DNA of 64,000 nucleotides, from NCBI GenBank assembly GCA_043821445.1, contig JBDRCT010000013.1, positions 82,149-146,148 on the forward strand. The letters are read 5' to 3'. The DNA is from Candidatus Omnitrophota bacterium. Lineage in GTDB: Bacteria > Omnitrophota > Omnitrophia > Omnitrophales > Aquincolibacteriaceae. The notes below the pieces were generated by a model. It searched no databases, was not told where the DNA came from, and was given only the letters and a program-made list of their open reading frames with translations. The first letter of the stretch is position 1; the number at the start of each line of letters is the position of its first letter. Both the position numbers and the translations under genes were made by a program. Shown here in pieces: positions 1 through 64,000 of the stretch.

Positions 1-1113
1 GGTGACATCTACTTTTCCGCTGTCCCGGTTCAGCTTTACGTCGGGCACTACACGAGCGTCAATATAGCCCTCGCTGGCGTAGAATTGACGTATCTTTTCG
101 ATATCCTGCGCGACATAAAATTGCGAATAGGTCAGGCCGGGAAGCATCTCGAGCTGCTGCCAAAGCTCGGACTCCGGAAAAAGAGTGTTGTCCTTGAACT
201 TGATCTCGCCGGCAAGATAATGCTGCCCCTCGTCGATCCTGATCAGGATCCGGATCGTGTTATGGTCCTTGTCATAATCGAACTCCGGCAACACCTTCAC
301 GTCCAAATAACCTTCTTTTTGATAAAAAAAACTGATCTTCTCAAGATCTTTCTCAAAATCACCTTCTTTGAACGTTCCGAACAGGAACCATTTTTTCTCT
401 TTTGTCTTCATGAGTTTCTGAAGTTGCCGGGGTTTGAACGCGTGCGTCCCCTCGAAAGAGATCTTGGAGATCTTGAACTTTTTCCCCTCGAAGACCTTGA
501 ACGAGATCACGGCTTCTTTGGTCGACGGATCCACGTTCACTGCGACCTGAAGGTCCACGAACCGGAATCCTTTATCTGCATAAAGTTTACGGATGTCCTC
601 TTCGCCTTTTTTGACGGCCCTGCGGTCCAGGATCTGCCCCTCGATCACGCCGAACGTCTTGCGGAGTTTTTCTTCTTTAAAGGTGGTGGCGCCTTCGAAT
701 ATGATCTGCTTAACGATCGGTTTCTCGTCCACCTCCACGATCAATTTATAACCTTCGGGAAGATCTTCCACTTCCAATCTCACATCCTCAAAAAATCCGG
801 TCGCATAAAGGCGCTTGATATCTTCGTTCACGGTCTTCTGTTTGAGGGCAAGCCCTTGCTTGGTCTGGATCTTGCTCAAGATGGTGTTCGTACTCACAAT
901 GCGATTTCCACGAACATCCGTTGCCACGACTTTCTTTTCGGCCTGAGGCGCACTTTGAGAATCGGTTGCAACAGGTCCGGAGACGGGCTTCTGAACATTA
1001 GCAGCTGCAACGGCTTCAGCAGCCTTTTTCTCAGCCGTATCTTCGGCGAAGGCTACGGAAGAAGAACCCGCGCAAAAGGATAAGCTTAGAAGCAGTATGA
1101 TCAAACGTTTCAT
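1..1113 (-). CDS. bamA: Outer membrane protein assembly factor BamA, N-terminal part (signal peptide + POTRA repeats); runs past window start
   Basis: Minus-strand translation from ATG ~1113: MKRLIILLLSLSFCAGSSSVAFA... VRGNRIVSTNTILSKIQTKQG...DIKRLYATGFFEDVRLEVE...KPIVKQIIFEG, POTRA-like repeats; no stop inside window so absent from ORF track; start ATG overlaps dnaB TGA (ATGA). Confidence 0.7.
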   Translation of the reverse strand, partial: MKRLIILLLSLSFCAGSSSVAFAEDTAEKKAAEAVAAANVQKPVSGPVATDSQSAPQAEKKVVATDVRGNRIVSTNTILSKIQTKQGLALKQKTVNEDIKRLYATGFFEDVRLEVEDLPEGYKLIVEVDEKPIVKQIIFEGATTFKEEKLRKTFGVIEGQILDRRAVKKGEEDIRKLYADKGFRFVDLQVAVNVDPSTKEAVISFKVFEGKKFKISKISFEGTHAFKPRQLQKLMKTKEKKWFLFGTFKEGDFEKDLEKISFFYQKEGYLDVKVLPEFDYDKDHNTIRILIRIDEGQHYLAGEIKFKDNTLFPESELWQQLEMLPGLTYSQFYVAQDIEKIRQFYASEGYIDARVVPDVKLNRDSGKVDVT

Positions 1114-2474
1114 GCAGGCTCCTCGGATCTGAAAAATTCGGGATTATCGAAACGCGTCCATTCTTTAAGAAACACGAGCGGGATAACGCCCGTGGGCCCA
1201 TTGCGCTGTTTGGCGATGATCGCCTCGGCCTTGTTTTTGTTCTCTTCGGACGGCTGATAATACTCTTCCCGGAAAAGAAATACAACTACGTCCGCGTCCT
1301 GTTCAATGGCGCCGGACTCGCGAAGATCGGAAAGCTGCGGACGATTGCCGGTCCTGGACTCCACCGCACGTGAAAGCTGGCTCACCGCGATGACGGGAAC
1401 ACGGATCTCACGGGCAAGAGCCTTGAGAGATCTGGAGATCTCGGAGATCTCCTGCTGACGGTTCTCGGAGGATTTCGAACCTTGCATCAGCTGCAAGTAG
1501 TCGATCACGATCAGTGAAATATCGTGCTTCATTTTAAGACGGCGCGCCTTGGCCCGGATCTCGAGTACCGTCTGGCCCGGTGTATCGTCGATAAAGATCG
1601 GTGCCTCGGAAAGTTTACCGGCTGCATTCGTCAGTTTCGGCCAATCCTGATGAGAGAGATATCCCGTACGGACCTTTTGCGCGTCCACACGCGCGTGCGA
1701 ACAGAGCATTCTCTGAACAAGTTGCTCTTTACTCATTTCAAGCGAAAAAACAACGACGGGTTTCTTTAGATTGATGCCTGCATGTTCGCAGATTGCCGTG
1801 GCGAAAGCGGATTTTCCCATCGAGGGACGACCCGCCACAATGATCAGGTCCGAAGGTTGGAGTCCCGCGGTCTTCATATCGAATTCGTGAAAACCGGTCG
1901 CAATGCCTGTGACATGTTCCTTGCGCTGGAAAAGCTGGTCGATCGTTTCCATGCTCTCATGGATAATATCTTTGATCCGAACGGTCTTATTTTCGATTTG
2001 TGACTGGCCGATATCGAAGATCATTTTCTCCGCACTGTCGATCATCTCACGGGCATTGCCTTCGGCCTCGAGACTGTTCTGCACAATTTGCGTTCCGGAT
2101 TGGATGAGCTTGCGAAGGAGCGCCTTGTCTTTGACGATCCGGGCGTAATGTTCAATGTTCGCCGCGGTCGGCACGATCGTTGTCAACTGCGTCAGATAAC
2201 TGATCCCGCCCAGTTCTTCAAGCTGCTTGCGTTTCTTGAGCTCCTCGGAGACAGTGATGAGATCCACGGGGTGGTTGTTGGAAAAAAGGGTGGTCATCGC
2301 ACTGAAGATGTTTTGATGACGCTGGTCGTAGAAAAAATCGGGGGTCAGGACTTCGATGGCCTTCGTAAGCGCGATCTCGTCAAAAAACATCGCGCCCAGA
2401 ACGCTCATTTCAGCTTCGCGATTCTGGGGCGGAAGTTTTTCGTAAAGATTGACCGTTGTCTGTATTTCAGCCAC
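1110..2474 (-). CDS. dnaB: Replicative DNA helicase DnaB
   Basis: 454 aa; EAEMSVLGAMF N-terminus, Walker A GRPSMGKSAFA, RecA-like C-terminal domain; GTG start. Confidence 0.9.
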   Translation of the reverse strand: MAEIQTTVNLYEKLPPQNREAEMSVLGAMFFDEIALTKAIEVLTPDFFYDQRHQNIFSAMTTLFSNNHPVDLITVSEELKKRKQLEELGGISYLTQLTTIVPTAANIEHYARIVKDKALLRKLIQSGTQIVQNSLEAEGNAREMIDSAEKMIFDIGQSQIENKTVRIKDIIHESMETIDQLFQRKEHVTGIATGFHEFDMKTAGLQPSDLIIVAGRPSMGKSAFATAICEHAGINLKKPVVVFSLEMSKEQLVQRMLCSHARVDAQKVRTGYLSHQDWPKLTNAAGKLSEAPIFIDDTPGQTVLEIRAKARRLKMKHDISLIVIDYLQLMQGSKSSENRQQEISEISRSLKALAREIRVPVIAVSQLSRAVESRTGNRPQLSDLRESGAIEQDADVVVFLFREEYYQPSEENKNKAEAIIAKQRNGPTGVIPLVFLKEWTRFDNPEFFRSEEPA

Positions 2475-2493
2475 AAATGACCTCTAAAGAGGT

Positions 2494-2943
2494 TTAAGAC
2501 GGTTCCCGGACGAGTTCGACCGTCAGGCGCGTCTTGACCTGCGGGTAGATCTCAAGATCAACCTGATGCGTGCCCAAGGTCTTCAAAGGATCTTTGATAC
2601 GGATCTGTTTTTTTTCGAAGCTGTGTCCTTGCTTTTCGAGCGCCGCACGGAGATCCTCGGCGGTCACGGAGCCATAAAGCTTTTCGCCTTCACCCGCACG
2701 AACTTCAAGTGTGATCGTAAGGTCTTTCATCTCTTTGGCGCGTTTTTCGGCCGCTTCTTTTTCCTTAGCCTTGCGCGCGGCACTTCGGACGCGCTTTTCC
2801 GCAAAGAACTGCTTATTGGCGCGGGTCGCCGGGATCGCAAGTTCCTGCGGCATTAGAAAATTCCTTGCGAATCCGTCGCGCACACGCACGACGTCGCCTT
2901 TTTTGCCGACATCTGCCACATTTTTTAAAAGCAATAACTCCAT
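2494..2943 (-). CDS. rplI: 50S ribosomal protein L9
   Basis: 149 aa MELLLLKNVADVGKKGDVVRVRDGFARNFLMPQ... classic L9. Confidence 0.9.
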   Translation of the reverse strand: MELLLLKNVADVGKKGDVVRVRDGFARNFLMPQELAIPATRANKQFFAEKRVRSAARKAKEKEAAEKRAKEMKDLTITLEVRAGEGEKLYGSVTAEDLRAALEKQGHSFEKKQIRIKDPLKTLGTHQVDLEIYPQVKTRLTVELVREPS

Positions 2944-2984
2944 GGATCGATTCCCCTTTTTCTTTTTTAAAATGCTCCCGGTGA

Positions 2985-3305
2985 TCAGTTCGCCTGGAAC
3001 GCCAAAAGCCCCGAATGACGTGACTTTTTAATGAGACGTGTGAGCGTGCGTTGGTCCTTCGAGTTCAAACGCGTGATGCGACGAGGCAAGATTTTGCCTT
3101 TCTCAGTAATATATTTCCCGAGCGCTTCCACATCTTTATAGTCCATAGGCGGCAGCACGCGACGCATGCGCTTGCGTACGGGCCGGGAGGGACTCCGGGC
3201 CGGCGAACCGTAACCCTTTTCTCCTTTTTTGGGACCCCGGGCATTTTTGTCGAACGGTTTTTTCTTTTCGTCTTTTCCAAACCTTGAAGAGGATCTCGGT
3301 TTCAT
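2985..3305 (-). CDS. rpsR: 30S ribosomal protein S18
   Basis: [25 protein letters not shown] motif. Confidence 0.9.
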
Positions 3306-3325
3306 ATTTTTTATACCTGGCTGAT

Positions 3326-3811
3326 TTAGAAGGGAATTTCTTCGTCGGGTTTAAGTTCGTCCTTTGAAAGGGAGACGGAATCCTTTTTGGAAGGCATGCC
3401 GCCCTCCGGGGCTTCAAAAATGCTTTCATCCACGTCCATGGTCGGCACATCCGCCCCCTCGCCCCTTCCGCTGCCGGGTTTTGATCCGAGGAACTGGACA
3501 TTGTCGGCGACCACTTCCGTGGAATACCGTTTATTACCATCCGGGCCGTCCCAACTCCGGGTCTGGATCCTTCCTTCCACAAAGACGGGACGGCCTTTTT
3601 TCAGATACTCATTACAGATCTCCGCAAGACGCGCCCAAACCACGATCCGGATAAAACAAACTTCCTCTTTTTTTTCCCCGGCCTTGGAATTATACGTGCG
3701 ATTCACAGCGATCGTAAAAGTCGTCACCGCCTGTCCCGAGGGGATGTAACGAAGCTCCGGATCCCGGGTAAGATTCCCGATCAACATGACTTTGTTCAAA
3801 CTTACGGCCAT
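3326..3811 (-). CDS. ssb: Single-stranded DNA-binding protein
   Basis: OB-fold N-terminus [14 protein letters not shown], Gly-rich linker, acidic tail ...DEEIPF. Confidence 0.9.
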
Positions 3812-3842
3812 AGGTCACCCGATGTTTTGCGTGTTGGATTGA

Positions 3843-4181
3843 TTATACTTTGGACGTTGTAACAGGAGCGGCGGGAAGAGGCGCTAACGCCGGCTTCTTC
3901 GCGGGAATACTCACCATATATCTCAAAAGGTTTTCTTGAAGCTCCAGTTCTTTACGGAAATCCTGCGTCCGGGACGGGTCCATTTCAAATTCAAAAACGA
4001 ACGTCCTGCCGTCCTTGTACTTGCGGATCATGTGACCGAGCGCCCTTTTCCCAAGATCGGTCTTCTGGATCACCTTCCCTTGGAATTTCTCGATCCATTT
4101 TACAACCTCCGCGGCAGGGTCTTTGTGCCCCTCTCCTGTGATCTCCGGCGGAAAAATAAATAAACCCTCGTATTTTTTCAT
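3843..4181 (-). CDS. rpsF: 30S ribosomal protein S6
   Basis: MKKYEGLFIF... S6 family; rpsF-ssb-rpsR-rplI order. Confidence 0.9.
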   Translation of the reverse strand: MKKYEGLFIFPPEITGEGHKDPAAEVVKWIEKFQGKVIQKTDLGKRALGHMIRKYKDGRTFVFEFEMDPSRTQDFRKELELQENLLRYMVSIPAKKPALAPLPAAPVTTSKV

Positions 4182-4430
4182 CGTACACTCCCTCAGAATC
4201 TAGTACCGTTTTCCATTAATTTCTAACGGTTAACGGTGCAAGTACTGCGAACCCTTCAAATTTGAAGCAACGCGGTGCTAGATTAAAATGATAACTCTTT
4301 CCGTAAGTTTCATAAACAGAAGCTACAGAAGCAGTTATGAAGCTTTTAGGCCTTTGAAAAGGCTAAAAGAGGAGACAATGTAACATAAATGCATCGCTTG
4401 GGCAAGAAAAGTTCCAAGGCTCACAACCCT

Positions 4431-5033
4431 CTACACCACTGCGGCATTGACCCTGTTCATGGCCTTCGTCAAAGGCTCCGAGATCCAGGCGCGGCATGCC
4501 TCCATCCCTTTTCCCAGAAGCTCTTTCATTTTCTTCTCTTCTGCGACGGTGAAAGCGGAAAGCACATAATCCCGAAGCGGCCCGGCAGAGTCCGTAAGCT
4601 CTGCTCCTGCCTTATTTGCCCGGGAACCGATCCCGATCCGAAGCCTCGGATATTCACGGCCTTCGAGATGTTCTTCGATCGAGGCAAGCCCGTTATGCCC
4701 GCCCGAACTTCCCTCGCCTCGCAAACGGAACTTTCCGAACGGCAACGCGATATCATCGACCACGATCAAAAGATCTTTGTTTGCAGCGATTTTCCAGTAC
4801 TTTACGAGCGCCACGACCGCTTCGCCGGAAAGGTTCATATAGGTTAACGGATGGGCCAGATGAAACGTCTCGCCATTCCACGAGACTGAGGCTAAGGCCG
4901 CCTTCTGGGACTTTTTAAAAGCAAACTTCACTTTCTCTGTTTCGGCAATAAACTCCACGAGCCGGCGGCCGATGTTGTGCCTCGTGCGGGCGTATTCGTC
5001 CCCGGGATTCCCAAGCCCAACGATGAGTTTCAT
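4431..5033 (-). CDS. pth: Peptidyl-tRNA hydrolase
   Basis: Internal start MKLIVGLGNPGDEY; HNGL motif; ORF track entry extends further upstream into the rplY 3' region, unlikely. Confidence 0.85.
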   Translation of the reverse strand: MKLIVGLGNPGDEYARTRHNIGRRLVEFIAETEKVKFAFKKSQKAALASVSWNGETFHLAHPLTYMNLSGEAVVALVKYWKIAANKDLLIVVDDIALPFGKFRLRGEGSSGGHNGLASIEEHLEGREYPRLRIGIGSRANKAGAELTDSAGPLRDYVLSAFTVAEEKKMKELLGKGMEACRAWISEPLTKAMNRVNAAVV

Positions 5034-5088
5034 CAGAACCCTCAAGATCCTTCCGGAAGTGCTTGCGCGGTTCCCGGAAGATCCTTTA

Positions 5089-5832
5089 TTACTTTCCTTC
5101 TTTCCCCGGTGCTGCAGCAGGTTTTCCCGCGGCAGGTGCGCCTGGTTTGGCCGCAGCGGGAGCGGCTTTCGCAGGAGCGCCTTCTTCGCCTTCCTTGTCC
5201 TTCTTGCCCTTTTCCATAACCTCGGGCTCAACGGCGCCCTCTTCGGCAGGCTTTACTTCTTCTTCGCGAGGAGGATGGATCGCAAGAACCACTTCCTCCG
5301 GTGCAAGCAGGCACTTGATCCCCTGCGGGAGCGTCAAGTCCTTCACGTGGACCGCATCGTTGATCTTCATGGCCTTTGTTTCGATCTCGATCTTTTCCGG
5401 GATCTGCGTAGGCAAACACTCCACATCGATCTCGCGGTGTACAAGATCGAGTGACCCGCCCTCCTTGATGCCGGGTGCTTCTTCAATGTGAAGGAGAACC
5501 ACCGGCACTTTGACCGTGATCCTTTCGTTGAGCGAGATGACCATGAAATCGATATGGTCGATCTTGTCCGTGACCGGATTGTTCTGGATCGCCTTGATGC
5601 GACATGTCGATTCTTTCATCTTCACACCTTCGACCTGAAGCGTGATCAGAACGTTTGCGCCGGCCTTCGTATGGATCGCTTTGAGAAATGCCCGGTCCGG
5701 CACTTCGATCGCGAGCGGTTTCATGCCGTGGCCGTAGACCACGGCCGGAAACATTTCGTTGCGGCGGACCGCGCGTGCCTTGCGGGTCCCGTCGGCATTA
5801 CGTGTCTTGGCTTGTAATTCAAAAGTTTGCAT
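5089..5832 (-). CDS. rplY: 50S ribosomal protein L25 / general stress protein Ctc, long form with Ala/Pro/Lys-rich tail
   Basis: MQTFELQAKTRNADGTRKARAVRRNEMFPAVVYGHG... L25/Ctc family. Confidence 0.85.
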   Translation of the reverse strand: MQTFELQAKTRNADGTRKARAVRRNEMFPAVVYGHGMKPLAIEVPDRAFLKAIHTKAGANVLITLQVEGVKMKESTCRIKAIQNNPVTDKIDHIDFMVISLNERITVKVPVVLLHIEEAPGIKEGGSLDLVHREIDVECLPTQIPEKIEIETKAMKINDAVHVKDLTLPQGIKCLLAPEEVVLAIHPPREEEVKPAEEGAVEPEVMEKGKKDKEGEEGAPAKAAPAAAKPGAPAAGKPAAAPGKEGK

Positions 5833-5891
5833 TTCAAATTCCTCCTTGATGTCCTTTGATTAAGACGGAAACGACTTCCCTCTTGTTCGGT

Positions 5892-6869
5892 TTATGCTTC
5901 AACCCCTGCGCTCGAAAAAAGTGTGCTGATCGACTCGTTGTAATGGATCCGATAGATCGCGTCCGCCAAAAGCGAGGCGATCGAAAGCTGGGTGATCTTT
6001 TTGATCCGTTTTTCCTTCCCGAGCGGAATACTGTTCGTTACGATAAGCTCCTTGATGACGGAACCCCGGATCCTCTCCACGGCCTTTCCGGCCAAGACAG
6101 GGTGCACAATGTTAGCATAGATATCCAATGCCCCTGCTTTCTTGAGGGCCGTGGCAGCTTCCACAAGCGAGCCGCCCGTCGAGATCATATCATCGATGAT
6201 GATGACATTCTTCCCGGCCACGGAACCGATAATGTGCATCACATGCGTCTGGGACGCGCTCTCACGGCGCTTGTCTACGATCGCGAAAGCACAATGAAAA
6301 AGTTTGGCGTATCCCCGTGCCATCTTGATCCCGCCCACGTCGGGCGAAACGACTACGAGATCCTTAATCTTCTTTTTCTTAAAATAGCTCCCCATCACAT
6401 TGATCGAATAGAGATGGTCCACCGGGATATCGAAGAATCCTTGGATCTGTCCCGCATGAAGGTCCATCGCAAGCACACGATTCGCGCCGGCGCTCACGAT
6501 CAGGTTTGCCACAAGTTTCGCGGTGATTGGAACGCGCGGTTTGTCCTTGCGATCCTGGCGGGCATAGCCAAAAAATGGCAACACCGCCGTGATCCGCTTG
6601 GCTGAAGCACGCCGCGCGGCGTCGATCAAGATCAAAAGTTCCATCAGGCTTTCGTTGGGAGGCGTGCAAGTCGGCTGAACGATAAAAACATCTTTGCCCC
6701 GGATATTATCGCGGATCTGGAGCTGGATCTCCCCCTCCGGGAAACGGCCGAGCAGTACATCGCCTAGCGGAATGCCGAGATACTTGGCGATCTCCCTGGC
6801 GAGCTCCGGATGAGAGCTCCCCGTTAAAAGGACCATATCCCCATTCTGCTTTTTCTGGATCTTTTTCAT
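5892..6869 (-). CDS. prs: Ribose-phosphate pyrophosphokinase
   Basis: PRPP synthetase motifs DLHAGQIQGFFDIPVDHL, VVVSPDVGG, IIDDMISTGGS. Confidence 0.9.
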   Translation of the reverse strand: MKKIQKKQNGDMVLLTGSSHPELAREIAKYLGIPLGDVLLGRFPEGEIQLQIRDNIRGKDVFIVQPTCTPPNESLMELLILIDAARRASAKRITAVLPFFGYARQDRKDKPRVPITAKLVANLIVSAGANRVLAMDLHAGQIQGFFDIPVDHLYSINVMGSYFKKKKIKDLVVVSPDVGGIKMARGYAKLFHCAFAIVDKRRESASQTHVMHIIGSVAGKNVIIIDDMISTGGSLVEAATALKKAGALDIYANIVHPVLAGKAVERIRGSVIKELIVTNSIPLGKEKRIKKITQLSIASLLADAIYRIHYNESISTLFSSAGVEA

Positions 6870-6878
6870 AAGAATACC

Positions 6879-8135
6879 CTACCTTTTCTTCTTTGAGACG
6901 GGCCGGGCCGGAACGCCGACGACCACATCTCCTTTTTTAATTTTTATCTTTGGGATCACCACCGACCCCGCGCCAGTCCTCACCCCGTCCGGGATCCGGA
7001 CGGGCGCTACAAAAACGGTATTGGATCCGATCATCACGTTTTTTCCGATCAGTGTTTGATGCTTTTTCTTTCCGTCAAAATTCGCGGTAATGGTCCCGGC
7101 CCCGACATTGGTTCCGTCGCCGATCACCGCATCCCCCAAATAAGTCAAATGCTTGGCCAAAACCTTTTTCCCAAGACGGCTCCGGTTCACTTCCACAAAA
7201 CTTCCGATCACCGCTCCGTCGCCGATCACGGTGTTGTGACGGATTTTCGCAAACGGCCCGATCTCACTATCCTTACCGATCTCCACCCCGCTTTCAATAA
7301 AACACCACGGATAGATCGTGGTACCTTTGCCGATCTTCACGCCCGGCGCTACAAAAGTTTGCTCTGGCGCTATAAACGTCACGCCTCCCTCCTGATGTTT
7401 CGTGATCTCCCGCTCGTTTATTTTTTTTGTCACGGTGGCCAGATCTTTCTGGGAATTGATCCCCTGCCCCTCCTCCGCGCTCGCAAGTGAAAAAGCTTCT
7501 ACGCAATAGCCTTCGCGCCGCAGGATCTCAATGGTATCCGTCAAATAATATTCGCCTTTTTCGTTATCCTGTCCGACCCCCTCCAGGGCTTCGAATAAAA
7601 CTTTCTTATCAAAAAGATAGATACCGGTATTCACTTCCCGGATCGTACGCTCCTCAGGAGTAGCGTCCGTTTCTTCGCGGATCGCAGCAAAATGTCCCTC
7701 TTCCCTCACGATCCTTCCATATCCGGACGGGTCTTCTTGAACACAGGATAACACGCTGACATGCGCCCGCGATTTTTTATGCTCCGCCAGGAACTTCGCC
7801 AGCGTCTCCGGCTTCACAAGCGGCATATCGCCCGGCCATACGAGCACGGGACCTTGTGTGTTCTTGAGCGCCGGCCCGGCTACTCTGACCGCGTGCCCGG
7901 TCCCCTTTTGCTCGCGCTGAAGCACCGGGGTCGCGCCAGACACCTTCAAAAATGACCGCACTTTTTCGGCCTTGTAACCTACCACCACAAAAGGATTTTT
8001 CATTCCGGCCCCGGCCAGAGTTTCGAGCACATACCCAAGCACGGGCTTCCCGAACACCGGGTGCAGGACCTTCGGCAATTCAGAGCGCATCCGGGTCCCT
8101 TTCCCCGCTGCGAGAACAATGGCTTCCATGGTCAT
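6879..8135 (-). CDS. glmU: Bifunctional UDP-GlcNAc pyrophosphorylase / GlcN-1-P acetyltransferase GlmU
   Basis: LAAGKGTRM nucleotidyltransferase N-terminus + left-handed beta-helix hexapeptide C-terminus; likely start MTMEAIV/MEAIV (8135 or 8129) with AAGGA SD, not the track start 8183 which overlaps repeat element A. Confidence 0.85.
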   Translation of the reverse strand: MTMEAIVLAAGKGTRMRSELPKVLHPVFGKPVLGYVLETLAGAGMKNPFVVVGYKAEKVRSFLKVSGATPVLQREQKGTGHAVRVAGPALKNTQGPVLVWPGDMPLVKPETLAKFLAEHKKSRAHVSVLSCVQEDPSGYGRIVREEGHFAAIREETDATPEERTIREVNTGIYLFDKKVLFEALEGVGQDNEKGEYYLTDTIEILRREGYCVEAFSLASAEEGQGINSQKDLATVTKKINEREITKHQEGGVTFIAPEQTFVAPGVKIGKGTTIYPWCFIESGVEIGKDSEIGPFAKIRHNTVIGDGAVIGSFVEVNRSRLGKKVLAKHLTYLGDAVIGDGTNVGAGTITANFDGKKKHQTLIGKNVMIGSNTVFVAPVRIPDGVRTGAGSVVIPKIKIKKGDVVVGVPARPVSKKKR

Positions 8136-8176
8136 CCTTGTTTTAAATTTTATTTCTTTAATGGTTAACAAGAATT

Positions 8177-8220
8177 GTCCCAATTTCAGATTCTCTGAAA
8201 TTGATAAAAATTGGGACTAC
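8177..8220. repeat. Dispersed palindromic element, copy A: GTCCCAAT-ttcagattctctgaa-attgataaaa-ATTGGGAC-tac
   Basis: Terminal inverted repeats GTCCCAAT/ATTGGGAC, internal perfect hairpin; its terminal GTAG (minus strand) supplies the TAG stop of the upstream permease; see copies at 10925, 51291, 51374, 52236. Confidence 0.6.
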
Positions 8221-9173
8221 CCCTTGATCCCGGTCAATTTGATACCTTCGACGAAAAACCGCTGATTGAATAAAAAGACGATCAAGATCGGCAGGATCAT
8301 CATCATCGACGCGGCCATAAGAAGCGTCCAATCCGTACCGTGCACCCCTTGAAAATAAGCGAGTCCGACCGGCAGCGTATATTTGGTATGCGTGTTCACC
8401 ACGATCAAGGGCCACATCAAATTCATCCACGATCCCATGAATGTAAAAGTGGTCAAAGTCGCTAAGGCCGGTTTTGAAAGCGGAAGAATGATATGCCAGA
8501 AGATCCGGACATACGAGCATCCGTCGATCTTTGCGGCATCTTCCAGGTCTTTAGGCAGCGTCAAAAAAAACTGCCGCAGCATGAACGTCCCGTAAGCGGT
8601 AAAGATCCCCGGGAGGATCAGCGCTTTATAAGTGTCGATCCAGCCAAAATGACGGAGCAGGATGAATACCGGGATCATGGTCACCGCGCCCGGGATCATC
8701 ATGGTCGCGAGATAACTAAAAAAGAGCCTGTCGCGACCCGGAAAATTCAAACGCGCAAACGCGTACGCGGCCATCGCGCTTGTGGCAACCTGTCCGAACG
8801 TAATACAAAAGCTCACCAAAATGGAATTCAGATAGAACTGCGCAAACGGAACCACGGACCAGACCTTCACATAATTCTGCCAGACAAAACTAGTCGGCAA
8901 CCATTCCTGCCACCAGGAACGATTCTCCGAAAAAATTTGTCCCGCATCGGAAAGTGAAGTCGAGACCATCCAAAGGAACGGCGCCGCCATACTCACCGCG
9001 CCTGCGAGCAGGGCCATAAAAAGCACCGCTCTTTGTAATCTTCGCTTTAGGGGCGACTTTTCCTTGAGCTCAGTCACCACCTTCACCACTTTTTTTCTTT
9101 TTGAACGGGAGGCGGACGCGGCGATCTCCTGCTTCATTTCCTCTTGGATCAACGAATCAATGTGATGTCCCAT
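8217..9173 (-). CDS. Carbohydrate ABC transporter permease (MalG-like)
   Basis: 6 TM segments, EAA loop AKIDGCSYVRIFWHIILPLSKPAL. Confidence 0.8.
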   Translation of the reverse strand: MGHHIDSLIQEEMKQEIAASASRSKRKKVVKVVTELKEKSPLKRRLQRAVLFMALLAGAVSMAAPFLWMVSTSLSDAGQIFSENRSWWQEWLPTSFVWQNYVKVWSVVPFAQFYLNSILVSFCITFGQVATSAMAAYAFARLNFPGRDRLFFSYLATMMIPGAVTMIPVFILLRHFGWIDTYKALILPGIFTAYGTFMLRQFFLTLPKDLEDAAKIDGCSYVRIFWHIILPLSKPALATLTTFTFMGSWMNLMWPLIVVNTHTKYTLPVGLAYFQGVHGTDWTLLMAASMMMILPILIVFLFNQRFFVEGIKLTGIKG

Positions 9174-9182
9174 GACTCTCTC

Positions 9183-10119
9183 TTAAGCGTAATGAACAGC
9201 CTTGCCAAAAAAACGCCATTTCACGACCGTGACAGCAAAAATGATCAGGAATAGGACCCATGAAATGGCGGCCGCGTATCCCATACGGTACCATTCAAAC
9301 GCGTTATTAAAGATGTAATAGATGATCGTCGTGGTGGACCCGTTTGGCCCGCCACCCGTCATGATATACGCTTGATCGAATCCCGCCTGAAACCCGCCGA
9401 TTAAGCTCATTGTCGCGATAAAAAAAGTCGTCGACGAGATCTGCGGCCAGGTGACATTCCAGAATTTTTGCCAATTGTTCGCGCCGTCCACTTCTGCGGC
9501 ATCATAAAGATCGCGCGGCACTCCCTGCAACGCCGCTAGATAAAGGATCATATTGTAGCCACCGATCGATTGCCACACGCTCATGATGATAAAAGCCGGC
9601 TTCGCCCACGCTTCGTCCGTAAGCCAGTTCGGTCCGGTCAACCGCAAACCCAGTATATCCCCGAACTGAGCGATCATTGAATTTAAGAAACCGAAATTCG
9701 GATTGTAGATCAACCGCCAGAGCATAAAGATCGCAACGCCCGAACAGATCGTCGGGAGAAAATAAATAGTCCTGAAAATGACCGTTCCCCGGAGCTTTTG
9801 GTTGAGAGCGATCGCCAAAAGGAGCGACCCCGCCATGCTGATTGGAATGGCCGTCATTAGAACGAGCGTGTTCCAACAGTACTTCCCGAAGAACGGATCT
9901 TTGGTTAACTCGATAAAGTTCGTGAGTCCTGCGAATTGCGGACTAGCCGATAAAAGATCCCACTTCACGAAACTTAAGCCCAAGGACGCCAGCACCGGGA
10001 TCGATGTGAATAGAAGGAACCCGAGCAGATTCGGCATAAGAAACCCATACGCCGCGATCGTCTCTTTCGTTTTATCTTTCAATCCGTTTTTCATTTTTAT
10101 TTTCCTGATGTCCCGCATT
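9183..10119 (-). CDS. Carbohydrate ABC transporter permease (MalF-like)
   Basis: EAA loop AAEVDGANNWQKFWNVTWPQIS; track ORF (to 10190) reads through the tRNA, so real start is the internal ATG (MRDIRK..., ~10119) or MKNGLK (~10095). Confidence 0.8.
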
Positions 10120-10126
10120 TCAGATC

Positions 10127-10197
10127 TGCCCCGCCTGGGCTCGAACCAGGAACCTTGCCTCCAAAGGGCAGTGTGATACCATTTCACCACGGGGCAA
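10127..10197 (-). tRNA. tRNA-Gln (anticodon UUG), no encoded CCA
   Basis: TGCCCCG...CGGGGCA 7-bp acceptor stem with U1-A72 and G73 (both typical of bacterial tRNA-Gln), D-arm GTGA/TCAC, anticodon loop CTTTGGA, T-arm CCTGG-TTCGAGC-CCAGG; cloverleaf folded by hand; 27-43 pair is a C/A mismatch. Confidence 0.75.
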
Positions 10198-10202
10198 TAA
10201 CT

Positions 10203-10445
10203 TTACAAAATCGTTCTTAAAAATTTCCTACCAGCCGTACTTTTCAAATAACGCTCACGGATAACGGCCTGCGACCTTGACCCTACGGTTTCATGATACC
10301 CAAGCGCCCAAGGTCTATGGGGTTTTGTTGATCGGCAAAACCCTTGATTATGCACTAAAATCCGCTTCTCTAAGCTGGCTGTCTGCCCAATGTAAATACG
10401 CCCATTTTTTTGGCTAACTAGCACATAAACAAAGTGCTTTTTCAT
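10203..10445 (-). CDS. Small GIY-YIG nuclease family protein
   Basis: MKKHFVYVLVSQKNGRIYIGQTASLEKRILVHNQG...ERYLKS; GIY-YIG (here FVY...IYIG) motif; sits between tRNA-Gln and a tRNA 5'-end duplicate. Confidence 0.8.
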   Translation of the reverse strand: MKKHFVYVLVSQKNGRIYIGQTASLEKRILVHNQGFCRSTKPHRPWALGYHETVGSRSQAVIRERYLKSTAGRKFLRTIL

Positions 10446-10454
10446 AATTTCACT

Positions 10455-10530
10455 CCGCCTGGAAATCTTTGATTTCCAGGACGGATCCGTCCTCAGGCCT
10501 TTGCCTGAGGCGGACACGGGGCAATAACTT
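10455..10530 (-). repeat. Duplicated tRNA-Gln 5' end (TGCCCCGTG + 7-nt flank) followed by three hairpins with AAAG/GAT loops; 5' leader of the GIY-YIG gene
   Basis: 16-nt direct repeat cacggggcaataactt at 10189-10204 and 10515-10530; minus strand reads TGCCCCGTG-tccg-CCTCAGGC-AAAG-GCCTGAGG-ACGGATCCGTCC-TGGAAATC-AAAG-ATTTCCAGG-cGGAGTGAAATtATG, i.e. tRNA-like GTGAAAT resumes just before the GIY-YIG ATG. Confidence 0.55.
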
Positions 10531-10547
10531 ATTTATTTTAAAAAAAA

Positions 10548-10856
10548 TCAACGCTCGAACGGATCGCCATCGCGGAGTGCTTGCGCCTGGGGCTCATGTT
10601 CGATAAAAAGCTCGTAGGCGTTCAGGACCTCTTTTTGGATATAGTCCTTGAACTCCGCTGTAATAGGATGCGCCACGTCCCGGTAATCGTCGCCTTTGAC
10701 CTTGCGGGAAGGCATCACCACGAAAAGGCCCTTCGATCCCTCGAGCACCTTCAGCCCGCGCACTACGAAACAACCGTCGAAGGTGATATTGGCAAAAGCA
10801 CACAGCTTGTTTTCTTTATTCGCTTGGGGAAAAATGCGAATTTCCGTGATCTTCAC
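10548..10856 (-). CDS. spoVG: Septation protein SpoVG
   Basis: MKITEIRIFP...KLCAFANITFDGCFVVRGLKVLEGSKGLFVVMPSRK. Confidence 0.85.
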   Translation of the reverse strand: MKITEIRIFPQANKENKLCAFANITFDGCFVVRGLKVLEGSKGLFVVMPSRKVKGDDYRDVAHPITAEFKDYIQKEVLNAYELFIEHEPQAQALRDGDPFER

Positions 10857-10924
10857 TTCCCAACCTCATAATCTTATGTACTATCCTGACTTTTATTTTC
10901 TTCTCATCAACGGCAGTCGGGATT

Positions 10925-10968
10925 GCCCCAATTTCCGCTTCGCTTCAATTGATAAGTATTGGGACTAC
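10925..10968. repeat. Dispersed palindromic element, copy B: GCCCCAAT-ttccgcttcgcttcaa-ttgataagt-ATTGGGAC-tac
   Basis: Same architecture as copy A; terminal GTAG on minus strand is the TAG stop of ispE. Confidence 0.6.
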
Positions 10969-11840
10969 AATGAGTGACAAATCACCTTGCGAAAAGGAAA
11001 GGGAACTTCTTTCAATCTCTTCGATAGGTCTAAAGCTTCTTTCCGGCTGGAGAACGCTGCGAAGACCGTAGCCCCGCTTCCGCTCATAAGAACGAAGGGA
11101 GCTCCCAGGCCTTTGAGAACCGCCACGGCTTTGGGAATGGACGGCATCAGACGAAATGCCGGGATTTCCAGATCATTCCGCGCAAGCGTCGCCGCTTCCC
11201 AGATCCACTTTTTATTAAGAAAAGAGCGCAGAATTCTAGCAATACGCCTTTCCTTTGTCAAGGAGAGGGGCCGCCCGCCCCAGGAGAGCATTTGGTAGAC
11301 TTTTTTCGTAGGAAGTCCCTGATCCGCCACAAGCAAAAGGAACTCGAGGCGGGTACCCAACGGCGCTTTTTGGAGCCTATCCCCGATGCCCCAAGCCATG
11401 GCTTGCCGCGTGTTCGAAAGAAAGAACGGCACATCCGCACCGAGCTTTTCCCCTATAGAGAAAAGCTCCTTGCGGGAGATCTTGAGCCGGAAAAGTTTTT
11501 TCATGCCTAGTAAGAAGGAAGCCGCGTTGCTAGAGCCACCTCCAAGCCCGGCACCTAGAGGAATACGCTTGGTGAGCCGCACGGAAACTCCTCCCAACCC
11601 TTGGAATTTCCCTTGAAGCGCCCGGTAGGCCTTGGTGATGAGATTGCCTTCCCCGGTTTTGAGAGCGGAAATGTTCGTGGTAAGTTTAAAGCCCCCGGAG
11701 TTTTTTCGAATGACAAGGGTATCTGCAAGCGAGATGCGGTGGAAAAGCGTCAAAAGTTCATGATACCCGTCCGGTCGCTTACCGAGAATACGCAGATGAA
11801 GATTGAGTTTTGCGGGACTTCTAACAGTAAGGTTATTCAT
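10965..11840 (-). CDS. ispE: 4-diphosphocytidyl-2-C-methyl-D-erythritol kinase IspE
   Basis: GHMP kinase; AKLNLHLRILGKRPDGYHEL, IPLGAGLGGGSSNAA. Confidence 0.85.
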   Translation of the reverse strand: MNNLTVRSPAKLNLHLRILGKRPDGYHELLTLFHRISLADTLVIRKNSGGFKLTTNISALKTGEGNLITKAYRALQGKFQGLGGVSVRLTKRIPLGAGLGGGSSNAASFLLGMKKLFRLKISRKELFSIGEKLGADVPFFLSNTRQAMAWGIGDRLQKAPLGTRLEFLLLVADQGLPTKKVYQMLSWGGRPLSLTKERRIARILRSFLNKKWIWEAATLARNDLEIPAFRLMPSIPKAVAVLKGLGAPFVLMSGSGATVFAAFSSRKEALDLSKRLKEVPFPFRKVICHSL

Positions 11841-11946
11841 TTCAGGAATACGGATGGAGGATGGCGGATGGCGTCAAACAACATCTTGCCTTGCGTTCTT
11901 CGCCATCCGCTATCCGCTTCCCGTAACGCGGGACTGGTCCCGCGTT

Positions 11947-12045
11947 TTAGGACCAATCTTTTTTCTTGTGGCGGTGCTTGCGCAACTTCTTCTTGCGCTT
12001 ATGCTTGTTCATCTTCTTCTTGCGCTGTTTACGAGCCCAAGGCAT
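11947..12045 (-). CDS. Very small highly basic protein, possibly ribosomal protein bS22-like (not in ORF track: 32 aa)
   Basis: MPWARKQRKKKMNKHKRKKKLRKHRHKKKDWS; strong SD GGAGG 6 nt upstream of ATG; K/R pattern around M-x-KHK-KKLRK resembles bS22/AURKAIP1-type peptides from memory; a 7-bp hairpin cgcggga-ctgg-tcccgcg directly follows the stop. Confidence 0.45.
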   Translation of the reverse strand: MPWARKQRKKKMNKHKRKKKLRKHRHKKKDWS

Positions 12046-12122
12046 TGTTTCCTCCGGTTGTCAATCATAAGCGGTAAGCGACAAGTTTCTTACAACCTAT
12101 CCCTTATCGCTTTTCGCTGCAT

Positions 12123-12995
12123 TTATGGAATAACTTTATTGAGCGGATATTCGATGATGCCTGAGGCGCCGGCCTTCTTGAGCGCCGGGATCAATTCCCG
12201 GACCACGGACTCGTCAATGATGGTCTCGACGTCGAGCCAATTCTTGTCCGTAAGGTTCGCGATGGTCGGTTTCTTCATGGCCGGAAGGAGGCTCAGGACC
12301 TTTCGCAGGTTCTTCTTCTCGACGTTCATTTTGAGGCCGACTTTCTCCTGGGCGCGCATCGCACCCTCAAGAAGCATAATGAGATTATCCATCTTGTGTT
12401 TCTTCCAGGGATCCTTCGCGCTCTGTTTGTTCGCAATGAACTTCGGGATGGAAACAATCACGGTATCGATGATCTTAAGCCTGTTCGCGCGAAGACTGGA
12501 CCCGGTCTCGGTCGCCTCCACAATGGCGTCCGCAAGGCGCGGCGGTTTGGCTTCCGTGGCACCCCAGGAAAACTCCACTTCCGCGGTCACCTTGTGTTTT
12601 TTAAGATAACGCTTCGTGACGCCCACAAGCTCGGTCACGATCTTCTTCCCGTTCAGGTCTTTGACGCTTTTAAAAGGCGAGGTTTCGTGCACGGCCAGGA
12701 CCCAGCGAACGGGGTTGGAAGTGCGTTTAGAATATTGGAGCTCGCAAAGTTCCACGACCTTGGAATCGTTCTCCACGATCCAGTCATGTCCGGTCAGGCC
12801 GCAGTCCACGATGCCGTCTTCCACATAGCGGGACATTTCCTGAGGGCGGAAAAGCGCCACCTCGATCTCGGGATCATCGATGGAGGGAATGTAGGAGCGG
12901 GGATTGACGCTGATCTTGAAACCGGCCCGCTTGAAGAGATTATAGGTCGCTTCTTCGAGACTGCCTTTGGGTAATGCGATCTTGAGCTTATTCAT
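12123..12995 (-). CDS. hisG: ATP phosphoribosyltransferase, long form with C-terminal regulatory domain
   Basis: [10 protein letters not shown]...[12 protein letters not shown]; 290 aa. Confidence 0.85.
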
Positions 12996-13004
12996 AGAGG
13001 GCGG

Positions 13005-13033
13005 ATTCTAGCTTTTTGCTCCCGGAGTGTCAA
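13005..13033 (-). promoter_or_regulatory. Candidate sigma70 promoter for hisG: -35 TTGACA / 17 bp / -10 TAGAAT, 9 nt before the ATG (near-leaderless)
   Basis: Minus strand reads TTGACActccgggagcaaaaagcTAGAATccgccctctATG. Confidence 0.3.
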
Positions 13034-13050
13034 TCCAGGAAAATAAACTT

Positions 13051-13509
13051 TTATCCGCCTTGCTGCTTTTTGGGAAGCATATTACGTTGGACCTTGGAGA
13101 ACAGCACCAGGATTATCAGCACAAGGATCGTGGTCATCACGGCTTGTTTGTAAAGTCCCAGTCCGCAAGACAAACCGATCGCACAAGCAGCCCATATCCC
13201 CGCGGCAGTGGTCAGCCCCTTGACGCTCCCCGCCTGCGAGCGGATGATCGCTCCGGCGCCCAGAAATCCGATCCCGGTCACGGCCTGCGCTGCGATACGT
13301 CCCGGATCCACGGTAGCGACTCCTTTGAAGATCTCAAAAACGCCAATGGATACGATCATCATGAGCGCCGAACCCAGGCACACGAGCGAATAGGTCTTGA
13401 AACCGGCTTCTTTCCCGTGGACCTCCCGTTCAAGGCCGATCAGAGCCCCTAGCAATGTCGCAACGCTCAATTTGATCGCAAAATCAATGTCCTGCGGCGT
13501 CAAACCCAT
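13051..13509 (-). CDS. mgtC: MgtC/SapB family membrane protein
   Basis: LIGLEREVHGKEAGFKTY...GIGFLGAGAII; start probably MGLTPQD (13509). Confidence 0.75.
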   Translation of the reverse strand: MGLTPQDIDFAIKLSVATLLGALIGLEREVHGKEAGFKTYSLVCLGSALMMIVSIGVFEIFKGVATVDPGRIAAQAVTGIGFLGAGAIIRSQAGSVKGLTTAAGIWAACAIGLSCGLGLYKQAVMTTILVLIILVLFSKVQRNMLPKKQQGG

Positions 13510-13605
13510 AAAGGAACACATGAAAACCCTCCCTCATTCAAATGCGTGTCAAAGTGTCAATGTATCAAAGTATCATGAAACTCTGACACTTTGATACCCT
13601 GATAC

Positions 13606-14604
13606 TTATTTTATTTGAAGTGCCGGATCGCCGGTCATATTAAGTTTCGACCGTTTCCCGTTTTGATAAAGTTCAAAACCCCGGCGTGCGATCATGGCCG
13701 CATTGTCCGTGCTGAGCACAAACGGCGGGAACCAGACCTTGATCCCTAACTTACCGGCGTCCTGCGTGAGTTTTTCGCGCAGATAGGAATTCGCGCTTAC
13801 GCCTCCGCCGACTACGATATCGGACACGCCTTTGAATTGGGCGGCGTCGAGCGCCTTCTCGACGAGCCAGCCGATCACGGCATGCTGAAAACTCGCAGCC
13901 ATATCTTTCTGCGAAGGTGCCAAGGGGTTCGGCTTCCCGGTCTTGGGGTCCCGGAACTGATAGAGCACGGCCGTTTTCACGCCGCTGAAACTGAAGTTGA
14001 ATCGCTTGTCCTGTTTGGGTCTTGTAAAATGAAAAGCCCGCGGGTTCCCTTCTTTCGCGAGTTTATCCAGAATGGGCCCGCCGGGGTAACTGAGCCCCAT
14101 GATCTTCGCGACCTTGTCGTACGCCTCGCCCACTGCGTCATCGACGGTCTCGCCCAGGATATGGACCTTCTCTTTTTCGCAGAATGTGAGCATCGTATGC
14201 CCGCCCGAGACCAGAAGTCCGATAAAACGCTTGGGTTCCCGGGCTCCGAAGAAATTGGCGACCAGATGTGCTTCCATGTGATGGACCCCCACCACCGGGA
14301 TCTCTAGTTGATACGCGAGTGCTTTGGCGAATGCGACGCCGACCAAAAGAGAACCGATGAGCCCCGGGCCTTGGGTTACGGCGATGAGATCGAGATCCCG
14401 GGGTTTGATCCTGGCTTCACGAAGCGCCTCCTCGAACACGCATTGGATCTGTTCCATGCAGTGCCGGGACGCGATCTCGGGCACCACACCGCCGAATTTC
14501 TTGTGCCGGAAAAGACTGGAGGAAACAACATTGGAAAGGATCGTATCTTTGCCGCGCAGGACCGAGCACGACGTTTCGTCGCAGGAGGTTTCGATGCCGA
14601 GCAT
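13606..14604 (-). CDS. tsaD: tRNA N6-adenosine threonylcarbamoyltransferase TsaD
   Basis: MLGIETSCDETS..., HHMEAH, GGGVSAN motifs; real start is the internal ATG at 14604; the track ORF extends upstream through a repeat. Confidence 0.85.
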   Translation of the reverse strand: MLGIETSCDETSCSVLRGKDTILSNVVSSSLFRHKKFGGVVPEIASRHCMEQIQCVFEEALREARIKPRDLDLIAVTQGPGLIGSLLVGVAFAKALAYQLEIPVVGVHHMEAHLVANFFGAREPKRFIGLLVSGGHTMLTFCEKEKVHILGETVDDAVGEAYDKVAKIMGLSYPGGPILDKLAKEGNPRAFHFTRPKQDKRFNFSFSGVKTAVLYQFRDPKTGKPNPLAPSQKDMAASFQHAVIGWLVEKALDAAQFKGVSDIVVGGGVSANSYLREKLTQDAGKLGIKVWFPPFVLSTDNAAMIARRGFELYQNGKRSKLNMTGDPALQIK

Positions 14605-14608
14605 GTAA

Positions 14609-14674
14609 TGCGCACAACGTGCAGGGCGCAACGCTCCCTTTTGTTTTGTTGTGCGTTGAGCGTTGCGCGTTGCG
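14609..14674. repeat. CAACG/CGTTG-rich palindromic intergenic element, copy 1, filling the gatB-tsaD spacer exactly
   Basis: gcgcacaacgtgcagggcgcaacgctccc-ttttgttttgtt-gtgcgttgagcgttgcgcgttgcgc; similar elements at 24781 and 58701. Confidence 0.5.
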
Positions 14675-16177
14675 CTAACTCGCGAGTTTTTTCTGGAGGA
14701 TTTCATTGACGATCTTCGGATTCGCTTTCCCCTGCGTCTCTTTCATCACCGCGCCGACAAGAGCGCCGAGGGCCTTTTGTTTCCCGGTCTTGAACTCCGC
14801 GACCGCGGCGGGGTTCGCGGCGATGGCCTTCTCGACCGCCTTCTCGATCAACCCCGTGTCCGAGACTTGCGTAAGGCCTTTTTCTTTGACGATCGCTTCC
14901 GCGGCCTTGCCGGTCGCCGCCATCTCCTGAAGTACGTCCTTGGCAGTCTTTCCGCTCAAGGTCCCCTGTTCGACAAGACGGATCAGCCCTGCAAGCGCGT
15001 GCGGTGAGACGGAGCAATCCTCGATCGCAATATTTTTCGCGTTCAAGAGGGCGAGAAGCTCGTTCTGAACCCAGTTGCTCGCGAGTTTAGCGGGGGCCCC
15101 TTCGCGAACACAGGACTCAAAATATCCCGCGAGTTTCTTCTCCTGCACCAGCACATAGGCGTCATATTCCGGAATGCCGAATTCCCTGATGAACCGCTTC
15201 GCGCGTTCAAGCGGCAACTCGGGCAAAGTCTTGCGGACCTCTTCGACGGTCTCGCGGGTGAGCGTGAACGGGACAAGATCCGGCTCCGGGAAATAGCGGT
15301 AATCATGGGCTTCTTCTTTGGAGCGCATGGAAAACGTCGTGCCTTTGGCATCATTCCAAAGCCGCGTTTCCTGGACGATCGTTTCCCCGTTCTTGAGCGC
15401 TTCGGTCTGCCGCTCAATTTCATACTGAATGGCTTTTTGCACCATCTTAAAAGAATTCAGGTTCTTGATCTCGACCTTGGTGCCTAATTTTTCCTGGCTC
15501 ACGGGCCGCACCGACACGTTCGCGTCACAGCGAAGGCTCCCCTTTTCCATATCACAGTCGCTCACTTCCAGATATTGAAGAATAGCCTTTAGCGCGGTGA
15601 GGTAATCGTAAGCCTCCTGCGGGCTCCCGAGGTCCGGCTCGGAAACGATCTCAAGAAGCGGAATGCCGCCCCGGTTATAATCCACCAGGCTCCCGTCCGC
15701 AATGCCTTCATGAAGGAGTTTTCCCGCGTCCTCTTCCAGATGCGCGCGTGTGATGCCGATCCGTTTTAAGACCACGGACGACAGACCACAGTCTACAGCC
15801 CCTGCTTTTTCCTTTTTTGCTGCGGTCTTCGGTCTGCAGTCTGCAGTCTGGGTTTCGATATCGACGAAACCTTTACCGTTCACCGGCATGTCAAATTGCG
15901 AGATCTGGTAGGCCTTGGGAAGGTCCGGATAAAAATAATTCTTCCGGTCGAATTTGAGCCGCTCCGCCACCTTGCAATTGAGCGCAAGCCCGACCCGTAT
16001 CGCAAGCTTCAAGGCCGCTTCGTTTAGGACCGGCAACGATCCCGGCCAGCCAAGACACACCGGACACGTATGCTTGTTCCCCTCCGCTCCAAACTCCGTG
16101 GAGCATGAGCAGAAGAGCTTCGACTTCGTTTTCAGTTGTACGTGGACCTCAAGCCCAATGACGGGTTCGTAGTTCAT
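14675..16177 (-). CDS. gatB: Asp/Glu-tRNA amidotransferase subunit B
   Basis: MNYEPVIGLEVHVQLKTKSKLFCSC...; full-length GatB with a ~25-aa palindromic in-frame insert (15781-15860); ATG has no SD. Confidence 0.9.
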   Translation of the reverse strand: MNYEPVIGLEVHVQLKTKSKLFCSCSTEFGAEGNKHTCPVCLGWPGSLPVLNEAALKLAIRVGLALNCKVAERLKFDRKNYFYPDLPKAYQISQFDMPVNGKGFVDIETQTADCRPKTAAKKEKAGAVDCGLSSVVLKRIGITRAHLEEDAGKLLHEGIADGSLVDYNRGGIPLLEIVSEPDLGSPQEAYDYLTALKAILQYLEVSDCDMEKGSLRCDANVSVRPVSQEKLGTKVEIKNLNSFKMVQKAIQYEIERQTEALKNGETIVQETRLWNDAKGTTFSMRSKEEAHDYRYFPEPDLVPFTLTRETVEEVRKTLPELPLERAKRFIREFGIPEYDAYVLVQEKKLAGYFESCVREGAPAKLASNWVQNELLALLNAKNIAIEDCSVSPHALAGLIRLVEQGTLSGKTAKDVLQEMAATGKAAEAIVKEKGLTQVSDTGLIEKAVEKAIAANPAAVAEFKTGKQKALGALVGAVMKETQGKANPKIVNEILQKKLAS

Positions 16178-16293
16178 AAACTAGTACGGGGTACGGAGTA
16201 CGGCGTCTCGCGTTCTTTTTTCATGTGCGCCGCACACCTTCCGCCTCTCGCAGTTTTCCGGACTTCAAGTCCAATGACCGGTTCGCAATTCAT
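16174..16293 (-). CDS. 39-codon bridging ORF whose first 11 codons are a diverged duplicate of the gatB start (MNCEPVIGLEV...)
   Basis: ATG overlaps the TGA of the 341-aa ORF (ATGA) and its TGA overlaps the gatB ATG (ATGA); 28/33 nt identical to gatB 5' end, 4 of 5 substitutions synonymous. Confidence 0.4.
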   Translation of the reverse strand: MNCEPVIGLEVRKTARGGRCAAHMKKERETPYSVPRTSL

Positions 16294-17315
16294 ATTTTTT
16301 CACCATCAACCAGCAACTTCTTCTTTGAAGATTTCCCTCTTTTCTTTGACATTTCCAGAAGCCACTGATCAACATACTTGATTAAACTGCAACCAGCCCT
16401 TGCCACCTCGTTAAAATATCGCGTTGTTTGGATATGACTGATAGTTAGTTTTGTTCCCACTTTGAGTCTTGTCTTGTTTTTGTCCTTATATTCAGAGTCG
16501 ATAATACCGCCCCGATGAGCAATTAAATGCCGAATGCTTTCCATTCTTTTTAAAACAGTCCCATCTTGAAATGCTGTATTCAGGAAGTCTTCATCGCTCT
16601 TAGAGCCTATCCTAATAGCCTTGTAAGCTTTTCTCATACCCTTCAAGCTCGTAAAATCAAACTTCTCGGACAGCAATGCTCCCAAGTATTTCTTGATATT
16701 AAAATCATACTTTGATAGAAGCCCAACGCTAAACCCCTTCTTTGTAATCTTGTCTTCATCCTCATCTTTATCTGTTGCGCCCAACACCTTTTCAACCAAC
16801 AGAGTTGGGTTAGCATTAACCATTAAAATCCAGGCGTCTTTCACCAGCGATTCGAACGCTACCCAACTATTCATCACGCCAGATAAATACAGCGCTCGTA
16901 TCGCTGTTTTAAGCTTTTGATCTTTTTTGATTTTTTGATCTAGGCTACGAAAAGCCGCATCGATCACATCTTCCTTTGTAAAACCTTTTTGTTTTTGAAT
17001 TTTTTCGATTTCTTCTTTTAAGAAACTATTATTTTGCTCCTCAGAATCTTTGTTTCTTCTTGGAAAACTGCGTACCTCAGCTAACGTTTGTATTGCGAAA
17101 TGTTGAATTTCATAAGATGCTAGCGTAGAAAAATGCAGGGGCAGCATTTCCAGACTTAAGACATCTTCTAAGTTAACTGAGAAAGCCTTAGCAGCCCCGC
17201 GCAAAGCTTTTGATTGAATGCCGGCAACAACAGCTTCAATTTCATCGCTAACAATTTCTGTTTTCCTTCCTATAGACAAATAATGTCTCCGCACCACGCT
17301 TTGTGCTTTCTCCAT
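16290..17315 (-). CDS. Hypothetical 341-aa protein, AT-rich; possible HEPN-type (Rx4H) nuclease domain
   Basis: Motif MESIRHLIAHRGG (R-[NH]-x3-H as in Abi_2/RiboL-PSP HEPN families) near the C-terminal third; Lys/Glu-rich, much lower GC than flanks. Confidence 0.5.
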   Translation of the reverse strand: MEKAQSVVRRHYLSIGRKTEIVSDEIEAVVAGIQSKALRGAAKAFSVNLEDVLSLEMLPLHFSTLASYEIQHFAIQTLAEVRSFPRRNKDSEEQNNSFLKEEIEKIQKQKGFTKEDVIDAAFRSLDQKIKKDQKLKTAIRALYLSGVMNSWVAFESLVKDAWILMVNANPTLLVEKVLGATDKDEDEDKITKKGFSVGLLSKYDFNIKKYLGALLSEKFDFTSLKGMRKAYKAIRIGSKSDEDFLNTAFQDGTVLKRMESIRHLIAHRGGIIDSEYKDKNKTRLKVGTKLTISHIQTTRYFNEVARAGCSLIKYVDQWLLEMSKKRGKSSKKKLLVDGEKI

Positions 17316-17640
17316 ATTTTTTATGCCCCCATAAAAGTATGTATAAAGTAGGTGTCCTCCGCCATAAAACTTTGGCGGACAAGTGCAGCTGGACGCCCTA
17401 TAAAGTAGGCGTCCTACAACTGAACACCCTACGTATTTTCTTCCAATATTTCCGTCGACGGAAATATTGGCCGGTCACTTCGATTCATCGGACGTCCGAT
17501 AAATCTACCGAACGCCCAATTCTCAATTTTTCCGCATGCGGAAAAATCTGCCGAGACCCTCAACCCTTCAATTTTCCCGCATGCGGGAAAATCTGCTGCT
17601 TATCCCAATTTCCCCACATGCGGGGAAATCGTTCTGCACC
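17316..17640. repeat. Array of different perfect palindromes (28, 14, 20, 22, 20 nt) and CCCAATT + hairpin modules upstream of the 341-aa ORF
   Basis: ccaatatttccgtcgacggaaatattgg (17443-17470), atcggacgtccgat (17487-17500), tttttccgcatgcggaaaaa (17527-17546), attttcccgcatgcgggaaaat (17571-17592), tttccccacatgcggggaaa (17609-17628); direct repeat tataaagtaggYgtcct at 17342 and 17399. Confidence 0.65.
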
Positions 17641-17644
17641 TCAG

Positions 17645-17851
17645 CTATAAGCTATGGCCTTTGCCGTACTTCGCGTCTTCTTCACGGACAAGGTCGAATG
17701 CCTTGGCCGCGGCGTCAAACCGGTCGGAAAAATCGATCCGCTCCTCCCTCATCTTCGCCATCAGAAGCTCGTGATACTTGGTCCGGAGGGCATGGACCTT
17801 TTCCTTGGCGTGCGGCTCTTCCTCAGATATCTCCCGCTCCGCCTTGACCAA
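17645..17851 (-). CDS. Small hypothetical ORF (68 aa) inside the island
   Basis: ORF only; helical, charged; no recognizable motif. Confidence 0.3.
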   Translation of the reverse strand: MVKAEREISEEEPHAKEKVHALRTKYHELLMAKMREERIDFSDRFDAAAKAFDLVREEDAKYGKGHSL

Positions 17852-17883
17852 ATCTGTATAAATTCTTGCGATCTCAAGAACCG

Positions 17884-18114
17884 TTATAGCTCACCATGTG
17901 CGATCCGTATGGCGATCCGGGTCGCATGCTCTCTGTCCTTGTACTTGATCCCCTGTTTCTTGAGCAATTCAATGAATTTCCAGCGCAGGTCGATCTGCTT
18001 CTCCTCGAGAACCTGTAATTCCTCGGGGTTTGTCGTTTTTTCGATCTTTTCGATCACTTCAACATATTTTTTGGCTACGAGATACAGGTTATTCGTCATT
18101 ACTTCAGTCTCCAT
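17884..18114 (-). CDS. Small hypothetical ORF (~76 aa from METEV...) inside the island
   Basis: Ends ...KDREHATRIAIRIAHGEL (an Rx6H-G tail); start trimmed to METEV because the track start overlaps repeat cluster B. Confidence 0.35.
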   Translation of the reverse strand: METEVMTNNLYLVAKKYVEVIEKIEKTTNPEELQVLEEKQIDLRWKFIELLKKQGIKYKDREHATRIAIRIAHGEL

Positions 18115-18120
18115 GTAAAA

Positions 18121-18262
18121 ACGGACGTCCTGCAACAGAACAATTCATTCCCAATTGTTCGGCATGCCTTCCTAACCCTTCGATTTTGCCGCATGCGGCA
18201 AAATTCATTCCCAATTTCCTGGCCCGCCGGGCAATTCATCCGCTTGACAAAGGAATTAGCGG
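18121..18262. repeat. Second array of CCCAATT + palindrome modules between the RhuM-Fic gene and the small ORFs
   Basis: ggacgtcc, caattcattcccaatt-gttcGGCATGCC, attttgccgcatgcggcaaaat (22-nt perfect palindrome, 18183-18204), aaattcattcccaatt-tcctGGCCCGCCGGGC. Confidence 0.65.
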
Positions 18263-18266
18263 CCTA

Positions 18267-19241
18267 TCAGCCTAACAAATTCAAGATCACTTTAGTCATG
18301 ACATCTTTTTCGGATGCTTTGCTGGCCGCGACCATCAAGGTCAATGCCACAAGGGCATTGTCATCGATCCGCCGAGTTCCATCCTTACACAAGAGAATGC
18401 CATTTCTCTGCAGAAAACAGACGAACAACGCCGCAGCGATCCGCTTATTCCCGTCCACAAAGCTGTGGTTCTTGGTCACGAAGTACAAAAGATGCGCGGC
18501 TTTTTCCTCGACTGTCGGATACACGTCCTTGCCGCCGAAGGTCTGATAAACAGCTCCGATGGAACTTCGGAAACCAGCGTCCTTTTCCCTGCCCACGAGC
18601 GCCGAATCATGAAACTTCTTTTTCATGGTCTCGATGATCTTTCGGGCTTCTTCATAAGTCAGTTCGAATCTGGCTTTTTTTGTCCCCTTGGGTTTTGAGA
18701 GCTTTTCGTGGTCAAAATCGTCGAGGATGTCCAACGCACGGGAATACTCCGTAATTACCTGGGCGATCCCTGCCGCTTCTGGAGCCAAGCCTTCGACCGC
18801 CGCGACATTCCCGATAAGAGCTATCGCCTTTCGAAGTTCCAGGTATTTGCCTTGAGCCGCCCGTAACCTCTTTTCGTTAAGGGTATATCCCTCGATCAAA
18901 TGCTTTTTCAGCACCTGAGTGGCCCAAATCCGGAATTGCGTTCCCCTCTTGGAATTGACCCGATAACCAACGGAAATGATCATATCGAGGTTATAAAATG
19001 TTACGGGTTTATCGGAGTTAGCAATGTGCATTTTTTGCACATTGCTTTTTTGCTCTAATTCCCCCGTATTGAATATGTTATGAATATGCTTCGTAATAAC
19101 ACTCCGTTCTATTTCGAAAAGTTCGGACATTTGTTTTTGCGTAAGCCAAACAGTGTCCTTATCAAGACGGACCTCAAATCGATCCTTATAGAGGATGACC
19201 TCTCCGCCCTTTACTTCGTTATTATTTTCAAGGCCGCTCAT
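18267..19241 (-). CDS. RhuM-family N-terminal domain fused to Fic/Doc (death-on-curing type) domain
   Basis: N-term VWLTQKQMSELF...FYNLDMIISVGYRVNSKRGTQFRIWATQ (RhuM); C-term HSFVDGNKRIAAALF (Fic/Doc HxFx[DN]GNKR motif); ATG overlaps gatA TGA. Confidence 0.8.
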   Translation of the reverse strand: MSGLENNNEVKGGEVILYKDRFEVRLDKDTVWLTQKQMSELFEIERSVITKHIHNIFNTGELEQKSNVQKMHIANSDKPVTFYNLDMIISVGYRVNSKRGTQFRIWATQVLKKHLIEGYTLNEKRLRAAQGKYLELRKAIALIGNVAAVEGLAPEAAGIAQVITEYSRALDILDDFDHEKLSKPKGTKKARFELTYEEARKIIETMKKKFHDSALVGREKDAGFRSSIGAVYQTFGGKDVYPTVEEKAAHLLYFVTKNHSFVDGNKRIAAALFVCFLQRNGILLCKDGTRRIDDNALVALTLMVAASKASEKDVMTKVILNLLG

Positions 19242-20698
19242 AATTGAGGCTTCCGCTTGTAAAATTCCGTTTCCTGCTCAAAGGCGTGGGCGGCGCGGAG
19301 CATGGTGGATTCGTCGAACGGACGGGCCATGAGCTGCATGCCGATGGGAAGACCGCCGCTTGTGAATCCGCACGGGACCGACATCGCCGGAATTCCCGCC
19401 AGGTTCGCCGGGATCGTAAAAATATCAGACAAGTACATCGCAATCGGGTCCGCGGCCTTCTCACCGATCTTGAACGCCGCGGTGGGCGACGTAGGCGAAA
19501 GGATCACATCCACTTCTTTAAACGCCTTTTCGAAATCTTGGCGGATGAGCGTGCGGACCTTCTGCCCTTTCAGGTAATACGCTTCGTAATAACCGGCCGA
19601 GAGGACAAAGGTGCCGAGCAGAATGCGGCGTTTCGCCTCCTGTCCGAACCCACGGTCGCGTGTCTCAAAATACATCTCGCGAAGATCTTTCGCATGGACC
19701 CTCAAACCGTATTCCACGCCGTCAAAGCGGCCGAGGTTTGAACTCGCCTCCGCCACGGCGACAATATAGTAAACAGCGACCGAATACTCCGTGTGCGGAA
19801 GACTGATCGTCCTGATCTCGGCGCCGAGCTTCTTATAGATCTCCGCGGCCTGGTGCACGCTTTTTTCGATCTGAGGATCGATCCCCGCGATGAAATATTC
19901 TTTCGGGAGACCGATCTTAAGACCCTTCACATTGCGCGTGAGCGCCTGCGTAAAATCCGGAACGTTCTCGGGCGAAGAAGTGGAATCCTTCGGATCATGA
20001 CCGCACAGGATATTCATCAGAATGGCCGCATCTTCCACGGTTTTGGTGAGAGGACCGATCTGGTCAAAGCTGGAGCCGAATGCGATAAGCCCGTAGCGCG
20101 ACACGCGTCCGTAGGTGGGTTTCACGCCGACCACGCCGCAAAGTGCCGCGGGTTGACGGATCGAACCGCCGGTATCGGACCCCAAAGCCGCAACCGTCAT
20201 GTCCGCCGCGACTGAAGCCGCCGAGCCGCCGCTGGAGCCGCCCGGCACGCGCTCCAGGTCCCAGGGATTCCGGCACGGACCGAACGCGGAAGTCTCACAG
20301 GAGGAACCGAACGCGAATTCATCCATGTTGCACTGCCCGAAAAGCGTCGCGCCCGCATTTTTAAGTTTCGTGATCACGGTCGCATCGTAGGGGGGCACGT
20401 GCTTCGCCAGGATCTTCGACGCGCAGGTCACTTCCCTGCCATCAATGCAAATGTTGTCCTTGATGGAGATGGGAACGCCGTAAAGCGGCCCTTTACCAAT
20501 CACCCTGCGTGTCGCACTGCGTAAGTCTGATTCATCACCGTTATCCAGTGCAATGGGATGATCCGAGCGTAGAAACGCATTTATTTTCGGATTCAGGGCT
20601 TTGACGCGTTTTTCGAAAGCTTTAAGAATGGTCGGCGGGCCGACTTGTTTAGAGATCCCGATCGCTTCTTTGAGAGTCAGAGAACAGAGGTCGGTCAT
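19238..20698 (-). CDS. gatA: Glutamyl-tRNA(Gln) amidotransferase subunit A
   Basis: Amidase signature GGSSGGSAASVAA, 486 aa. Confidence 0.9.
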   Translation of the reverse strand: MTDLCSLTLKEAIGISKQVGPPTILKAFEKRVKALNPKINAFLRSDHPIALDNGDESDLRSATRRVIGKGPLYGVPISIKDNICIDGREVTCASKILAKHVPPYDATVITKLKNAGATLFGQCNMDEFAFGSSCETSAFGPCRNPWDLERVPGGSSGGSAASVAADMTVAALGSDTGGSIRQPAALCGVVGVKPTYGRVSRYGLIAFGSSFDQIGPLTKTVEDAAILMNILCGHDPKDSTSSPENVPDFTQALTRNVKGLKIGLPKEYFIAGIDPQIEKSVHQAAEIYKKLGAEIRTISLPHTEYSVAVYYIVAVAEASSNLGRFDGVEYGLRVHAKDLREMYFETRDRGFGQEAKRRILLGTFVLSAGYYEAYYLKGQKVRTLIRQDFEKAFKEVDVILSPTSPTAAFKIGEKAADPIAMYLSDIFTIPANLAGIPAMSVPCGFTSGGLPIGMQLMARPFDESTMLRAAHAFEQETEFYKRKPQL

Positions 20699-20976
20699 CG
20701 TTGCACGATCTTGGGGACCTTGAAGAAAGGACCCTCGGTCTGCGGGGCGTGTTCGAGGGCCTTGGGGGCGGCGTCCGAGGGCTTTACTTCATCGGCGCGG
20801 AACACGTTCTCCATATTGAGGACATGGCTCGTGGGCTCGACATCCTTCGTGTCCAAGGCGTCCAGCTTTTGGACATAGGCAAGAATGGCGTCGAGATCTT
20901 TTGCGAGCTTCTGTTTTTCTTCGGGTTTCAGATTGAGCCGCGCGAGTTCGGCGACCCTTTCGATATTGAATTCCAT
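20695..20976 (-). CDS. gatC: Asp/Glu-tRNA amidotransferase subunit C
   Basis: 93 aa, LARLNLKPEE...FFKVPKI; AGGAGG SD. Confidence 0.85.
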   Translation of the reverse strand: MEFNIERVAELARLNLKPEEKQKLAKDLDAILAYVQKLDALDTKDVEPTSHVLNMENVFRADEVKPSDAAPKALEHAPQTEGPFFKVPKIVQR

Positions 20977-21003
20977 CGGGCCTCCTTTAAACAGATGGCG
21001 ACA

Positions 21004-21031
21004 TTCTGCCCGAAGGCGAAGGGAGTGTCAA
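21004..21031 (-). promoter_or_regulatory. Candidate promoter for gatCA(B): -35 TTGACA / 16-17 bp / -10 CAGAAT
   Basis: Minus strand TTGACActcccttcgccttcgggCAGAATgtcgccatctgtttaaAGGAGGcccgATG. Confidence 0.3.
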
Positions 21032-21170
21032 TGGAAGGGGCCGGCCGGTATTTTTTTATTTCTAGAATGCGACCTGAACACGGCTGATGAAGGCGTTTTC
21101 AATCGGCCGGGTACTGGTTCCGTATTGGGTCAAACCGCCCGTATTAAAAAATGTTTCTTCAAAACCGGTC

Positions 21171-22604
21171 TTAGAATTTCAGATTCAAATCCAGGATAAA
21201 TTTCCGGTGCTCCTGATCAAGAATGCCGTAGCTCCCGGTATTCAGAGAATTTGTAAAAAAGCCTGCCGCGTTCACCGTAACGTTGTCAGTAAGTCCATAA
21301 CCCAACCTGATGACGCTTCCCCGTTGTCCGGCCGTTCCGTTGCCGAAATCGCCGTCCGTGAAGGCTCCGACGACGGAATTCGCGCCGATCCATTTGTAGG
21401 CATAGCTGGCTTCCAAATCGTGTTTTTTCTTGACCTTGCCGAGCGCGAGCCCGACCGACCACGCGTCCGAACCGTCCATGATCATGTTGGAGCGGTCCGT
21501 CATGTTCCTGGCCCAATCAAAAAAAGGCTTCATTGGGATCCCCCGGGGATAAAAAGTGATCGAGGAATAGGATTCGAAAACATTGAATCCTTGGGCGTTC
21601 AATTCGGTCGTGTTCCAGGGAGTAACGGGATTGCCTTTCGCGAAGCTCGTCCCGAAAATCGTGAAGTTGCTATGCTTGGCATAACCGGCGTAGTTGTAGA
21701 AAGAAAGCGCTGAAAATGCTTTCACCGGTTTCTGGGTGATCCCGAGGTCCAGGGTCGGGCTCAACGCCACTTGATAAGCGAAAAGCTCGGCATCACGGCC
21801 TCCTTTGGCCGCATCCTCGTCCAGGACAAATTGCCCGGCCTGGGCATACCCCTTGAGGTCCACTTTGTCGTTCTTGAAGATATTAAAATCCACCTTTTCG
21901 TAGATACCCTCCGGCGTCACGTCGCGGTCCCAGATCATGTCCGTTGAACCTTCCTCGAACGGATTTTGGACCTTTCCGGCCGTGATGTTCAGACCCGCGA
22001 CCGGCCCGACCTTGGCCCACTCGGGAAGATAGGTCACAAATATCTTGTTGATCCAGAGGTTCTTGAAATTGAAATTGCTATCCATGTTCTGGTTGTTCGA
22101 GGTGGGGGCCACATTGTTCCCATTCGCAGCGCTCTGTGGACCGGAAGCCAGTTCAAATCCCGTTTTGATCTCCGGAGAGAACGCTTTTTCAAACCCAAAA
22201 CGCAAACGGAAAAAGAAAGCATTGCGGTCCGGCGTCTCGGACTGGCTCCCGCTCGTGTAATCCGATCCCGAATAGCGCAGCCGCGTATCCCCCTTGAATA
22301 CAAGCCCGTCAAGCCACTTGTTCGCGCCCCCCAGGGATTTTCCAAGTCTTTCCGAGAATTCTTTCTCAGACATCGGCGCCACTGCCTGCCCTTGCTCCGC
22401 ACCCTGCCCCCCGATCTGGATCGCAGCCTCGTGTTTCTCGATCTGGCCAAGCCTCTGACTTTGCGCATCGATCACGCTCTGCATCTGCATCATCTGTTTC
22501 TGCAGATTCTGGATCATGGCCATCATCTCCGCCTCACCCGCCAGGGCGGATCCGGCATTCAGGGTCAGTAAAAAGACCAGCATTATCAAAAAGTTTCTTT
22601 TCAT
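21171..22604 (-). CDS. Putative outer-membrane porin with N-terminal coiled coil
   Basis: Signal peptide MKRNFLIMLVFLLTLNAGSALA, Q/M-rich coiled coil, beta-strand-rich body, C-terminal ...LDLNLKF; GGAGG SD before MKRNF start. Confidence 0.55.
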   Translation of the reverse strand: MKRNFLIMLVFLLTLNAGSALAGEAEMMAMIQNLQKQMMQMQSVIDAQSQRLGQIEKHEAAIQIGGQGAEQGQAVAPMSEKEFSERLGKSLGGANKWLDGLVFKGDTRLRYSGSDYTSGSQSETPDRNAFFFRLRFGFEKAFSPEIKTGFELASGPQSAANGNNVAPTSNNQNMDSNFNFKNLWINKIFVTYLPEWAKVGPVAGLNITAGKVQNPFEEGSTDMIWDRDVTPEGIYEKVDFNIFKNDKVDLKGYAQAGQFVLDEDAAKGGRDAELFAYQVALSPTLDLGITQKPVKAFSALSFYNYAGYAKHSNFTIFGTSFAKGNPVTPWNTTELNAQGFNVFESYSSITFYPRGIPMKPFFDWARNMTDRSNMIMDGSDAWSVGLALGKVKKKHDLEASYAYKWIGANSVVGAFTDGDFGNGTAGQRGSVIRLGYGLTDNVTVNAAGFFTNSLNTGSYGILDQEHRKFILDLNLKF

Positions 22605-22639
22605 GGGATCCTCCACGGGTTAATAAAAGGTTGTTTTTC

Positions 22640-22680
22640 AAAAAAAAGGGCGGCCGATTCTAAGAAAAATCTGCCCGCCC
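22640..22680 (-). terminator. Intrinsic terminator-like hairpin (GGGCGGCC...GCCCGCCC + U8 on minus strand) 36 nt upstream of the porin ATG
   Basis: Plus strand a8-GGGCGGCC-gattctaagaaaaatct-GCCCGCCC; on the minus strand the hairpin is followed by UUUUUUUU. Confidence 0.55.
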
Positions 22681-22915
22681 TTTGATGGTATCAAAAACGG
22701 AAGTTACAAGAAGCGATTTCGAAAGCAACGGCCAATTCCTTTTCATGACTTTTCTGTCAAATATCGCTTGGCTCATGGCTCTTCTTTCCGTAAATTAGCA
22801 TCGACAAATCGTTTGTAAAACTTAAAAAATTCCTCATCCTTAACGGGGTAGATCCTCCATGAGGGATTAAAAGTGATGACATTCTGTCGGAATTTTCAGG
22901 AAGTGTTTAAAAGGT

Positions 22916-23791
22916 CTAAGACGGTTCGCCAGCTTTGGGAAGCGGAAGGATGCGGTATTTTTTCAGGACCTTGTCGGGATGGTAGGAGGATTTCGCGATG
23001 CGGAGGGCAAGTTTCCCTAAGTCTTGTTCGAAGTTCAAAAAAGCGTATTGCTTCGGCAATATCTTCGTGAAGTGGTTATCCATGTATTGGTAGAGCCCTT
23101 TGAACTTCCGCTTCCCTTTCGCAAAATGGAGCGTGAACATGTCCGGACGAACCTCCTCGCCGATGATGAACCCTGCCGCTTCCCCTTCGACATAATAGAT
23201 CCCGCCGCAGAGGATCAGTTCGTCATAACGTTCGAACGCTTCACGGCACGGAAAATAATCCGTGGCCGGCTTTTCCTCCCCTACATCCTCCTGCCAAGCC
23301 TCCAGGACCTTCCGCGCATCGTCCATGCGGTCCTGCGTCAAGGGCCGGGCCTCGGGCGCGTACCGCGAAAGGAACTGGTTCAGGAGGTTCTTCTGACCGT
23401 GCAGTTTTTGTCCTTGATAAGTCGAAAGCTTCTCGACCGTATAGATATAATCCGAATCATCTTCCGAGGATTTAAACGAAACTTTCTTTTCATCAAAGGC
23501 TGGGAGCCATTCCTCCGGGACAGGGAAAATAAATTCCCCTTCTTTCAAAAGCCGTAACACGGCGTCCGCCTCTTCTTTACGGATCTCCGCTGCCGGCATC
23601 AGGAACCGGCGGCTGTCGTAAGCCCTGCCGCTGATAAAGATCCCTTCCGGAATGGTGACGACGTGGTAGTCATGAACTTCGCGAAAAAGATAAAGGTTCG
23701 CGAAACTGAATTCGGAAAGGAATGAACCGGCATTCTTCAGGCGGTCGCGGAGAAGGGTTTGGTGTTCCAGTCCGAGTTTTTCGGAGATCAT
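22916..23791 (-). CDS. DUF2156-like protein (MprF C-terminal-domain-like fold)
   Basis: 291 aa; pattern recalled as DUF2156-like; weak call. Confidence 0.4.
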   Translation of the reverse strand: MISEKLGLEHQTLLRDRLKNAGSFLSEFSFANLYLFREVHDYHVVTIPEGIFISGRAYDSRRFLMPAAEIRKEEADAVLRLLKEGEFIFPVPEEWLPAFDEKKVSFKSSEDDSDYIYTVEKLSTYQGQKLHGQKNLLNQFLSRYAPEARPLTQDRMDDARKVLEAWQEDVGEEKPATDYFPCREAFERYDELILCGGIYYVEGEAAGFIIGEEVRPDMFTLHFAKGKRKFKGLYQYMDNHFTKILPKQYAFLNFEQDLGKLALRIAKSSYHPDKVLKKYRILPLPKAGEPS

Positions 23792-23815
23792 GGCTATCCG
23801 CTCAGAGGAGCGTTC

Positions 23816-24487
23816 TTATTTCTTCCATTTGATTGAACAACCGACCGCGTGTTTCTGGTCCGCGGACACGGGTTCTCCGGCGAGCACCGCGGCCACCGCG
23901 GCCCGGACATCCTTGCCAGTCACGGGTAACGCGTTGCCCGGACGGGCGTCATCATACTGGCCCCGGTAGACGAGTTTGCGGTCTTTGTCAAAAAGAAGGA
24001 AGTCCGGCGTGGCGACCGCGGTGTAGGCCTTCGCCACCTCTTGGCTCCCGTCAAAGAGGACAGGGAACGTAAAACCTTCGCTTACGGCCATATCTTTTAG
24101 GCTTTCCGGGCTGTCATCCGGATAGGCGCCGGGATCGTTTGAACTGATCCCGACGATCGCGAGCCCTTTACCTGCATAATCCTTGCCCAGACCCGCGAGG
24201 TCCCGGCGGATATGTTTCACGTAGGGACAGTGCCGGCACAAGATCACGACCAGGAACGCTGTTTGGTCCTTGAAATCGTCGCGCCGGACGATCTTCCCGG
24301 TCACAACATCCGGGAGCGCGAAATCCGGGGCCTGGCTCCCCATTTCGAGAAGTCCTTTTTTCTCTTCCGTGCTGGCCGCCGCCCGCGCCGCGGGAACGCC
24401 CACAAAACCGGCCGCAATGGCGACCGCGGCGATCAGGACCGTGAAATAGAAAAAGCGTGTCTTATTCATCGCCAGCCTCCTTTTCAA
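23816..24487 (-). CDS. Membrane-anchored thioredoxin-fold thiol-disulfide oxidoreductase (TlpA/redoxin-like)
   Basis: N-terminal TM anchor, CxxC LCRHCPYVKH. Confidence 0.65.
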   Translation of the reverse strand: MKRRLAMNKTRFFYFTVLIAAVAIAAGFVGVPAARAAASTEEKKGLLEMGSQAPDFALPDVVTGKIVRRDDFKDQTAFLVVILCRHCPYVKHIRRDLAGLGKDYAGKGLAIVGISSNDPGAYPDDSPESLKDMAVSEGFTFPVLFDGSQEVAKAYTAVATPDFLLFDKDRKLVYRGQYDDARPGNALPVTGKDVRAAVAAVLAGEPVSADQKHAVGCSIKWKK

Positions 24488-24555
24488 TGTCAGGGATCCC
24501 CCGCTAAATTATTTCACCGGCGGGGCTGACCGGCCCTTGCCCGCGGATTGAATAT

Positions 24556-24765
24556 CTACTCAGGCCGGGAACAGCAACTGCCCTTGACGCCGAACTTCTT
24601 CAGGATGATCTCGGCAAGGCACCAGCCGGTAAACGCGGACTGAACGAGATTTACGCCGATGAGCGTGGTCCAGATCAGCCACCAAGGGCTTACCCAGATC
24701 GCGAGCGCGACGCTCATGAGAATAAAAGTCCCCGCGATGATACGAATGTATTTTTCCATGGTCAT
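24556..24765 (-). CDS. DUF2892 (YgaP-like) small membrane protein
   Basis: 69 aa, RIIAGTFILMSVALAIW...GWCLAEIILKKFG. Confidence 0.55.
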   Translation of the reverse strand: MTMEKYIRIIAGTFILMSVALAIWVSPWWLIWTTLIGVNLVQSAFTGWCLAEIILKKFGVKGSCCSRPE

Positions 24766-24780
24766 AGTTTTCTCCTTAGC

Positions 24781-24863
24781 TCAACGTGCGACGCGCAACG
24801 CGCAACGTTTTTTTACTTGGTTTTTTACGTTGTGCGTTGCCCGTTGAGCGTTGCGCTTTTTTT
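24781..24863. repeat. CAACG/CGTTG-rich palindromic element, copy 2; right arm encodes the last 11 aa + stop of the RND pump
   Basis: tcaacgtgcgacgcgcaacgcgcaacg-tttttttacttggtttttta-cgttgtgcgttgcccgttgagcgttgcgc-ttttttt. Confidence 0.5.
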
Positions 24864-27800
24864 AGCCATCATGTAATAAAAGACAGGTACGGCTGTGCGC
24901 GAAAGAAGGGTCGACGCAATTTCTCCTGCCATCAAAGCCACCGCCAATCCCTGAAAGATCGGATCGAACAGGATCACGGAAGCTCCGACCACCACCGCCG
25001 CGGCGGTCAGAAGCATGGGCCGGAACCGTTGCACGCCCGCTTCGATCACCGCTTCTTCAAGCGGCATACCGTCCGCGCGTTTCAATTCGATAAAATCCAC
25101 CAGGATAATAGAATTACGGACCACGATCCCTGCACCCGCGATCATCCCGATCATCGACGTCGCGGTAAAGAACACACCTCCGAGCCAGTGTGCCGGCAAA
25201 ATGCCGATCAGCGTGAGCGGGATCGGTAGCATAATGATCCACGGCGTCTTGAACGACTGGAACCAGCCGACCACCAGGACGTAGATCAAAAGCAGAACAA
25301 ACGCAAATGCTATCCCCAGATCGCGGAACACTTCGAAGGTGATCTGCCACTCCCCGTCCCACTTGAGGGTCCAACGGTCTGTCGCGGACGGCTGGCCGTT
25401 GAAAAGCTGATCGAGCGTTTTCTGGCCTTCATGGTTTTCCGGTGCCGGCATCTTCGCGATATTCTTTTTGAGTTTCAGGATCGCGTAAGCCGGGCTCTCG
25501 AATTTGCCTCCCACGTCCGCGATCACATAGGAAACCCGCATGAGATTTTTGTGATAGATCGCACGGTCCTTGAACCTATCCTGGATCTCCACAAGATCTT
25601 TAATCGGGATAGGGCTCCCGTAACGAGAAAGAAGCGTCATGTTGAGCACAGCATCCAGCGTCTTCCTTTTCTCCTCCGGCAACCTCACCAGGATCTCGAC
25701 CGGCTCATATTCACCGGAGAGATGCGCAAGATCCACGGCCTTTCCCCCGATCGCGGTCGTGATGGCCTCCGCGATGTGTGTCACAGGAATACCGTTCAGG
25801 GAAGCTTTTTGAGTGTTCACTTTCAGACTTGCCAGTTTTTCCTCGGCCTGAACATAGGTGTCGATGTCGGTGATATCTTTATCCTCGGAAAGCATTTTTT
25901 CGATCCGGCCAGTAAGCTCATTCTGTCCTTCCTGGGTCGGACCATAGACCTCAAGAACAAGGGTCGAAAGCACCGGCGGCCCCGGCGGAACCTCGGCTAC
26001 TTGAACGTGCCCGCCATATTTTTTCACGATTTCATGGACTTTCGGCCGCACGGCTTTGGCGATATCATGACTTTGACGCTTACGGTCATGCTTGCCCGCC
26101 AAATTCACCTGAAGGTCCGCTTGGTGCGGTTTGGAGCGCAGGAAATAATGACGCACGAGCCCGTTAAAGTTATAAGGGGCCGCCGTCCCCACGTACATTT
26201 CAATGTCCTTCACCTCCGGGACCGTGACCAGATAATCCGCGATCTCCGTGATCGCAGCCTGAGTCCGGGCCTTGGGCGTTCCTTCCGGCATATTGAGGAC
26301 CACTTGGAACTCATTTTTATTATCAAAGGGAAGCATTTTCATCCGGACAAGTTTCAAGGGCACCAGCATCACGACTGCTAAAAGAAGGATCCCCAGCGCC
26401 CAAAGGAATTTTTTACGGATCTTCGGGTTATGGATCAAAGGATTCATGTATGAGCGGTAAAGACGCGTCAGGAAATCCTCTTTTTCGCCTTCATGATGGA
26501 CCTTGAGCTTGCCCTGAGCGAACGCCCGGCCCAGGATCTGATAAGCGGCCCACGGTGTCGCCACGAACGCCACGAACATCGAGAACATCATGGCTGCGCT
26601 CGCCCCAATCGGAATGGGGCGCATATAGGGTCCCATAAGACCGCGCACGAAGGCCATAGGAAGGATCGCCGCGATCACCGTGAGCGTCGCGAGGATCAAA
26701 GGGCTCCGGACTTCGTTGACGGCCTCGATCGTGACATCCAGGATGTTCTTGCCCTTGTTCTCAGGCATCCGGAGATGACGGACAATGTTCTCTACGTCCA
26801 CGATCGGGTCATCGACCAGGATCCCGATGGAAAATATAAGCGCAAAAAGTGTGATGCGGTTCAGCGTAAACCCGAGAAAATAGAACGTCGCAAGCGTGAG
26901 CGCGAGCGTCATCGGGATCGCGATCGCCACCACGCCCGCCTCCCGGCTCCCGAGCGCCCAGGCGATCAAGAGACTGACCCCGAATACCGCGATCCCCATA
27001 TGAAACAAAAGTTCGTTGGATTTTTCCTTGGCCGTTTCGCCGTAGTCACGTGTCACGGTCATCTGGACGTCCTTGGGAATCACTGCTTCGGGTATTTTTT
27101 TGATCGTATGGAGGATCACGTCCGACAAATGAGCGGCGTTCGCTCCCTTGCGCTTGGAAATGGCGAGCGTCACCGCATCGAAGGGCCCCTTTTTTTGATC
27201 CTTGGCGGCCGGGCCAAAAAGGATCTGCGTCGAGCGTTCTTCCTGATCGGGACCGTCCACAATTTGCGCGATATCCTTAAGCATTACGATGTTTCCGGCG
27301 TTCACTCCGACCACAAGGTTTTCAAGGTCCGACTTTGTTTTGAAGAAAGAGTTCGCCTCCACCGATTCCAGCGCCGGTTCGCTTTCCAAATGGCCGGCAT
27401 TCTGTTTCACATTTGCGGCGCGTATCAACTGCCCGATCTCAAGAGGATTCAAAAGCCTCGCTTTTAATTCTTCCTCATCAAAAAAGACCTGAAATTGCCG
27501 CTTGCGACCACCCGTGATGTGCGTTCTCGAAACTTCGGGAATCGCATTCACGATATTTTGAAGATGGGCCACGGTCCTGCGTAGCGCCATCGGGTCCTGC
27601 TTTTCACTATGGAACGTAAGCGTCAGGATGGGCACGTCGTCGATCGATCGGACTTTGATGAGCGGCTGCGTCGCACCCTCGGGAAGAAAATCGAGATTGG
27701 AATGGACCTTGGTGTAGAGCTTGATCAGGCTTCTTTCGACATCTTCCCCCACTTTGAACCGGACAATGATCAGTGCGCCTTCGGGCTCGATCGTGGAATA

Positions 27801-28064
27801 GATGTACTCCACGCCCGGGATCTCCCAAAGTTTCCGTTCCCCGAGATTCACGATCCTTTGCTCGACTTCTTTGGAATCCGCGCCGGGATAAGAGACGAAA
27901 ATATCGAACATCGGCACCGAGATCTGGGGTTCTTCTTCGCGGGGAAGGTTCATGACCGCAAAAAGTCCGATGATGAACGACGCCGCGATAATCAGCGGTG
28001 TGATCTTCGACTTCGCGAAGTAGCTGACAGTACTGCTGATCAAGTCGGAGTGGTGGGTTTTCAT
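24825..28064 (-). CDS. RND efflux transporter permease (AcrB/CzcA superfamily)
   Basis: 1079 aa, 12-TM RND architecture. Confidence 0.9.
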   Translation of the reverse strand: MKTHHSDLISSTVSYFAKSKITPLIIAASFIIGLFAVMNLPREEEPQISVPMFDIFVSYPGADSKEVEQRIVNLGERKLWEIPGVEYIYSTIEPEGALIIVRFKVGEDVERSLIKLYTKVHSNLDFLPEGATQPLIKVRSIDDVPILTLTFHSEKQDPMALRRTVAHLQNIVNAIPEVSRTHITGGRKRQFQVFFDEEELKARLLNPLEIGQLIRAANVKQNAGHLESEPALESVEANSFFKTKSDLENLVVGVNAGNIVMLKDIAQIVDGPDQEERSTQILFGPAAKDQKKGPFDAVTLAISKRKGANAAHLSDVILHTIKKIPEAVIPKDVQMTVTRDYGETAKEKSNELLFHMGIAVFGVSLLIAWALGSREAGVVAIAIPMTLALTLATFYFLGFTLNRITLFALIFSIGILVDDPIVDVENIVRHLRMPENKGKNILDVTIEAVNEVRSPLILATLTVIAAILPMAFVRGLMGPYMRPIPIGASAAMMFSMFVAFVATPWAAYQILGRAFAQGKLKVHHEGEKEDFLTRLYRSYMNPLIHNPKIRKKFLWALGILLLAVVMLVPLKLVRMKMLPFDNKNEFQVVLNMPEGTPKARTQAAITEIADYLVTVPEVKDIEMYVGTAAPYNFNGLVRHYFLRSKPHQADLQVNLAGKHDRKRQSHDIAKAVRPKVHEIVKKYGGHVQVAEVPPGPPVLSTLVLEVYGPTQEGQNELTGRIEKMLSEDKDITDIDTYVQAEEKLASLKVNTQKASLNGIPVTHIAEAITTAIGGKAVDLAHLSGEYEPVEILVRLPEEKRKTLDAVLNMTLLSRYGSPIPIKDLVEIQDRFKDRAIYHKNLMRVSYVIADVGGKFESPAYAILKLKKNIAKMPAPENHEGQKTLDQLFNGQPSATDRWTLKWDGEWQITFEVFRDLGIAFAFVLLLIYVLVVGWFQSFKTPWIIMLPIPLTLIGILPAHWLGGVFFTATSMIGMIAGAGIVVRNSIILVDFIELKRADGMPLEEAVIEAGVQRFRPMLLTAAAVVVGASVILFDPIFQGLAVALMAGEIASTLLSRTAVPVFYYMMAKKSATLNGQRTT

Positions 28065-29464
28065 GACGCCCTTCCCTTCAAGCGGGTATTTACTAAGCGG
28101 ATCCCGTTCTCATCCAGCTGACCGGAAAGAAAAAGCAGCTTTGCGTATTCCACTTCTAAGCCGAAAAGAACCTGTGTAAGTTCTGTCATTGTGGAAAGAT
28201 AAGCACGGCGCATTTCGAGAAGATTCGCGATGGATTTGCGCCCTTCTTGATAGAGTTTGGCGGTAAGATTGCTCGCCTGTTCGGCGTCCTTCGAAGCTTG
28301 TTTCAGCACCGGAAGGTCCATGATGACGGTTTCAAACCGTGTCAACTCACCGGCGAGCCCTTTGGCGATCTCATCACGCAGAGCCTGCCGGTCCGCTTTC
28401 AATTCTTCATAACGATGTTTGGCTCCCTTAATACGGCCGGGAAGGGTCGGATCAAAAAGGTCCATGGTCCCTTTGAACCCCACCGAAAAATCCTGACCGC
28501 CTGTATGCCAATCCGGGGTATGTTCATTAAGGCTCCCAAAACCATAAAACTTCGGGAGAAAAGAAGTCTTCTGCCGAAGGGTTTCAATGCGCTGAGCGTC
28601 GATCATTTGATCCATGGCCGCAAGGTCCTTGCGCTCCTGATAAGCCTTCGCGATCCAGGCCCGAACCTCGCCTTTGTCCTGCACATACTCCGGCAATTTC
28701 CCAGCCGGCTCCCAAATCATTTCCAGGTCTTCGCCCATAAGAATATTCATGAGCATTCTGGAGCTTTTCAACATCGCCTGAGCCCTGTTCCTTTCGCGTT
28801 CGATCCCGGCCGCGATGACCTTTGCGGCATAAAAATCCGCTCCCAAGATCAGGCCTTTCTGATTCAGGTCCTCGGCTTGCTTAAGATCCTTGTCGCTTTG
28901 ATCTTTCATAGCGGCAGTCACTGTAAGAATTTCTTTCGCAAGCAAAATACCCAGGTAGCTCTCAAGCGTCACGATCCCGGCTTCCATCTCAGTAAAATCC
29001 GCTTCGAGGTCCGCGCTTTTGACGAGCCGGCGCGCGGAACGGATCTTGGAGATCGTGTTGAAGGAATCAAAAAGCAGCATCTCCCCTTGCAGCCCGAAGT
29101 GATAGTCCGTGCGGTGGCGAGGATTGTTGAGCTCGCTTAACACAAAATCGTTTTGTGTGAATTTGTTCTGCTGCAGGAGCATGCCAAACACGCCGACCGG
29201 ATCATTGGTGGTCGTCATGGACGCCACGCCTTGGATGTGAGGAAAAAGATCGGCGATGGCAATGTTCCGACCTGCCTTCGCTTGTTCAAGTTGTTCGTAT
29301 CTTTTCTTTAAGGCGGGATAATGCGCCAAAACCTTCCCGTAACAGTCGAGAAAGGTCAGAGCCTCGAACCCCGCCTGCTGCGTCGGCAACCCGGTCTCCT
29401 GCGCAGACACGACCGGAATGGTCAAAAAACAGAGCGCCAAAAAAAAGATGGGTATTTTTTTCAT
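28061..29464 (-). CDS. Outer membrane efflux protein (TolC-like OMF)
   Basis: Signal peptide MKKIPIFFLALCFLTIPVVSA, two OEP repeats; stop overlaps RND start; no periplasmic adaptor gene adjacent. Confidence 0.8.
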   Translation of the reverse strand: MKKIPIFFLALCFLTIPVVSAQETGLPTQQAGFEALTFLDCYGKVLAHYPALKKRYEQLEQAKAGRNIAIADLFPHIQGVASMTTTNDPVGVFGMLLQQNKFTQNDFVLSELNNPRHRTDYHFGLQGEMLLFDSFNTISKIRSARRLVKSADLEADFTEMEAGIVTLESYLGILLAKEILTVTAAMKDQSDKDLKQAEDLNQKGLILGADFYAAKVIAAGIERERNRAQAMLKSSRMLMNILMGEDLEMIWEPAGKLPEYVQDKGEVRAWIAKAYQERKDLAAMDQMIDAQRIETLRQKTSFLPKFYGFGSLNEHTPDWHTGGQDFSVGFKGTMDLFDPTLPGRIKGAKHRYEELKADRQALRDEIAKGLAGELTRFETVIMDLPVLKQASKDAEQASNLTAKLYQEGRKSIANLLEMRRAYLSTMTELTQVLFGLEVEYAKLLFLSGQLDENGIRLVNTRLKGRAS

Positions 29465-29496
29465 AACATTAACTTTCATTTTAGAAGAAATACTCT

Positions 29497-30543
29497 TCAG
29501 TTGCCATAGTATTTCCGTTTGAACCAAAGCGCCACACTCACGAGGCCGATCAGTACCGGCACTTCCACGAGTGGGCCGATCACCGCTGCGAACGCGACCC
29601 CGGAGTGGATGCCGAACACCGCGACCGCTACCGCGATAGCAAGCTCGAAATTGTTGCTTGCGGCGGTAAAGGACAGCGTGGCAGACTGGCCGTAAGAAGC
29701 GCCTATTTTTTTACTCATAAAAAAAGAGATCAAGAACATGACGACGAAATAAACGAGGAGCGGAATTGCGATCCGCACGACATCCATCGGGATCTTCACG
29801 ATATATTCCCCTTTCATGGAGAACATTACGGCGATCGTAAATAAAAGCGCGGCAAGCGTGATGGGGCTGATCGCCGGAATAAATCTTGTCTCATACCAGG
29901 TTTTGTCTTTGATCTTGAGAAGGACGAATCGCGTCAGCATCCCTGCAAGAAATGGGATGCCGAGATAGATAAAAACGCTTTTGGCGATTTGACCGATTGT
30001 GATGTCCACCACCGCACCGTGCAAACCGAACCAGCGCGGCAGGACCGTGATGAAGACCCATGCGTAAAGGGAGAAAAAAAGCACCTGGAAGATCGAGTTG
30101 AACGCCACGAGCCCCGCACAGTATTCCGTATCCCCTTCGGCCAAGTCGTTCCAGACAATGACCATCGCAATGCAGCGAGCGAGGCCGATCATGATGAGCC
30201 CGATCATGTATTCCGGATAGCCGCGCAGAAACGTGATCGCCAGCACGAACATCAAAATGGGACCGATCACCCAGTTCTGGACGAGGGACAGCAGCAGGAC
30301 TTTCGTGTTCTTGAACACATCACCGAGCTCTTCATATTTCACTTTGGCGAGAGGAGGATACATCATCAAAATGAGCCCTATGGCGATCGGAATATTGGTC
30401 GTGCCCACCTGGAACTTGTTCCAGAATCCCACGACCGGCGGATAAAGATACCCCGCCGCGACACCGATCCCCATGCTGAGAAAGATCCAAAGTGTCAAAA
30501 ACCGGTCTAAAAATGACAGCTGCTTCTTATGACATTCGCTCAT
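29497..30543 (-). CDS. acr3: Arsenite efflux transporter, ACR3 family
   Basis: [13 protein letters not shown]...; 10-TM Acr3; start MSECHKK (30543). Confidence 0.85.
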
Positions 30544-31238
30544 AAGTTCCCTCCTTGGAGCCAATAAGCCCAGACGTAATAAATACCCGCGCCGATGAAG
30601 ATCACGCCTGTCATCTTGCGCGTATAAAGTTCGATCTTGGTCAACCTGTGGAACCAATGGCTCAAAGATGTCACGCCAAGAGCTATCGCCACGGCAAACG
30701 CCAACACAGGCAGGCCGGTGCCAATTCCATAAATGAACGGCAGGAGTGCGCCCACCGGATGATTAAGCGCCAAAGGAATGAGACTTCCGAAAAAAAGCGC
30801 CGCAGACACGGGACAGAACGCGAGAGCGAAAATAAAACCGAGCAGAAAAGCTCCAGGCGCACCGGACTCGGCGAGTTTATTGTGATGCTTTTGGGAAAGA
30901 GAAAGGCCGGGCAAGCGGACAGTCATGATCTCAAGAAGCAGCAATCCCGTTACGATCAAAAGCGGTCCTAGCACCTTCCCCATGTATCTCTGGAGAAATA
31001 GAGCGGTCTGCGGGACGCTCACAAGAGAATGTATAATGATCCATCCCAGGACGGCGTAGGAGACCACTCTTCCGAACGTATACGCCAAACCCGAAATGAA
31101 AACGGCAGCCGGATGCGCGATCTTTTTTGACAGAAAAGAGACCGCCGCGATGTTCGAGGCCAAAGGACAGGGACTGATCGAGGTTAGAATCCCCAGCCAA
31201 AGCGCAGAAAACCAGCCGACCCAGAATTGATCCATCAC
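30540..31238 (-). CDS. Cytochrome c biogenesis CcdA / DsbD transmembrane-domain protein
   Basis: [12 protein letters not shown] ... [12 protein letters not shown] (paired TM Cys). Confidence 0.75.
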
Positions 31239-31669
31239 GCCTCCTTCAGGAAGGCGGCGACTTCATCCCGCACATAATTCTCGTACCGGTCTTTATTGCG
31301 AACATATTCCCAGATCTTGTCGAGGTTCTTGGAACGGATTTCTTTGCCATCTTTTGTGAGAGAGAGAATAACGGATTTGGTGTAGAGCTGATAATCCTTC
31401 GCAAAATGCTCGTTGCCCTTACTCTCGACATTCACGACCCTAAACGCGAGCTTCCCGGAAGCCAAAGCTTCCTTAAAATTACTCTCAATGGCCTCTTGGG
31501 CATACTGCTCCAATTTTTTGCAAGTCGGACAACGAAAAGTTCCGTGAAAATAATAAGCTGTGACAACACCGCCTGCGGACACTTCCTCGGCCATGACAGG
31601 AGAAGTCCCGAAGCATAAATGACTTGCCAGTGCAACAGCTATCAGCAAAAGGAGAGTGTGTTTTTTCAT
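31235..31669 (-). CDS. Secreted thioredoxin-like protein
   Basis: Signal peptide, CPTC motif. Confidence 0.6.
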   Translation of the reverse strand: MKKHTLLLLIAVALASHLCFGTSPVMAEEVSAGGVVTAYYFHGTFRCPTCKKLEQYAQEAIESNFKEALASGKLAFRVVNVESKGNEHFAKDYQLYTKSVILSLTKDGKEIRSKNLDKIWEYVRNKDRYENYVRDEVAAFLKEA

Positions 31670-31678
31670 GGGTCCCTT

Positions 31679-31912
31679 TTATTTCGCAAGGATCTTTTTG
31701 ATCTCGTTTGTGTTTAACAGCTTTCCCGTCGAAACCACCGTGCCGTCGACCACCACGGCAGGAGTCATCATTACGCCATAGCCGGTAATCGCATCGATGT
31801 CTGTCACCTTAACGATCTCAGCCTGAATGTTAAGCTCCTTAACCGCCGCTTCCGCGTTCGCGGTAAGTTGTTCGCATTTCGGACAACCTGTTCCAAGAAT
31901 TTCTATTTTCAC
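31679..31912 (-). CDS. Small thioredoxin-fold redox-active disulfide protein
   Basis: MKIEILGTGCPKCEQL...; 77 aa, common in ars operons. Confidence 0.7.
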   Translation of the reverse strand: MKIEILGTGCPKCEQLTANAEAAVKELNIQAEIVKVTDIDAITGYGVMMTPAVVVDGTVVSTGKLLNTNEIKKILAK

Positions 31913-32712
31913 AGCCCACCTCCGGTGTTTTTTTCTTTTACAGCTGAAACTTTGATGCTAGCTACTGTGCCTTCAGCATTTCTGAGATCTTCGAACATCG
32001 TATCCACGGGATAACTTGCTTCGCTGATCACCTTAACATTCTGGAATCCCGCCACTTCGATGCACCTCAAATATTGATCCTTTTTGATCGCCCCGGCAAG
32101 GCACCCTACATAAGCATTGATCGATTCTTTCAGAGCCTTCGGCAGTTCCCGAGTCAGCACCAGATCGGAAACCATCAGCCTACCCCCGGGTTTTAACACC
32201 CTAAAAGCCTCTTTAAAGACTTTCTCTTTTTCCGGAGAGAGGTTAATGACGCAATTGGAGATAATGAGATCCACGGACTGATCTTCAACGGGAAGCACTT
32301 CGATCTCGCCCAAACGGAACTCCACGTTCTCATACTCCCCTTTCCCGGCATTTTCTTTGGCCTTCGCAATCATTTCGGGCGTCATATCAACACCGATCAC
32401 GCGGCCGGCTTTACCGACCTTCTTCGCCGCAAGAAAAACATCGAATCCGGCCCCACAACCAAGATCCAGCACCACATCGCCCTCTTTAATAGCCGCAAAA
32501 GCTACGGGATTGCCGCACCCGAATCCCAAATTCGCGCCTTTGGGAACCGCATTTATGTCTGTATCGCTATACCCGATCTTTTCGCTTATCGCCTTTGCCT
32601 GACTTACGTTTCCGCAGCACGAACCGGACGAACAACACCCGATATGCTGTTCAAGAGCCTTGGCATAACCCTTGCGGACTATTTTTTTTATTTTGTCAGT
32701 GCTTTTTCCCAT
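31909..32712 (-). CDS. arsM: Arsenite S-adenosylmethionine methyltransferase ArsM
   Basis: N-terminal CC/CC Cys pairs (IGCCSSGSCCG), SAM motif VLDLGCGAGFD, C-terminal Cys. Confidence 0.8.
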   Translation of the reverse strand: MGKSTDKIKKIVRKGYAKALEQHIGCCSSGSCCGNVSQAKAISEKIGYSDTDINAVPKGANLGFGCGNPVAFAAIKEGDVVLDLGCGAGFDVFLAAKKVGKAGRVIGVDMTPEMIAKAKENAGKGEYENVEFRLGEIEVLPVEDQSVDLIISNCVINLSPEKEKVFKEAFRVLKPGGRLMVSDLVLTRELPKALKESINAYVGCLAGAIKKDQYLRCIEVAGFQNVKVISEASYPVDTMFEDLRNAEGTVASIKVSAVKEKNTGGGL

Positions 32713-32721
32713 AGTTTTCTC

Positions 32722-33894
32722 CTAAATAACAATAGCGCCGAAAATCATGCCGCTAATCGTTGCCATCACTACGACGAGACAGACATAAACGGCGGTCTTT
32801 TTGGTTCCGATCACACTGCGAATCACGAGCATGCTGGGAAGGCTCAACGCAGGCCCCGCAAGAAGAAGCGCCAATGCGGGACCTTTCCCCATTCCGGAAC
32901 CGATGAGACCTTGGAGAATAGGCACTTCGGTCAGCGTGGCGAAATACATGAACGCCGCGACGATGGATGAAAAGAAATTGGCTCTCAAGGAGTTTCCGCC
33001 CACCAGGGCCGCTACATATTTCGAGGGAATGACACCTTCGTGCCCCACCCGCCCAAGCAAGAAACCGGAGATCAGGACACCTCCCAAAAGAAGCGGTAGA
33101 ATTTGAAGCGCGAAAGTCCAGGAGGCAGAGGTCCATTCCTTCAGTTCTTCTTTTTCGAACCACTTAATGAGCATGATCGCAAGCACGGCCAGGGAAATCC
33201 CGGAGATCCACCACCTATATTGGTAGATCAGGGCCCACGTTCCATGATCTCCTTCAAGGGGCTTGCCCCAATTCGCAAAAACAAGAAACGCGATCATCGA
33301 AAAAAAATAAAGGACCGTTTTGCCTAAGGACCGTGTTTCTTTGACCTCTCCTACATTAAAATCACCGCTTACCTGACGCGCTTGTTCTTCTTTGAGAAAG
33401 ATAAAATGCATCAAGAGCCCGATCACGACGCTAAAGATCACAGCCCCCACAGCTCTTGCCAATCCGAGCTGCCAGCCGAGAATACGGGCTGTCAGGATGA
33501 TCGCAAGAACGTTGATGGCAGGACCCGAATAAAGAAAGGCTATCGCCGGGCCGAGGCCCGATCCCCTTTTATAGATCCCCGAAAAAAGCGGCAGAACGGT
33601 GCAAGAACAGACGGCCAAGATCGTTCCCGAAACCGAGGCAACGCTGTAAGAAAGAAATTTATTGGCTTTGGCTCCGAAGCATTTCATGACGGATGCTTGG
33701 CTGACGAACACAGAAATGGCACCGGCAATAAAAAACGCCGGAACAAGGCAAAGGATCACGTGCTCACGAGCATACCATTTGACAAGAGCGAGAGCTTCAA
33801 AGATAGCGTTCGTGAAACGAAGATTTTCGACCGGAAGATAAAAACACGCTAAAAATCCTGCTAAGACATAAAGAACTTTTTTCCATTCATTCAT
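32722..33894 (-). CDS. arsP: DUF318-type permease, ArsP-like (organoarsenical efflux)
   Basis: Two-repeat permease; AVCSCTVLP resembles the ArsP TPFCSC motif; ars context. Confidence 0.6.
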   Translation of the reverse strand: MNEWKKVLYVLAGFLACFYLPVENLRFTNAIFEALALVKWYAREHVILCLVPAFFIAGAISVFVSQASVMKCFGAKANKFLSYSVASVSGTILAVCSCTVLPLFSGIYKRGSGLGPAIAFLYSGPAINVLAIILTARILGWQLGLARAVGAVIFSVVIGLLMHFIFLKEEQARQVSGDFNVGEVKETRSLGKTVLYFFSMIAFLVFANWGKPLEGDHGTWALIYQYRWWISGISLAVLAIMLIKWFEKEELKEWTSASWTFALQILPLLLGGVLISGFLLGRVGHEGVIPSKYVAALVGGNSLRANFFSSIVAAFMYFATLTEVPILQGLIGSGMGKGPALALLLAGPALSLPSMLVIRSVIGTKKTAVYVCLVVVMATISGMIFGAIVI

Positions 33895-34196
33895 GATTTA
33901 CTCCTTCGAACGGCCTGGCAGCAGCCCCCTTCGATTTTAATGCCATGGTGGTGGACAAGGGCGTTCGCGATTTTTTTTCGAGCTGCGGTCAGAATGCGGG
34001 AAACTGTGGAGCGATGCACTTTCATTTTCCGGGCGGCGGCGTCCTGCTCAAGACGCTTACCATCGCAAAGCCACAGGGCCTCAAGTTCATCCAAAGTGAT
34101 CTTCGTTACAATAATATCCTTGCATGGAACATGGACCGGGCGGAAACACCGGTCCCCCGGCTTACAGCCAACGTATCTTGTTTTCTTAGGACGCAT
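33891..34196 (-). CDS. DUF134 (UPF0251) predicted DNA-binding protein, paralog 1; first gene of the ars/efflux operon
   Basis: MRPKKTRYVGCKPGDRCFRPVHVPC...LDELEALWLCDGKRLEQDAAARKMKVHRSTVSRILTAARKKIANAL; Cys-rich N-term + sigma-r4-like HTH. Confidence 0.8.
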   Translation of the reverse strand: MRPKKTRYVGCKPGDRCFRPVHVPCKDIIVTKITLDELEALWLCDGKRLEQDAAARKMKVHRSTVSRILTAARKKIANALVHHHGIKIEGGCCQAVRRSKS

Positions 34197-34208
34197 AGAA
34201 CACCTTAG

Positions 34209-34228
34209 TTATGCACATATGTGCATAA
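34209..34228. promoter_or_regulatory. Perfect 20-nt palindrome TTATGCACATATGTGCATAA 13 nt upstream of the DUF134-1 start (candidate operator)
   Basis: 15/20 positions identical to the palindrome upstream of DUF134-2 (38366-38385); consensus TTATnnnCATATGnnnATAA. Confidence 0.5.
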
Positions 34229-34273
34229 TACAAGGGCAAGATGATTTGTCAAATATTTTTGAAATTTAAAAGG

Positions 34274-35188
34274 TCAGGTTAGGAATGCGACGCTGAAAAT
34301 GCCGGATGTGGTCTGGGTCTTGTTGCTCCCAAGAACATCCTGCTGGACGCCCAGTTCAAACCGCAAATGATCGCCCAGTGGCATAATGACGCCCAGCACC
34401 AAGCTCACCAGATTGGCGGTCTGTCCTTGCCCTGCGAAATCGTGCAGATAGATCAATTCGGCTTCCGGCTGCAACCACCAGAACACCTGATAGCCTGCCG
34501 CGAAATTCGCGTGTGCCGTCCCATAATAATGATTCGTCCGCTCCCAATGCGCGAGCGGAGCATTGTAACCCAGATTCACGGTCCCGTTCCACCGGCCGAT
34601 GTCTTTGGTGAACGCGAAGGAGTTATCCAGGCTGGTGTAACCCTGGCTGGCGCCGAGGTGATCGAGATTGCTGCGCCGTCCGGTGGGAATGAAGATCGTG
34701 GGCATATACGCGATCTCGAGTTTCTTCTCTGCGGAATCATAGAAACGCCACTTGCCAGCCACGCCGAGATCGCCCCAGCCGAACCCGTGCGAAGGCCCCT
34801 CGGTCTCATCTTCCAGTCTCTCCCCCGTATCCGGGTCCGACAGATCCCTGAACTCATCATAGTTGTTCTCTTTGTCCAAAGTATGCTGGAACCAATTGAT
34901 GATCCCGACATCGATATCTTTATAGACCCCGACCGTTACCTGGCTTTCCCATACCTGGGCCAGATAAGTTCCCCGGTTCTCTCTCGCGCCGTTCGACTTC
35001 CAGGCGAATTTGCCTCCCTGGAGCACATAAGAGCCCCACACCTCGACTTGCCCGGGATCATTTGGCGTGGCATCCGTGGTCACGACTTTGGAATGTTCCT
35101 CGATCGCCAGATTGTCCGCAACGTGCGTCGCGTAAAGAGGGCTTGAAACGGTAAGCAGCAAGCATAGAAAAAGAAGGTTTCGCGTCAT
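34274..35188 (-). CDS. Outer-membrane beta-barrel-like protein, paralog 1 (last gene of the fur-feoAB operon)
   Basis: Signal peptide MTRNLLFLCLLLTVSSPLYA, conserved TGRRSNLDHLG, C-terminal ...SVAFLT; 48% identical paralog at 41570-42511. Confidence 0.55.
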   Translation of the reverse strand: MTRNLLFLCLLLTVSSPLYATHVADNLAIEEHSKVVTTDATPNDPGQVEVWGSYVLQGGKFAWKSNGARENRGTYLAQVWESQVTVGVYKDIDVGIINWFQHTLDKENNYDEFRDLSDPDTGERLEDETEGPSHGFGWGDLGVAGKWRFYDSAEKKLEIAYMPTIFIPTGRRSNLDHLGASQGYTSLDNSFAFTKDIGRWNGTVNLGYNAPLAHWERTNHYYGTAHANFAAGYQVFWWLQPEAELIYLHDFAGQGQTANLVSLVLGVIMPLGDHLRFELGVQQDVLGSNKTQTTSGIFSVAFLT

Positions 35189-35358
35189 GTTTTTTCCTCC
35201 GGTTTTGAGGTGCTGTCTTTTTTTTCTAATTTTTGCCTGCCCGCGGGCAGGCAATCGGGGCCGCAGCGCCCTCCGCCCTTTTTGCCAAAAAAACAACGTA
35301 GCGCAAGAAGAGCCGCCAATGCCACAACGCTTAATGCAATGGTCTCATTAGTTTCCAT
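35185..35358 (-). CDS. FeoB-associated Cys-rich small membrane protein (57 aa; not in ORF track)
   Basis: METNETIALSVVALAALLALRCFFGKKGGGRCGPDCLPAGRQ...; one TM + Cys cluster; AGAGGA SD; TGA overlaps barrel ATG. Confidence 0.45.
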   Translation of the reverse strand: METNETIALSVVALAALLALRCFFGKKGGGRCGPDCLPAGRQKLEKKDSTSKPEEKT

Positions 35359-35379
35359 AGTTGTCCTCTTTTCTGTTTA

Positions 35380-37605
35380 TTATTCGAATCCCAAAAGCCG
35401 ACCGCCTTGGTAGACTACAAAAGAAGCCGACCATGCAAGGCCGGTCATGTAAAGAATCATGAAGAACATCCAGCCCCAAGACCCGGTTTCGCGCTTCACG
35501 ATCGCAAAGGTCGAGAAACACTGACAGGCTAGCACGTAGAAGACCATGAGAGAAAGCGCCACAAGCGGCGTGTAACTAGGTTTTCCGGTGATAGGCGAAC
35601 GCTGCTTTTGAAGCGCCTGAATGAGACCGACGGTCATACCCTCGCCTTGGGTCTCGACGTGATGCACGATCGCAAGCGTACTGATCAAAAGCTCGCGCGC
35701 CGCGAACGAAGCCACGATCCCGATGCCGATCTCCCAGTTAAAACCCAAAGGGCGGATGGCCGGTTCGATGGCTTTCCCGAGAGACCCGGCAAAACTTGAC
35801 CGGATCTGAAGATTCTTTTGCTCATGCTCGATGGCATCAAGACGCTCCTCTAGGGCTTCTCCGCTCAGCACTGATGAAGCTTGCTGCTGCGCGAGCTCAA
35901 AACGTGTCTGGGCTGCGGGATCTTTCGGATAGCTCACGCAAAACCAGAGCACGATCGACAGCAGGAAAATGATACCGCCCGCCCGGGTGATGAATTCCTT
36001 GGCGCGGTCCCACATGGTACCCAACACGGTTTTGAGATGCGGAACGCGGTAAGGCGGCAGTTCAAACACGAACGGCATCCTGTTCCCTTTGAGGAATGTT
36101 TTCCTGAAGAGCGCGGCGATCCCCAGTCCGGCTCCGATACTCAAGAGATAAAGCCCGAGAAGCGTCACTCCTTGGAGATGCAAAAGATGGAACACGTGAA
36201 TGTTCGGGATGAATGCCGCGATCAAAAGCGTGTAAACGGGAAGCCTGGCGCTGCAACTCATAAGAGGTGCCACGAGGATCGTCGCGAGCCGGTCGCTGCG
36301 GTCTTCGATCGTACGTGTCGCAAGCACTCCGGGGACCGTGCACGCAAAAGAACTCAAGAGCGGCAAGAACACCTTTCCGTTCAGCCCTACTTTTTTCATA
36401 AGCTTGTCGAGCACGAACACTGCGCGTGCCATATAGCCCGTATCTTCAAAAAGCGCGATAAAAAAGAAAAGCAGGAAAATCTGCGGCAAAAAAACGATCA
36501 CATTCCCGACGCCCGCGATGATACCGTCCACCACAAGGCTTCGAAGGGCCCCCTCCGGAAGCCACGCTTGAGCGAGACCGCCCAGCTTTTCAATAACCCG
36601 GGAAAGAAGGTCCATCGGCGCTTGCGCCCAGGAGAAGATCGATTGGAAGATGACACCCATGATCACGATGAAAGCTCCAAGGCCCCAAACGCGGTGCGTC
36701 AGGATCCTGTCAAGCCGATCCGAAAAAGCCGGGACCTTGCGGGACGCGCGCCGGACGACTTGAGCACAAAGATCATCGATCGCCCGGTACCGGCATTCCG
36801 GTTCCACGGAGGTCCAATCGATCCCGCTTTGCTTGAGTGAGGACCGGACGCTCAAAACCTCCGTCCTCAAAAGATCCCCCGTTTTCATGTCTTTGAAAAA
36901 AGGGCTCCGAAAAAGTCGGTCCGGCAAAAGCCTCAAGGCCTCCCCAAAAACCGCCCCCGGACGGTCCCTCAAACGGCTTTCGATCAGGGCTACGATTTTA
37001 TCGAGTTCGGTCTTCAGCCCCTCGGGTAAGAACGGCCCCAGGGAAAACTTTGCCTGCTGAGCGACCGGATTAAGAAGTGTCAGCGCGATCGTCTGCTGAA
37101 GTCTTGCGATCCCTTCACGCTCCATGCCAATAGTCGCCACACAAGGGACGCCCGTGAGCTCTGATAACCTTTCGAGATCGACCGCCATTCCGTTCCTTTG
37201 AGCCATATCCCACATATTCAGCACTAAAATCGCGGGGATCCCGGTTTCCAAGACTTGCGTCGCCAAATAAAGATTTCTCTCGAGATTATTGGCGTCGAGG
37301 ATCACGAGCACGAGATCCGGAGGCGGCGTATCCTTCCTTATCCCCAACAAAACATCATGAACGACCTCCTCGTCCAAGGAACGCGGCAAAAGACTGTAAG
37401 CGCCCGGAAGGTCCAGTACCGCTATCTCTTCACCTCCGGGGAATTGCATCCGTCCCATTCTCTTCTCGACCGTCACGCCGGGATAATTGGCCGTGCTATG
37501 ACGGAGACCGGTCAGGGCGTTAAAGATCGTGGTTTTCCCCGTGTTCGGATTCCCGACCAGAGCGATCTCCCTGCGTTTTTCTCCCGGATCATTTTCCGTC
37601 ATCAT
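35380..37605 (-). CDS. feoB: Ferrous iron transporter FeoB
   Basis: G-domain IALVGNPNTGKTT, DLPG, NMWD, membrane domain; start MMTEND. Confidence 0.9.
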   Translation of the reverse strand: MMTENDPGEKRREIALVGNPNTGKTTIFNALTGLRHSTANYPGVTVEKRMGRMQFPGGEEIAVLDLPGAYSLLPRSLDEEVVHDVLLGIRKDTPPPDLVLVILDANNLERNLYLATQVLETGIPAILVLNMWDMAQRNGMAVDLERLSELTGVPCVATIGMEREGIARLQQTIALTLLNPVAQQAKFSLGPFLPEGLKTELDKIVALIESRLRDRPGAVFGEALRLLPDRLFRSPFFKDMKTGDLLRTEVLSVRSSLKQSGIDWTSVEPECRYRAIDDLCAQVVRRASRKVPAFSDRLDRILTHRVWGLGAFIVIMGVIFQSIFSWAQAPMDLLSRVIEKLGGLAQAWLPEGALRSLVVDGIIAGVGNVIVFLPQIFLLFFFIALFEDTGYMARAVFVLDKLMKKVGLNGKVFLPLLSSFACTVPGVLATRTIEDRSDRLATILVAPLMSCSARLPVYTLLIAAFIPNIHVFHLLHLQGVTLLGLYLLSIGAGLGIAALFRKTFLKGNRMPFVFELPPYRVPHLKTVLGTMWDRAKEFITRAGGIIFLLSIVLWFCVSYPKDPAAQTRFELAQQQASSVLSGEALEERLDAIEHEQKNLQIRSSFAGSLGKAIEPAIRPLGFNWEIGIGIVASFAARELLISTLAIVHHVETQGEGMTVGLIQALQKQRSPITGKPSYTPLVALSLMVFYVLACQCFSTFAIVKRETGSWGWMFFMILYMTGLAWSASFVVYQGGRLLGFE

Positions 37606-37849
37606 ATTCCGCCTTTTGAACAAGTATTTTTGAGGCGTCCTGCTTCCGGATCGAGAGGCTGTACCCCCGGAGCACGACCTCCATGGGGTCGCCCAGCGGC
37701 GCAAAACGCTTCACCAGGATCCTCGTGCCATGGACGAGGCCGAGCTCTTTAAGCCGGTAGTGGAGGTCTTCTTCTCCTTGGTAGCCCTGGACAACACCCC
37801 ACTCCCCGGCTTTCAATTGATCGAGAGTGATGCGATTCATTTCCGGCAT
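37589..37849 (-). CDS. feoA: FeoA
   Basis: SH3-like FeoA: LDQLKAGEWGVV...LKELGLVHGTRILV. Confidence 0.8.
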   Translation of the reverse strand: MPEMNRITLDQLKAGEWGVVQGYQGEEDLHYRLKELGLVHGTRILVKRFAPLGDPMEVVLRGYSLSIRKQDASKILVQKAEYDDGK

Positions 37850-38265
37850 TTTTTGCAAAGCCCCACAAGTTGATGACAATGGTGCTCCAATTTAAAACGG
37901 TACTTTTCCGCAACGCGGCGTTGCGCCTTCTCGATCTGGGGGTCCTTGAACTCCACGATCTTCTCACACTCGCGGCAGATCAAGTGATCGTGGTGGGCCT
38001 TGAAATACCCGCATTCATAATAAGTGTCGCGACTCGTCCGGAAACTTTGCGCGACCACACCTGCCTCAAGAAGGATCGGAAGATTCCGGTAGACCGTGTC
38101 CCGCGAGACCTTCAGCCCTTGCTTCTTCAGACAGGAAACAAGGATATCCACGTTGAAATGCCCGCGCTGATGCCTGATCCCCTCGATCAGTTTGAGCCGT
38201 TCCCCCGTCAGACGGCATCCTTTGCCTCGGATAAACCCTTCGAATTCTTTTTGATTTTTGATCAC
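37837..38265 (-). CDS. fur: Fur family transcriptional regulator
   Basis: HHDHLICRECEKIVEF, CxxC pairs; GTG start. Confidence 0.8.
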   Translation of the reverse strand: MIKNQKEFEGFIRGKGCRLTGERLKLIEGIRHQRGHFNVDILVSCLKKQGLKVSRDTVYRNLPILLEAGVVAQSFRTSRDTYYECGYFKAHHDHLICRECEKIVEFKDPQIEKAQRRVAEKYRFKLEHHCHQLVGLCKKCRK

Positions 38266-38282
38266 GGAGAGAGGATCCTCTT

Positions 38283-38338
38283 ATTAAGATTAAGTCTGAA
38301 TAAGCGGGAGTGTAGCGGAAGGACCGCGGTATGTCAAC
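38283..38338 (-). promoter_or_regulatory. Candidate fur-feoAB promoter (-35 TTGACA / 17 / -10 TACACT) with tandem ATTAAG hexamers downstream (Fur-box-like)
   Basis: attaagattaag at 38283-38294 between -10 and the GTG start. Confidence 0.3.
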
Positions 38339-38340
38339 GC

Positions 38341-38385
38341 TTGACAAAGATACACCTCTTGACTATTATTGGCATATGCTAATAA
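38341..38385 (+). promoter_or_regulatory. Promoter of the DUF134-2 operon: -35 TTGACA / 17 / -10 TATTAT overlapped by the palindrome TTATTGGCATATGCTAATAA
   Basis: Divergent from fur; palindrome 38366-38385 matches the DUF134-1 operator. Confidence 0.5.
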
Positions 38386-38400
38386 CCTCTGAAGAAGCCC

Positions 38401-38703
38401 ATGCCAAGACCTTTTAAATGTAGACGCGTTTGCGGAACGCCCGGAACAGACTATTTTAAGCCCAGAGGTATTCCTCTCTCCAATCTCCAGGAAATCGGCC
38501 TAACGATTGATGAGTTTGAAGCGATCCGCCTTGCGGACTTGGAAGGCCTTTACCAGGAGGACGCCGCCAAGAAAATGGACATCTCCCGTCAGACATTCGG
38601 AAACATCATTGCGTCCGCTCATAAGAAGATCGCAGATGCCATTGTGAATGGTAAAGCCCTTAAAATCTCGGAAAACAAAGATATTAAGGAAACACAGACA
38701 TGA
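38401..38703 (+). CDS. DUF134 (UPF0251) predicted DNA-binding protein, paralog 2
   Basis: MPRPFKCRRVCGTPGTDYFKPRGIP...IDEFEAIRLADLEGLYQEDAAKKMDISRQTFGNIIASAHKKIADAIV. Confidence 0.8.
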   Translation: MPRPFKCRRVCGTPGTDYFKPRGIPLSNLQEIGLTIDEFEAIRLADLEGLYQEDAAKKMDISRQTFGNIIASAHKKIADAIVNGKALKISENKDIKETQT

Positions 38704-38873
38704 TAAAGATCGAAGGAAAACTGTGCAACGGCTGTGGAATCTGCAAAGAAATTTGCCCAGTAGACGGGATCAAGATTATAGACGGTAAGGCTGTAGCTAA
38801 TGAACAATGCATTGATTGCGGGACCTGCATCGCATCCTGTGCGTCCGGAGCGATCTCTCCGGCTGAAAATTGA
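38700..38873 (+). CDS. 4Fe-4S ferredoxin (57 aa; not in ORF track)
   Basis: MIKIEGKLCNGCGICKEICPVDGIKII...CIDCGTCIASCASGAI; two CxxCxxCxxxCP motifs; ATG overlaps DUF134-2 TGA. Confidence 0.7.
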   Translation: MIKIEGKLCNGCGICKEICPVDGIKIIDGKAVANEQCIDCGTCIASCASGAISPAEN

Positions 38874-38886
38874 TCCGGTATTGATT

Positions 38887-39480
38887 ATGGACTCAGTGCT
38901 GCTGTCACTCAGGAAAAGGACAAGGCAGTTCAAGCGATACGGCTACGACCTCCCTGCCTCCCGCCGGTTCATCTGGAAACTATCAGGTATTTGTCACGGG
39001 GAAGTCCTCGAAATCGGAACCGGCAAGGGGCATTTGACCGCCCTGCTGGCCCAGAAAGGTCTCAAGATCATCTCGGTCGATCTTGATGGAGAGGTTCTCA
39101 AGACCGCAAAAACTCACCTGTCCGCGCTAAAACTCAGTAAACGCGTTTCGCTCCGGAAGATGAATGCGGAAAGACTCCGGTTCAAGTCAAGGAGTTTTGA
39201 CAACGTGATCTCCATAGATTTTTTTCATCACGCCCGAAACCCGCTCCGTTGCCTCCGGGAAATGATGCGAGTAACTCGAAAGACCTTAACAATCGCGGAT
39301 TTGAACCAAAACGGTATGCGGATCATGGACCTTGTTCATAAAAGTGAAGGAAAGAGACACGAAACCCCCAAGATCCCATTTGGAGACCTAAAAAAGCATT
39401 TTCTCGCACATCATTTTAACGTCAAAAGTTATCGTCACCCATGCCACCAAATTTTTGTGGCGCAAAGGAGGAGTTCATGA
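38887..39480 (+). CDS. Class I SAM-dependent methyltransferase
   Basis: VLEIGTGKGHLTALLA motif I; start MDSVLL (track ORF begins earlier, overlapping the ferredoxin). Confidence 0.7.
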   Translation: MDSVLLSLRKRTRQFKRYGYDLPASRRFIWKLSGICHGEVLEIGTGKGHLTALLAQKGLKIISVDLDGEVLKTAKTHLSALKLSKRVSLRKMNAERLRFKSRSFDNVISIDFFHHARNPLRCLREMMRVTRKTLTIADLNQNGMRIMDLVHKSEGKRHETPKIPFGDLKKHFLAHHFNVKSYRHPCHQIFVAQRRSS

Positions 39481-39842
39481 AGATCTGCATCCCCACAACA
39501 ACCAAAGACGGAAAGTCCGCCCAAGTTTACGAACATTTCGGAAGTGCGCCTTTTTTTACTATTTGTGATTCAGATAAAAACACTATCGAGATCATCGACA
39601 ACGCAAACCAGCACCACTCCCACGGCATGTGCCAGCCCATGAGCGCGCTCGTCGGAAAAGAAATCGATGCGGTCGTTACCGGAGGCATGGGAGCCAGAGC
39701 TGTCCAGAAACTGAACGAAGGCAGGATCAAAGTCTACCGCGCCATCCCCGGAACTGTCGAAAATATCTTGAAGCAATTTTCAAAAGGTGGTCTTCAGGAA
39801 CTGACTATTGAGAATGCCTGCGCTCAACACGGGTGCCATTAA
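39477..39842 (+). CDS. NifB/NifX-type dinitrogenase FeMo-cofactor-binding domain protein
   Basis: MKICIPTTTKDGKSAQVYEHFGSAPFFTICD...AVVTGGMGARA; ATG overlaps methyltransferase TGA. Confidence 0.7.
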   Translation: MKICIPTTTKDGKSAQVYEHFGSAPFFTICDSDKNTIEIIDNANQHHSHGMCQPMSALVGKEIDAVVTGGMGARAVQKLNEGRIKVYRAIPGTVENILKQFSKGGLQELTIENACAQHGCH

Positions 39843-39875
39843 ACATTCCGGTGTGAGGATCTGTAGACTAAACAT

Positions 39876-40343
39876 ATGCGACAAACCCAAGAAAAGCTTA
39901 AATCATTACAAAGCCGTTTTCATGCGGCCTGCGTAGTTTGCGGAAGAGAAAATCCTCAAGGCATGAAATTGCCTTTTCACACCTGCAAGGACGGCTCGGT
40001 CAAAGCATGGTTCTTCTGCGATCAGCTTTTGCAGGGATATCCCGGATTGATGCATGGTGGCGTGATCGCGGCGATCCTCGACGGAGCGATGATGAATTGC
40101 CTTTTTGCCCAGGGTAGAATAGCCGTGACAGGGGTTTTGACGGTTTGTTTTGTGTCCCCCCTTGCCGTAAAACAGACTGCGACCGTCCGGGCACGGGTGA
40201 AAAAATCTATTTCCTCGTGTCATATCTTGGAATCAGAACTCTTGCAAGGCAGGCGCACCGTTGCGAAAGCGACGGCCAAATTCATGGAATGCACGGAACA
40301 TTTTCTCAGACAACATAAAATAGCGGAGGAGGAAAGAAAATGA
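39876..40343 (+). CDS. PaaI-family hotdog thioesterase
   Basis: LMHGGVIAAILDGAMMNC. Confidence 0.65.
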   Translation: MRQTQEKLKSLQSRFHAACVVCGRENPQGMKLPFHTCKDGSVKAWFFCDQLLQGYPGLMHGGVIAAILDGAMMNCLFAQGRIAVTGVLTVCFVSPLAVKQTATVRARVKKSISSCHILESELLQGRRTVAKATAKFMECTEHFLRQHKIAEEERK

Positions 40344-40513
40344 ACTTGTGGATCCGGCTGCTGGCCTTTGTGTGTGAAATCTGCCCTTTATGTATCACGG
40401 CGAGGTGTTTCCCAAATTCCAAATTCGCCGCGAGCATGAAGCGACTAGAAAAGTTTTGCCCTTTTTGCAGCGCCCACGAAAAGTTAAAACAAGATAACGA
40501 AAAATCTCAATAA
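40340..40513 (+). CDS. Cys-rich 57-aa peptide (CxxCPxC...CPFC), not in ORF track
   Basis: MNLWIRLLAFVCEICPLCITARCFPNSKFAASMKRLEKFCPFCSAHEKLKQDNEKSQ; GGAGGAGGAAAG SD; ATG overlaps thioesterase TGA. Confidence 0.4.
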   Translation: MNLWIRLLAFVCEICPLCITARCFPNSKFAASMKRLEKFCPFCSAHEKLKQDNEKSQ

Positions 40514-40516
40514 ATC

Positions 40517-40861
40517 ATGAAAGAGACGGCTAAAGCTTATTTTTTAGGAAAAAAAGGATCCCGCAGGCTGAATTGCGCTCAATCGGTGGCTGAGACATTC
40601 CGGGAGAAATACCCTCTGGACGAGAAAAAAACGACTATTCTCTCCGCATGCGGTGGGGGCATGGCCCCGGAGGGATACTGCGGCGCGTTTTACGCAGCAA
40701 AATGCCTTCTGGACTATCATTCCCCCCATCGCACCCAAGAAAGCATGGCGCAGCTTCATTCTGCCGCAGGCTCCCTCAAATGCCGGGAGATCAAAGCTTT
40801 AAAAAAACTGCCGTGCGTCGGCTGCGTTGAAAAAGCCGCGGAAGTGGTCGAAGAAAAATGA
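40517..40861 (+). CDS. C_GCAxxG_C_C family redox protein
   Basis: LNCAQSVAETF ... CGGGMAPEGYCGAFYAAKC. Confidence 0.75.
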   Translation: MKETAKAYFLGKKGSRRLNCAQSVAETFREKYPLDEKKTTILSACGGGMAPEGYCGAFYAAKCLLDYHSPHRTQESMAQLHSAAGSLKCREIKALKKLPCVGCVEKAAEVVEEK

Positions 40862-41565
40862 AAATTCGGCTTATTGCCGAAGGCTCAACAAGACGCGAAC
40901 GAAAGATCCTCCGGTGGGGCCTGGCCTTTCTTGTCGGGAACGTTCTCTTTGACACCTTCGGCCGGAAAGATATTTTTAAAAGAAACATCAGGCGCTTCGG
41001 GATTGATCTGTCCCGCGTCAAACATGTCGTGATCTCACATGAAGACTGGGACCACATCGCCGGGCTTGAGAATTTTCTTAAAACTCATCCTAAAACACCT
41101 GTTTATGTCTGCAGGAAATCCGGTAACGCGTTAAGAAAAATAATCCGCAGCAACGGCGGCTCACTTATCGAAGTCGACAAACCCCGAAAGATAAGCCGCA
41201 ATATTTTCTCTCTCGGTCAAATGCGGGCCGATACAGGCCGAGGCATTCTTTATGAGCAGGCTCTCGTTGTGAAGTCGCGACATGGTTTTTCCGTGATCAC
41301 GGGCTGCGCCCACCCAGGGATCTTCCGGATCATCAGACAGGCCATCAAGATATTCGGGAATAAAATTTACACCATTTGCGGCGGATTCCACATGAAGGAC
41401 AATACGCAGGAAGAGAATTAAAAAATCATCGAAAAACTTCAAGCGCTCGGCATTAAAAAGGTCATCCCCCTCCACTGCACTGGCGCAACTGCCCGCCGAT
41501 TATTCCAAAAAACCTACGAAAGGAATTTTGTGACCTTACGCGAAGGCAATACGCTTACCCTCTAA
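40858..41565 (+). pseudogene. MBL-fold metallo-hydrolase interrupted by an in-frame TAA (41419-41421)
   Basis: ISHEDWDHIAGL ... GGFHMKDNTQEEN*KIIEKLQALGIKKVIPLHCTGATA: the C-terminal PxHCTG motif continues in frame after the stop. Confidence 0.6.
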
Positions 41566-41569
41566 ACGG

Positions 41570-42511
41570 TCAGGTCGCGAAGGCGACTCGAAAGATACCT
41601 GTGGTAAGCTGGTCTTGATTGCTGCCCAGGACGTCCTGCTGAACGCCGAGGTCGAAGCGGAGATGATCGCCCGCCGGAATGATCGCGCCCGCTACCACAC
41701 TCACAAGCTTTCCGCCTTTGCCGGGGTTTTCAAAACTATGGTTATAAATAACCTCCATCTGAGGGTGAAGCCAGGAAAGCAACTGGTAACCCGCCGCCGC
41801 ATTAAAATTCCAGGTGCCGCGGTAGTTCCCCGTTTTTTTCGAATTCGCAAGCGGTACGTTGTAACCCGTGTTCAAAGTCCAGCAGAACCGTTTGTATTCC
41901 TGGGTGTAGATCAGATTGTTCGCAAAACTTACATAACCCGCCCCCGGCCCCAGATGATCAAGATTGCTGCGTCGGCCCGTCGGCAAATAGACCGTCGGGC
42001 TATAAGCCAGTTCGAATTTTTTCTCCTTATTCTCGTAAAACCGCCAACGACCCATAACCCCAAGGTCCCCGCGGCCGCCTCCGTGTGTCGGCCCGCCGAT
42101 CGTATCTTCCATTGCCTCGCCGGTCAACGGATCGATCTCGTCGGCGACTTCATTATCATTATTGTTTTTGTCGAAAAGATGATAAAAGCTCTGGAAGATC
42201 GCCATATCAATGTCCTTATAGAGTCCGATATAGGTCTCGACATCCCAAGCGTGAGTGAGATAGGTTCCCCGGTGATAACGCTCTGCATCCGTTTGCCAAG
42301 CGAATTTCCCGCCACGAAGCGAATAGGCAAGATCGACCTCGACATGGCCGGGATCCGTAGGTGTAGCATCTAAGGTCAGCAGCTTGGAATGGCATGCTTC
42401 TGTTTCTTCCTCATTTTGAATGGCAGGATCAACACGTATTTGTTCTGACGCTAGGGCAACGGATGTGAAAACTACGCTAAAAAAAAAGATGGGGAAAAAT
42501 CGCGCCTTCAT
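41570..42511 (-). CDS. Outer-membrane beta-barrel-like protein, paralog 2 (downstream of nikMN-nikR)
   Basis: Signal peptide MKARFFPIFFFSVVFTSVALA, TGRRSNLDHLG, ...RVAFAT. Confidence 0.55.
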   Translation of the reverse strand: MKARFFPIFFFSVVFTSVALASEQIRVDPAIQNEEETEACHSKLLTLDATPTDPGHVEVDLAYSLRGGKFAWQTDAERYHRGTYLTHAWDVETYIGLYKDIDMAIFQSFYHLFDKNNNDNEVADEIDPLTGEAMEDTIGGPTHGGGRGDLGVMGRWRFYENKEKKFELAYSPTVYLPTGRRSNLDHLGPGAGYVSFANNLIYTQEYKRFCWTLNTGYNVPLANSKKTGNYRGTWNFNAAAGYQLLSWLHPQMEVIYNHSFENPGKGGKLVSVVAGAIIPAGDHLRFDLGVQQDVLGSNQDQLTTGIFRVAFAT

Positions 42512-42516
42512 AGTCG

Positions 42517-42912
42517 TTATTCCGTCGAACAAGCAATCAAGTCTCCGCCCTTGATCCCTTTCAATCCGATCAGCTTTTTTGACAGACCATTCAGCTCTTT
42601 CGCATGGCCCTTCACGAGAATGGTTTCGAGACAATTGTGGTGGTCCAGATGCACATGCTGGCCCGAAAGAATGAGGTGATGATGGCCATGCTGGATGGTC
42701 ATGAGATTGTTAAGAAGATCGCGCCGGTGATGGTCATAGATCAGCACGATGCAGCCGGCCACCAGCCGGTTGTCCTTCCATTTGTCCTGGAGTAAATTTT
42801 TCCGTACGAGAAACCGTATCGCCTGCGAACGGTTGGGAAGTTTGTGTTTGGACACGAGGCGGTCCAATTCTTTCAAAAGAGAATCTTCTAAAGAAACTCC
42901 GAATCGTTTCAT
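42517..42912 (-). CDS. nikR: Nickel-responsive regulator NikR
   Basis: RHH N-term (VSLEDSLLKELDRLV) + C-terminal His cluster HGHHHLILSGQHVHLDHHNC. Confidence 0.8.
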   Translation of the reverse strand: MKRFGVSLEDSLLKELDRLVSKHKLPNRSQAIRFLVRKNLLQDKWKDNRLVAGCIVLIYDHHRRDLLNNLMTIQHGHHHLILSGQHVHLDHHNCLETILVKGHAKELNGLSKKLIGLKGIKGGDLIACSTE

Positions 42913-42925
42913 TGTTCTTCTCCGA

Positions 42926-43840
42926 TTACGCTGCGGTTTTGAGTTTCATGCCGGTAAAGCATCGGGCCAAAAGCCAGCCCATGGCAAAAGTCAACAATAC
43001 GCCGATCAAACCGGCCAATCCTATGGACAGAATCCCGTTTTGCAGCGCCGGAACAGCATAATCCGACAACGGGCTCACGAATGCGGGTGCGGCTTCGTGC
43101 AAGAACTGATATTTTTCAGCAACCCATTCGAGCCCGTCTGGAAATCCGCTGGCAAAAGGACTCCACAAAGCTCCGATTGTCACGGCCGCCAAAAGCGGTA
43201 CTCCAACATTCCACTGTGGAGAACGGCTTAAAGCTTTCGATGAAAGAACGCGGTAAGCTGCCACAGCAATCAATCCTTCACCGACCCCGATCAAGGCATG
43301 AACGCTTAACATCGTACCGGCAACCCTTGCAAAAGGGATCGCTCCCGAAACTCCCAGTTCGATACTGCACGCCAGCGCCGCCAAGATCACGGAAAGCCAT
43401 CCCGCCACACCAAGCGATGACAAGCAGAAGACCGAATCTTTTGCAGAAGCCCCTGCAAATCGCTTAAAAAGGAATCCTCCCGCCCCCGCTCCGATCAAGG
43501 CCATGTTCAGGATGTTGGCGCCAAGGACCGATGCGCCGCCGTCGGAAAATACAAGACACTGGATAAGAAGGACAAGCGTGATCGCCAGAATACCGAAAGG
43601 AACGCCGAGCAAAGCGGATGCGAGCACGCCCCCCAGGAGATGACCAGATGTGCCGTTCTGGATGGGAAAATTCATCATTTGTGCCGCAAAAATAAATGCC
43701 GCGACCGCTCCGAAACGGGATGCCGCAGGTTTTTCTTTGGACCTCAATGCCATGATCGCGGCGGCGGCAATGCCGAGCGCGCTTACGGTGGCAGTAACGG
43801 GACAAATCTGACCGTTGAGCATATGATCCGGAATGTGCAT
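42926..43840 (-). CDS. ECF-type Ni/Co transporter substrate-capture component, CbiM/NikM with C-terminal extension (NikMN-like)
   Basis: Starts MHIPDHML (CbiM signature MHIPDGxL); ~305 aa. Confidence 0.7.
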   Translation of the reverse strand: MHIPDHMLNGQICPVTATVSALGIAAAAIMALRSKEKPAASRFGAVAAFIFAAQMMNFPIQNGTSGHLLGGVLASALLGVPFGILAITLVLLIQCLVFSDGGASVLGANILNMALIGAGAGGFLFKRFAGASAKDSVFCLSSLGVAGWLSVILAALACSIELGVSGAIPFARVAGTMLSVHALIGVGEGLIAVAAYRVLSSKALSRSPQWNVGVPLLAAVTIGALWSPFASGFPDGLEWVAEKYQFLHEAAPAFVSPLSDYAVPALQNGILSIGLAGLIGVLLTFAMGWLLARCFTGMKLKTAA

Positions 43841-43973
43841 GCAAGACCTCCTTGAATTAGCGTGAAAAGAAATAGGTGTTACGTTTCTTAGGAAGATGCT
43901 ACTCAAAAAGATGTGGCTGTCAATCTTTTTTAGATTACTCGTCTAATGCTTGAGTTGACCCTTCCAGAAAGTT

Positions 43974-44804
43974 TTATTGTTTTGACAATCTAGGAAGCAA
44001 AGTTCTTATTAGCGCGAGTAAGATCAAGAGCCCTCCGAAAACGCATACCACCGCTGCTCCGGTCGGAAGATCAAAGCAATAGGAAAGCCCAATCCCTGCA
44101 AGGCTCGCAAGGATCCCAAAACCCCACCCTAAAAAAAGCCTGCCGGATATTTTATCCGAAAAAAGGATCGCTCCGACCGCCGGGATGATCAGAAAAGCAA
44201 AAACCAGAAGCACGCCCGCGATACGCACCGAGCTCGTTACCACGAGACCAAAGGTCAGATAAAAAAGGATGTCCCACCATCGGACCTTGATCCCTTTTTG
44301 AGAAGCCACTTCGGGTTGGGTCGAGATCAGAAGAAACGTCTTACGGAAATACCAGTGGAATAAACCCACGATGCCGTAAAGGACCGCCATCGTCACAATC
44401 TCGGGAAAACCCACCAAAAGGATATTGCCCACAAGCATGTGCCGGATCTCTTCATCCCCTTCCGCCGCCCGACTCAGGATCAAGACGGCTGCGGCAGCAG
44501 CGACCGCATAGACGATCCCAATAATGGCCTCCTGGGGGATCTTTTCTCTGCGGGTTCGCGTCACGGAAAAGATGATGGCTCCGACAAAAGTCGCACCGAG
44601 GGAGAACCAATAGGTTGCATGTCCGTGAAGACTGAACCCGAACATGAAGGCAAGAACCGCGCCCAAAGCCGCGATCTGTGCCAGAGCCAGGTCCACAAAA
44701 ATGACCTTCCTTTCAACGACATGGACCCCCAGATAGGTATGGATCCCCGTCAGGATGAAGCAAGCCAACAAAGGTTTCCACATCAAAAGAAAAAAATCAC
44801 TCAT
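43974..44804 (-). CDS. Metal ABC transporter permease (ABC-3, ZnuB/MntB-like)
   Basis: 8 TM, 276 aa. Confidence 0.8.
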   Translation of the reverse strand: MSDFFLLMWKPLLACFILTGIHTYLGVHVVERKVIFVDLALAQIAALGAVLAFMFGFSLHGHATYWFSLGATFVGAIIFSVTRTRREKIPQEAIIGIVYAVAAAAAVLILSRAAEGDEEIRHMLVGNILLVGFPEIVTMAVLYGIVGLFHWYFRKTFLLISTQPEVASQKGIKVRWWDILFYLTFGLVVTSSVRIAGVLLVFAFLIIPAVGAILFSDKISGRLFLGWGFGILASLAGIGLSYCFDLPTGAAVVCVFGGLLILLALIRTLLPRLSKQ

Positions 44805-45742
44805 GAAGCACTGCCTTTCTGCTCACCCAATGCGCCTTCGAGCAGGCTGATGTCTTGTTCCATAAGGGATATATAGTCTTTCGCGTTCTCTGGTTCGCCA
44901 ACTGCTTGTGACAAATTGACGATCCGAATACCCGTTTCTTCTGCTATTTTCTTGGGGGTTCTGTTCTCCTCGAAGTATTCCTTGATGATCACCTTCGCGC
45001 TTTTGTCTTTTATTTGCTGAATAAGTCCCGCAAGATGTTTTGCCGTAGGAGGAATGCCGGGCTTGGGTTCCACCTCTCCGATCACTGAAAGACCGAACCG
45101 CTTAACGAAATAGGACCAACTACGGTGATAGGTCACGACCGGGGCGCCCTGGAATCCTGCCATTCGCTCTTCCCAATCTTTGATCTTTGCATCCAGTCGC
45201 TCATTAAAATTCACTGTGTTTACCCTGTAGAAAGCCGCGTTTTTGGGATCCACACTCGCCAATCCTTCGGCAATATTCGAGGCAATGACCTTCGCATTCT
45301 CGGGATCGCCAATGTAATGAGGATTACCGAAAATATGGATGTCTCCTTCGGCCCGCGATAAGGCAGCGGGGATCTCAAGGAGCGAGATCCCTCTGGAGAC
45401 ATCAATAGAAGATTTTCCCTCTCCTAAAAAACGGGGGTTGCCAGCGGCATCCAGTAACGGCTGACGCCAGGCTTCCAGATCCAGCCCTTCGTGAATGAAC
45501 ACATCCGCCCGTTTGACCCTGAAAACATCCTTGGGGGTCGGTGCATAATGATGGATGTTCTGTTTGGGCGAAGCGATCGCTTGAAGGCGGATCTTATCCT
45601 GGGCCACTTCCTTGGCGATACTGGCCAGAGTGGTGGTCGTCGCGACGACACTCAGTTTTTCCGCTCCGAAAAGAGTCCCTGAAAAAAGCAGCAAAAAGCT
45701 TAGGCCCAAAGTTAATGCGATATTTATCTTTTTAGTAAGCAT
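44801..45742 (-). CDS. Metal ABC transporter substrate-binding protein (ZnuA/TroA-like)
   Basis: Signal peptide, LSVVATTTTLASIAKEV..., His-containing metal site; no ATPase gene adjacent. Confidence 0.75.
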   Translation of the reverse strand: MLTKKINIALTLGLSFLLLFSGTLFGAEKLSVVATTTTLASIAKEVAQDKIRLQAIASPKQNIHHYAPTPKDVFRVKRADVFIHEGLDLEAWRQPLLDAAGNPRFLGEGKSSIDVSRGISLLEIPAALSRAEGDIHIFGNPHYIGDPENAKVIASNIAEGLASVDPKNAAFYRVNTVNFNERLDAKIKDWEERMAGFQGAPVVTYHRSWSYFVKRFGLSVIGEVEPKPGIPPTAKHLAGLIQQIKDKSAKVIIKEYFEENRTPKKIAEETGIRIVNLSQAVGEPENAKDYISLMEQDISLLEGALGEQKGSAS

Positions 45743-45767
45743 AACAATTCTCCTGTAATTAAAAGAT

Positions 45768-47108
45768 CTATTGAATGGCATGTTTGTGGTTGCCCGCTAA
45801 AAAATCCACTACGAAAAACGCGGCATTGTCCGTTTTTTCGCCGCCCGCATAGACCGTGTGCGAATATTGCAATTTCACATCTACATACTCGCTTTGCCAG
45901 AAGATCAAATAAGGCGAAACCGATGTGGTGCCATGCTGACCGGAGACATCGAGCGGATTAACATAATCAAAACGGACTCCAGGGCTTAACCTCGGGGAGA
46001 GCTTGTACTCCACAAGCGAATAAAAACCCCATGGCTTTGCATTGGTGGAATTAACAAGATCCGGTCTGTTCTGAAAATAAATCTCGTTCTGCCATGTCAT
46101 CTGTTTCCCCTCAGGCAGGAACCAATTAAAGGTGGCATCTCCCCCATACACCTTTACACCATACCAATCGGTTCCTTCCGGTCGTGTCCATTCCGTGGTC
46201 GTTCCGCTACCGTCATCGATCGTTAACGGCGGATTGACGGTCCCGAACATTGTCGTCCAGCCTAATTCCAGATTTGTATCGGACGATGGCTCAAAGAAGG
46301 TTTTGAGGTGCGTATTGAAAATAGGACGTCTCGAAACCCCGGCAAAACTCGCGCCGTTATTTCCCCGCAAGATTTCTCCGGTAACCTCTAAAGGCAGATC
46401 CCAGGGATTCGGAATGTTGTTCCTAAGACGCAGCCCGGATGAAGACAATCCTTCGTCCCCGAAAAAGTTCTGGATAACTAGCGGATAGTCCGCCGCGGGT
46501 AGTGCGTGGGCATGCATGAGATTCGCTTTTCCGATGTTGGCGCGGAATTTGCCGATCTGTCCCGTGAACCCAAGTGGCAATCCCCATCGGGTGTAATATG
46601 CCTCTTCGAGATGAATGACATGCTCCTCGATATGATCGTTAAGACTGATCGTTGCATCAAACCGGGAGTAGGGATCCACCACTTGCCCCAGAGTAATTTC
46701 AAACTCTTTCAGCGCGGTCGCGTTATTGCCCTCCGTGTCCGACTTGTTCTGGGTCAATTTTGTTTGCACCGTCCCCGCAATCCCGATATCCGGGTTCCAT
46801 CCTGCATTGGCCTTGGGATTTGCCAGCGTAGGGGTTTGCGGTATCGCTGCGGCTTGGAGAGGGAGCAAAGTCTGTTTTTTCTCAAACACCTCGATCCGAT
46901 AATTTTGCCGCTCGATAATTTCGTTTTGGGCCCGGACTGTCGATTTCAGGACTTCCATATTGCTTTCCATGGTGGCAACCATCCGTTTGATGTCCGCCAT
47001 TTCCTGCACAAGGTTTGGCCTGCCATTGGGTTCAGCCAATGCAGTTCCGATAGGGCCGAGGTAAAAAAGAGACAATAAAAGAGAAAATATCCATAGATGA
47101 AGTCGCAT
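45768..47108 (-). CDS. Putative outer-membrane porin with N-terminal coiled coil, upstream of znuA/B
   Basis: Signal peptide, coiled coil (MESNMEVLKSTVRAQNEIIERQN), beta-rich body. Confidence 0.5.
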   Translation of the reverse strand: MRLHLWIFSLLLSLFYLGPIGTALAEPNGRPNLVQEMADIKRMVATMESNMEVLKSTVRAQNEIIERQNYRIEVFEKKQTLLPLQAAAIPQTPTLANPKANAGWNPDIGIAGTVQTKLTQNKSDTEGNNATALKEFEITLGQVVDPYSRFDATISLNDHIEEHVIHLEEAYYTRWGLPLGFTGQIGKFRANIGKANLMHAHALPAADYPLVIQNFFGDEGLSSSGLRLRNNIPNPWDLPLEVTGEILRGNNGASFAGVSRRPIFNTHLKTFFEPSSDTNLELGWTTMFGTVNPPLTIDDGSGTTTEWTRPEGTDWYGVKVYGGDATFNWFLPEGKQMTWQNEIYFQNRPDLVNSTNAKPWGFYSLVEYKLSPRLSPGVRFDYVNPLDVSGQHGTTSVSPYLIFWQSEYVDVKLQYSHTVYAGGEKTDNAAFFVVDFLAGNHKHAIQ

Positions 47109-47150
47109 AGTGACACTCCTTTCCTGCGTTGTGAATCGGAAGAAAAATGC

Positions 47151-47450
47151 TTAGAAAAGGACGGGGGGCGCTCGGCCGTGTATCGGGGAAAGGAATTTAA
47201 ACGGTAATGATTGTCTAAATTCTGAGAGGTTAAATCGTTCTTGCTGCATCCTGAGAAAAAGAAGAAAAACACAGAAAAGAATGAATCCAAGCGCAATAAC
47301 AAATTGGCATAAGGGGCAACGATCCCCGTCATCCTTATCACCGTCATGATGGGACGCGTGGATCAGAGGATGGAAGGCGAGCGCAGCAAATCCTATCAAT
47401 AGAAGGATTGCTGCAAAATGGAACGCTTTATTTCTTTGGAATAGAATCAT
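47151..47450 (-). CDS. Small His/Cys-containing membrane protein (hypothetical)
   Basis: 2 TM; HASHHDGDKDDGDRCPLC; overlaps an alternative-frame ORF, weak. Confidence 0.3.
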   Translation of the reverse strand: MILFQRNKAFHFAAILLLIGFAALAFHPLIHASHHDGDKDDGDRCPLCQFVIALGFILFCVFLLFLRMQQERFNLSEFRQSLPFKFLSPIHGRAPPVLF

Positions 47451-47520
47451 AATTCCCCCAAATGAGAAGGAAGATTACACCCTACAAGAGCAGCCATCAA
47501 TAAAAAATGCGCCCCAAAAC

Positions 47521-48243
47521 CTAGGTCGATTTTTCGGCCATGCGGGAGTGTATGGTCTCGCTCAATTTTGAGAAATCGCCGGGCTCGAGATGGGCCGTCT
47601 CGACGGGCTCCAGAACGGTCAGGTTGCAAAAGACCTTGGACTTCATAATCCAATCCCCTTTAGGGATCGCATGCCTCGTTCCGCTGATGACGACCGGAAG
47701 AACCGGGACTTTTTCGGAAATGGCCAGTTTGAAAGCCCCAGCCTGGAAAGGGTTCATCTCCTCCGTTTCGCTGCGCGTCCCTTCCGGAAAAAAAAGAACG
47801 GACATCCCCGACCGGAGATACCGGATCGCTTCCCGGTAAACATCGCGGATGCTGGCCCGGTCATTGCGCTTCAAACGGATGTGTCGGCAAAGCCCGAGAC
47901 ACCATCCCAAAAAAGGAACACTGAAAAGACTTTCTTTCGCCACCCACTTGAACTGCAGGTGAAGCTGGTATAGAACCACGATGTCCGCCAAACTCTGGTG
48001 ATTGGCCACGATCACATAGGTGCGTTTGGGGTCCGCATTCCCGAGACCGTTCACCTTCAGTTTCCAATACGGACTCAGGCCGATCACGGCGTTTGACCAC
48101 CAGAAACACTGCCGGTGCAGGATCTTTCTCTGTTGATCAAAAGGAAAACAGACGGCAAGAAGGGCCAGCTGGACCAGATAAAGAAGCGCGATCAGCAAAA
48201 CACAGCTGACCCAGAAAAAAATAGATAGTAACGCGTTCAGCAC
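47521..48243 (-). CDS. plsC: 1-acyl-sn-glycerol-3-phosphate acyltransferase (PlsC-like)
   Basis: NHQSLADI and FPEGTRS motifs. Confidence 0.8.
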   Translation of the reverse strand: MLNALLSIFFWVSCVLLIALLYLVQLALLAVCFPFDQQRKILHRQCFWWSNAVIGLSPYWKLKVNGLGNADPKRTYVIVANHQSLADIVVLYQLHLQFKWVAKESLFSVPFLGWCLGLCRHIRLKRNDRASIRDVYREAIRYLRSGMSVLFFPEGTRSETEEMNPFQAGAFKLAISEKVPVLPVVISGTRHAIPKGDWIMKSKVFCNLTVLEPVETAHLEPGDFSKLSETIHSRMAEKST

Positions 48244-48250
48244 AAACTCC

Positions 48251-48514
48251 TTAGCGGCGGTGAAAGATCATAAAAAAAATGGCCAGACTTAAAGCTGCGA
48301 GAATGGCACCGAGGATCCGGGTATTCCGGACTTCGCGCGGTTCATCGATCGGGGCCACCTTCCAGTTGAAGCGCTCCATGATCCATTGATAAAGACCTAT
48401 CGACCGCTTGGGCCAACCCACTGACAAAGCACCCACGGCGAGACCCAAACAACCGATCCCGAGAAAAACAAGTTTTGTAGCCATGAAACAACAACTGCTA
48501 AGCGGACATTGCAT
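48251..48514 (-). CDS. Small hypothetical membrane protein
   Basis: 2 TM segments; ORF only. Confidence 0.3.
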   Translation of the reverse strand: MQCPLSSCCFMATKLVFLGIGCLGLAVGALSVGWPKRSIGLYQWIMERFNWKVAPIDEPREVRNTRILGAILAALSLAIFFMIFHRR

Positions 48515-48669
48515 ATTCTTCTCCTTTCAATCTGGCGTTCCTACGCGAGAACCTCCGCGTAATTCCGAATCCTCTTGATAGGGTTTAGCGTTCAGGATAT
48601 AGGGTATAGGAAAATCACGACTGCCTCAACGCCAAACTCTTTCTATCCTCTATTCTCTAAACCTATACC

Positions 48670-50721
48670 TTATTTTGTGTCTTCCCACGCGCTACGATAA
48701 CCATTCACGGATTCGACGTAGCGAAGCAGCTCTTCGAAAAAGGCGTGGTTGGAAAGGGTTGCGCTGTCCCCGATCATGATGAGCTTGCGCTTGGCACGCG
48801 TCATGGCAACGTTCATGCGGCGCGTATCGGTCAAAAAACCCAGCTTCCCTTCCCGGTTGGAACGGATCAGCGAAACGATCACCGCTTCTTTTTCCCGGCC
48901 TTGGAACGCGTCCACGCTGTCGATCTCCAGCGCCGCTAAGTCGCCCGAATCACCTTTTTCGCCAAGGATCATCCCCGTCAGGAGCTTCACCTGCGCGCTG
49001 TAGGGGCTGATGATCGCAATTTCTTCCGGCGGCACGCCGGCTTTGATCAGACGGCTGAGCTCCTTCACCACAAGCTTCGCCTCCTGGGAATTAGAGCGGC
49101 TCTCGGTCCCCTCCTCGACCTCCTCCTCATACCCCAGCCCGGCAGTGTCCAGAAAAACAACGGGCGTTCCATCCAGGCCTTCAGTCTTCACATTCGAAAG
49201 GTCTTTCAGCTCGTGTCCCGCAACCGACGGATCGGCCGTGAGCGCGCTATCGTAGAATTCCCGGGATGAGAAATTCATGATGTCCTTATGCATCCGGTAT
49301 TGCCGCTCCAGCCGTACCTTGAACTTTGCGTCCAGGACTTCATGCAACCGCTCGAAAAGCGTGAACCCCAGGCCTCGTTCGCCGGGACGCGACCGGAAGA
49401 CCGTTGGCGGAAGCTGACAATGGTCCCCCGCCAGAATGACCTTGCCCCCGTGACGCATCGGGATCCAGGTCGCAGGTTCGATCCCCTGCGTCGCCTCATC
49501 CAGGATCACCCAGTCGAAGGCCTTGGCGCGAATGAGCGGATCGCCGCAAACCGTATGCGTTGCCACGATCACGTCGGAAGCGTTCCAGACCTGTTTGAAG
49601 ATCTGCGTCTTGAGATCGCGGATATCGTCGCGAAGCCTGTTCACCTCGTTGCGCATCTCGTTACGTTCTTCCCACGACATGACCCGCCGGTCCTGCCGCC
49701 TTTCCTTTTGACGGACAAACTGTTCGAGCTGTGCCTCATGAGCATCGATCATTTTTGCGTAGGGATGCGCGGCAAGCTTATAGCTCAAGGTATGCTCACG
49801 GACCCGTTCGGTAATACGCGCCGGATGGCCGAGACGCGTCACGGGGACCTTTTTTTTCACGAGACACTCCACCAAGTGATCGCATGCGGCGTTGCTCGGG
49901 GCCGAAACAAGAACGGTCTGGCCTTTTTGAAAAGCCTGATGAATGATCTCGGTCAACACCCGCGTTTTTCCCGTCCCCGGAGGCCCGTGAATGAGTAGCA
50001 TATCTTCGGCCTCAAGCGCCATCGCGACGGCTTTTTTTTGGTCACTATTGAGCGTCGGATCAAAACTCCGGAATACTTCTGCAGGGACAGGATCCCCCCA
50101 AAGGGGTTTTTTGAGACCGAGACTGATATCCCTGAGCCGGGCGACCTTGGAATGTTCCGCGGTACGCGTCATTTGCAAAGCTTCATACATGCGCTGATAC
50201 GTGGTTCGGTTTTCGGAAAGGTTGAGTTGGTAACTTTTTTCACTCTCGACCCACCCCGGGATCCTGCCACTGAAAGCGACCGTGATGCTGGAACGGTCTT
50301 TTTCATAGATCGTCCCAGAGGGGCAATCCTCCGGGGGTGTTTGGAAACCGGAAAGTGAAACGACGTCGCCTGGATCCAGCGAATAACGCGGCAAAGACCG
50401 GCCGTTCTGGAGCGCAAAGGTAAGAAGCTTCTGGCCTGAAGGGTTGTAATGGGTTTCCAGAAGATCGAGCCGGAAAATGGCTTTGCCTCTTTTTTCACGC
50501 TCTTCGGGTTTTCGATCCAGAAAATCCGTCTTGAAGCGGCCCTGCTCTTCGCGTTCTTCGTCACGGAGAAGGCGTGTCAGACGGAGAAAATGCTTTTCGA
50601 TGACGGCCTCGTCGCCGACCCAGATCCTCCGCTCTTCTTTTTTCTCGACTCTCGGAGGAAGAGGCGGTTTGGAAAATTTTTTTTTGAATTTCCGCGGTCT
50701 ATCACGATAGGTGTGGGCCAT
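48670..50721 (-). CDS. Superfamily I helicase, Upf1/DNA2-like (AAA_11/AAA_12)
   Basis: GPPGTGKTRV, ILDEATQ, LAGDHCQLPPTV, RRMNVAMTRAKRKL. Confidence 0.8.
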   Translation of the reverse strand: MAHTYRDRPRKFKKKFSKPPLPPRVEKKEERRIWVGDEAVIEKHFLRLTRLLRDEEREEQGRFKTDFLDRKPEEREKRGKAIFRLDLLETHYNPSGQKLLTFALQNGRSLPRYSLDPGDVVSLSGFQTPPEDCPSGTIYEKDRSSITVAFSGRIPGWVESEKSYQLNLSENRTTYQRMYEALQMTRTAEHSKVARLRDISLGLKKPLWGDPVPAEVFRSFDPTLNSDQKKAVAMALEAEDMLLIHGPPGTGKTRVLTEIIHQAFQKGQTVLVSAPSNAACDHLVECLVKKKVPVTRLGHPARITERVREHTLSYKLAAHPYAKMIDAHEAQLEQFVRQKERRQDRRVMSWEERNEMRNEVNRLRDDIRDLKTQIFKQVWNASDVIVATHTVCGDPLIRAKAFDWVILDEATQGIEPATWIPMRHGGKVILAGDHCQLPPTVFRSRPGERGLGFTLFERLHEVLDAKFKVRLERQYRMHKDIMNFSSREFYDSALTADPSVAGHELKDLSNVKTEGLDGTPVVFLDTAGLGYEEEVEEGTESRSNSQEAKLVVKELSRLIKAGVPPEEIAIISPYSAQVKLLTGMILGEKGDSGDLAALEIDSVDAFQGREKEAVIVSLIRSNREGKLGFLTDTRRMNVAMTRAKRKLIMIGDSATLSNHAFFEELLRYVESVNGYRSAWEDTK

Positions 50722-50840
50722 GATCAATCCTCAAACCGTTGCAACAAGTTAAGGCATGTTGCAGGACGTTACATGAAAAGCGATAAATGCATCTTGACGT
50801 AACCTGAGGCAACCTCCTGCAACCCCTTGTAACCTGATCA

Positions 50841-51257
50841 TCATTCTCCAAGGATCTTGACGAGCACGCGTTTCCGACGGCGGCCGTCGAACTCGGCATA
50901 AAAAATACGCTCCCAAGTCCCGAAATCAAGGCATCCCTTCGTGATGGCGACCATGACCTCGCGACCGAAAAGCTGGCGCTTGACATGGGAGTCGCCGTTA
51001 TCCTCGCCGGTCCGGTGATGACGATACCCCTTGAGATCGTAGGGCGCCATACGCTCGAGAAAATCGTCGAAATCCTGAATCAGACCTGGCTCGTCGTCAT
51101 TGATGTAAACGCTTGCGGTGATGTGCATGGGGTTGACCAGGCAAAGGCCCTCCTGAACGCCGCTTTTCATGACCGCGGCTTCGACTTGGGGCGTGATATT
51201 GATGTAATCGCGTTTTTTCTTTGTTTCGAACGAGAGATATTCGGTGTGTGTTTTCAT
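50841..51257 (-). CDS. yjbQ: YjbQ/UPF0047 family protein
   Basis: 138 aa; sequence pattern recalled as YjbQ family. Confidence 0.7.
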
Positions 51258-51290
51258 GGCTTACCTCCTTGATAAAGGAATGTGGGTAAT

Positions 51291-51600
51291 CTAGTCCCAA
51301 TACTTATCAATTTCATCCTTAATGAAATTAGGGCAATCCTTGTCACCCTTTGGTAAAAAATCCAAGACAAGGATAGTCCCAATACCTATCAATTTCAATG
51401 AAGTTGAAATTGGGGCCGTCCTGACTACCATTCGGAAAAAGAAAATAAAAGTCAGGACCGTCCTTGTCCCAACCCTGTAAAAAACTTAAAGGTGGTTGGG
51501 ACTATACTGATTACCATTAATTTTGGATAAAAATCAGTATGCCGACCATTTGAGAAAAAATCCGAGGCAAGGATAGCACGAAGACGGGGGCGAACAAAAA
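51291..51600. repeat. Dense cluster of the GTCCCAAT...ATTGGG palindromic elements (copies D 51291-51337, E 51374-51416, degenerate copies) plus nested inverted/direct repeats
   Basis: ctaGTCCCAATacttatcaa-tttcatccttaatgaaa-ttagggcaat; atAGTCCCAATacctatcaa-tttcaatgaagttgaaa-ttggggc; GTCCCAA..23 nt..TTGGGAC (51466-51502); direct repeat aaaaaatccRagRcaaggatag at 51355 and 51555. Confidence 0.55.
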
Positions 51601-51679
51601 AGACCTCCGCCCCATCTTTGTCTGGATGGGGCAAAGGTCAATGATCTGAAACTCCGAGCTTTTTACGGGAACGTCCGGT

Positions 51680-52057
51680 TTATACCGGAAGTGCTTGACT
51701 TATGGTGGTCTCAGAGAATTTTTCGGCGATCGTTTCCGGTTTCATGATGGGCTTATAGTCGGTCGAACCGGGAAAAGGAAAGGTCGCGACGTCATAGATC
51801 CCGGCCCCGACCCTCAAGAGTGCATACCCGATCCCCCGCCCGATGCTCACGACAAATCCTGTGAGATAATCCGGACTCTTCTCCATCGCGGTGGGCACTT
51901 GCATCACGAGTTCTCCCGGACCGGTCACAATATTCGTCACTCCGCGACCGAACTTGTCGAGCGCCTTAGTGGAATTCATTTTTTCTGCAAGAGCGGCTTC
52001 GGCGTGAGCGCCCGAAAACACCCATACGACGGCGAGGAATAGAGCAAATTTTTTCAT
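51680..52057 (-). CDS. Small secreted protein, possibly exosortase-associated TIGR04073-like
   Basis: Signal peptide; FGRGVTNIVTGPGEL motif; weak. Confidence 0.35.
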   Translation of the reverse strand: MKKFALFLAVVWVFSGAHAEAALAEKMNSTKALDKFGRGVTNIVTGPGELVMQVPTAMEKSPDYLTGFVVSIGRGIGYALLRVGAGIYDVATFPFPGSTDYKPIMKPETIAEKFSETTISQALPV

Positions 52058-52235
52058 TTTAAGATTCTCCTTTTCTCATTCAAACCCATTCGTTCCATCC
52101 CTAGGTATCGACCATTTTATGTCTTTTTTAATTTTTTTTGAACACTCTTCTTCAGCGCCGTTCTCCAATTAATTTGATGGGTTAACGGTACAGCCCAAGT
52201 CTCTTGTTTCATTTCCAGAAGGGTCGACTTGGACA

Positions 52236-52279
52236 GCCCCAATTTCCGCTATGCGGAAATGGATAAGTATTGGGACTGC
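52236..52279. repeat. Dispersed palindromic element, copy C: GCCCCAAT-ttccgctatgcggaaa-tggataagt-ATTGGGAC-tgc
   Basis: Internal hairpin ttccgc-tat-gcggaa is nearly the same module as the island arrays (ttccgcatgcggaa). Confidence 0.55.
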
Positions 52280-52319
52280 ACTGCGAACCATATGATATGA
52301 AATCAACAGTAACGCAGTG

Positions 52320-52856
52320 CTAGTCCTCAAACCCCTCCGTTTGAAAGATCTCGATCGTGGCCTTCGGAAGCTCCTGCTCCGAAAGCCCCGCTTTCTCCAA
52401 CGCGCAACTCTCAAAAAAAGTTTTGGGGCCCCAACCGGTCTCCGTCGCGACTTCGGGAAGGTAAACTCCTTTTTTCCATCCGCAGGTCACGATGATACCG
52501 TCCGTTCCGATCCGGATATCTTTGTAGCTCTTCACCGGCGCAGGTTCCGTGAGGAGCGAAATGTGAAGCTTAAGGCCCTCCAATTCGTTCAAGGCAAGAG
52601 GCGGGAACCGCGGATCCTCGAACGCCGCGGCAAGGGTCATAGAACGTATGCTCTTTCCAAGAGGTTCGTCTCCCAGGATATGCCCGATACAACCCCGGAG
52701 ACGGCCCCCGTGCTTGAGCGTGACAAAGACCCCGCGCTTTTTTTCCAGGACTTCCCGGCTGAGCTCGAGTTTGGGCCCGGGTCCACCCGTCAAACGCGCC
52801 TTCAAAAGTTCCCGCGCATAGGCCAATATCTTTTTTGTCTCTTCCGCACCTAACAT
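52320..52856 (-). CDS. AMMECR1 domain protein
   Basis: GCIGHILGDEPL motif; start MLGAEETKK. Confidence 0.75.
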   Translation of the reverse strand: MLGAEETKKILAYARELLKARLTGGPGPKLELSREVLEKKRGVFVTLKHGGRLRGCIGHILGDEPLGKSIRSMTLAAAFEDPRFPPLALNELEGLKLHISLLTEPAPVKSYKDIRIGTDGIIVTCGWKKGVYLPEVATETGWGPKTFFESCALEKAGLSEQELPKATIEIFQTEGFED

Positions 52857-53686
52857 GCCGCCCCCCTGTAAGCCATGGCCGCATAACCCACGACAGAACT
52901 CCTTTCCCCCGTGACATCTCCCGAATTCGCGTACCGGATCAGATGAGGACCTGACCATTTCATTTTCCTGGCCAGCAGGATCGAAGTCAGAACAGGCCCC
53001 ATGCCGCAGGCTTCAGCCTCCTCCCTGACATAAGCATCATAGATCGCTTCGGCATTCCCTTTTTCGAACAGAGCGATCAAAGCCTTGTCTTTTCCGGACG
53101 CTGCTTCATAAGAATAAAAGTGGGAAAGATCCGTGGTCGCCACCACAAGTAAGTTCCGACCCGCGAGGATCTTGGTTAAAGCCTCCGCGAGGATCGTGCT
53201 GTTTGTGATCTCCTGAATGCCGATGTAGACGGGAACGATCTTAAGGCCGGGGACCGTTTCTTGGAGGAATGGGATCTGGACCTCCAGGGAATGTTCTTCA
53301 AGCCGGTCGGGCATCGTATTTTGAAAAATGGGATGGAACATCCGGATCTCCCGGGCAAGTTCACGATTTACGGGAACACGGCCCAGTGGCGTTTCATAAG
53401 CGGCGACATCGTCTACGAACACGCCTTGCAAGAACAGTCGATGGAGAAAGGCGATAATGATCACGCTGTCGAATGTTCGCCCTTCGACCAATTTGTAGGC
53501 CTCGGCCGCGATCTGCCCCGAGTAGTCATAACCTGCGTGTGGGACGATCAGAGCCCGGACATCCGGGGCAGGAGTGCCCTTGGCTTCGGTTAAGAACCGC
53601 CGGACCTTTTTTTTGAGGAGTTCGGGCCCTTCGGGATAGAATTGTCCGCTCACCACCGCTGCACGGACTTTTTCCTGGACATTCAT
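52850..53686 (-). CDS. AmmeMemoRadiSam system protein B (MEMO1 family)
   Basis: ALIVPHAGYDYSG, TDLSHFY. Confidence 0.8.
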   Translation of the reverse strand: MNVQEKVRAAVVSGQFYPEGPELLKKKVRRFLTEAKGTPAPDVRALIVPHAGYDYSGQIAAEAYKLVEGRTFDSVIIIAFLHRLFLQGVFVDDVAAYETPLGRVPVNRELAREIRMFHPIFQNTMPDRLEEHSLEVQIPFLQETVPGLKIVPVYIGIQEITNSTILAEALTKILAGRNLLVVATTDLSHFYSYEAASGKDKALIALFEKGNAEAIYDAYVREEAEACGMGPVLTSILLARKMKWSGPHLIRYANSGDVTGERSSVVGYAAMAYRGAAC

Positions 53687-53821
53687 ACCTGTCCCTCAGC
53701 TTAAAGTTCCGAGGTTATTCTACACCCAAAAAAGACCGGGAAAACCCTTAAAATTTTAAGCGAGGGATGTCTGGAATTCGGCGTGACCCCGTATTATAAT
53801 TTAAGAAAAGAGAGGCCTCCC

Positions 53822-54886
53822 ATGGAAAGTAAAATCCTTAATTCCGTCAAGATCGCGTTCTTTGATGCCAAACCCTACGACATTGAGTCTTTTGATGATG
53901 CGAATAAGAATTTTGGGGGTAAGATCACCTATTTCAAAAACCATCTTACGCTCGAGACTGCTTCTCTGACCCAAGGTTTTCAGGTCGTTTGTGTTTTCGT
54001 AAACGATAATGTCCAAAAAGATGTCATCGAGATCCTGGCCCAAAACGGGGTCCGGCTTATCGCGATCCGTGCCGCCGGATACAATAATCTCGACTTGAAA
54101 GCTCTCTTCCAGAAGATCCACACCGTCCGTGTCCCGGCTTATTCCCCCTACGCCGTAGCCGAACACGCGGTCGCCCTCATGCTGGCTCTGAACCGCAAAG
54201 TCCACCGGGCCTATTACCGAACCCGCGATAGTAATTTCACATTGAACGGTTTGTTAGGCTTTGACATGCATGGGAAAACCGCGGGCGTCATCGGCACGGG
54301 AAAGATCGGAAAGGTCTTGATCGAGATCCTCAAAGGTTTTGGGATGCGCATCCTGGCTCACGATACCTTTCCTGACCCGGAGTATCAGAAAAAAACGGGG
54401 TTCGAGTACGTAGACCTCGATACCCTTTACAAAAATTCCGACATTCTTTCACTCCATTGCCCGCTCACGAAGGAAACCTACCATTTGATCGACGAGACGA
54501 GTATCTCGAAAATGAAACAAGGCGTGATGATCATCAACACGAGCCGGGGCATGCTGATCGATTCCAAAGCTCTCATCAAGGGGCTCAAAACAGGCAAGAT
54601 CGGCTTCGCAGGCCTGGACGTTTACGAGGAAGAAAGCGATTATTTCTTTGAAGATTTTTCCAACAAAGTCATCACAGACGACGTCCTCGCTCGCCTCCTC
54701 TCTTTTAATAATGTGGTCATCACGTCGCATCAAGGATTTTTCACCCGGGAGGCACTTCGGAATATCGCGTCCACCACGCTTGAAAACGTCCGGGAATTTT
54801 TCACGGAAGGGAAAATACCGAATGAGATCTGTTACAAGTGTTCCACGAGTTCATGTCCGCGCAAAACCACAGGAAAGTGTTTTTAA
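53822..54886 (+). CDS. ldhA: D-lactate / D-2-hydroxyacid dehydrogenase
   Basis: GVIGTGKIGKV NAD motif, catalytic RGxxID...H triad region; start MESKILN. Confidence 0.85.
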   Translation: MESKILNSVKIAFFDAKPYDIESFDDANKNFGGKITYFKNHLTLETASLTQGFQVVCVFVNDNVQKDVIEILAQNGVRLIAIRAAGYNNLDLKALFQKIHTVRVPAYSPYAVAEHAVALMLALNRKVHRAYYRTRDSNFTLNGLLGFDMHGKTAGVIGTGKIGKVLIEILKGFGMRILAHDTFPDPEYQKKTGFEYVDLDTLYKNSDILSLHCPLTKETYHLIDETSISKMKQGVMIINTSRGMLIDSKALIKGLKTGKIGFAGLDVYEEESDYFFEDFSNKVITDDVLARLLSFNNVVITSHQGFFTREALRNIASTTLENVREFFTEGKIPNEICYKCSTSSCPRKTTGKCF

Positions 54887-54901
54887 TCAAAGGAGTCTTT
54901 T

Positions 54902-55255
54902 ATGAAGCGATCTTCAGGATCTTCAGCCGCCCGGCCCGGAAATTTCACCGGCATGACGCTTGCGATCGCAAGCTTGGTGGAGTATCAGGCACATTCGGTC
55001 GTCAGCAAGCAGATCCTAAGCAAAAAAACGGGATCGCTTACGCTCTTCGCCTTCGATAAAGGCGAAGGTTTAAGCGAACACACCGCGCCTTACGATGCGT
55101 CGGTCCTTATCCTCGACGGAAAAGCCACGATCATGATCGATGGAAAACCGCACAAACTGGAGAAAGGCGAGATGATCATCATGCCCGCGGGCGTCCCGCA
55201 TTCGCTCAAAGCCGCTAAACCTTTCAAAATGCTCCTCATCATGATCCGGTCTTGA
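54902..55255 (+). CDS. Cupin domain protein
   Basis: 117 aa, GEMIIMPAGVPHS. Confidence 0.6.
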   Translation: MKRSSGSSAARPGNFTGMTLAIASLVEYQAHSVVSKQILSKKTGSLTLFAFDKGEGLSEHTAPYDASVLILDGKATIMIDGKPHKLEKGEMIIMPAGVPHSLKAAKPFKMLLIMIRS

Positions 55256-55308
55256 ACCCGGATAAATAGCCGGACGATTTCGGTGCTTTATTTTCCGTTT
55301 GAGCTGTG

Positions 55309-55348
55309 AAAAAAAAAAGGGCGAACCGGCCCTTAAGCCAGTTCGCCC
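55309..55348 (-). terminator. Rho-independent terminator for the 55400-55936 gene
   Basis: Plus strand a9-GGGCGAAC-cggcccttaagcca-GTTCGCCC; on minus strand stem-loop then U9. Confidence 0.7.
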
Positions 55349-55399
55349 CACCTTCCCGAAGAGTTTTGACGTTTATTGCCTTATCAAACTTTATCTGCC

Positions 55400-55936
55400 C
55401 TAACGCCCTTTTTTTCGATCGGGACTTGCTCCGGGACCGCCCTTAGGACCCGGGGGATTTTCCCAGTTGGTCCCCGGACCACCTTTGGATCCAGGAGGAT
55501 TATTGTCCTTGTCCCTTTTGCCGGCCATTTTCTTTTCTTTTCTGTCTACAACGCCATTGTTATTCCGGTCAACCCGTTCTTTCCGGAGTTCCTTTTTAGC
55601 ATCACCCAGTTCTTTCCTGTCCTGATGTCTCTCCTGGGCATTTTCCTTATATATCGTTTGCAACTGCGCCTGGAGTTCCTTGACCTTCGCGGTATCTCCG
55701 GCTGCCTCAGCCTCCTTGATCTGTTTTTTCAGACTCTTCCCTTCCGTCCGAGCGGCTTGAGCGTGGGTCTTCATCTCTGCCTTCTGGGCTTTGATCGCTT
55801 CTTTGTCCGCCGCGAGCTCCTCCTTTTTAAGACCCGGCGCCGTGGAAGCGCCACTCTCTTCCGCATGGACCTTTGCGGCACAGAGCAAGGAACCGCAGAA
55901 AATAACCGCCACAAACACCCACAGCATCTTTCTCAT
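55400..55936 (-). CDS. Secreted Lys/Glu/Ala-rich low-complexity protein (hypothetical)
   Basis: Signal peptide MRKMLWVFVAVIFCGSLLCAAKVHA; coiled-coil-like KE repeats, Gly/Pro tail. Confidence 0.45.
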   Translation of the reverse strand: MRKMLWVFVAVIFCGSLLCAAKVHAEESGASTAPGLKKEELAADKEAIKAQKAEMKTHAQAARTEGKSLKKQIKEAEAAGDTAKVKELQAQLQTIYKENAQERHQDRKELGDAKKELRKERVDRNNNGVVDRKEKKMAGKRDKDNNPPGSKGGPGTNWENPPGPKGGPGASPDRKKGR

Positions 55937-56043
55937 GCTAGTTTCTCCTTTTTAAAAAAGTTGACCGCTATCAAATTCCGACCGCGTTCATTTTATACCT
56001 TAGAAAACTATCGGGCAAGCATTCAAAAAATCTCCAAGCCGCT

Positions 56044-56601
56044 CTAAAACTGGATCTTAACATCTGCGGTTTCTTCCTTCGGGATTTCGAGCATGGAGCG
56101 GCGCGCGTACCCCATCGAATTCGCTACAAAAACGTCAGGCATTTGCTGGATACGGATATTGTAGATATTGACACTTTCGTTGAAAAACTCGCGACGGTCC
56201 GCGATCTCGTTCTCAAGCCCTGAGATGCGGCCCTGAAGCTGAAGAAAACTCGCATTCGCCTTAAGGTCCGGGTAGTTCTCGGAGACCGCGAAAAGAGTTT
56301 TGAGCCCCGCCGTGAGCTGATTCTCCGCTTTGGTTTTGTCTTCGATCGAGGTCGCGTTCATAAAAGCCGTCCGCGCCTGCGTGATCTTCTCGAGCACGGA
56401 TTGCTCGTATTTCATATAACCCTTGCAGGTCTCGATCAGCTTCGGCAATTCGTCATGCCGCTGCTTCAGAAGCACATCAATATTCGCCCACGCCTTATCC
56501 ACATTGTTCCGTACCTGGATCAGGCCGTTGTAGATCCCGACAAAATACCCGATAAGCCCGAGCACCACAAAAACCGCTACCGCCAGAACCACAAGTTCCA
56601 T
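56044..56601 (-). CDS. lemA: LemA family protein
   Basis: N-terminal TM + LemA consensus (ADRREFFNESVNIYNIRIQQMP). Confidence 0.8.
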   Translation of the reverse strand: MELVVLAVAVFVVLGLIGYFVGIYNGLIQVRNNVDKAWANIDVLLKQRHDELPKLIETCKGYMKYEQSVLEKITQARTAFMNATSIEDKTKAENQLTAGLKTLFAVSENYPDLKANASFLQLQGRISGLENEIADRREFFNESVNIYNIRIQQMPDVFVANSMGYARRSMLEIPKEETADVKIQF

Positions 56602-56615
56602 GATCCCCTCCTTTT

Positions 56616-57389
56616 TTAAAACAGGTGTTTGAAAAAATGCCCGATCAGAATAAAAAGGCAGACGACGGTGAGAATGGGCCCCCCATAAAGGAAAAGATAC
56701 ATCCGCCCGCTGAATTCGCCAAGAACATGTTTTTCACTTTCACTTGAGAGAAGAAAGAAAGCGCCGGGCTGAGCCGCCACGCAAAGATTCTCAAACCCTT
56801 GCGCGGACCCCCGAACCACCGGATTCGGCTGCACCGTTCCGATCACATAAAGCTCGTCTCCCGGAACGATATACGCTTCTTCGCACCGGAGTTGTTTGCC
56901 AAAACCGAATGTTCCACTCGCCGCGATCCCCATGGAGTCCAGTTGCGCCAGGAACAAATTCTTATCTTTCGTGCCTATGCCGTTACTGTACTTACGATCC
57001 ATATGGACGTGAAGCTCGGCCCCGGCCGGACAAATGAGTACACGTCCCGTTTTATCTTCCAGATAGAAATACTCCGTGCTTGTGTGCTCCGCGAGCGTGA
57101 CCCAACTGCCACTTTTCCCGGAGCTTCTGTACTCTTCAACTTTATAGTGGTAAAAAACACACGGGGTTTTTGAAAAATCACTGGTCAAAAGCTTCTGGGA
57201 TTCCCGCGCCGTCCCGCTGACTTCCGCCAGTCCCAAGGCAAGGGCGCGAACGGTCGAAGTGGGAATATCCTCGATCAATTTTTTTCTCTTACGCAATTGG
57301 AATCCCCGGAAAAATCCCACGATGCCGAGCACAAAGCCCACACAAAGATACATGAAAAATTTTCCTTCGGAATCATCCGACGAACTCAT
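56616..57389 (-). CDS. Membrane protein co-located with LemA (two TM segments flanking a globular domain; possibly GIDE-like)
   Basis: TM at N- and C-termini; weak. Confidence 0.4.
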   Translation of the reverse strand: MSSSDDSEGKFFMYLCVGFVLGIVGFFRGFQLRKRKKLIEDIPTSTVRALALGLAEVSGTARESQKLLTSDFSKTPCVFYHYKVEEYRSSGKSGSWVTLAEHTSTEYFYLEDKTGRVLICPAGAELHVHMDRKYSNGIGTKDKNLFLAQLDSMGIAASGTFGFGKQLRCEEAYIVPGDELYVIGTVQPNPVVRGSAQGFENLCVAAQPGAFFLLSSESEKHVLGEFSGRMYLFLYGGPILTVVCLFILIGHFFKHLF

Positions 57390-57619
57390 GCAAGACCTCT
57401 TTCTGTTCCAACCTTTACAGGACCGATCTCCCCAGTGCCATTTCGAAGGCTATCGGCTATTTCGATAAAAACCTTCTATCTCCCGGCGGCCTCTATTTTC
57501 TCATAGGCAAACCATTAAAAACTAGTGCAGAATAGAGGCGTCCTGGTTCACTTTCGATCTTTACCAAAACCAGGACTGCATTGATCTTCGATTGAAAAAT
57601 TTATGGAGGATCAAGCGCT

Positions 57620-58699
57620 ATGGATCCGATCGTTCCGGCAAAATACTGGCATAAACTCGAAGACGGCAAGATCCAATGTGATCTTTGCCCTCGCCATTGC
57701 AAACTCGTGGAAAGTCAGCGGGGGTTTTGTTTTGTGCGCGCCTGCCAAAGTGGCCGGATCGTTCTCACTACCTACGGACGCTCGAGCGGTTTCTGCGTAG
57801 ATCCCATAGAAAAAAAACCTCTCTTTCATTTTCTTCCCGGCACGCCGGTCCTTTCTTTCGGCACGGCCGGCTGCAACCTGGGCTGTAAATTCTGCCAGAA
57901 TGCGGATATCAGCCATTCCCGGGAAATGGACACCCTCGCAGATTCCGCCTCGCCCGGGCTTATCGCGAAAACCGCCGAGAGACTCCGCTGCCGGAGCGTG
58001 GCCTTCACCTACAACGAGCCGCATATCTTCCATGAATACGCCGTCGACACGGCCAAGGAATGCCGCAGGCTCGGGATCAAAACGGTGGCCGTAACGGCAG
58101 GTTACGTGTGTGCCGAACCCCGGCAAGAGTTTTATGAGTGGATGGACGCGGCGAACGTGGACTTGAAGGGATTCACGGAAACATTCTACAAAAAATACAC
58201 GGATAGTTCTCTCGAACCCGTGCTTGAAACGCTTCTTTATCTCAAGAAAGAAACGAAGGTCTGGCTTGAGATCACCACGCTTCTTATTCCGGGTCTGAAT
58301 GATTCCGAAAAAGAACTGCAGGCTCTGACGTCCTGGATCGTCAAAAACTTAGGGCAGGACGTTCCTCTTCATTTCACGGCATTTCATCCCGCGTATAGGC
58401 TTTTGGAGCCTCCCCCGACCCCGGCCTCAACACTTCAAAAGGCCCGCGAGATCGCTCTCGCAAACGGAATCCGTTATGGTTACACCGGAAATATCGAAGA
58501 TCCCGAAGGCGAAACGACTTTTTGCCATGCCTGCGGCAAAAAACTGATGGGCCGGAGCAGTTATGAAATAACCGGCTGGCATTTGAAGGGAACCGGCCTT
58601 TGCGAATTTTGTGACACACTCTGCGCTGGAGTTTTTGAGCCCACCCCCGGAAACTGGGGATCCAAATGCCTGCCTGTCAGGCTTGGGGATTTTACCTGA
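57620..58699 (+). CDS. AmmeMemoRadiSam system radical SAM enzyme
   Basis: CDLCPRHCKL...GFC zinc-ribbon-like start then CNLGCKFCQN radical-SAM cluster motif; ~4 kb from AMMECR1/Memo. Confidence 0.8.
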   Translation: MDPIVPAKYWHKLEDGKIQCDLCPRHCKLVESQRGFCFVRACQSGRIVLTTYGRSSGFCVDPIEKKPLFHFLPGTPVLSFGTAGCNLGCKFCQNADISHSREMDTLADSASPGLIAKTAERLRCRSVAFTYNEPHIFHEYAVDTAKECRRLGIKTVAVTAGYVCAEPRQEFYEWMDAANVDLKGFTETFYKKYTDSSLEPVLETLLYLKKETKVWLEITTLLIPGLNDSEKELQALTSWIVKNLGQDVPLHFTAFHPAYRLLEPPPTPASTLQKAREIALANGIRYGYTGNIEDPEGETTFCHACGKKLMGRSSYEITGWHLKGTGLCEFCDTLCAGVFEPTPGNWGSKCLPVRLGDFT

Positions 58700-58700
58700 A

Positions 58701-58770
58701 ACCGTACTACGCGCAACGCGCAAGGCGCAACGTACGGTTTTTACGTCGAGCGTTGTGCGTTGAACTTTGC
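58701..58770. repeat. CAACG/CGTTG-rich palindromic element, copy 3, including a plus-strand terminator hairpin (accgtac...gtacggt + TTTTT)
   Basis: accgtac-tacgcgcaacgcgcaaggcgcaacg-tacggt-ttttt-acgtcgagcgttgtgcgttgaac; on the minus strand it encodes the last ~16 aa of the CYTH protein. Confidence 0.5.
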
Positions 58771-59285
58771 ACCATTTTTAAAAGTTGATCGCTATAAGAA
58801 TCCGCCACAAGCTCTTGGGTCCGGATTCCCAAAAGCTTTTGGTAGAACTTGCATTGCTTCCTGAGCTTTGCCACGCCGGGGCTTTCCTTCCGGCCGAAAA
58901 CTTCGATCTCCACGAAATTTCCGAGACGTTCGACGCGATCAATATGGAACTTTGTGTTTTGAATGAAATAGATCTCACGCTTTTTATCGACCACGGTCAG
59001 AACACCGAACGCAACGGTCAGAAGTTTTTTAAGAGGGGTTTTTTTCTTGCAAGGAAAAAGCGTGGCATCACACTTTTTGGATCTCTTTTGATCGACGCGC
59101 TTGTAATAGATGAGGGCGTTCTCGATATTTCCTTCACGAAGCTTTAACCGGCCGGAGGGAACGCGGAAATACGTATCGACCTGGCAATCCAGACCCTTAA
59201 AAGACGCGCCCCGGGCGAGGAGGATCTTCCGGATGCGGCTTGGGTCGGGACACCGCGCCTTGATCTCAAAACTCAGGGAATCCAT
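58707..59285 (-). CDS. CYTH-domain protein (CyaB-like class IV adenylyl cyclase / triphosphatase)
   Basis: SFEIKARC...EIEVF pattern; C-terminal tail ...HNARRKNRTLRLARCA is read from the palindromic element. Confidence 0.65.
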   Translation of the reverse strand: MDSLSFEIKARCPDPSRIRKILLARGASFKGLDCQVDTYFRVPSGRLKLREGNIENALIYYKRVDQKRSKKCDATLFPCKKKTPLKKLLTVAFGVLTVVDKKREIYFIQNTKFHIDRVERLGNFVEIEVFGRKESPGVAKLRKQCKFYQKLLGIRTQELVADSYSDQLLKMVQSSTHNARRKNRTLRLARCA

Positions 59286-59292
59286 CAAGAAC

Positions 59293-60516
59293 TCAAGAAG
59301 GCTTCAGGGGAAGCGTGAAGGTGAATGTGGAGCCTTTCCCCGGTTCGCTTTCGACTCCGATCTTTCCGCCATGGGTTTCCACCATGCGCTTGGCGATCGC
59401 GAGCCCCAGCCCAGTGCTTTTTTCTCCGGCGGTCGGAAGAACATCGGTCTTTCCAAAATATTGGAACATTTTTGAGATCTCTTCAGGGGGAATACCCTGC
59501 CCCTGGTCCGTGACCGAGATCGCGACCGCCCCTTCCGAAAGAACGGCCCGCAGAATGATCCGGCTTTTGGGCGCCGAAAATTTGATCGCGTTCGTAATAA
59601 GGTTGTTGATCACCTGATCGATGCGAGAGGGGTCCATCCAAACCTTGGGAAGGGCTTCCGGTGCCTCTAAAGCAAGTTCGATCGATTTAGATCTGGCCAT
59701 AAGCGCGTTATTCCTATGGACCTCCGCCAAATAGGCTCCCAGATCAACCTCCCGCATCTCCATCGTCAAATGGCCCGATTCGATCGCACTGACGTCCAGA
59801 AGATCATTGATCAAAGCGAGCATTTTGTCACAAAGCCCGGCAATGGCTCGTATCGGCTCTTTCTGGGTCGTATTAAGATCCCCCATCAGACCGTCCGTAA
59901 AAAGATCCGTATAACCTTTGATCGCCGCAATGGGGCTTCGAAGATCATGCGCTGCGATCCCGAGGAACTTGTTCTTCAGATCGTTGAATCGGACCACCTG
60001 CTCGTAAAGCCGGCTCTTTTCAAGGGTCAAGGCAAGCTGGCCCGCGATCTCCCGGAAGAGCTCCACGTGCGCGTTCTGATATCGATAGGGCTCCCTGCTT
60101 GAAAAAAAAAGAAAACCGATCGGTTTCCTGGAAGCGATCAAGGGGCATGTCAGGCTTGAGCGCATCCCTTCCATCATAATGTCTTTTGTAGATTTCGAAT
60201 CCGGGTGGTCTTTGAGGTAGGCCTCCAGATCATTCAGAATACGCGGCTCCCGTGTCTGAAGAACTTTTTCAAGACTGCTGCCTTTCATGGCCGCAGAATA
60301 GCCCTTCCCGATCTTCATCATGGACGCTTTTGAACGCGCCCAGTACGCCCGCAGAATTGTATCGTTCTCCTCTAAAAGCGAGAATCCGATCCGGTCATAA
60401 GGAATAATAACGTGCAGGGTCTTATAAGCGTAATCCAGAACCTCCTCGACCGTCAGCCCCGTATTGATCTGATGCGTGATGCAAAGAAGTACCCTAAGCT
60501 CTTTTTCCCGGCTCAT
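59293..60516 (-). CDS. Sensor histidine kinase with GAF domain
   Basis: H-box [15 protein letters not shown]1/G2 boxes ([27 protein letters not shown]). Confidence 0.8.
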
Positions 60517-60561
60517 TAGAGACTTGCCTTTTATCTGAAGTGAGGATCAAGAATCGCTTTT

Positions 60562-61446
60562 TCAAAATGGGAGTTTCAATTTATTCTTAAGACTGCTCGC
60601 GGCGTTCTTAACGCCGCCCGTCACCGTTGTTACCGTGCTCTCGGCAGCACCCGAAGTATCTTTGAGCACACCTCCGACCTGACCCGCGATCGCGCTCGGA
60701 TCCCCTGCTGCGGTCTTCAAAGCATCCAGACTTTGTGCCGCGGCCTGGGCCGCAAGTTTCGTGGAAGTATTAAAAGCCCCCGCGAGGGTCCCTTCAAGAC
60801 TTCCGATATCGAAATTCACAAGATTCGAGATCCCGGAGCTTAGCATGGCTTTCAGAACGATCAAACGCACAACGCTATTGAGGTCCGTGATGTTCTCATA
60901 GCTTTGATCGAGATTGATGCGGAATTCCTTGGTCGAGGGCTGACCGCCGGAATAATCCGCATAAACGACTTTGCCGATCTTAAGGTGCATCATATCGATC
61001 TGGATCGGCATGGGTTTTGCGGGGGCTTTGGGTTCCCGTTGGGTCGTCTGGGCGGGCGCCTGTTGGGTTCCCTGAAGCGCTTTCAAGCGGTCCAAATTGA
61101 GTTCGCCTCTTTCGTTCTTCACAACCGTGAACTGTTTCATATCAAACTGGATATGATTGAGATGAACGTTCCCTTTCAGGATATCGGAAAGGTTATAGCC
61201 CACGAAGATCTTGGGGATCTCTACCAAAGAAGTATCATGGAAGCCCGAAGGATTTTTTACAACAAGATCCTCGAGATCCACGAACGAATTTTGGAAATTA
61301 AGGTCGAGTTTTCCCAAGGAGAGCGGCATACCGGTCACCATCTTCACGCCATTCTCCACCGCTGCTTTCACCACGACATTACGCGCGAGCACCAAAACGA
61401 CCAACACCACGACCAATGACACCACCAGCTTTATGAGCAGCTTCAT
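60562..61446 (-). CDS. Membrane-anchored hypothetical protein (AsmA/DUF748-like?)
   Basis: N-terminal TM; low-complexity C-terminus; weak. Confidence 0.3.
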   Translation of the reverse strand: MKLLIKLVVSLVVVLVVLVLARNVVVKAAVENGVKMVTGMPLSLGKLDLNFQNSFVDLEDLVVKNPSGFHDTSLVEIPKIFVGYNLSDILKGNVHLNHIQFDMKQFTVVKNERGELNLDRLKALQGTQQAPAQTTQREPKAPAKPMPIQIDMMHLKIGKVVYADYSGGQPSTKEFRINLDQSYENITDLNSVVRLIVLKAMLSSGISNLVNFDIGSLEGTLAGAFNTSTKLAAQAAAQSLDALKTAAGDPSAIAGQVGGVLKDTSGAAESTVTTVTGGVKNAASSLKNKLKLPF

Positions 61447-61513
61447 ATTGACCTCCTGAATGTTAATGATTGATTGGATCCCAGACCGAAGAAAACCGTT
61501 TACCGCGAACGCA

Positions 61514-63274
61514 TTAATCTATCATTGATCTTTTTCCCGGGATAGCCGTTTTGGCGGGCCGCCGGAAGATCGCATTTTCGACCGCGATCTCCTTGCGCGA
61601 GCGGATGCGGTCGAGATGATATTCGATCCTTTCCCTGGAAATATTCAATTGCCCGAGAACCAGGCGATTCAGTTCGTGGCCTGCTTCCCACTCTTCGGTC
61701 ACCACGATATCGGCCCCCAGTTCAAAGAGCTTCGGCATCTGTCCTTCGTAACGAGCCCGGACTGCGAGGGTCACATCCGGATTGAGGCCCTGCACCACAC
61801 GGATGATTTGTGTGATACCAAGCGGATCGGGAAAACTTACAATGACCGCTCGCGCACGACTGATCCCGACCCTTTTCAGGACCTCTTGATTGGCTGCATC
61901 TCCGTATATAGCCTTCATGTGCAGCTTCTTGGCCTCGCGCATCCTGACCGGATTCATTTCAATGATCACGAACGGGATCTTTTCTTCTTGAAGAGATATG
62001 GCCAGGTCCCGGCCCGTAGGCCCGAACCCGCAAAGAATCACATGTCCCGTGAGAGAGGAAAGTGCGCGATCCTGTTTGGTCCAACTCGTGGGGGGCACAC
62101 CAAAGATCATGAACCGGCTCAGGACCTTCAGGACGAATGGGATCGCCGCGAAAAGAAGCGGCGTCATCAACATGGTCATAAACGCCGTCGAAAGCAGGAC
62201 CTGGTAAAGTTCGGGTGTAATACGTCCCGACCCGCGCGCCATTTCGATCAAAAGGAACGAGAACTCCCCGATCTGTGAAAGGATGATCCCGGTGATCACG
62301 GCCACTCGTGGCGGAAATCCGAAGGCCATGATCAGGAACGTCATGATGAAGAAATTGATAAAGAGCACAAGGCTCACCACCGAAAGCACGAGGAAGATAT
62401 GGCCCAGGAAGAAGTGGATGTCGAATAAAAGCCCGATCGAAACAAAGAAAATGCTCACGAAAAGATGGCGGAACGGAATAATGTCACCGATCAGCTGATG
62501 CGAAAATCCGGTGTTCGCGAACATGAAACCGGCCAGAAGCGCCCCGATGGCCATGGAAAGCCCGAGGGCGCCGCTCCCCCACGCCATGCCCAGACACACC
62601 ACGACCGAAAAGAGGAAAAAGATCTCGCGATTCCGGATCGCGGCTACGCGATAAAGAAGTTGGGGGAGAAGAAAACGCGAAAAAACGAAAGCGCCGGCCA
62701 GGAGCAGGAATGTCTTAAGGAATGCGAGCCCGAGCGCCGGCCCCACCGAGCTCATGGACTGTCCGAAGGCCGAGAGAAAGATCATGAGCGGTACGACTGC
62801 AAGATCTTGAAAGATCAGGATTGAGATCGCGACACGGCCATGCGGCGAATCGATCTCGCCGCGATCCATCAGATATTTCAACACGATCGCCGTCGAGCTG
62901 AGCGCGATGACCGAGCCCAGGAAAAACCCTTCGTAAAAGGTCCAGCCGCGCCACCAGCCGAAGGCCATTGAGACGCCGATCGAGACGAGGATCTGCAGGG
63001 CCCCGCCGACCACCGCGATATTTTGCATCCCGCGCAAACGCTCGACCGAGAACTCCAGCCCGATCGTGAGCATGAGAAGCACCACTCCGAGCTCCGCCAG
63101 CATCCGGATATGTTCATTATTCGAAAGGATGCCGAGACCTTGGGGCCCGATGATCACGCCCGTCAGAAGAAATCCGAGGATTGTCGGAAGACGGAATTTT
63201 TCGAAGATCACGGCCACCACTGTGGCCATTAGAAGAACCAGGAGGATTTCGGTTAAAAACGAAGGGGTTTGCAT
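61514..63274 (-). CDS. CPA2 cation:proton antiporter (Kef-type) with C-terminal TrkA-N/TrkA-C domains
   Basis: 12-13 TM Na_H exchanger domain + Rossmann VILCGFGPTGRDLA; start MQTPSFL. Confidence 0.85.
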   Translation of the reverse strand: MQTPSFLTEILLVLLMATVVAVIFEKFRLPTILGFLLTGVIIGPQGLGILSNNEHIRMLAELGVVLLMLTIGLEFSVERLRGMQNIAVVGGALQILVSIGVSMAFGWWRGWTFYEGFFLGSVIALSSTAIVLKYLMDRGEIDSPHGRVAISILIFQDLAVVPLMIFLSAFGQSMSSVGPALGLAFLKTFLLLAGAFVFSRFLLPQLLYRVAAIRNREIFFLFSVVVCLGMAWGSGALGLSMAIGALLAGFMFANTGFSHQLIGDIIPFRHLFVSIFFVSIGLLFDIHFFLGHIFLVLSVVSLVLFINFFIMTFLIMAFGFPPRVAVITGIILSQIGEFSFLLIEMARGSGRITPELYQVLLSTAFMTMLMTPLLFAAIPFVLKVLSRFMIFGVPPTSWTKQDRALSSLTGHVILCGFGPTGRDLAISLQEEKIPFVIIEMNPVRMREAKKLHMKAIYGDAANQEVLKRVGISRARAVIVSFPDPLGITQIIRVVQGLNPDVTLAVRARYEGQMPKLFELGADIVVTEEWEAGHELNRLVLGQLNISRERIEYHLDRIRSRKEIAVENAIFRRPAKTAIPGKRSMID

Positions 63275-63668
63275 TTTCCCTTTCCCGTTGAAAACAATGC
63301 CGGCGCTTTTTATAAGTATACAAAATTCCATGCCCAATAATCCAGAAGTATGCGCCTTCATAAAAAGTAAATAAAGCGGATCACTCGGACGACTTTGATT
63401 CTAAAATCGTGTTTTACCGAAATCCTGTGGTTAAAAAGCTCTGCTCATGATGGTTCTAAGAAAGGGGACAGAATTTCCTGAGGTTTTCTCTTCAGATTTG
63501 AAAATTTTTGAGCTCCTTTTTGTTGAGGCTAAAATGTTAGTAATTGACAAAATAAAGACTTTCTACAATAATAATGATCGTTTTTGCTAGTTAAACGAAG
63601 TTGTGGAATTCTCTGTATAGCCCTATACTTATAGTAAGGATAGGAACAAGAGGAACTTATAAGGAGAA

Positions 63669-64000
63669 ATGATGATGAATGAAAATGTGTCCCCAAGGGG
63701 CCAGGCAGGGTTCACGTTCGCAGAACTGATGATCGCGCTTGTGGTTGTTGCTCTTGTGATCGGCGGCTACGTAGCTGCCAATGTAAAAGCTCAGCAGAGC
63801 GCCGAGGCCATGCATGAGCGGACTCTCGCGATCCAGGACGCAAACCAGGTCATCGAACAAATGAGGGATGCTTCAAAAACCGGCACGTTCCCAGCCAATG
63901 TTGTCTCCGCATATCCGGACGCCAGCACACCGACGGGATTTGCAAATCTGCCCAATGAAACGATCACGGTCTCTTATGCGAATGCAACGGCCGATCCGTT
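63669..64000 (+). CDS. Prepilin-type N-terminal cleavage/methylation domain protein (type IV pilin / T2SS pseudopilin), partial
   Basis: MMMNENVSPRGQAGFTFAELMIALVVVALVIGG (GFTxxELM signature); AAGGAG SD; runs past window end; possible promoter TTGACA-17-AATAAT at ~63544. Confidence 0.65.
   Translation, partial: MMMNENVSPRGQAGFTFAELMIALVVVALVIGGYVAANVKAQQSAEAMHERTLAIQDANQVIEQMRDASKTGTFPANVVSAYPDASTPTGFANLPNETITVSYANATADP

Follow-up and report, generated by a model that had tools for sequence, protein, structure and literature searches.

The closest described counterpart of the operon reported here is the Orp-type gene cluster, of which some features have been worked out in Desulfovibrio and whose ORP protein binds a Mo-Cu-S cluster non-covalently (PMC6345978). 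Proteins of the family that includes ORP and the fourth gene product of our operon (g4) bind FeMo-co precursors, Mo-Cu-S clusters, Fe-S clusters or thioferrate (PMC6345978, PMC5524996), and IssA of Pyrococcus furiosus serves in thioferrate storage (PMC5524996). The same PF02579 domain is found in g4 and in the NifX/NafY/NifB C-terminal domain group, the NifX-type proteins being small carriers of complex metal-sulfur clusters. A different likeness is offered by ArsR-controlled ars operons, where, as proposed here, a small autoregulated repressor is encoded at the head and a palindromic operator lies over the promoter.

The operon was found in a 64,000-nt stretch of a Candidatus Omnitrophota genome (the window) and consisted of eight plus-strand ORFs, g1 to g8, all of which were recovered in the ORF check of the window (Table 1). 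The seven domain assignments of the original prediction were all reproduced by Pfam-type profile matches, and the ATGA overlaps that it described as joining most genes were seen at four of the seven junctions (g1/g2, g3/g4, g5/g6, and g7/g8). For g3, the start at 38887 was preferred over the alternative NCBI call at 38800 because the orthologs are 197 aa long. The divergent genes upstream were fur and feoA, identified by Pfam matches, and a 774-aa ORF read as feoB from its position, size and tblastn relatives; further upstream lay an ars-type operon with a first DUF134 gene (DUF134a) at its head, whereas nikR-cbiM and znuA/ABC-3 were located downstream. The setting is a metal-homeostasis island, as had been proposed.

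Table 1. Features of the DUF134-headed operon and its surroundings (positions in the window).
Feature	Position	Strand	Size	Remarks
g1, DUF134	38401..38703	+	100 aa	PF02001, 76.5 bits
g2, 2x[4Fe-4S] ferredoxin	38700..38873	+	57 aa	Fer4 family matches
g3, class I SAM methyltransferase	38887..39480	+	197 aa	domain match and ortholog alignment
g4, NifX/ORP-family (Nitro_FeMo-Co) carrier	39477..39842	+	121 aa	PF02579, 79 bits
g5, hotdog-fold (4HBT/PaaI-like) thioesterase	39876..40343	+	155 aa	PF03061
g6, five-cysteine miniprotein CxxCPxC...CPFC	40340..40513	+	57 aa	no Pfam model
g7, C_GCAxxG_C_C family protein	40517..40861	+	114 aa	PF09719, 51 bits
g8, MBL-fold protein (Lactamase_B)	40858..41565	+	235 codons, in-frame stop	PF00753
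In-frame TAA inside g8	41419..41421	+		orthologs K (L009) or L (L089, L092)
-35 hexamer TTGACA	38341..38346	+		invariant in 12/12 orthologous upstream regions
-10 hexamer TATTAT	38364..38369	+		invariant in 12/12 orthologs
-35 of fur promoter	38337-38332	-		back-to-back with operon -35
DUF134 box TTATTGGCATATGCTAATAA	38366..38385	.	20-bp palindrome	putative g1 operator
DUF134a	33891..34196	-	101 aa	head of ars-type operon
Paralogous DUF134 box TTATGCACATATGTGCATAA	34209..34228	.	perfect palindrome	overlaps -10 of first DUF134 operon
-10 of first DUF134 operon	34230-34225	-

The view of the operon as a single transcription unit behind a single promoter held, and this promoter is conserved in orthologs. 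It is of the sigma-70 type (38341-38369), has 11 of its 12 positions in agreement with the consensus and a spacer of 17 nt, and scored best among the 11 promoter-like sites that a scan of a 5-kb region returned. Its -10 hexamer and the expected transcription start are overlapped by the DUF134 box, whose arms are complementary at 9 of 10 positions. The box was invariant in 12 of 12 orthologous promoters, with flanking DNA that could not be aligned, and occurred once in the window (chance expectation, 0.01 matches). A generalised motif, TTAT-N3-YATATR-N3-ATAA, had 34 sites in 1.29 Mb, well under one being expected by chance on a back-of-envelope estimate, and all 34 were directly upstream of a DUF134 gene, mostly 30-38 nt from the ATG (Omnitrophota, WOR-1, and other phyla; -50 at a Dehalococcoidia site). 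The first DUF134 operon showed the same architecture (-35 TTGACA at 34252-34247, spacer of 16 nt). Neither the palindrome nor the stop codon inside g8 had been noted in the original prediction.

The g1 protein carries a sigma-70 region-4-like HTH, with weak Sigma70_r4_2/HTH matches in addition to PF02001, and the N-terminal motif MPRPFKCRRVCG; it kept its position as head gene across related loci (designated by L numbers). The recognition helix covaried with the operator subtype, SRQTFGN being paired with TTATTRGCATATGCYAATAA and HRSTVSR with TTATGnnCATATGnnCATAA. Among the DUF134 proteins linked to methyltransferases, C7 was the sole well-conserved cysteine. Because the box is invariant in the orthologous promoters and the motif sits upstream of DUF134 genes throughout, DUF134 is most likely an autoregulatory, operator-binding repressor, a prediction based on association and covariation. 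The regulator itself is DUF134 and not ArsR/SmtB.

Compared with the Orp cluster, the operon is likewise anaerobe-specific and encodes single-domain Nitro_FeMo-Co proteins (Orp8 and Orp5 in the former) and proteins with [4Fe-4S] ferredoxin motifs, and the MinD/ParA-ferredoxin ATPases of loci L089 and L091 are counterparts of Orp3 and Orp4. A DUF134 gene, DVU2107, is presumably also part of the D. vulgaris Orp cluster. In contrast, the MinD-ferredoxin ATPase and the Mrp/NBP35 protein of Orp clusters were absent from the window; regulation differs as well, with a sigma-70-type promoter and a DUF134 palindrome in place of sigma-54, OrpR and IHF. The operon has in addition a conserved SAM methyltransferase and a tail of thioesterase, five-cysteine miniprotein, C_GCAxxG_C_C and MBL genes. 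The earlier statement that the gene combination matches no characterised pathway was only half right, since what the operon represents is a reduced form of the partly characterised Orp-type cluster (PMC6345978).

The core gene g4 belongs to a Cys/His-rich subfamily of the NifX/ORP family, in contrast to the non-covalent cluster binding of ORP. Its relatives by sequence in the PDB were TM1290 (1rdu), TM1816 (1t3v/1o13), MTH1175, PH0822, and D. gigas ORP (2wfb), and it also matched the Di-Nase part of the MrpORP model. C4, HFGSAP, HHxHGxCxP and a C-terminal AC-x2-H were invariant, and this last motif preceded a nearly invariant C and the final H. IssA and g4 have in common the IPR003731/Nitro_FeMo-Co globular domain, and the contexts of both suggest handling of inorganic Fe and S; however, g4 ends in ACAQHGCH and is devoid of the cationic Gly/Arg/aromatic tail of about 70 residues that is the defining feature of IssA (PMC5524996). 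In related full-length clusters a separate Gly/Arg/aromatic-rich protein, DUF5320, is encoded. No nif gene was found among the annotated genes of the window, which lie mainly between 16 and 56.6 kb.

The family of g3 showed the invariant motifs YGYD, LE[IV]GTGKGH, HH and D, with an intact ExGxGxG motif and an acidic ribose-binding residue, and no invariant cysteine was found in its alignment. RebM and AtmM (PDB 3bus, 6uv6) gave the top sequence matches, at only 17-20% identity, and were also the closest PDB folds to the AF2 model (pLDDT 94); their LHH...IADF aligned with the invariant H114-H115 and D138 of g3. We take the aligned residues to be catalytic in RebM. Two segments set g3 apart from these enzymes, an N-terminal YGYD helix pair and a VH..EG..H stretch at the C-terminus, and its partners are metal-cluster proteins and not those of sugar or indolocarbazole pathways. 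In about 100 protein clusters the g3 family was fused to an IscU/NifU_N scaffold domain, and one such fusion was located within an Orp-like cluster in KSB1. The eukaryotic cytosolic Fe-S assembly pathway offers a precedent in anamorsin/Dre2, where a domain with the methyltransferase fold is linked to an Fe-S-binding module; this domain has lost SAM binding, in contrast with the intact SAM motif of g3. Weak Anamorsin_N matches were obtained for two methyltransferases of these loci, the window's ArsM-like gene and the 265-aa methyltransferase of L089, a member of the g3 family, and PF20922 was listed for many of the IscU-methyltransferase fusions.

The His-His-Asp set of g3 is typical of small-molecule O-/N-methyltransferases, and the relatives of the hotdog thioesterase and of the MBL protein are enzymes (THEM4 and PaaI in the PDB for g5, which has an N-terminal CxxC; 7dck, TM1679 and 2p4z for g8). 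Loci L065 and L087 contain, moreover, DUF2099, an ARMT1-like phosphatase, a CoA-binding protein and a CoA-disulfide-reductase-like/rhodanese protein. On this basis the operon might serve to build a small-molecule cofactor or an organic ligand: an intermediate activated by CoA or phosphate would be the substrate of the methyltransferase, thioesterase and MBL protein, with the ARMT1-like, DUF2099 and CoA-binding proteins taking part in related clusters, and the product would then receive its metal on the NifX-like carrier. We consider this unlikely, since many loci with the core lacked the tail enzymes (g5 was present in L089 and L091-L095 but missing from L007-L011), no backbone-building enzyme was recognisable in the window, and there is no known candidate product. 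The MBL gene, moreover, is broken in two lineages. Intact 235-aa orthologs of g8, whose metal motif is SHEDWDH and not HxHxDH, occurred in L009, L089 and L092; in L093 an independent TAG replaced the Trp of this motif, and the TAA in the window, which may be a nonsense mutation or else a variant of the assembly or the population, probably inactivates the protein. The stop codons in two lineages indicated that part of the operon tail is dispensable.

Metalloid detoxification appears improbable. In that scheme arsenic, selenium or tellurium would be methylated by g3 and bound or reduced by the Cys-rich proteins, with DUF134 as the metalloid sensor. The operon does encode many thiol-rich proteins, and the paralogous DUF134a operon, 4 kb away, is truly ars-type (ArsP, a Cys-rich ArsM-like methyltransferase, a Trx-like protein, a 144-aa CPTC protein, DsbD_2, and ACR3, in this order), the DUF134a ortholog directly adjoining ACR3 in L009 and L010. 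In L092 and L093 the adjacency to fur was not conserved and the divergent neighbour was the second DUF134 gene. The matches of g3 to ArsM fusion models of NCBIfam, however, were weak, with scores of 40 and 32 bits where the models demand 510 and 575. ArsM chemistry requires conserved cysteines (cf. CmArsM); the lack of these in g3 and its RebM-like His-His-Asp set leave metalloid methylation unsupported, and a separate ArsM-like gene is already present in the genome. The partners of the g3 family were IscU, NifX-like proteins, MinD-ferredoxin ATPases and Fur rather than ars genes; of 97 related loci, 6 had ArsP and 41 a Fur-family gene (a same-strand head gene in about 34). The metalloid methylation or thiolation put forward in the original prediction found no support, whereas Fe-S or cofactor trafficking was the best supported of the options that it offered.

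As regards conservation, the operon families recurred together in about 100 loci of several phyla. The eight-gene order was identical in two metagenome contigs, L092 and L093 (77-95% amino-acid identity), and DUF134, methyltransferase and NifX genes were adjacent in 21 of 24 loci with a methyltransferase identity of at least 41%. In L089 and L091, whose head gene was 84-85% identical to g1, the tail of 4HBT, miniprotein, GCA and MBL genes followed the MinD-ferredoxin ATPases; the more distantly related methyltransferases sat, in about 48 loci, in the arrangement NifX-NifX-MT-[MinD/ParA + 2x4Fe4S] x2 ... MBL. ZnuA/ABC-3, FeoAB and ferritin were recurring neighbours. Ferredoxin, thioesterase, miniprotein and MBL genes varied among close relatives; g2, with eight Cys in two [4Fe-4S] motifs, was an accessory gene (present in L007, L090, L092, and L093, missing from L008-L010), and a homolog of g7 came after NifX or the miniprotein in L007-L010 and L089-L095. 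Such variation could suggest a chance co-transcribed assortment with no common function, but the genes are co-conserved, as the full order and the sub-modules in dozens of loci reveal, and the ATGA overlaps speak against it too, so that this explanation is very improbable and largely ruled out by the neighbourhood analysis.

The tail protein g6 (homologs at 72-80% identity) is a member of a genuine family of helical five-cysteine miniproteins that has no Pfam model and comprises 115 clusters at E<=1e-3 among 1.84 billion representatives searched. Its AF2 model had four helices (pLDDT 82), and the fold search of the PDB gave no match. That it could be the precursor of a RiPP-like pathway, modified by methyltransferase, thioesterase and MBL protein, is hardly credible: a small Cys-rich ORF adjoins modifying-enzyme families and L087 has a radical SAM gene close by, but g6 is conserved end to end, with five fixed cysteines (C12, C15, C18, C40, and C43) and CPxC knuckles, has a confident fold as opposed to the leader and variable core of RiPP precursors, its constant partners are ARMT1-like, MinD-ferredoxin and C_GCAxxG_C_C genes, and the operon lacks a RiPP maturase, protease or exporter.

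Some observations count against a carrier function: we know of no role in Fe-S handling for a general-base small-molecule methyltransferase; the thioesterase, MBL, ARMT1-like and DUF2099 genes of related clusters hint at chemistry on organic substrates, for which a carrier function does not account; the MinD-ferredoxin ATPases, the Mrp-type carrier and DUF5320, the marks of full Orp-like clusters, were absent from the window; and what the ORP complex of Desulfovibrio does in the cell is itself unsettled (PMC6345978). In the reading that we favour, a DUF134 dimer would bind the palindrome over the -10 and transcription start and repress its own promoter until some signal lifts repression. The constant core would comprise the DUF134 regulator, the RebM-like methyltransferase and the Cys/His-rich carrier g4, which may bind a metal-sulfur species, with electrons likely supplied by the ferredoxin g2, and the exchangeable tail would add thiol, metal and small-molecule chemistry. 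All these factors taken together suggested that the operon is probably a DUF134-repressed module for metal-sulfur cluster or cofactor handling, and a compact Omnitrophota variant of the Orp-like gene cluster of anaerobes, which is itself widespread yet unexplained.

The window belongs to a metagenome-assembled genome of Candidatus Omnitrophota. ORF calling placed eight plus-strand genes (g1 to g8, listed in the table) between 38341 and 41565, and Pfam searches confirmed all the domain assignments made for them in the original prediction. ATGA overlaps occurred at four of the seven gene junctions, the remaining gaps being of 13, 33 and 3 nt. The single promoter that had been proposed, TTGACA-17-TATTAT, proved real: 11 of its 12 hexamer positions agree with the consensus, and a scan of a 5-kb region ranked it first among 11 promoter-like sites. 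An Rfam search of the operon's surroundings gave neither a riboswitch nor any other RNA element. The start of the methyltransferase gene g3 was set according to its 197-aa orthologs (the NCBI call uses 38800); the protein was identical (100%) to an NCBI protein from an Omnitrophota contig, and exact-sequence look-ups of g7 and of the NCBI-called 226-aa methyltransferase returned no record. The fur gene and g1 are divergent and their -35 hexamers stand back-to-back with 3 nt between them (TGTCAA-cgc-TTGACA), so RNA polymerase binding at one promoter may interfere with binding at the other. An inverted repeat, CTTATT-N13-AATAAG, located between the fur -10 hexamer and the fur start codon and kept in the related locus L008, is a candidate Fur autoregulatory box that does not overlap the g1 promoter.

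Features of the operon and of its surroundings (positions in the window)
Feature	Position	Strand	Description
g1	38401-38703	+	DUF134, PF02001/UPF0251, 76.5 bits vs. cut-off 27
g2	38700-38873	+	57-aa ferredoxin, eight Cys in two [4Fe-4S] motifs (Pfam)
g3	38887-39480	+	Class I SAM methyltransferase (Pfam)
g4	39477-39842	+	Nitro_FeMo-Co/NifX-like, PF02579, 79 bits
g5	39876-40343	+	4HBT hotdog thioesterase (Pfam)
g6	40340-40513	+	57-aa Cys-rich protein (miniprotein), no Pfam family
g7	40517-40861	+	C_GCAxxG_C_C, PF09719, 51 bits vs. cut-off 27
g8	40858-41565	+	MBL fold, PF00753, 35 bits
g8 in-frame TAA	41419-41421		
Promoter	38341-38369		TTGACA-17-TATTAT
g1 palindrome	38366-38385		TTATTGGCATATGCTAATAA
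Back-to-back -35 hexamers	38332-38346		fur and g1
Inverted repeat	38280-38304		Candidate Fur box
ars-type operon	29497-34228	-	Headed by DUF134a
DUF134a	33891-34196	-	DUF134, 61.7 bits vs. DUF134 profile
DUF134a palindrome	34209-34228		TTATGCACATATGTGCATAA
Outer-membrane proteins	34274-35296 and 41570-42634	-	Two paralogs, Phenol_MetA_deg
445-aa protein	45768-47108	-	No Pfam match

Gene neighbourhoods were compared with the methyltransferase as anchor, and ORFs were labelled by iteratively built HMMs that started from the eight proteins of the window; L numbers designate the loci compared. A search of 5.8 billion proteins gave 64 relatives of the methyltransferase, all organism-named ones belonging to Omnitrophota, and 80 loci were obtained from 185,579 species genomes. 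When the methyltransferase was at least 41% identical to g3, DUF134 lay immediately upstream in 21 of the 24 non-redundant loci and a NifX-like gene immediately downstream in every locus with enough flank, with ferredoxin, C_GCAxxG_C_C, MBL or DsrE genes as variable additions. The closest genome relatives (L007-L011) lacked the thioesterase and the 57-aa gene, and for this reason a second search was anchored on the 57-aa protein; homologs 72-80% identical were found, and a metagenome scan with the narrow miniprotein alignment A2 yielded 16 further loci. All eight genes occurred in the same order in L092 and L093 (77-95% amino-acid identity), L090 lacked only the thioesterase, and both the ferredoxin and methyltransferase genes were missing from L094. 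L089 and L091 have a head gene with 84-85% identity to g1 and a tail (4HBT-miniprotein-GCA-MBL) with 70-86% identity to g5-g8; the middle part is composed of DUF5320-NifX-NifX-ferredoxin-MT-[MinD/ParA ATPase w/ 2x4Fe-4S] x2. Since these loci share both ends with the window operon and differ in the middle, the latter is a short-middle version of a longer cluster. Both sets of neighbourhoods bore out the eight genes as a co-conserved set, the conservation being modular.

The DUF134/UPF0251 family is widespread among anaerobic bacteria and archaea. No functional study was found in the searchable literature under DUF134, UPF0251 or PF02001, a PDB sequence search gave no relative, and Pfam returned weak sigma-70 region-4 and HTH matches. 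Alignment of the 160 nt preceding g1 orthologs in 12 loci revealed three invariant elements in otherwise unalignable DNA: the -35 TTGACA, the -10 TATTAT and a 20-bp palindrome, TTATTGGCATATGCTAATAA in the window, which begins within the -10 hexamer. The same layout (TTGACA, 16-nt spacer, TATTAT, perfect palindrome TTATGCACATATGTGCATAA) precedes DUF134a, the g1 paralogue heading a separate ars-type operon. The TTAT-N12-ATAA palindrome was present in 34 of 41 distinct DUF134 upstream regions, those from WOR-1, Dehalococcoidia and Margulisiibacteriota included, and started 27-38 nt before the ATG in all but one, a Dehalococcoidia region (-50). The stricter pattern TTAT-N3-YATATR-N3-ATAA occurred 34 times in 1.29 Mb (window plus loci), every time directly upstream of a DUF134 gene. 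The association of this element with DUF134 is exclusive, and promoter and operator are conserved. Comparison of DUF134 proteins with their upstream regions showed moreover that the operator subtype tracks the recognition helix, the methyltransferase-linked DUF134 (…SRQTFGNII…) being paired with TTATTRGCATATGCYAATAA and the ArsP/ACR3-linked DUF134 (…HRSTVSRIL…) with TTATGnnCATATGnnCATAA. Cys7 is the only well-conserved cysteine of the former type; the latter has extra cysteines, including a C-terminal CC pair.

From these sequence patterns we infer that DUF134 proteins would be dimeric DNA-binding repressors of their own operons. The operator would cover the -10 hexamer and the expected transcription start, and some ligand or condition would act as the signal that releases repression. 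An RNA hairpin was rejected on promoter geometry, because the expected transcription start falls inside the palindrome and only its right half would be transcribed. An apparent DUF134-methyltransferase fusion (P0015, 299 aa), present on two contigs, may be a real fusion or read-through at an ATGA junction.

In an alignment of 22 sequences, the g3 family showed invariant YGYD, LE[IV]GTGKGH (an intact SAM motif), D65, H114-H115, P119, E125, R128, D138, H151, G155 and H158, and no invariant Cys. The AF2 model of g3 was confident (pLDDT 94); its nearest solved relatives were the sugar O-methyltransferases AtmM and RebM, together with uncharacterised YcgJ/BH2331-type proteins, and the fold search retrieved generic class I small-molecule methyltransferases only, with no substrate assignment. 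Besides the SAM motif, g3 has the His-His...Asp arrangement of RebM and AtmM, its HH and D aligning with LHH...IADF of 3bus and 6uv6; these are the catalytic residues of RebM. Overall, g3 looks like a general-base, small-molecule-type methyltransferase and not a metalloid methyltransferase. Metalloid methylation, one of the functions initially suggested for the operon, was not supported: the As(III) methyltransferase ArsM has conserved As(III)-binding cysteines, and identification of g3 as ArsM was rejected given the lack of an invariant Cys and scores with ArsM fusion models (40 and 32 bits) that fall short of the cut-offs (510 and 575) by an order of magnitude.

A different connection came from P0062, a g3 relative in which an N-terminal IscU/NifU_N domain with the three scaffold cysteines is fused to a methyltransferase of this family. 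A dedicated search gave about 100 clusters of such fusions at 90% identity (310-330 aa, 44-74% identical to P0062), and the alignment of g3 with the methyltransferase domain spans residues 11-191. In a KSB1 genome (L086) the fusion fills the methyltransferase slot of a NifX-MT-MinD/ferredoxin cluster, and in one other lineage it comes after an operon for a ZnuA-ABC transporter. Through this Rosetta-stone link the g3 family is tied to Fe-S scaffolds. The fusions, of about 320 aa (P0062, P0184-P0285; L086 5417-6391; L107 8001-8936), form a diverse group from KSB1 and other lineages.

Distant methyltransferase relatives (30-38% identity) were found at about 48 loci from Omnitrophota, Planctomycetia, Clostridia, WOR-1/Saganbacteria, Dehalococcoidia, Methanosarcinales and KSB1, all with one common layout: NifX-NifX-(small Gly/Arg-Cys protein)-MT-MinD/ferredoxin ATPase x2-3, after which there often come DUF2099, an ARMT1-like protein, MBL, DnaJ and another methyltransferase (Pfam on L065). 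At the head of these clusters stood either DUF134 (L030, L057, L070, L089, L091) or a Fur-family gene. Fur homologs appeared in 41 of 97 non-redundant loci (1.23 Mb), with a same-strand Fur gene 240-730 nt upstream of the first NifX gene in around 34 of them; by a rough estimate this is far above the chance level for one to three Fur paralogs per genome. The g3 family is linked to IscU, NifX-like proteins, MinD-ferredoxin ATPases and Fur. We take the D. vulgaris orp1 operon to have a composition that includes a DUF134 gene, DVU2107. The composition of the 48 or so loci matches that of the partly characterised Desulfovibrio orp cluster, in which two [4Fe-4S] motifs are present in Orp3 and Orp4, the Nitro_FeMo-Co type is represented by Orp8 and Orp5, and MrpORP is the Fe-S carrier (PMC6345978).

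The window operon shares with the Orp-type cluster a single-domain Nitro_FeMo-Co protein comparable to Orp8/Orp5, g4, which also matched D. gigas ORP (2wfb, E=1.6e-4). In contrast, it lacks the two MinD/ParA-type ATPases with inserted 2x[4Fe-4S] (Orp3/Orp4): these ATPases are present in the sister loci L089 and L091 and in the 48 or so distant loci, and the sole match of the L065 and L089 proteins in a tblastn search of the window was the 57-aa ferredoxin g2. It also lacks an Mrp/NBP35 carrier with a Di-Nase domain (MrpORP), there being no P-loop partner in the operon; the MrpORP model matched g4 by its Di-Nase part only (38 bits vs. cut-off 450). The sigma-54 promoter, OrpR enhancer-binding protein and IHF of the Orp-type system do not appear to be features of the window operon either, judging from its conserved sigma-70-type promoter with the DUF134 palindrome. 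The adjoining genes are fur-feoA and a putative feoB on one side and OMP-nikR on the other. Nothing functional was found in the searchable literature for DUF5320, DUF2099 or COG1342/1433/1149.

Relatives of g4 in the PDB were 1rdu, 1t3v/1o13, MTH1175, PH0822 and D. gigas ORP; we take 1rdu and 1t3v/1o13 to be the T. maritima proteins TM1290 and TM1816. The methyltransferase TM1293 (PDB 1vlm) was among the fold matches of g3, and its locus number is close to that of the NifX-like TM1290, so this cultivable organism may carry a related methyltransferase/NifX-like neighbourhood. The g4 orthologs of 22 loci showed invariant C4, HFGSAP, HHxHGxCxP, GGMGxRAV and a C-terminal AC-x2-H, after which come a C that is nearly invariant and the final H. 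These residues would give g4 a Cys/His ligand set, unlike ORP, which binds its cluster non-covalently (PMC6345978), and unlike the Pyrococcus furiosus thioferrate storage protein IssA, which uses a cationic tail (PMC5524996). IssA combines an IPR003731 domain with a long cationic Gly/Arg/aromatic C-terminal tail (PMC5524996), whereas g4 (121 aa) ends in ...ACAQHGCH and has no tail. The PF02579 domain of NifX/NafY carriers is present in g4; no nif genes were found among the annotated genes of the window, the part covered being that between its first 16 kb and its last 7 kb.

Gly/Arg/aromatic-rich segments (GRGxG repeats, W/Y) were observed in the DUF5320 proteins and in a 75-aa protein of the full-length clusters (L065 8338-8847 and 9719-9946; L089 644-886). 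They resemble the cationic tail of thioferrate-binding IssA, and by this analogy such proteins might supply the tail function in trans; the window operon does not contain them. In L087/L096 (1-8650) the same families are arranged differently, in the order CoA-disulfide-reductase-like protein with rhodanese, CoA-binding protein, MT-DnaJ-4HBT, DoxX/DSBA protein, radical SAM protein, split ArsP_1 permease, ARMT1-like protein and the five-Cys miniprotein, with a MinD-ferredoxin ATPase, GCA-MBL and Fur further downstream. This arrangement is a hint that the wider system involves CoA or persulfide chemistry.

Regarding the tail genes, the 57-aa g6 family comprised at least 115 clusters at 50% identity, with the consensus R.LA..C..CP.CI..R..P.S.FAR.....E..CPFC.AY and five conserved Cys. 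Its AF2 model was a four-helix unit (pLDDT 82) with no fold match in a Foldseek search of the PDB, and longer members of the family showed no informative fused domains. In the loci searched its neighbours were always Orp-like cluster components, 4HBT or an ARMT1-like gene upstream and C_GCAxxG_C_C or a MinD-ferredoxin ATPase downstream; this five-Cys miniprotein is a new family added to the Orp-like system. A RiPP precursor, which would have a leader with a variable core and a maturase, protease or exporter next to it, was rejected owing to the uniform conservation, five fixed Cys, helical predicted fold and lack of a maturase family in the operon. No solved relative of g7 was found in a PDB sequence search.

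The MBL gene g8 is interrupted by an in-frame TAA at a position occupied by Lys (L009) or Leu (L089, L092) in intact 235-aa orthologs. It follows that g8 is either a pseudogene or a variant arising from the assembly or the population. Its metal-binding motif is also altered, with SHEDWDH in place of HxHxDH (second His to Asp); the MBL protein of L011 has the canonical SHNHWDH. In L093 an independent TAG (8708-8710) replaces the Trp of SHEDWDH. Nonsense codons in two lineages suggest MBL gene decay, or population variants, and some lineages seem able to do without the gene. The TAA is not taken to be recoded, as orthologs have ordinary Lys/Leu codons and the stop of the second lineage differs in both codon and site, and selenocysteine is excluded because the codon is not TGA. 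A literature search with the PDB code 7DCK returned unrelated papers only.

In the ars-type operon headed by DUF134a, the genes encode, in order, ArsP permease, an ArsM-like methyltransferase (267 aa, Cys-rich), a thioredoxin-like CPKC protein (77 aa), a CPTC protein (144 aa), DsbD_2 and a transporter of the SBF family, taken as ACR3, followed by OEP and an AcrB-type pump. No ArsR was visible in it, and in L009 and L010 the DUF134a ortholog directly adjoins ACR3. Because of its extra cysteines, including the C-terminal CC pair, DUF134a may be a non-ArsR arsenic-responsive repressor. The two paralogous outer-membrane proteins flank the block formed by fur-feoAB and the operon. In L009 and L010 the operon has the fur-feoAB-OMP block on its opposite side as compared to the window and L008, a sign of local rearrangement in a metal island that is otherwise conserved. 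The sequenced neighbourhoods of L092 and L093 do not contain this block, and there the divergent neighbour is DUF134a. A ZnuA/ABC-3/445-aa block is a recurrent convergent neighbour. The 445-aa protein consistently accompanies ZnuA and ABC-3, as seen in the window, in L001 (where it has 441 aa), in L008 and in L091-L093, and is probably an uncharacterised component of this metal uptake system.

The best-supported reading of these comparisons is that the operon would be DUF134-repressed and would handle a metal-sulfur cluster or cofactor, as a compact variant of the Orp-type cluster. The Fe-S/cofactor option of the original prediction agrees with it, unlike metalloid methylation. Repression by DUF134, its inducer, the g4 ligand and the methyl acceptor are elements that we infer, and the thioesterase, the MBL protein and the enzymes of related clusters leave room for a small-molecule, ligand-biosynthesis component. 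The joint proposition that DUF134 proteins would be a hitherto unrecognised family of palindrome-binding, ligand-responsive repressors, with separate ars and Fe-S/cofactor paralogs, and that SAM-dependent methylation would take part in anaerobic metal-sulfur handling is a long shot; the methylation link draws on the recurrent IscU-methyltransferase fusions. The methyl group could be transferred to cluster-bound sulfide or persulfide, to a carrier residue or to a small ligand of the cofactor. We know of no such methylation chemistry assigned to Fe-S assembly systems outside NifB.

Among the anaerobe-specific gene sets still lacking a mechanism, Orp-type clusters rank with the most conserved, and a dedicated SAM methyltransferase accompanying NifX-like carriers and repeatedly fused to IscU points to an unrecognised step in anaerobic Fe-S/metal-cofactor metabolism. 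The conserved operator covarying with the DUF134 protein gives this family a concrete and cheaply testable putative function, that of an autoregulated repressor, and the operon of its paralogue DUF134a suggests that arsenic resistance genes may also be governed by a regulator of non-ArsR type.
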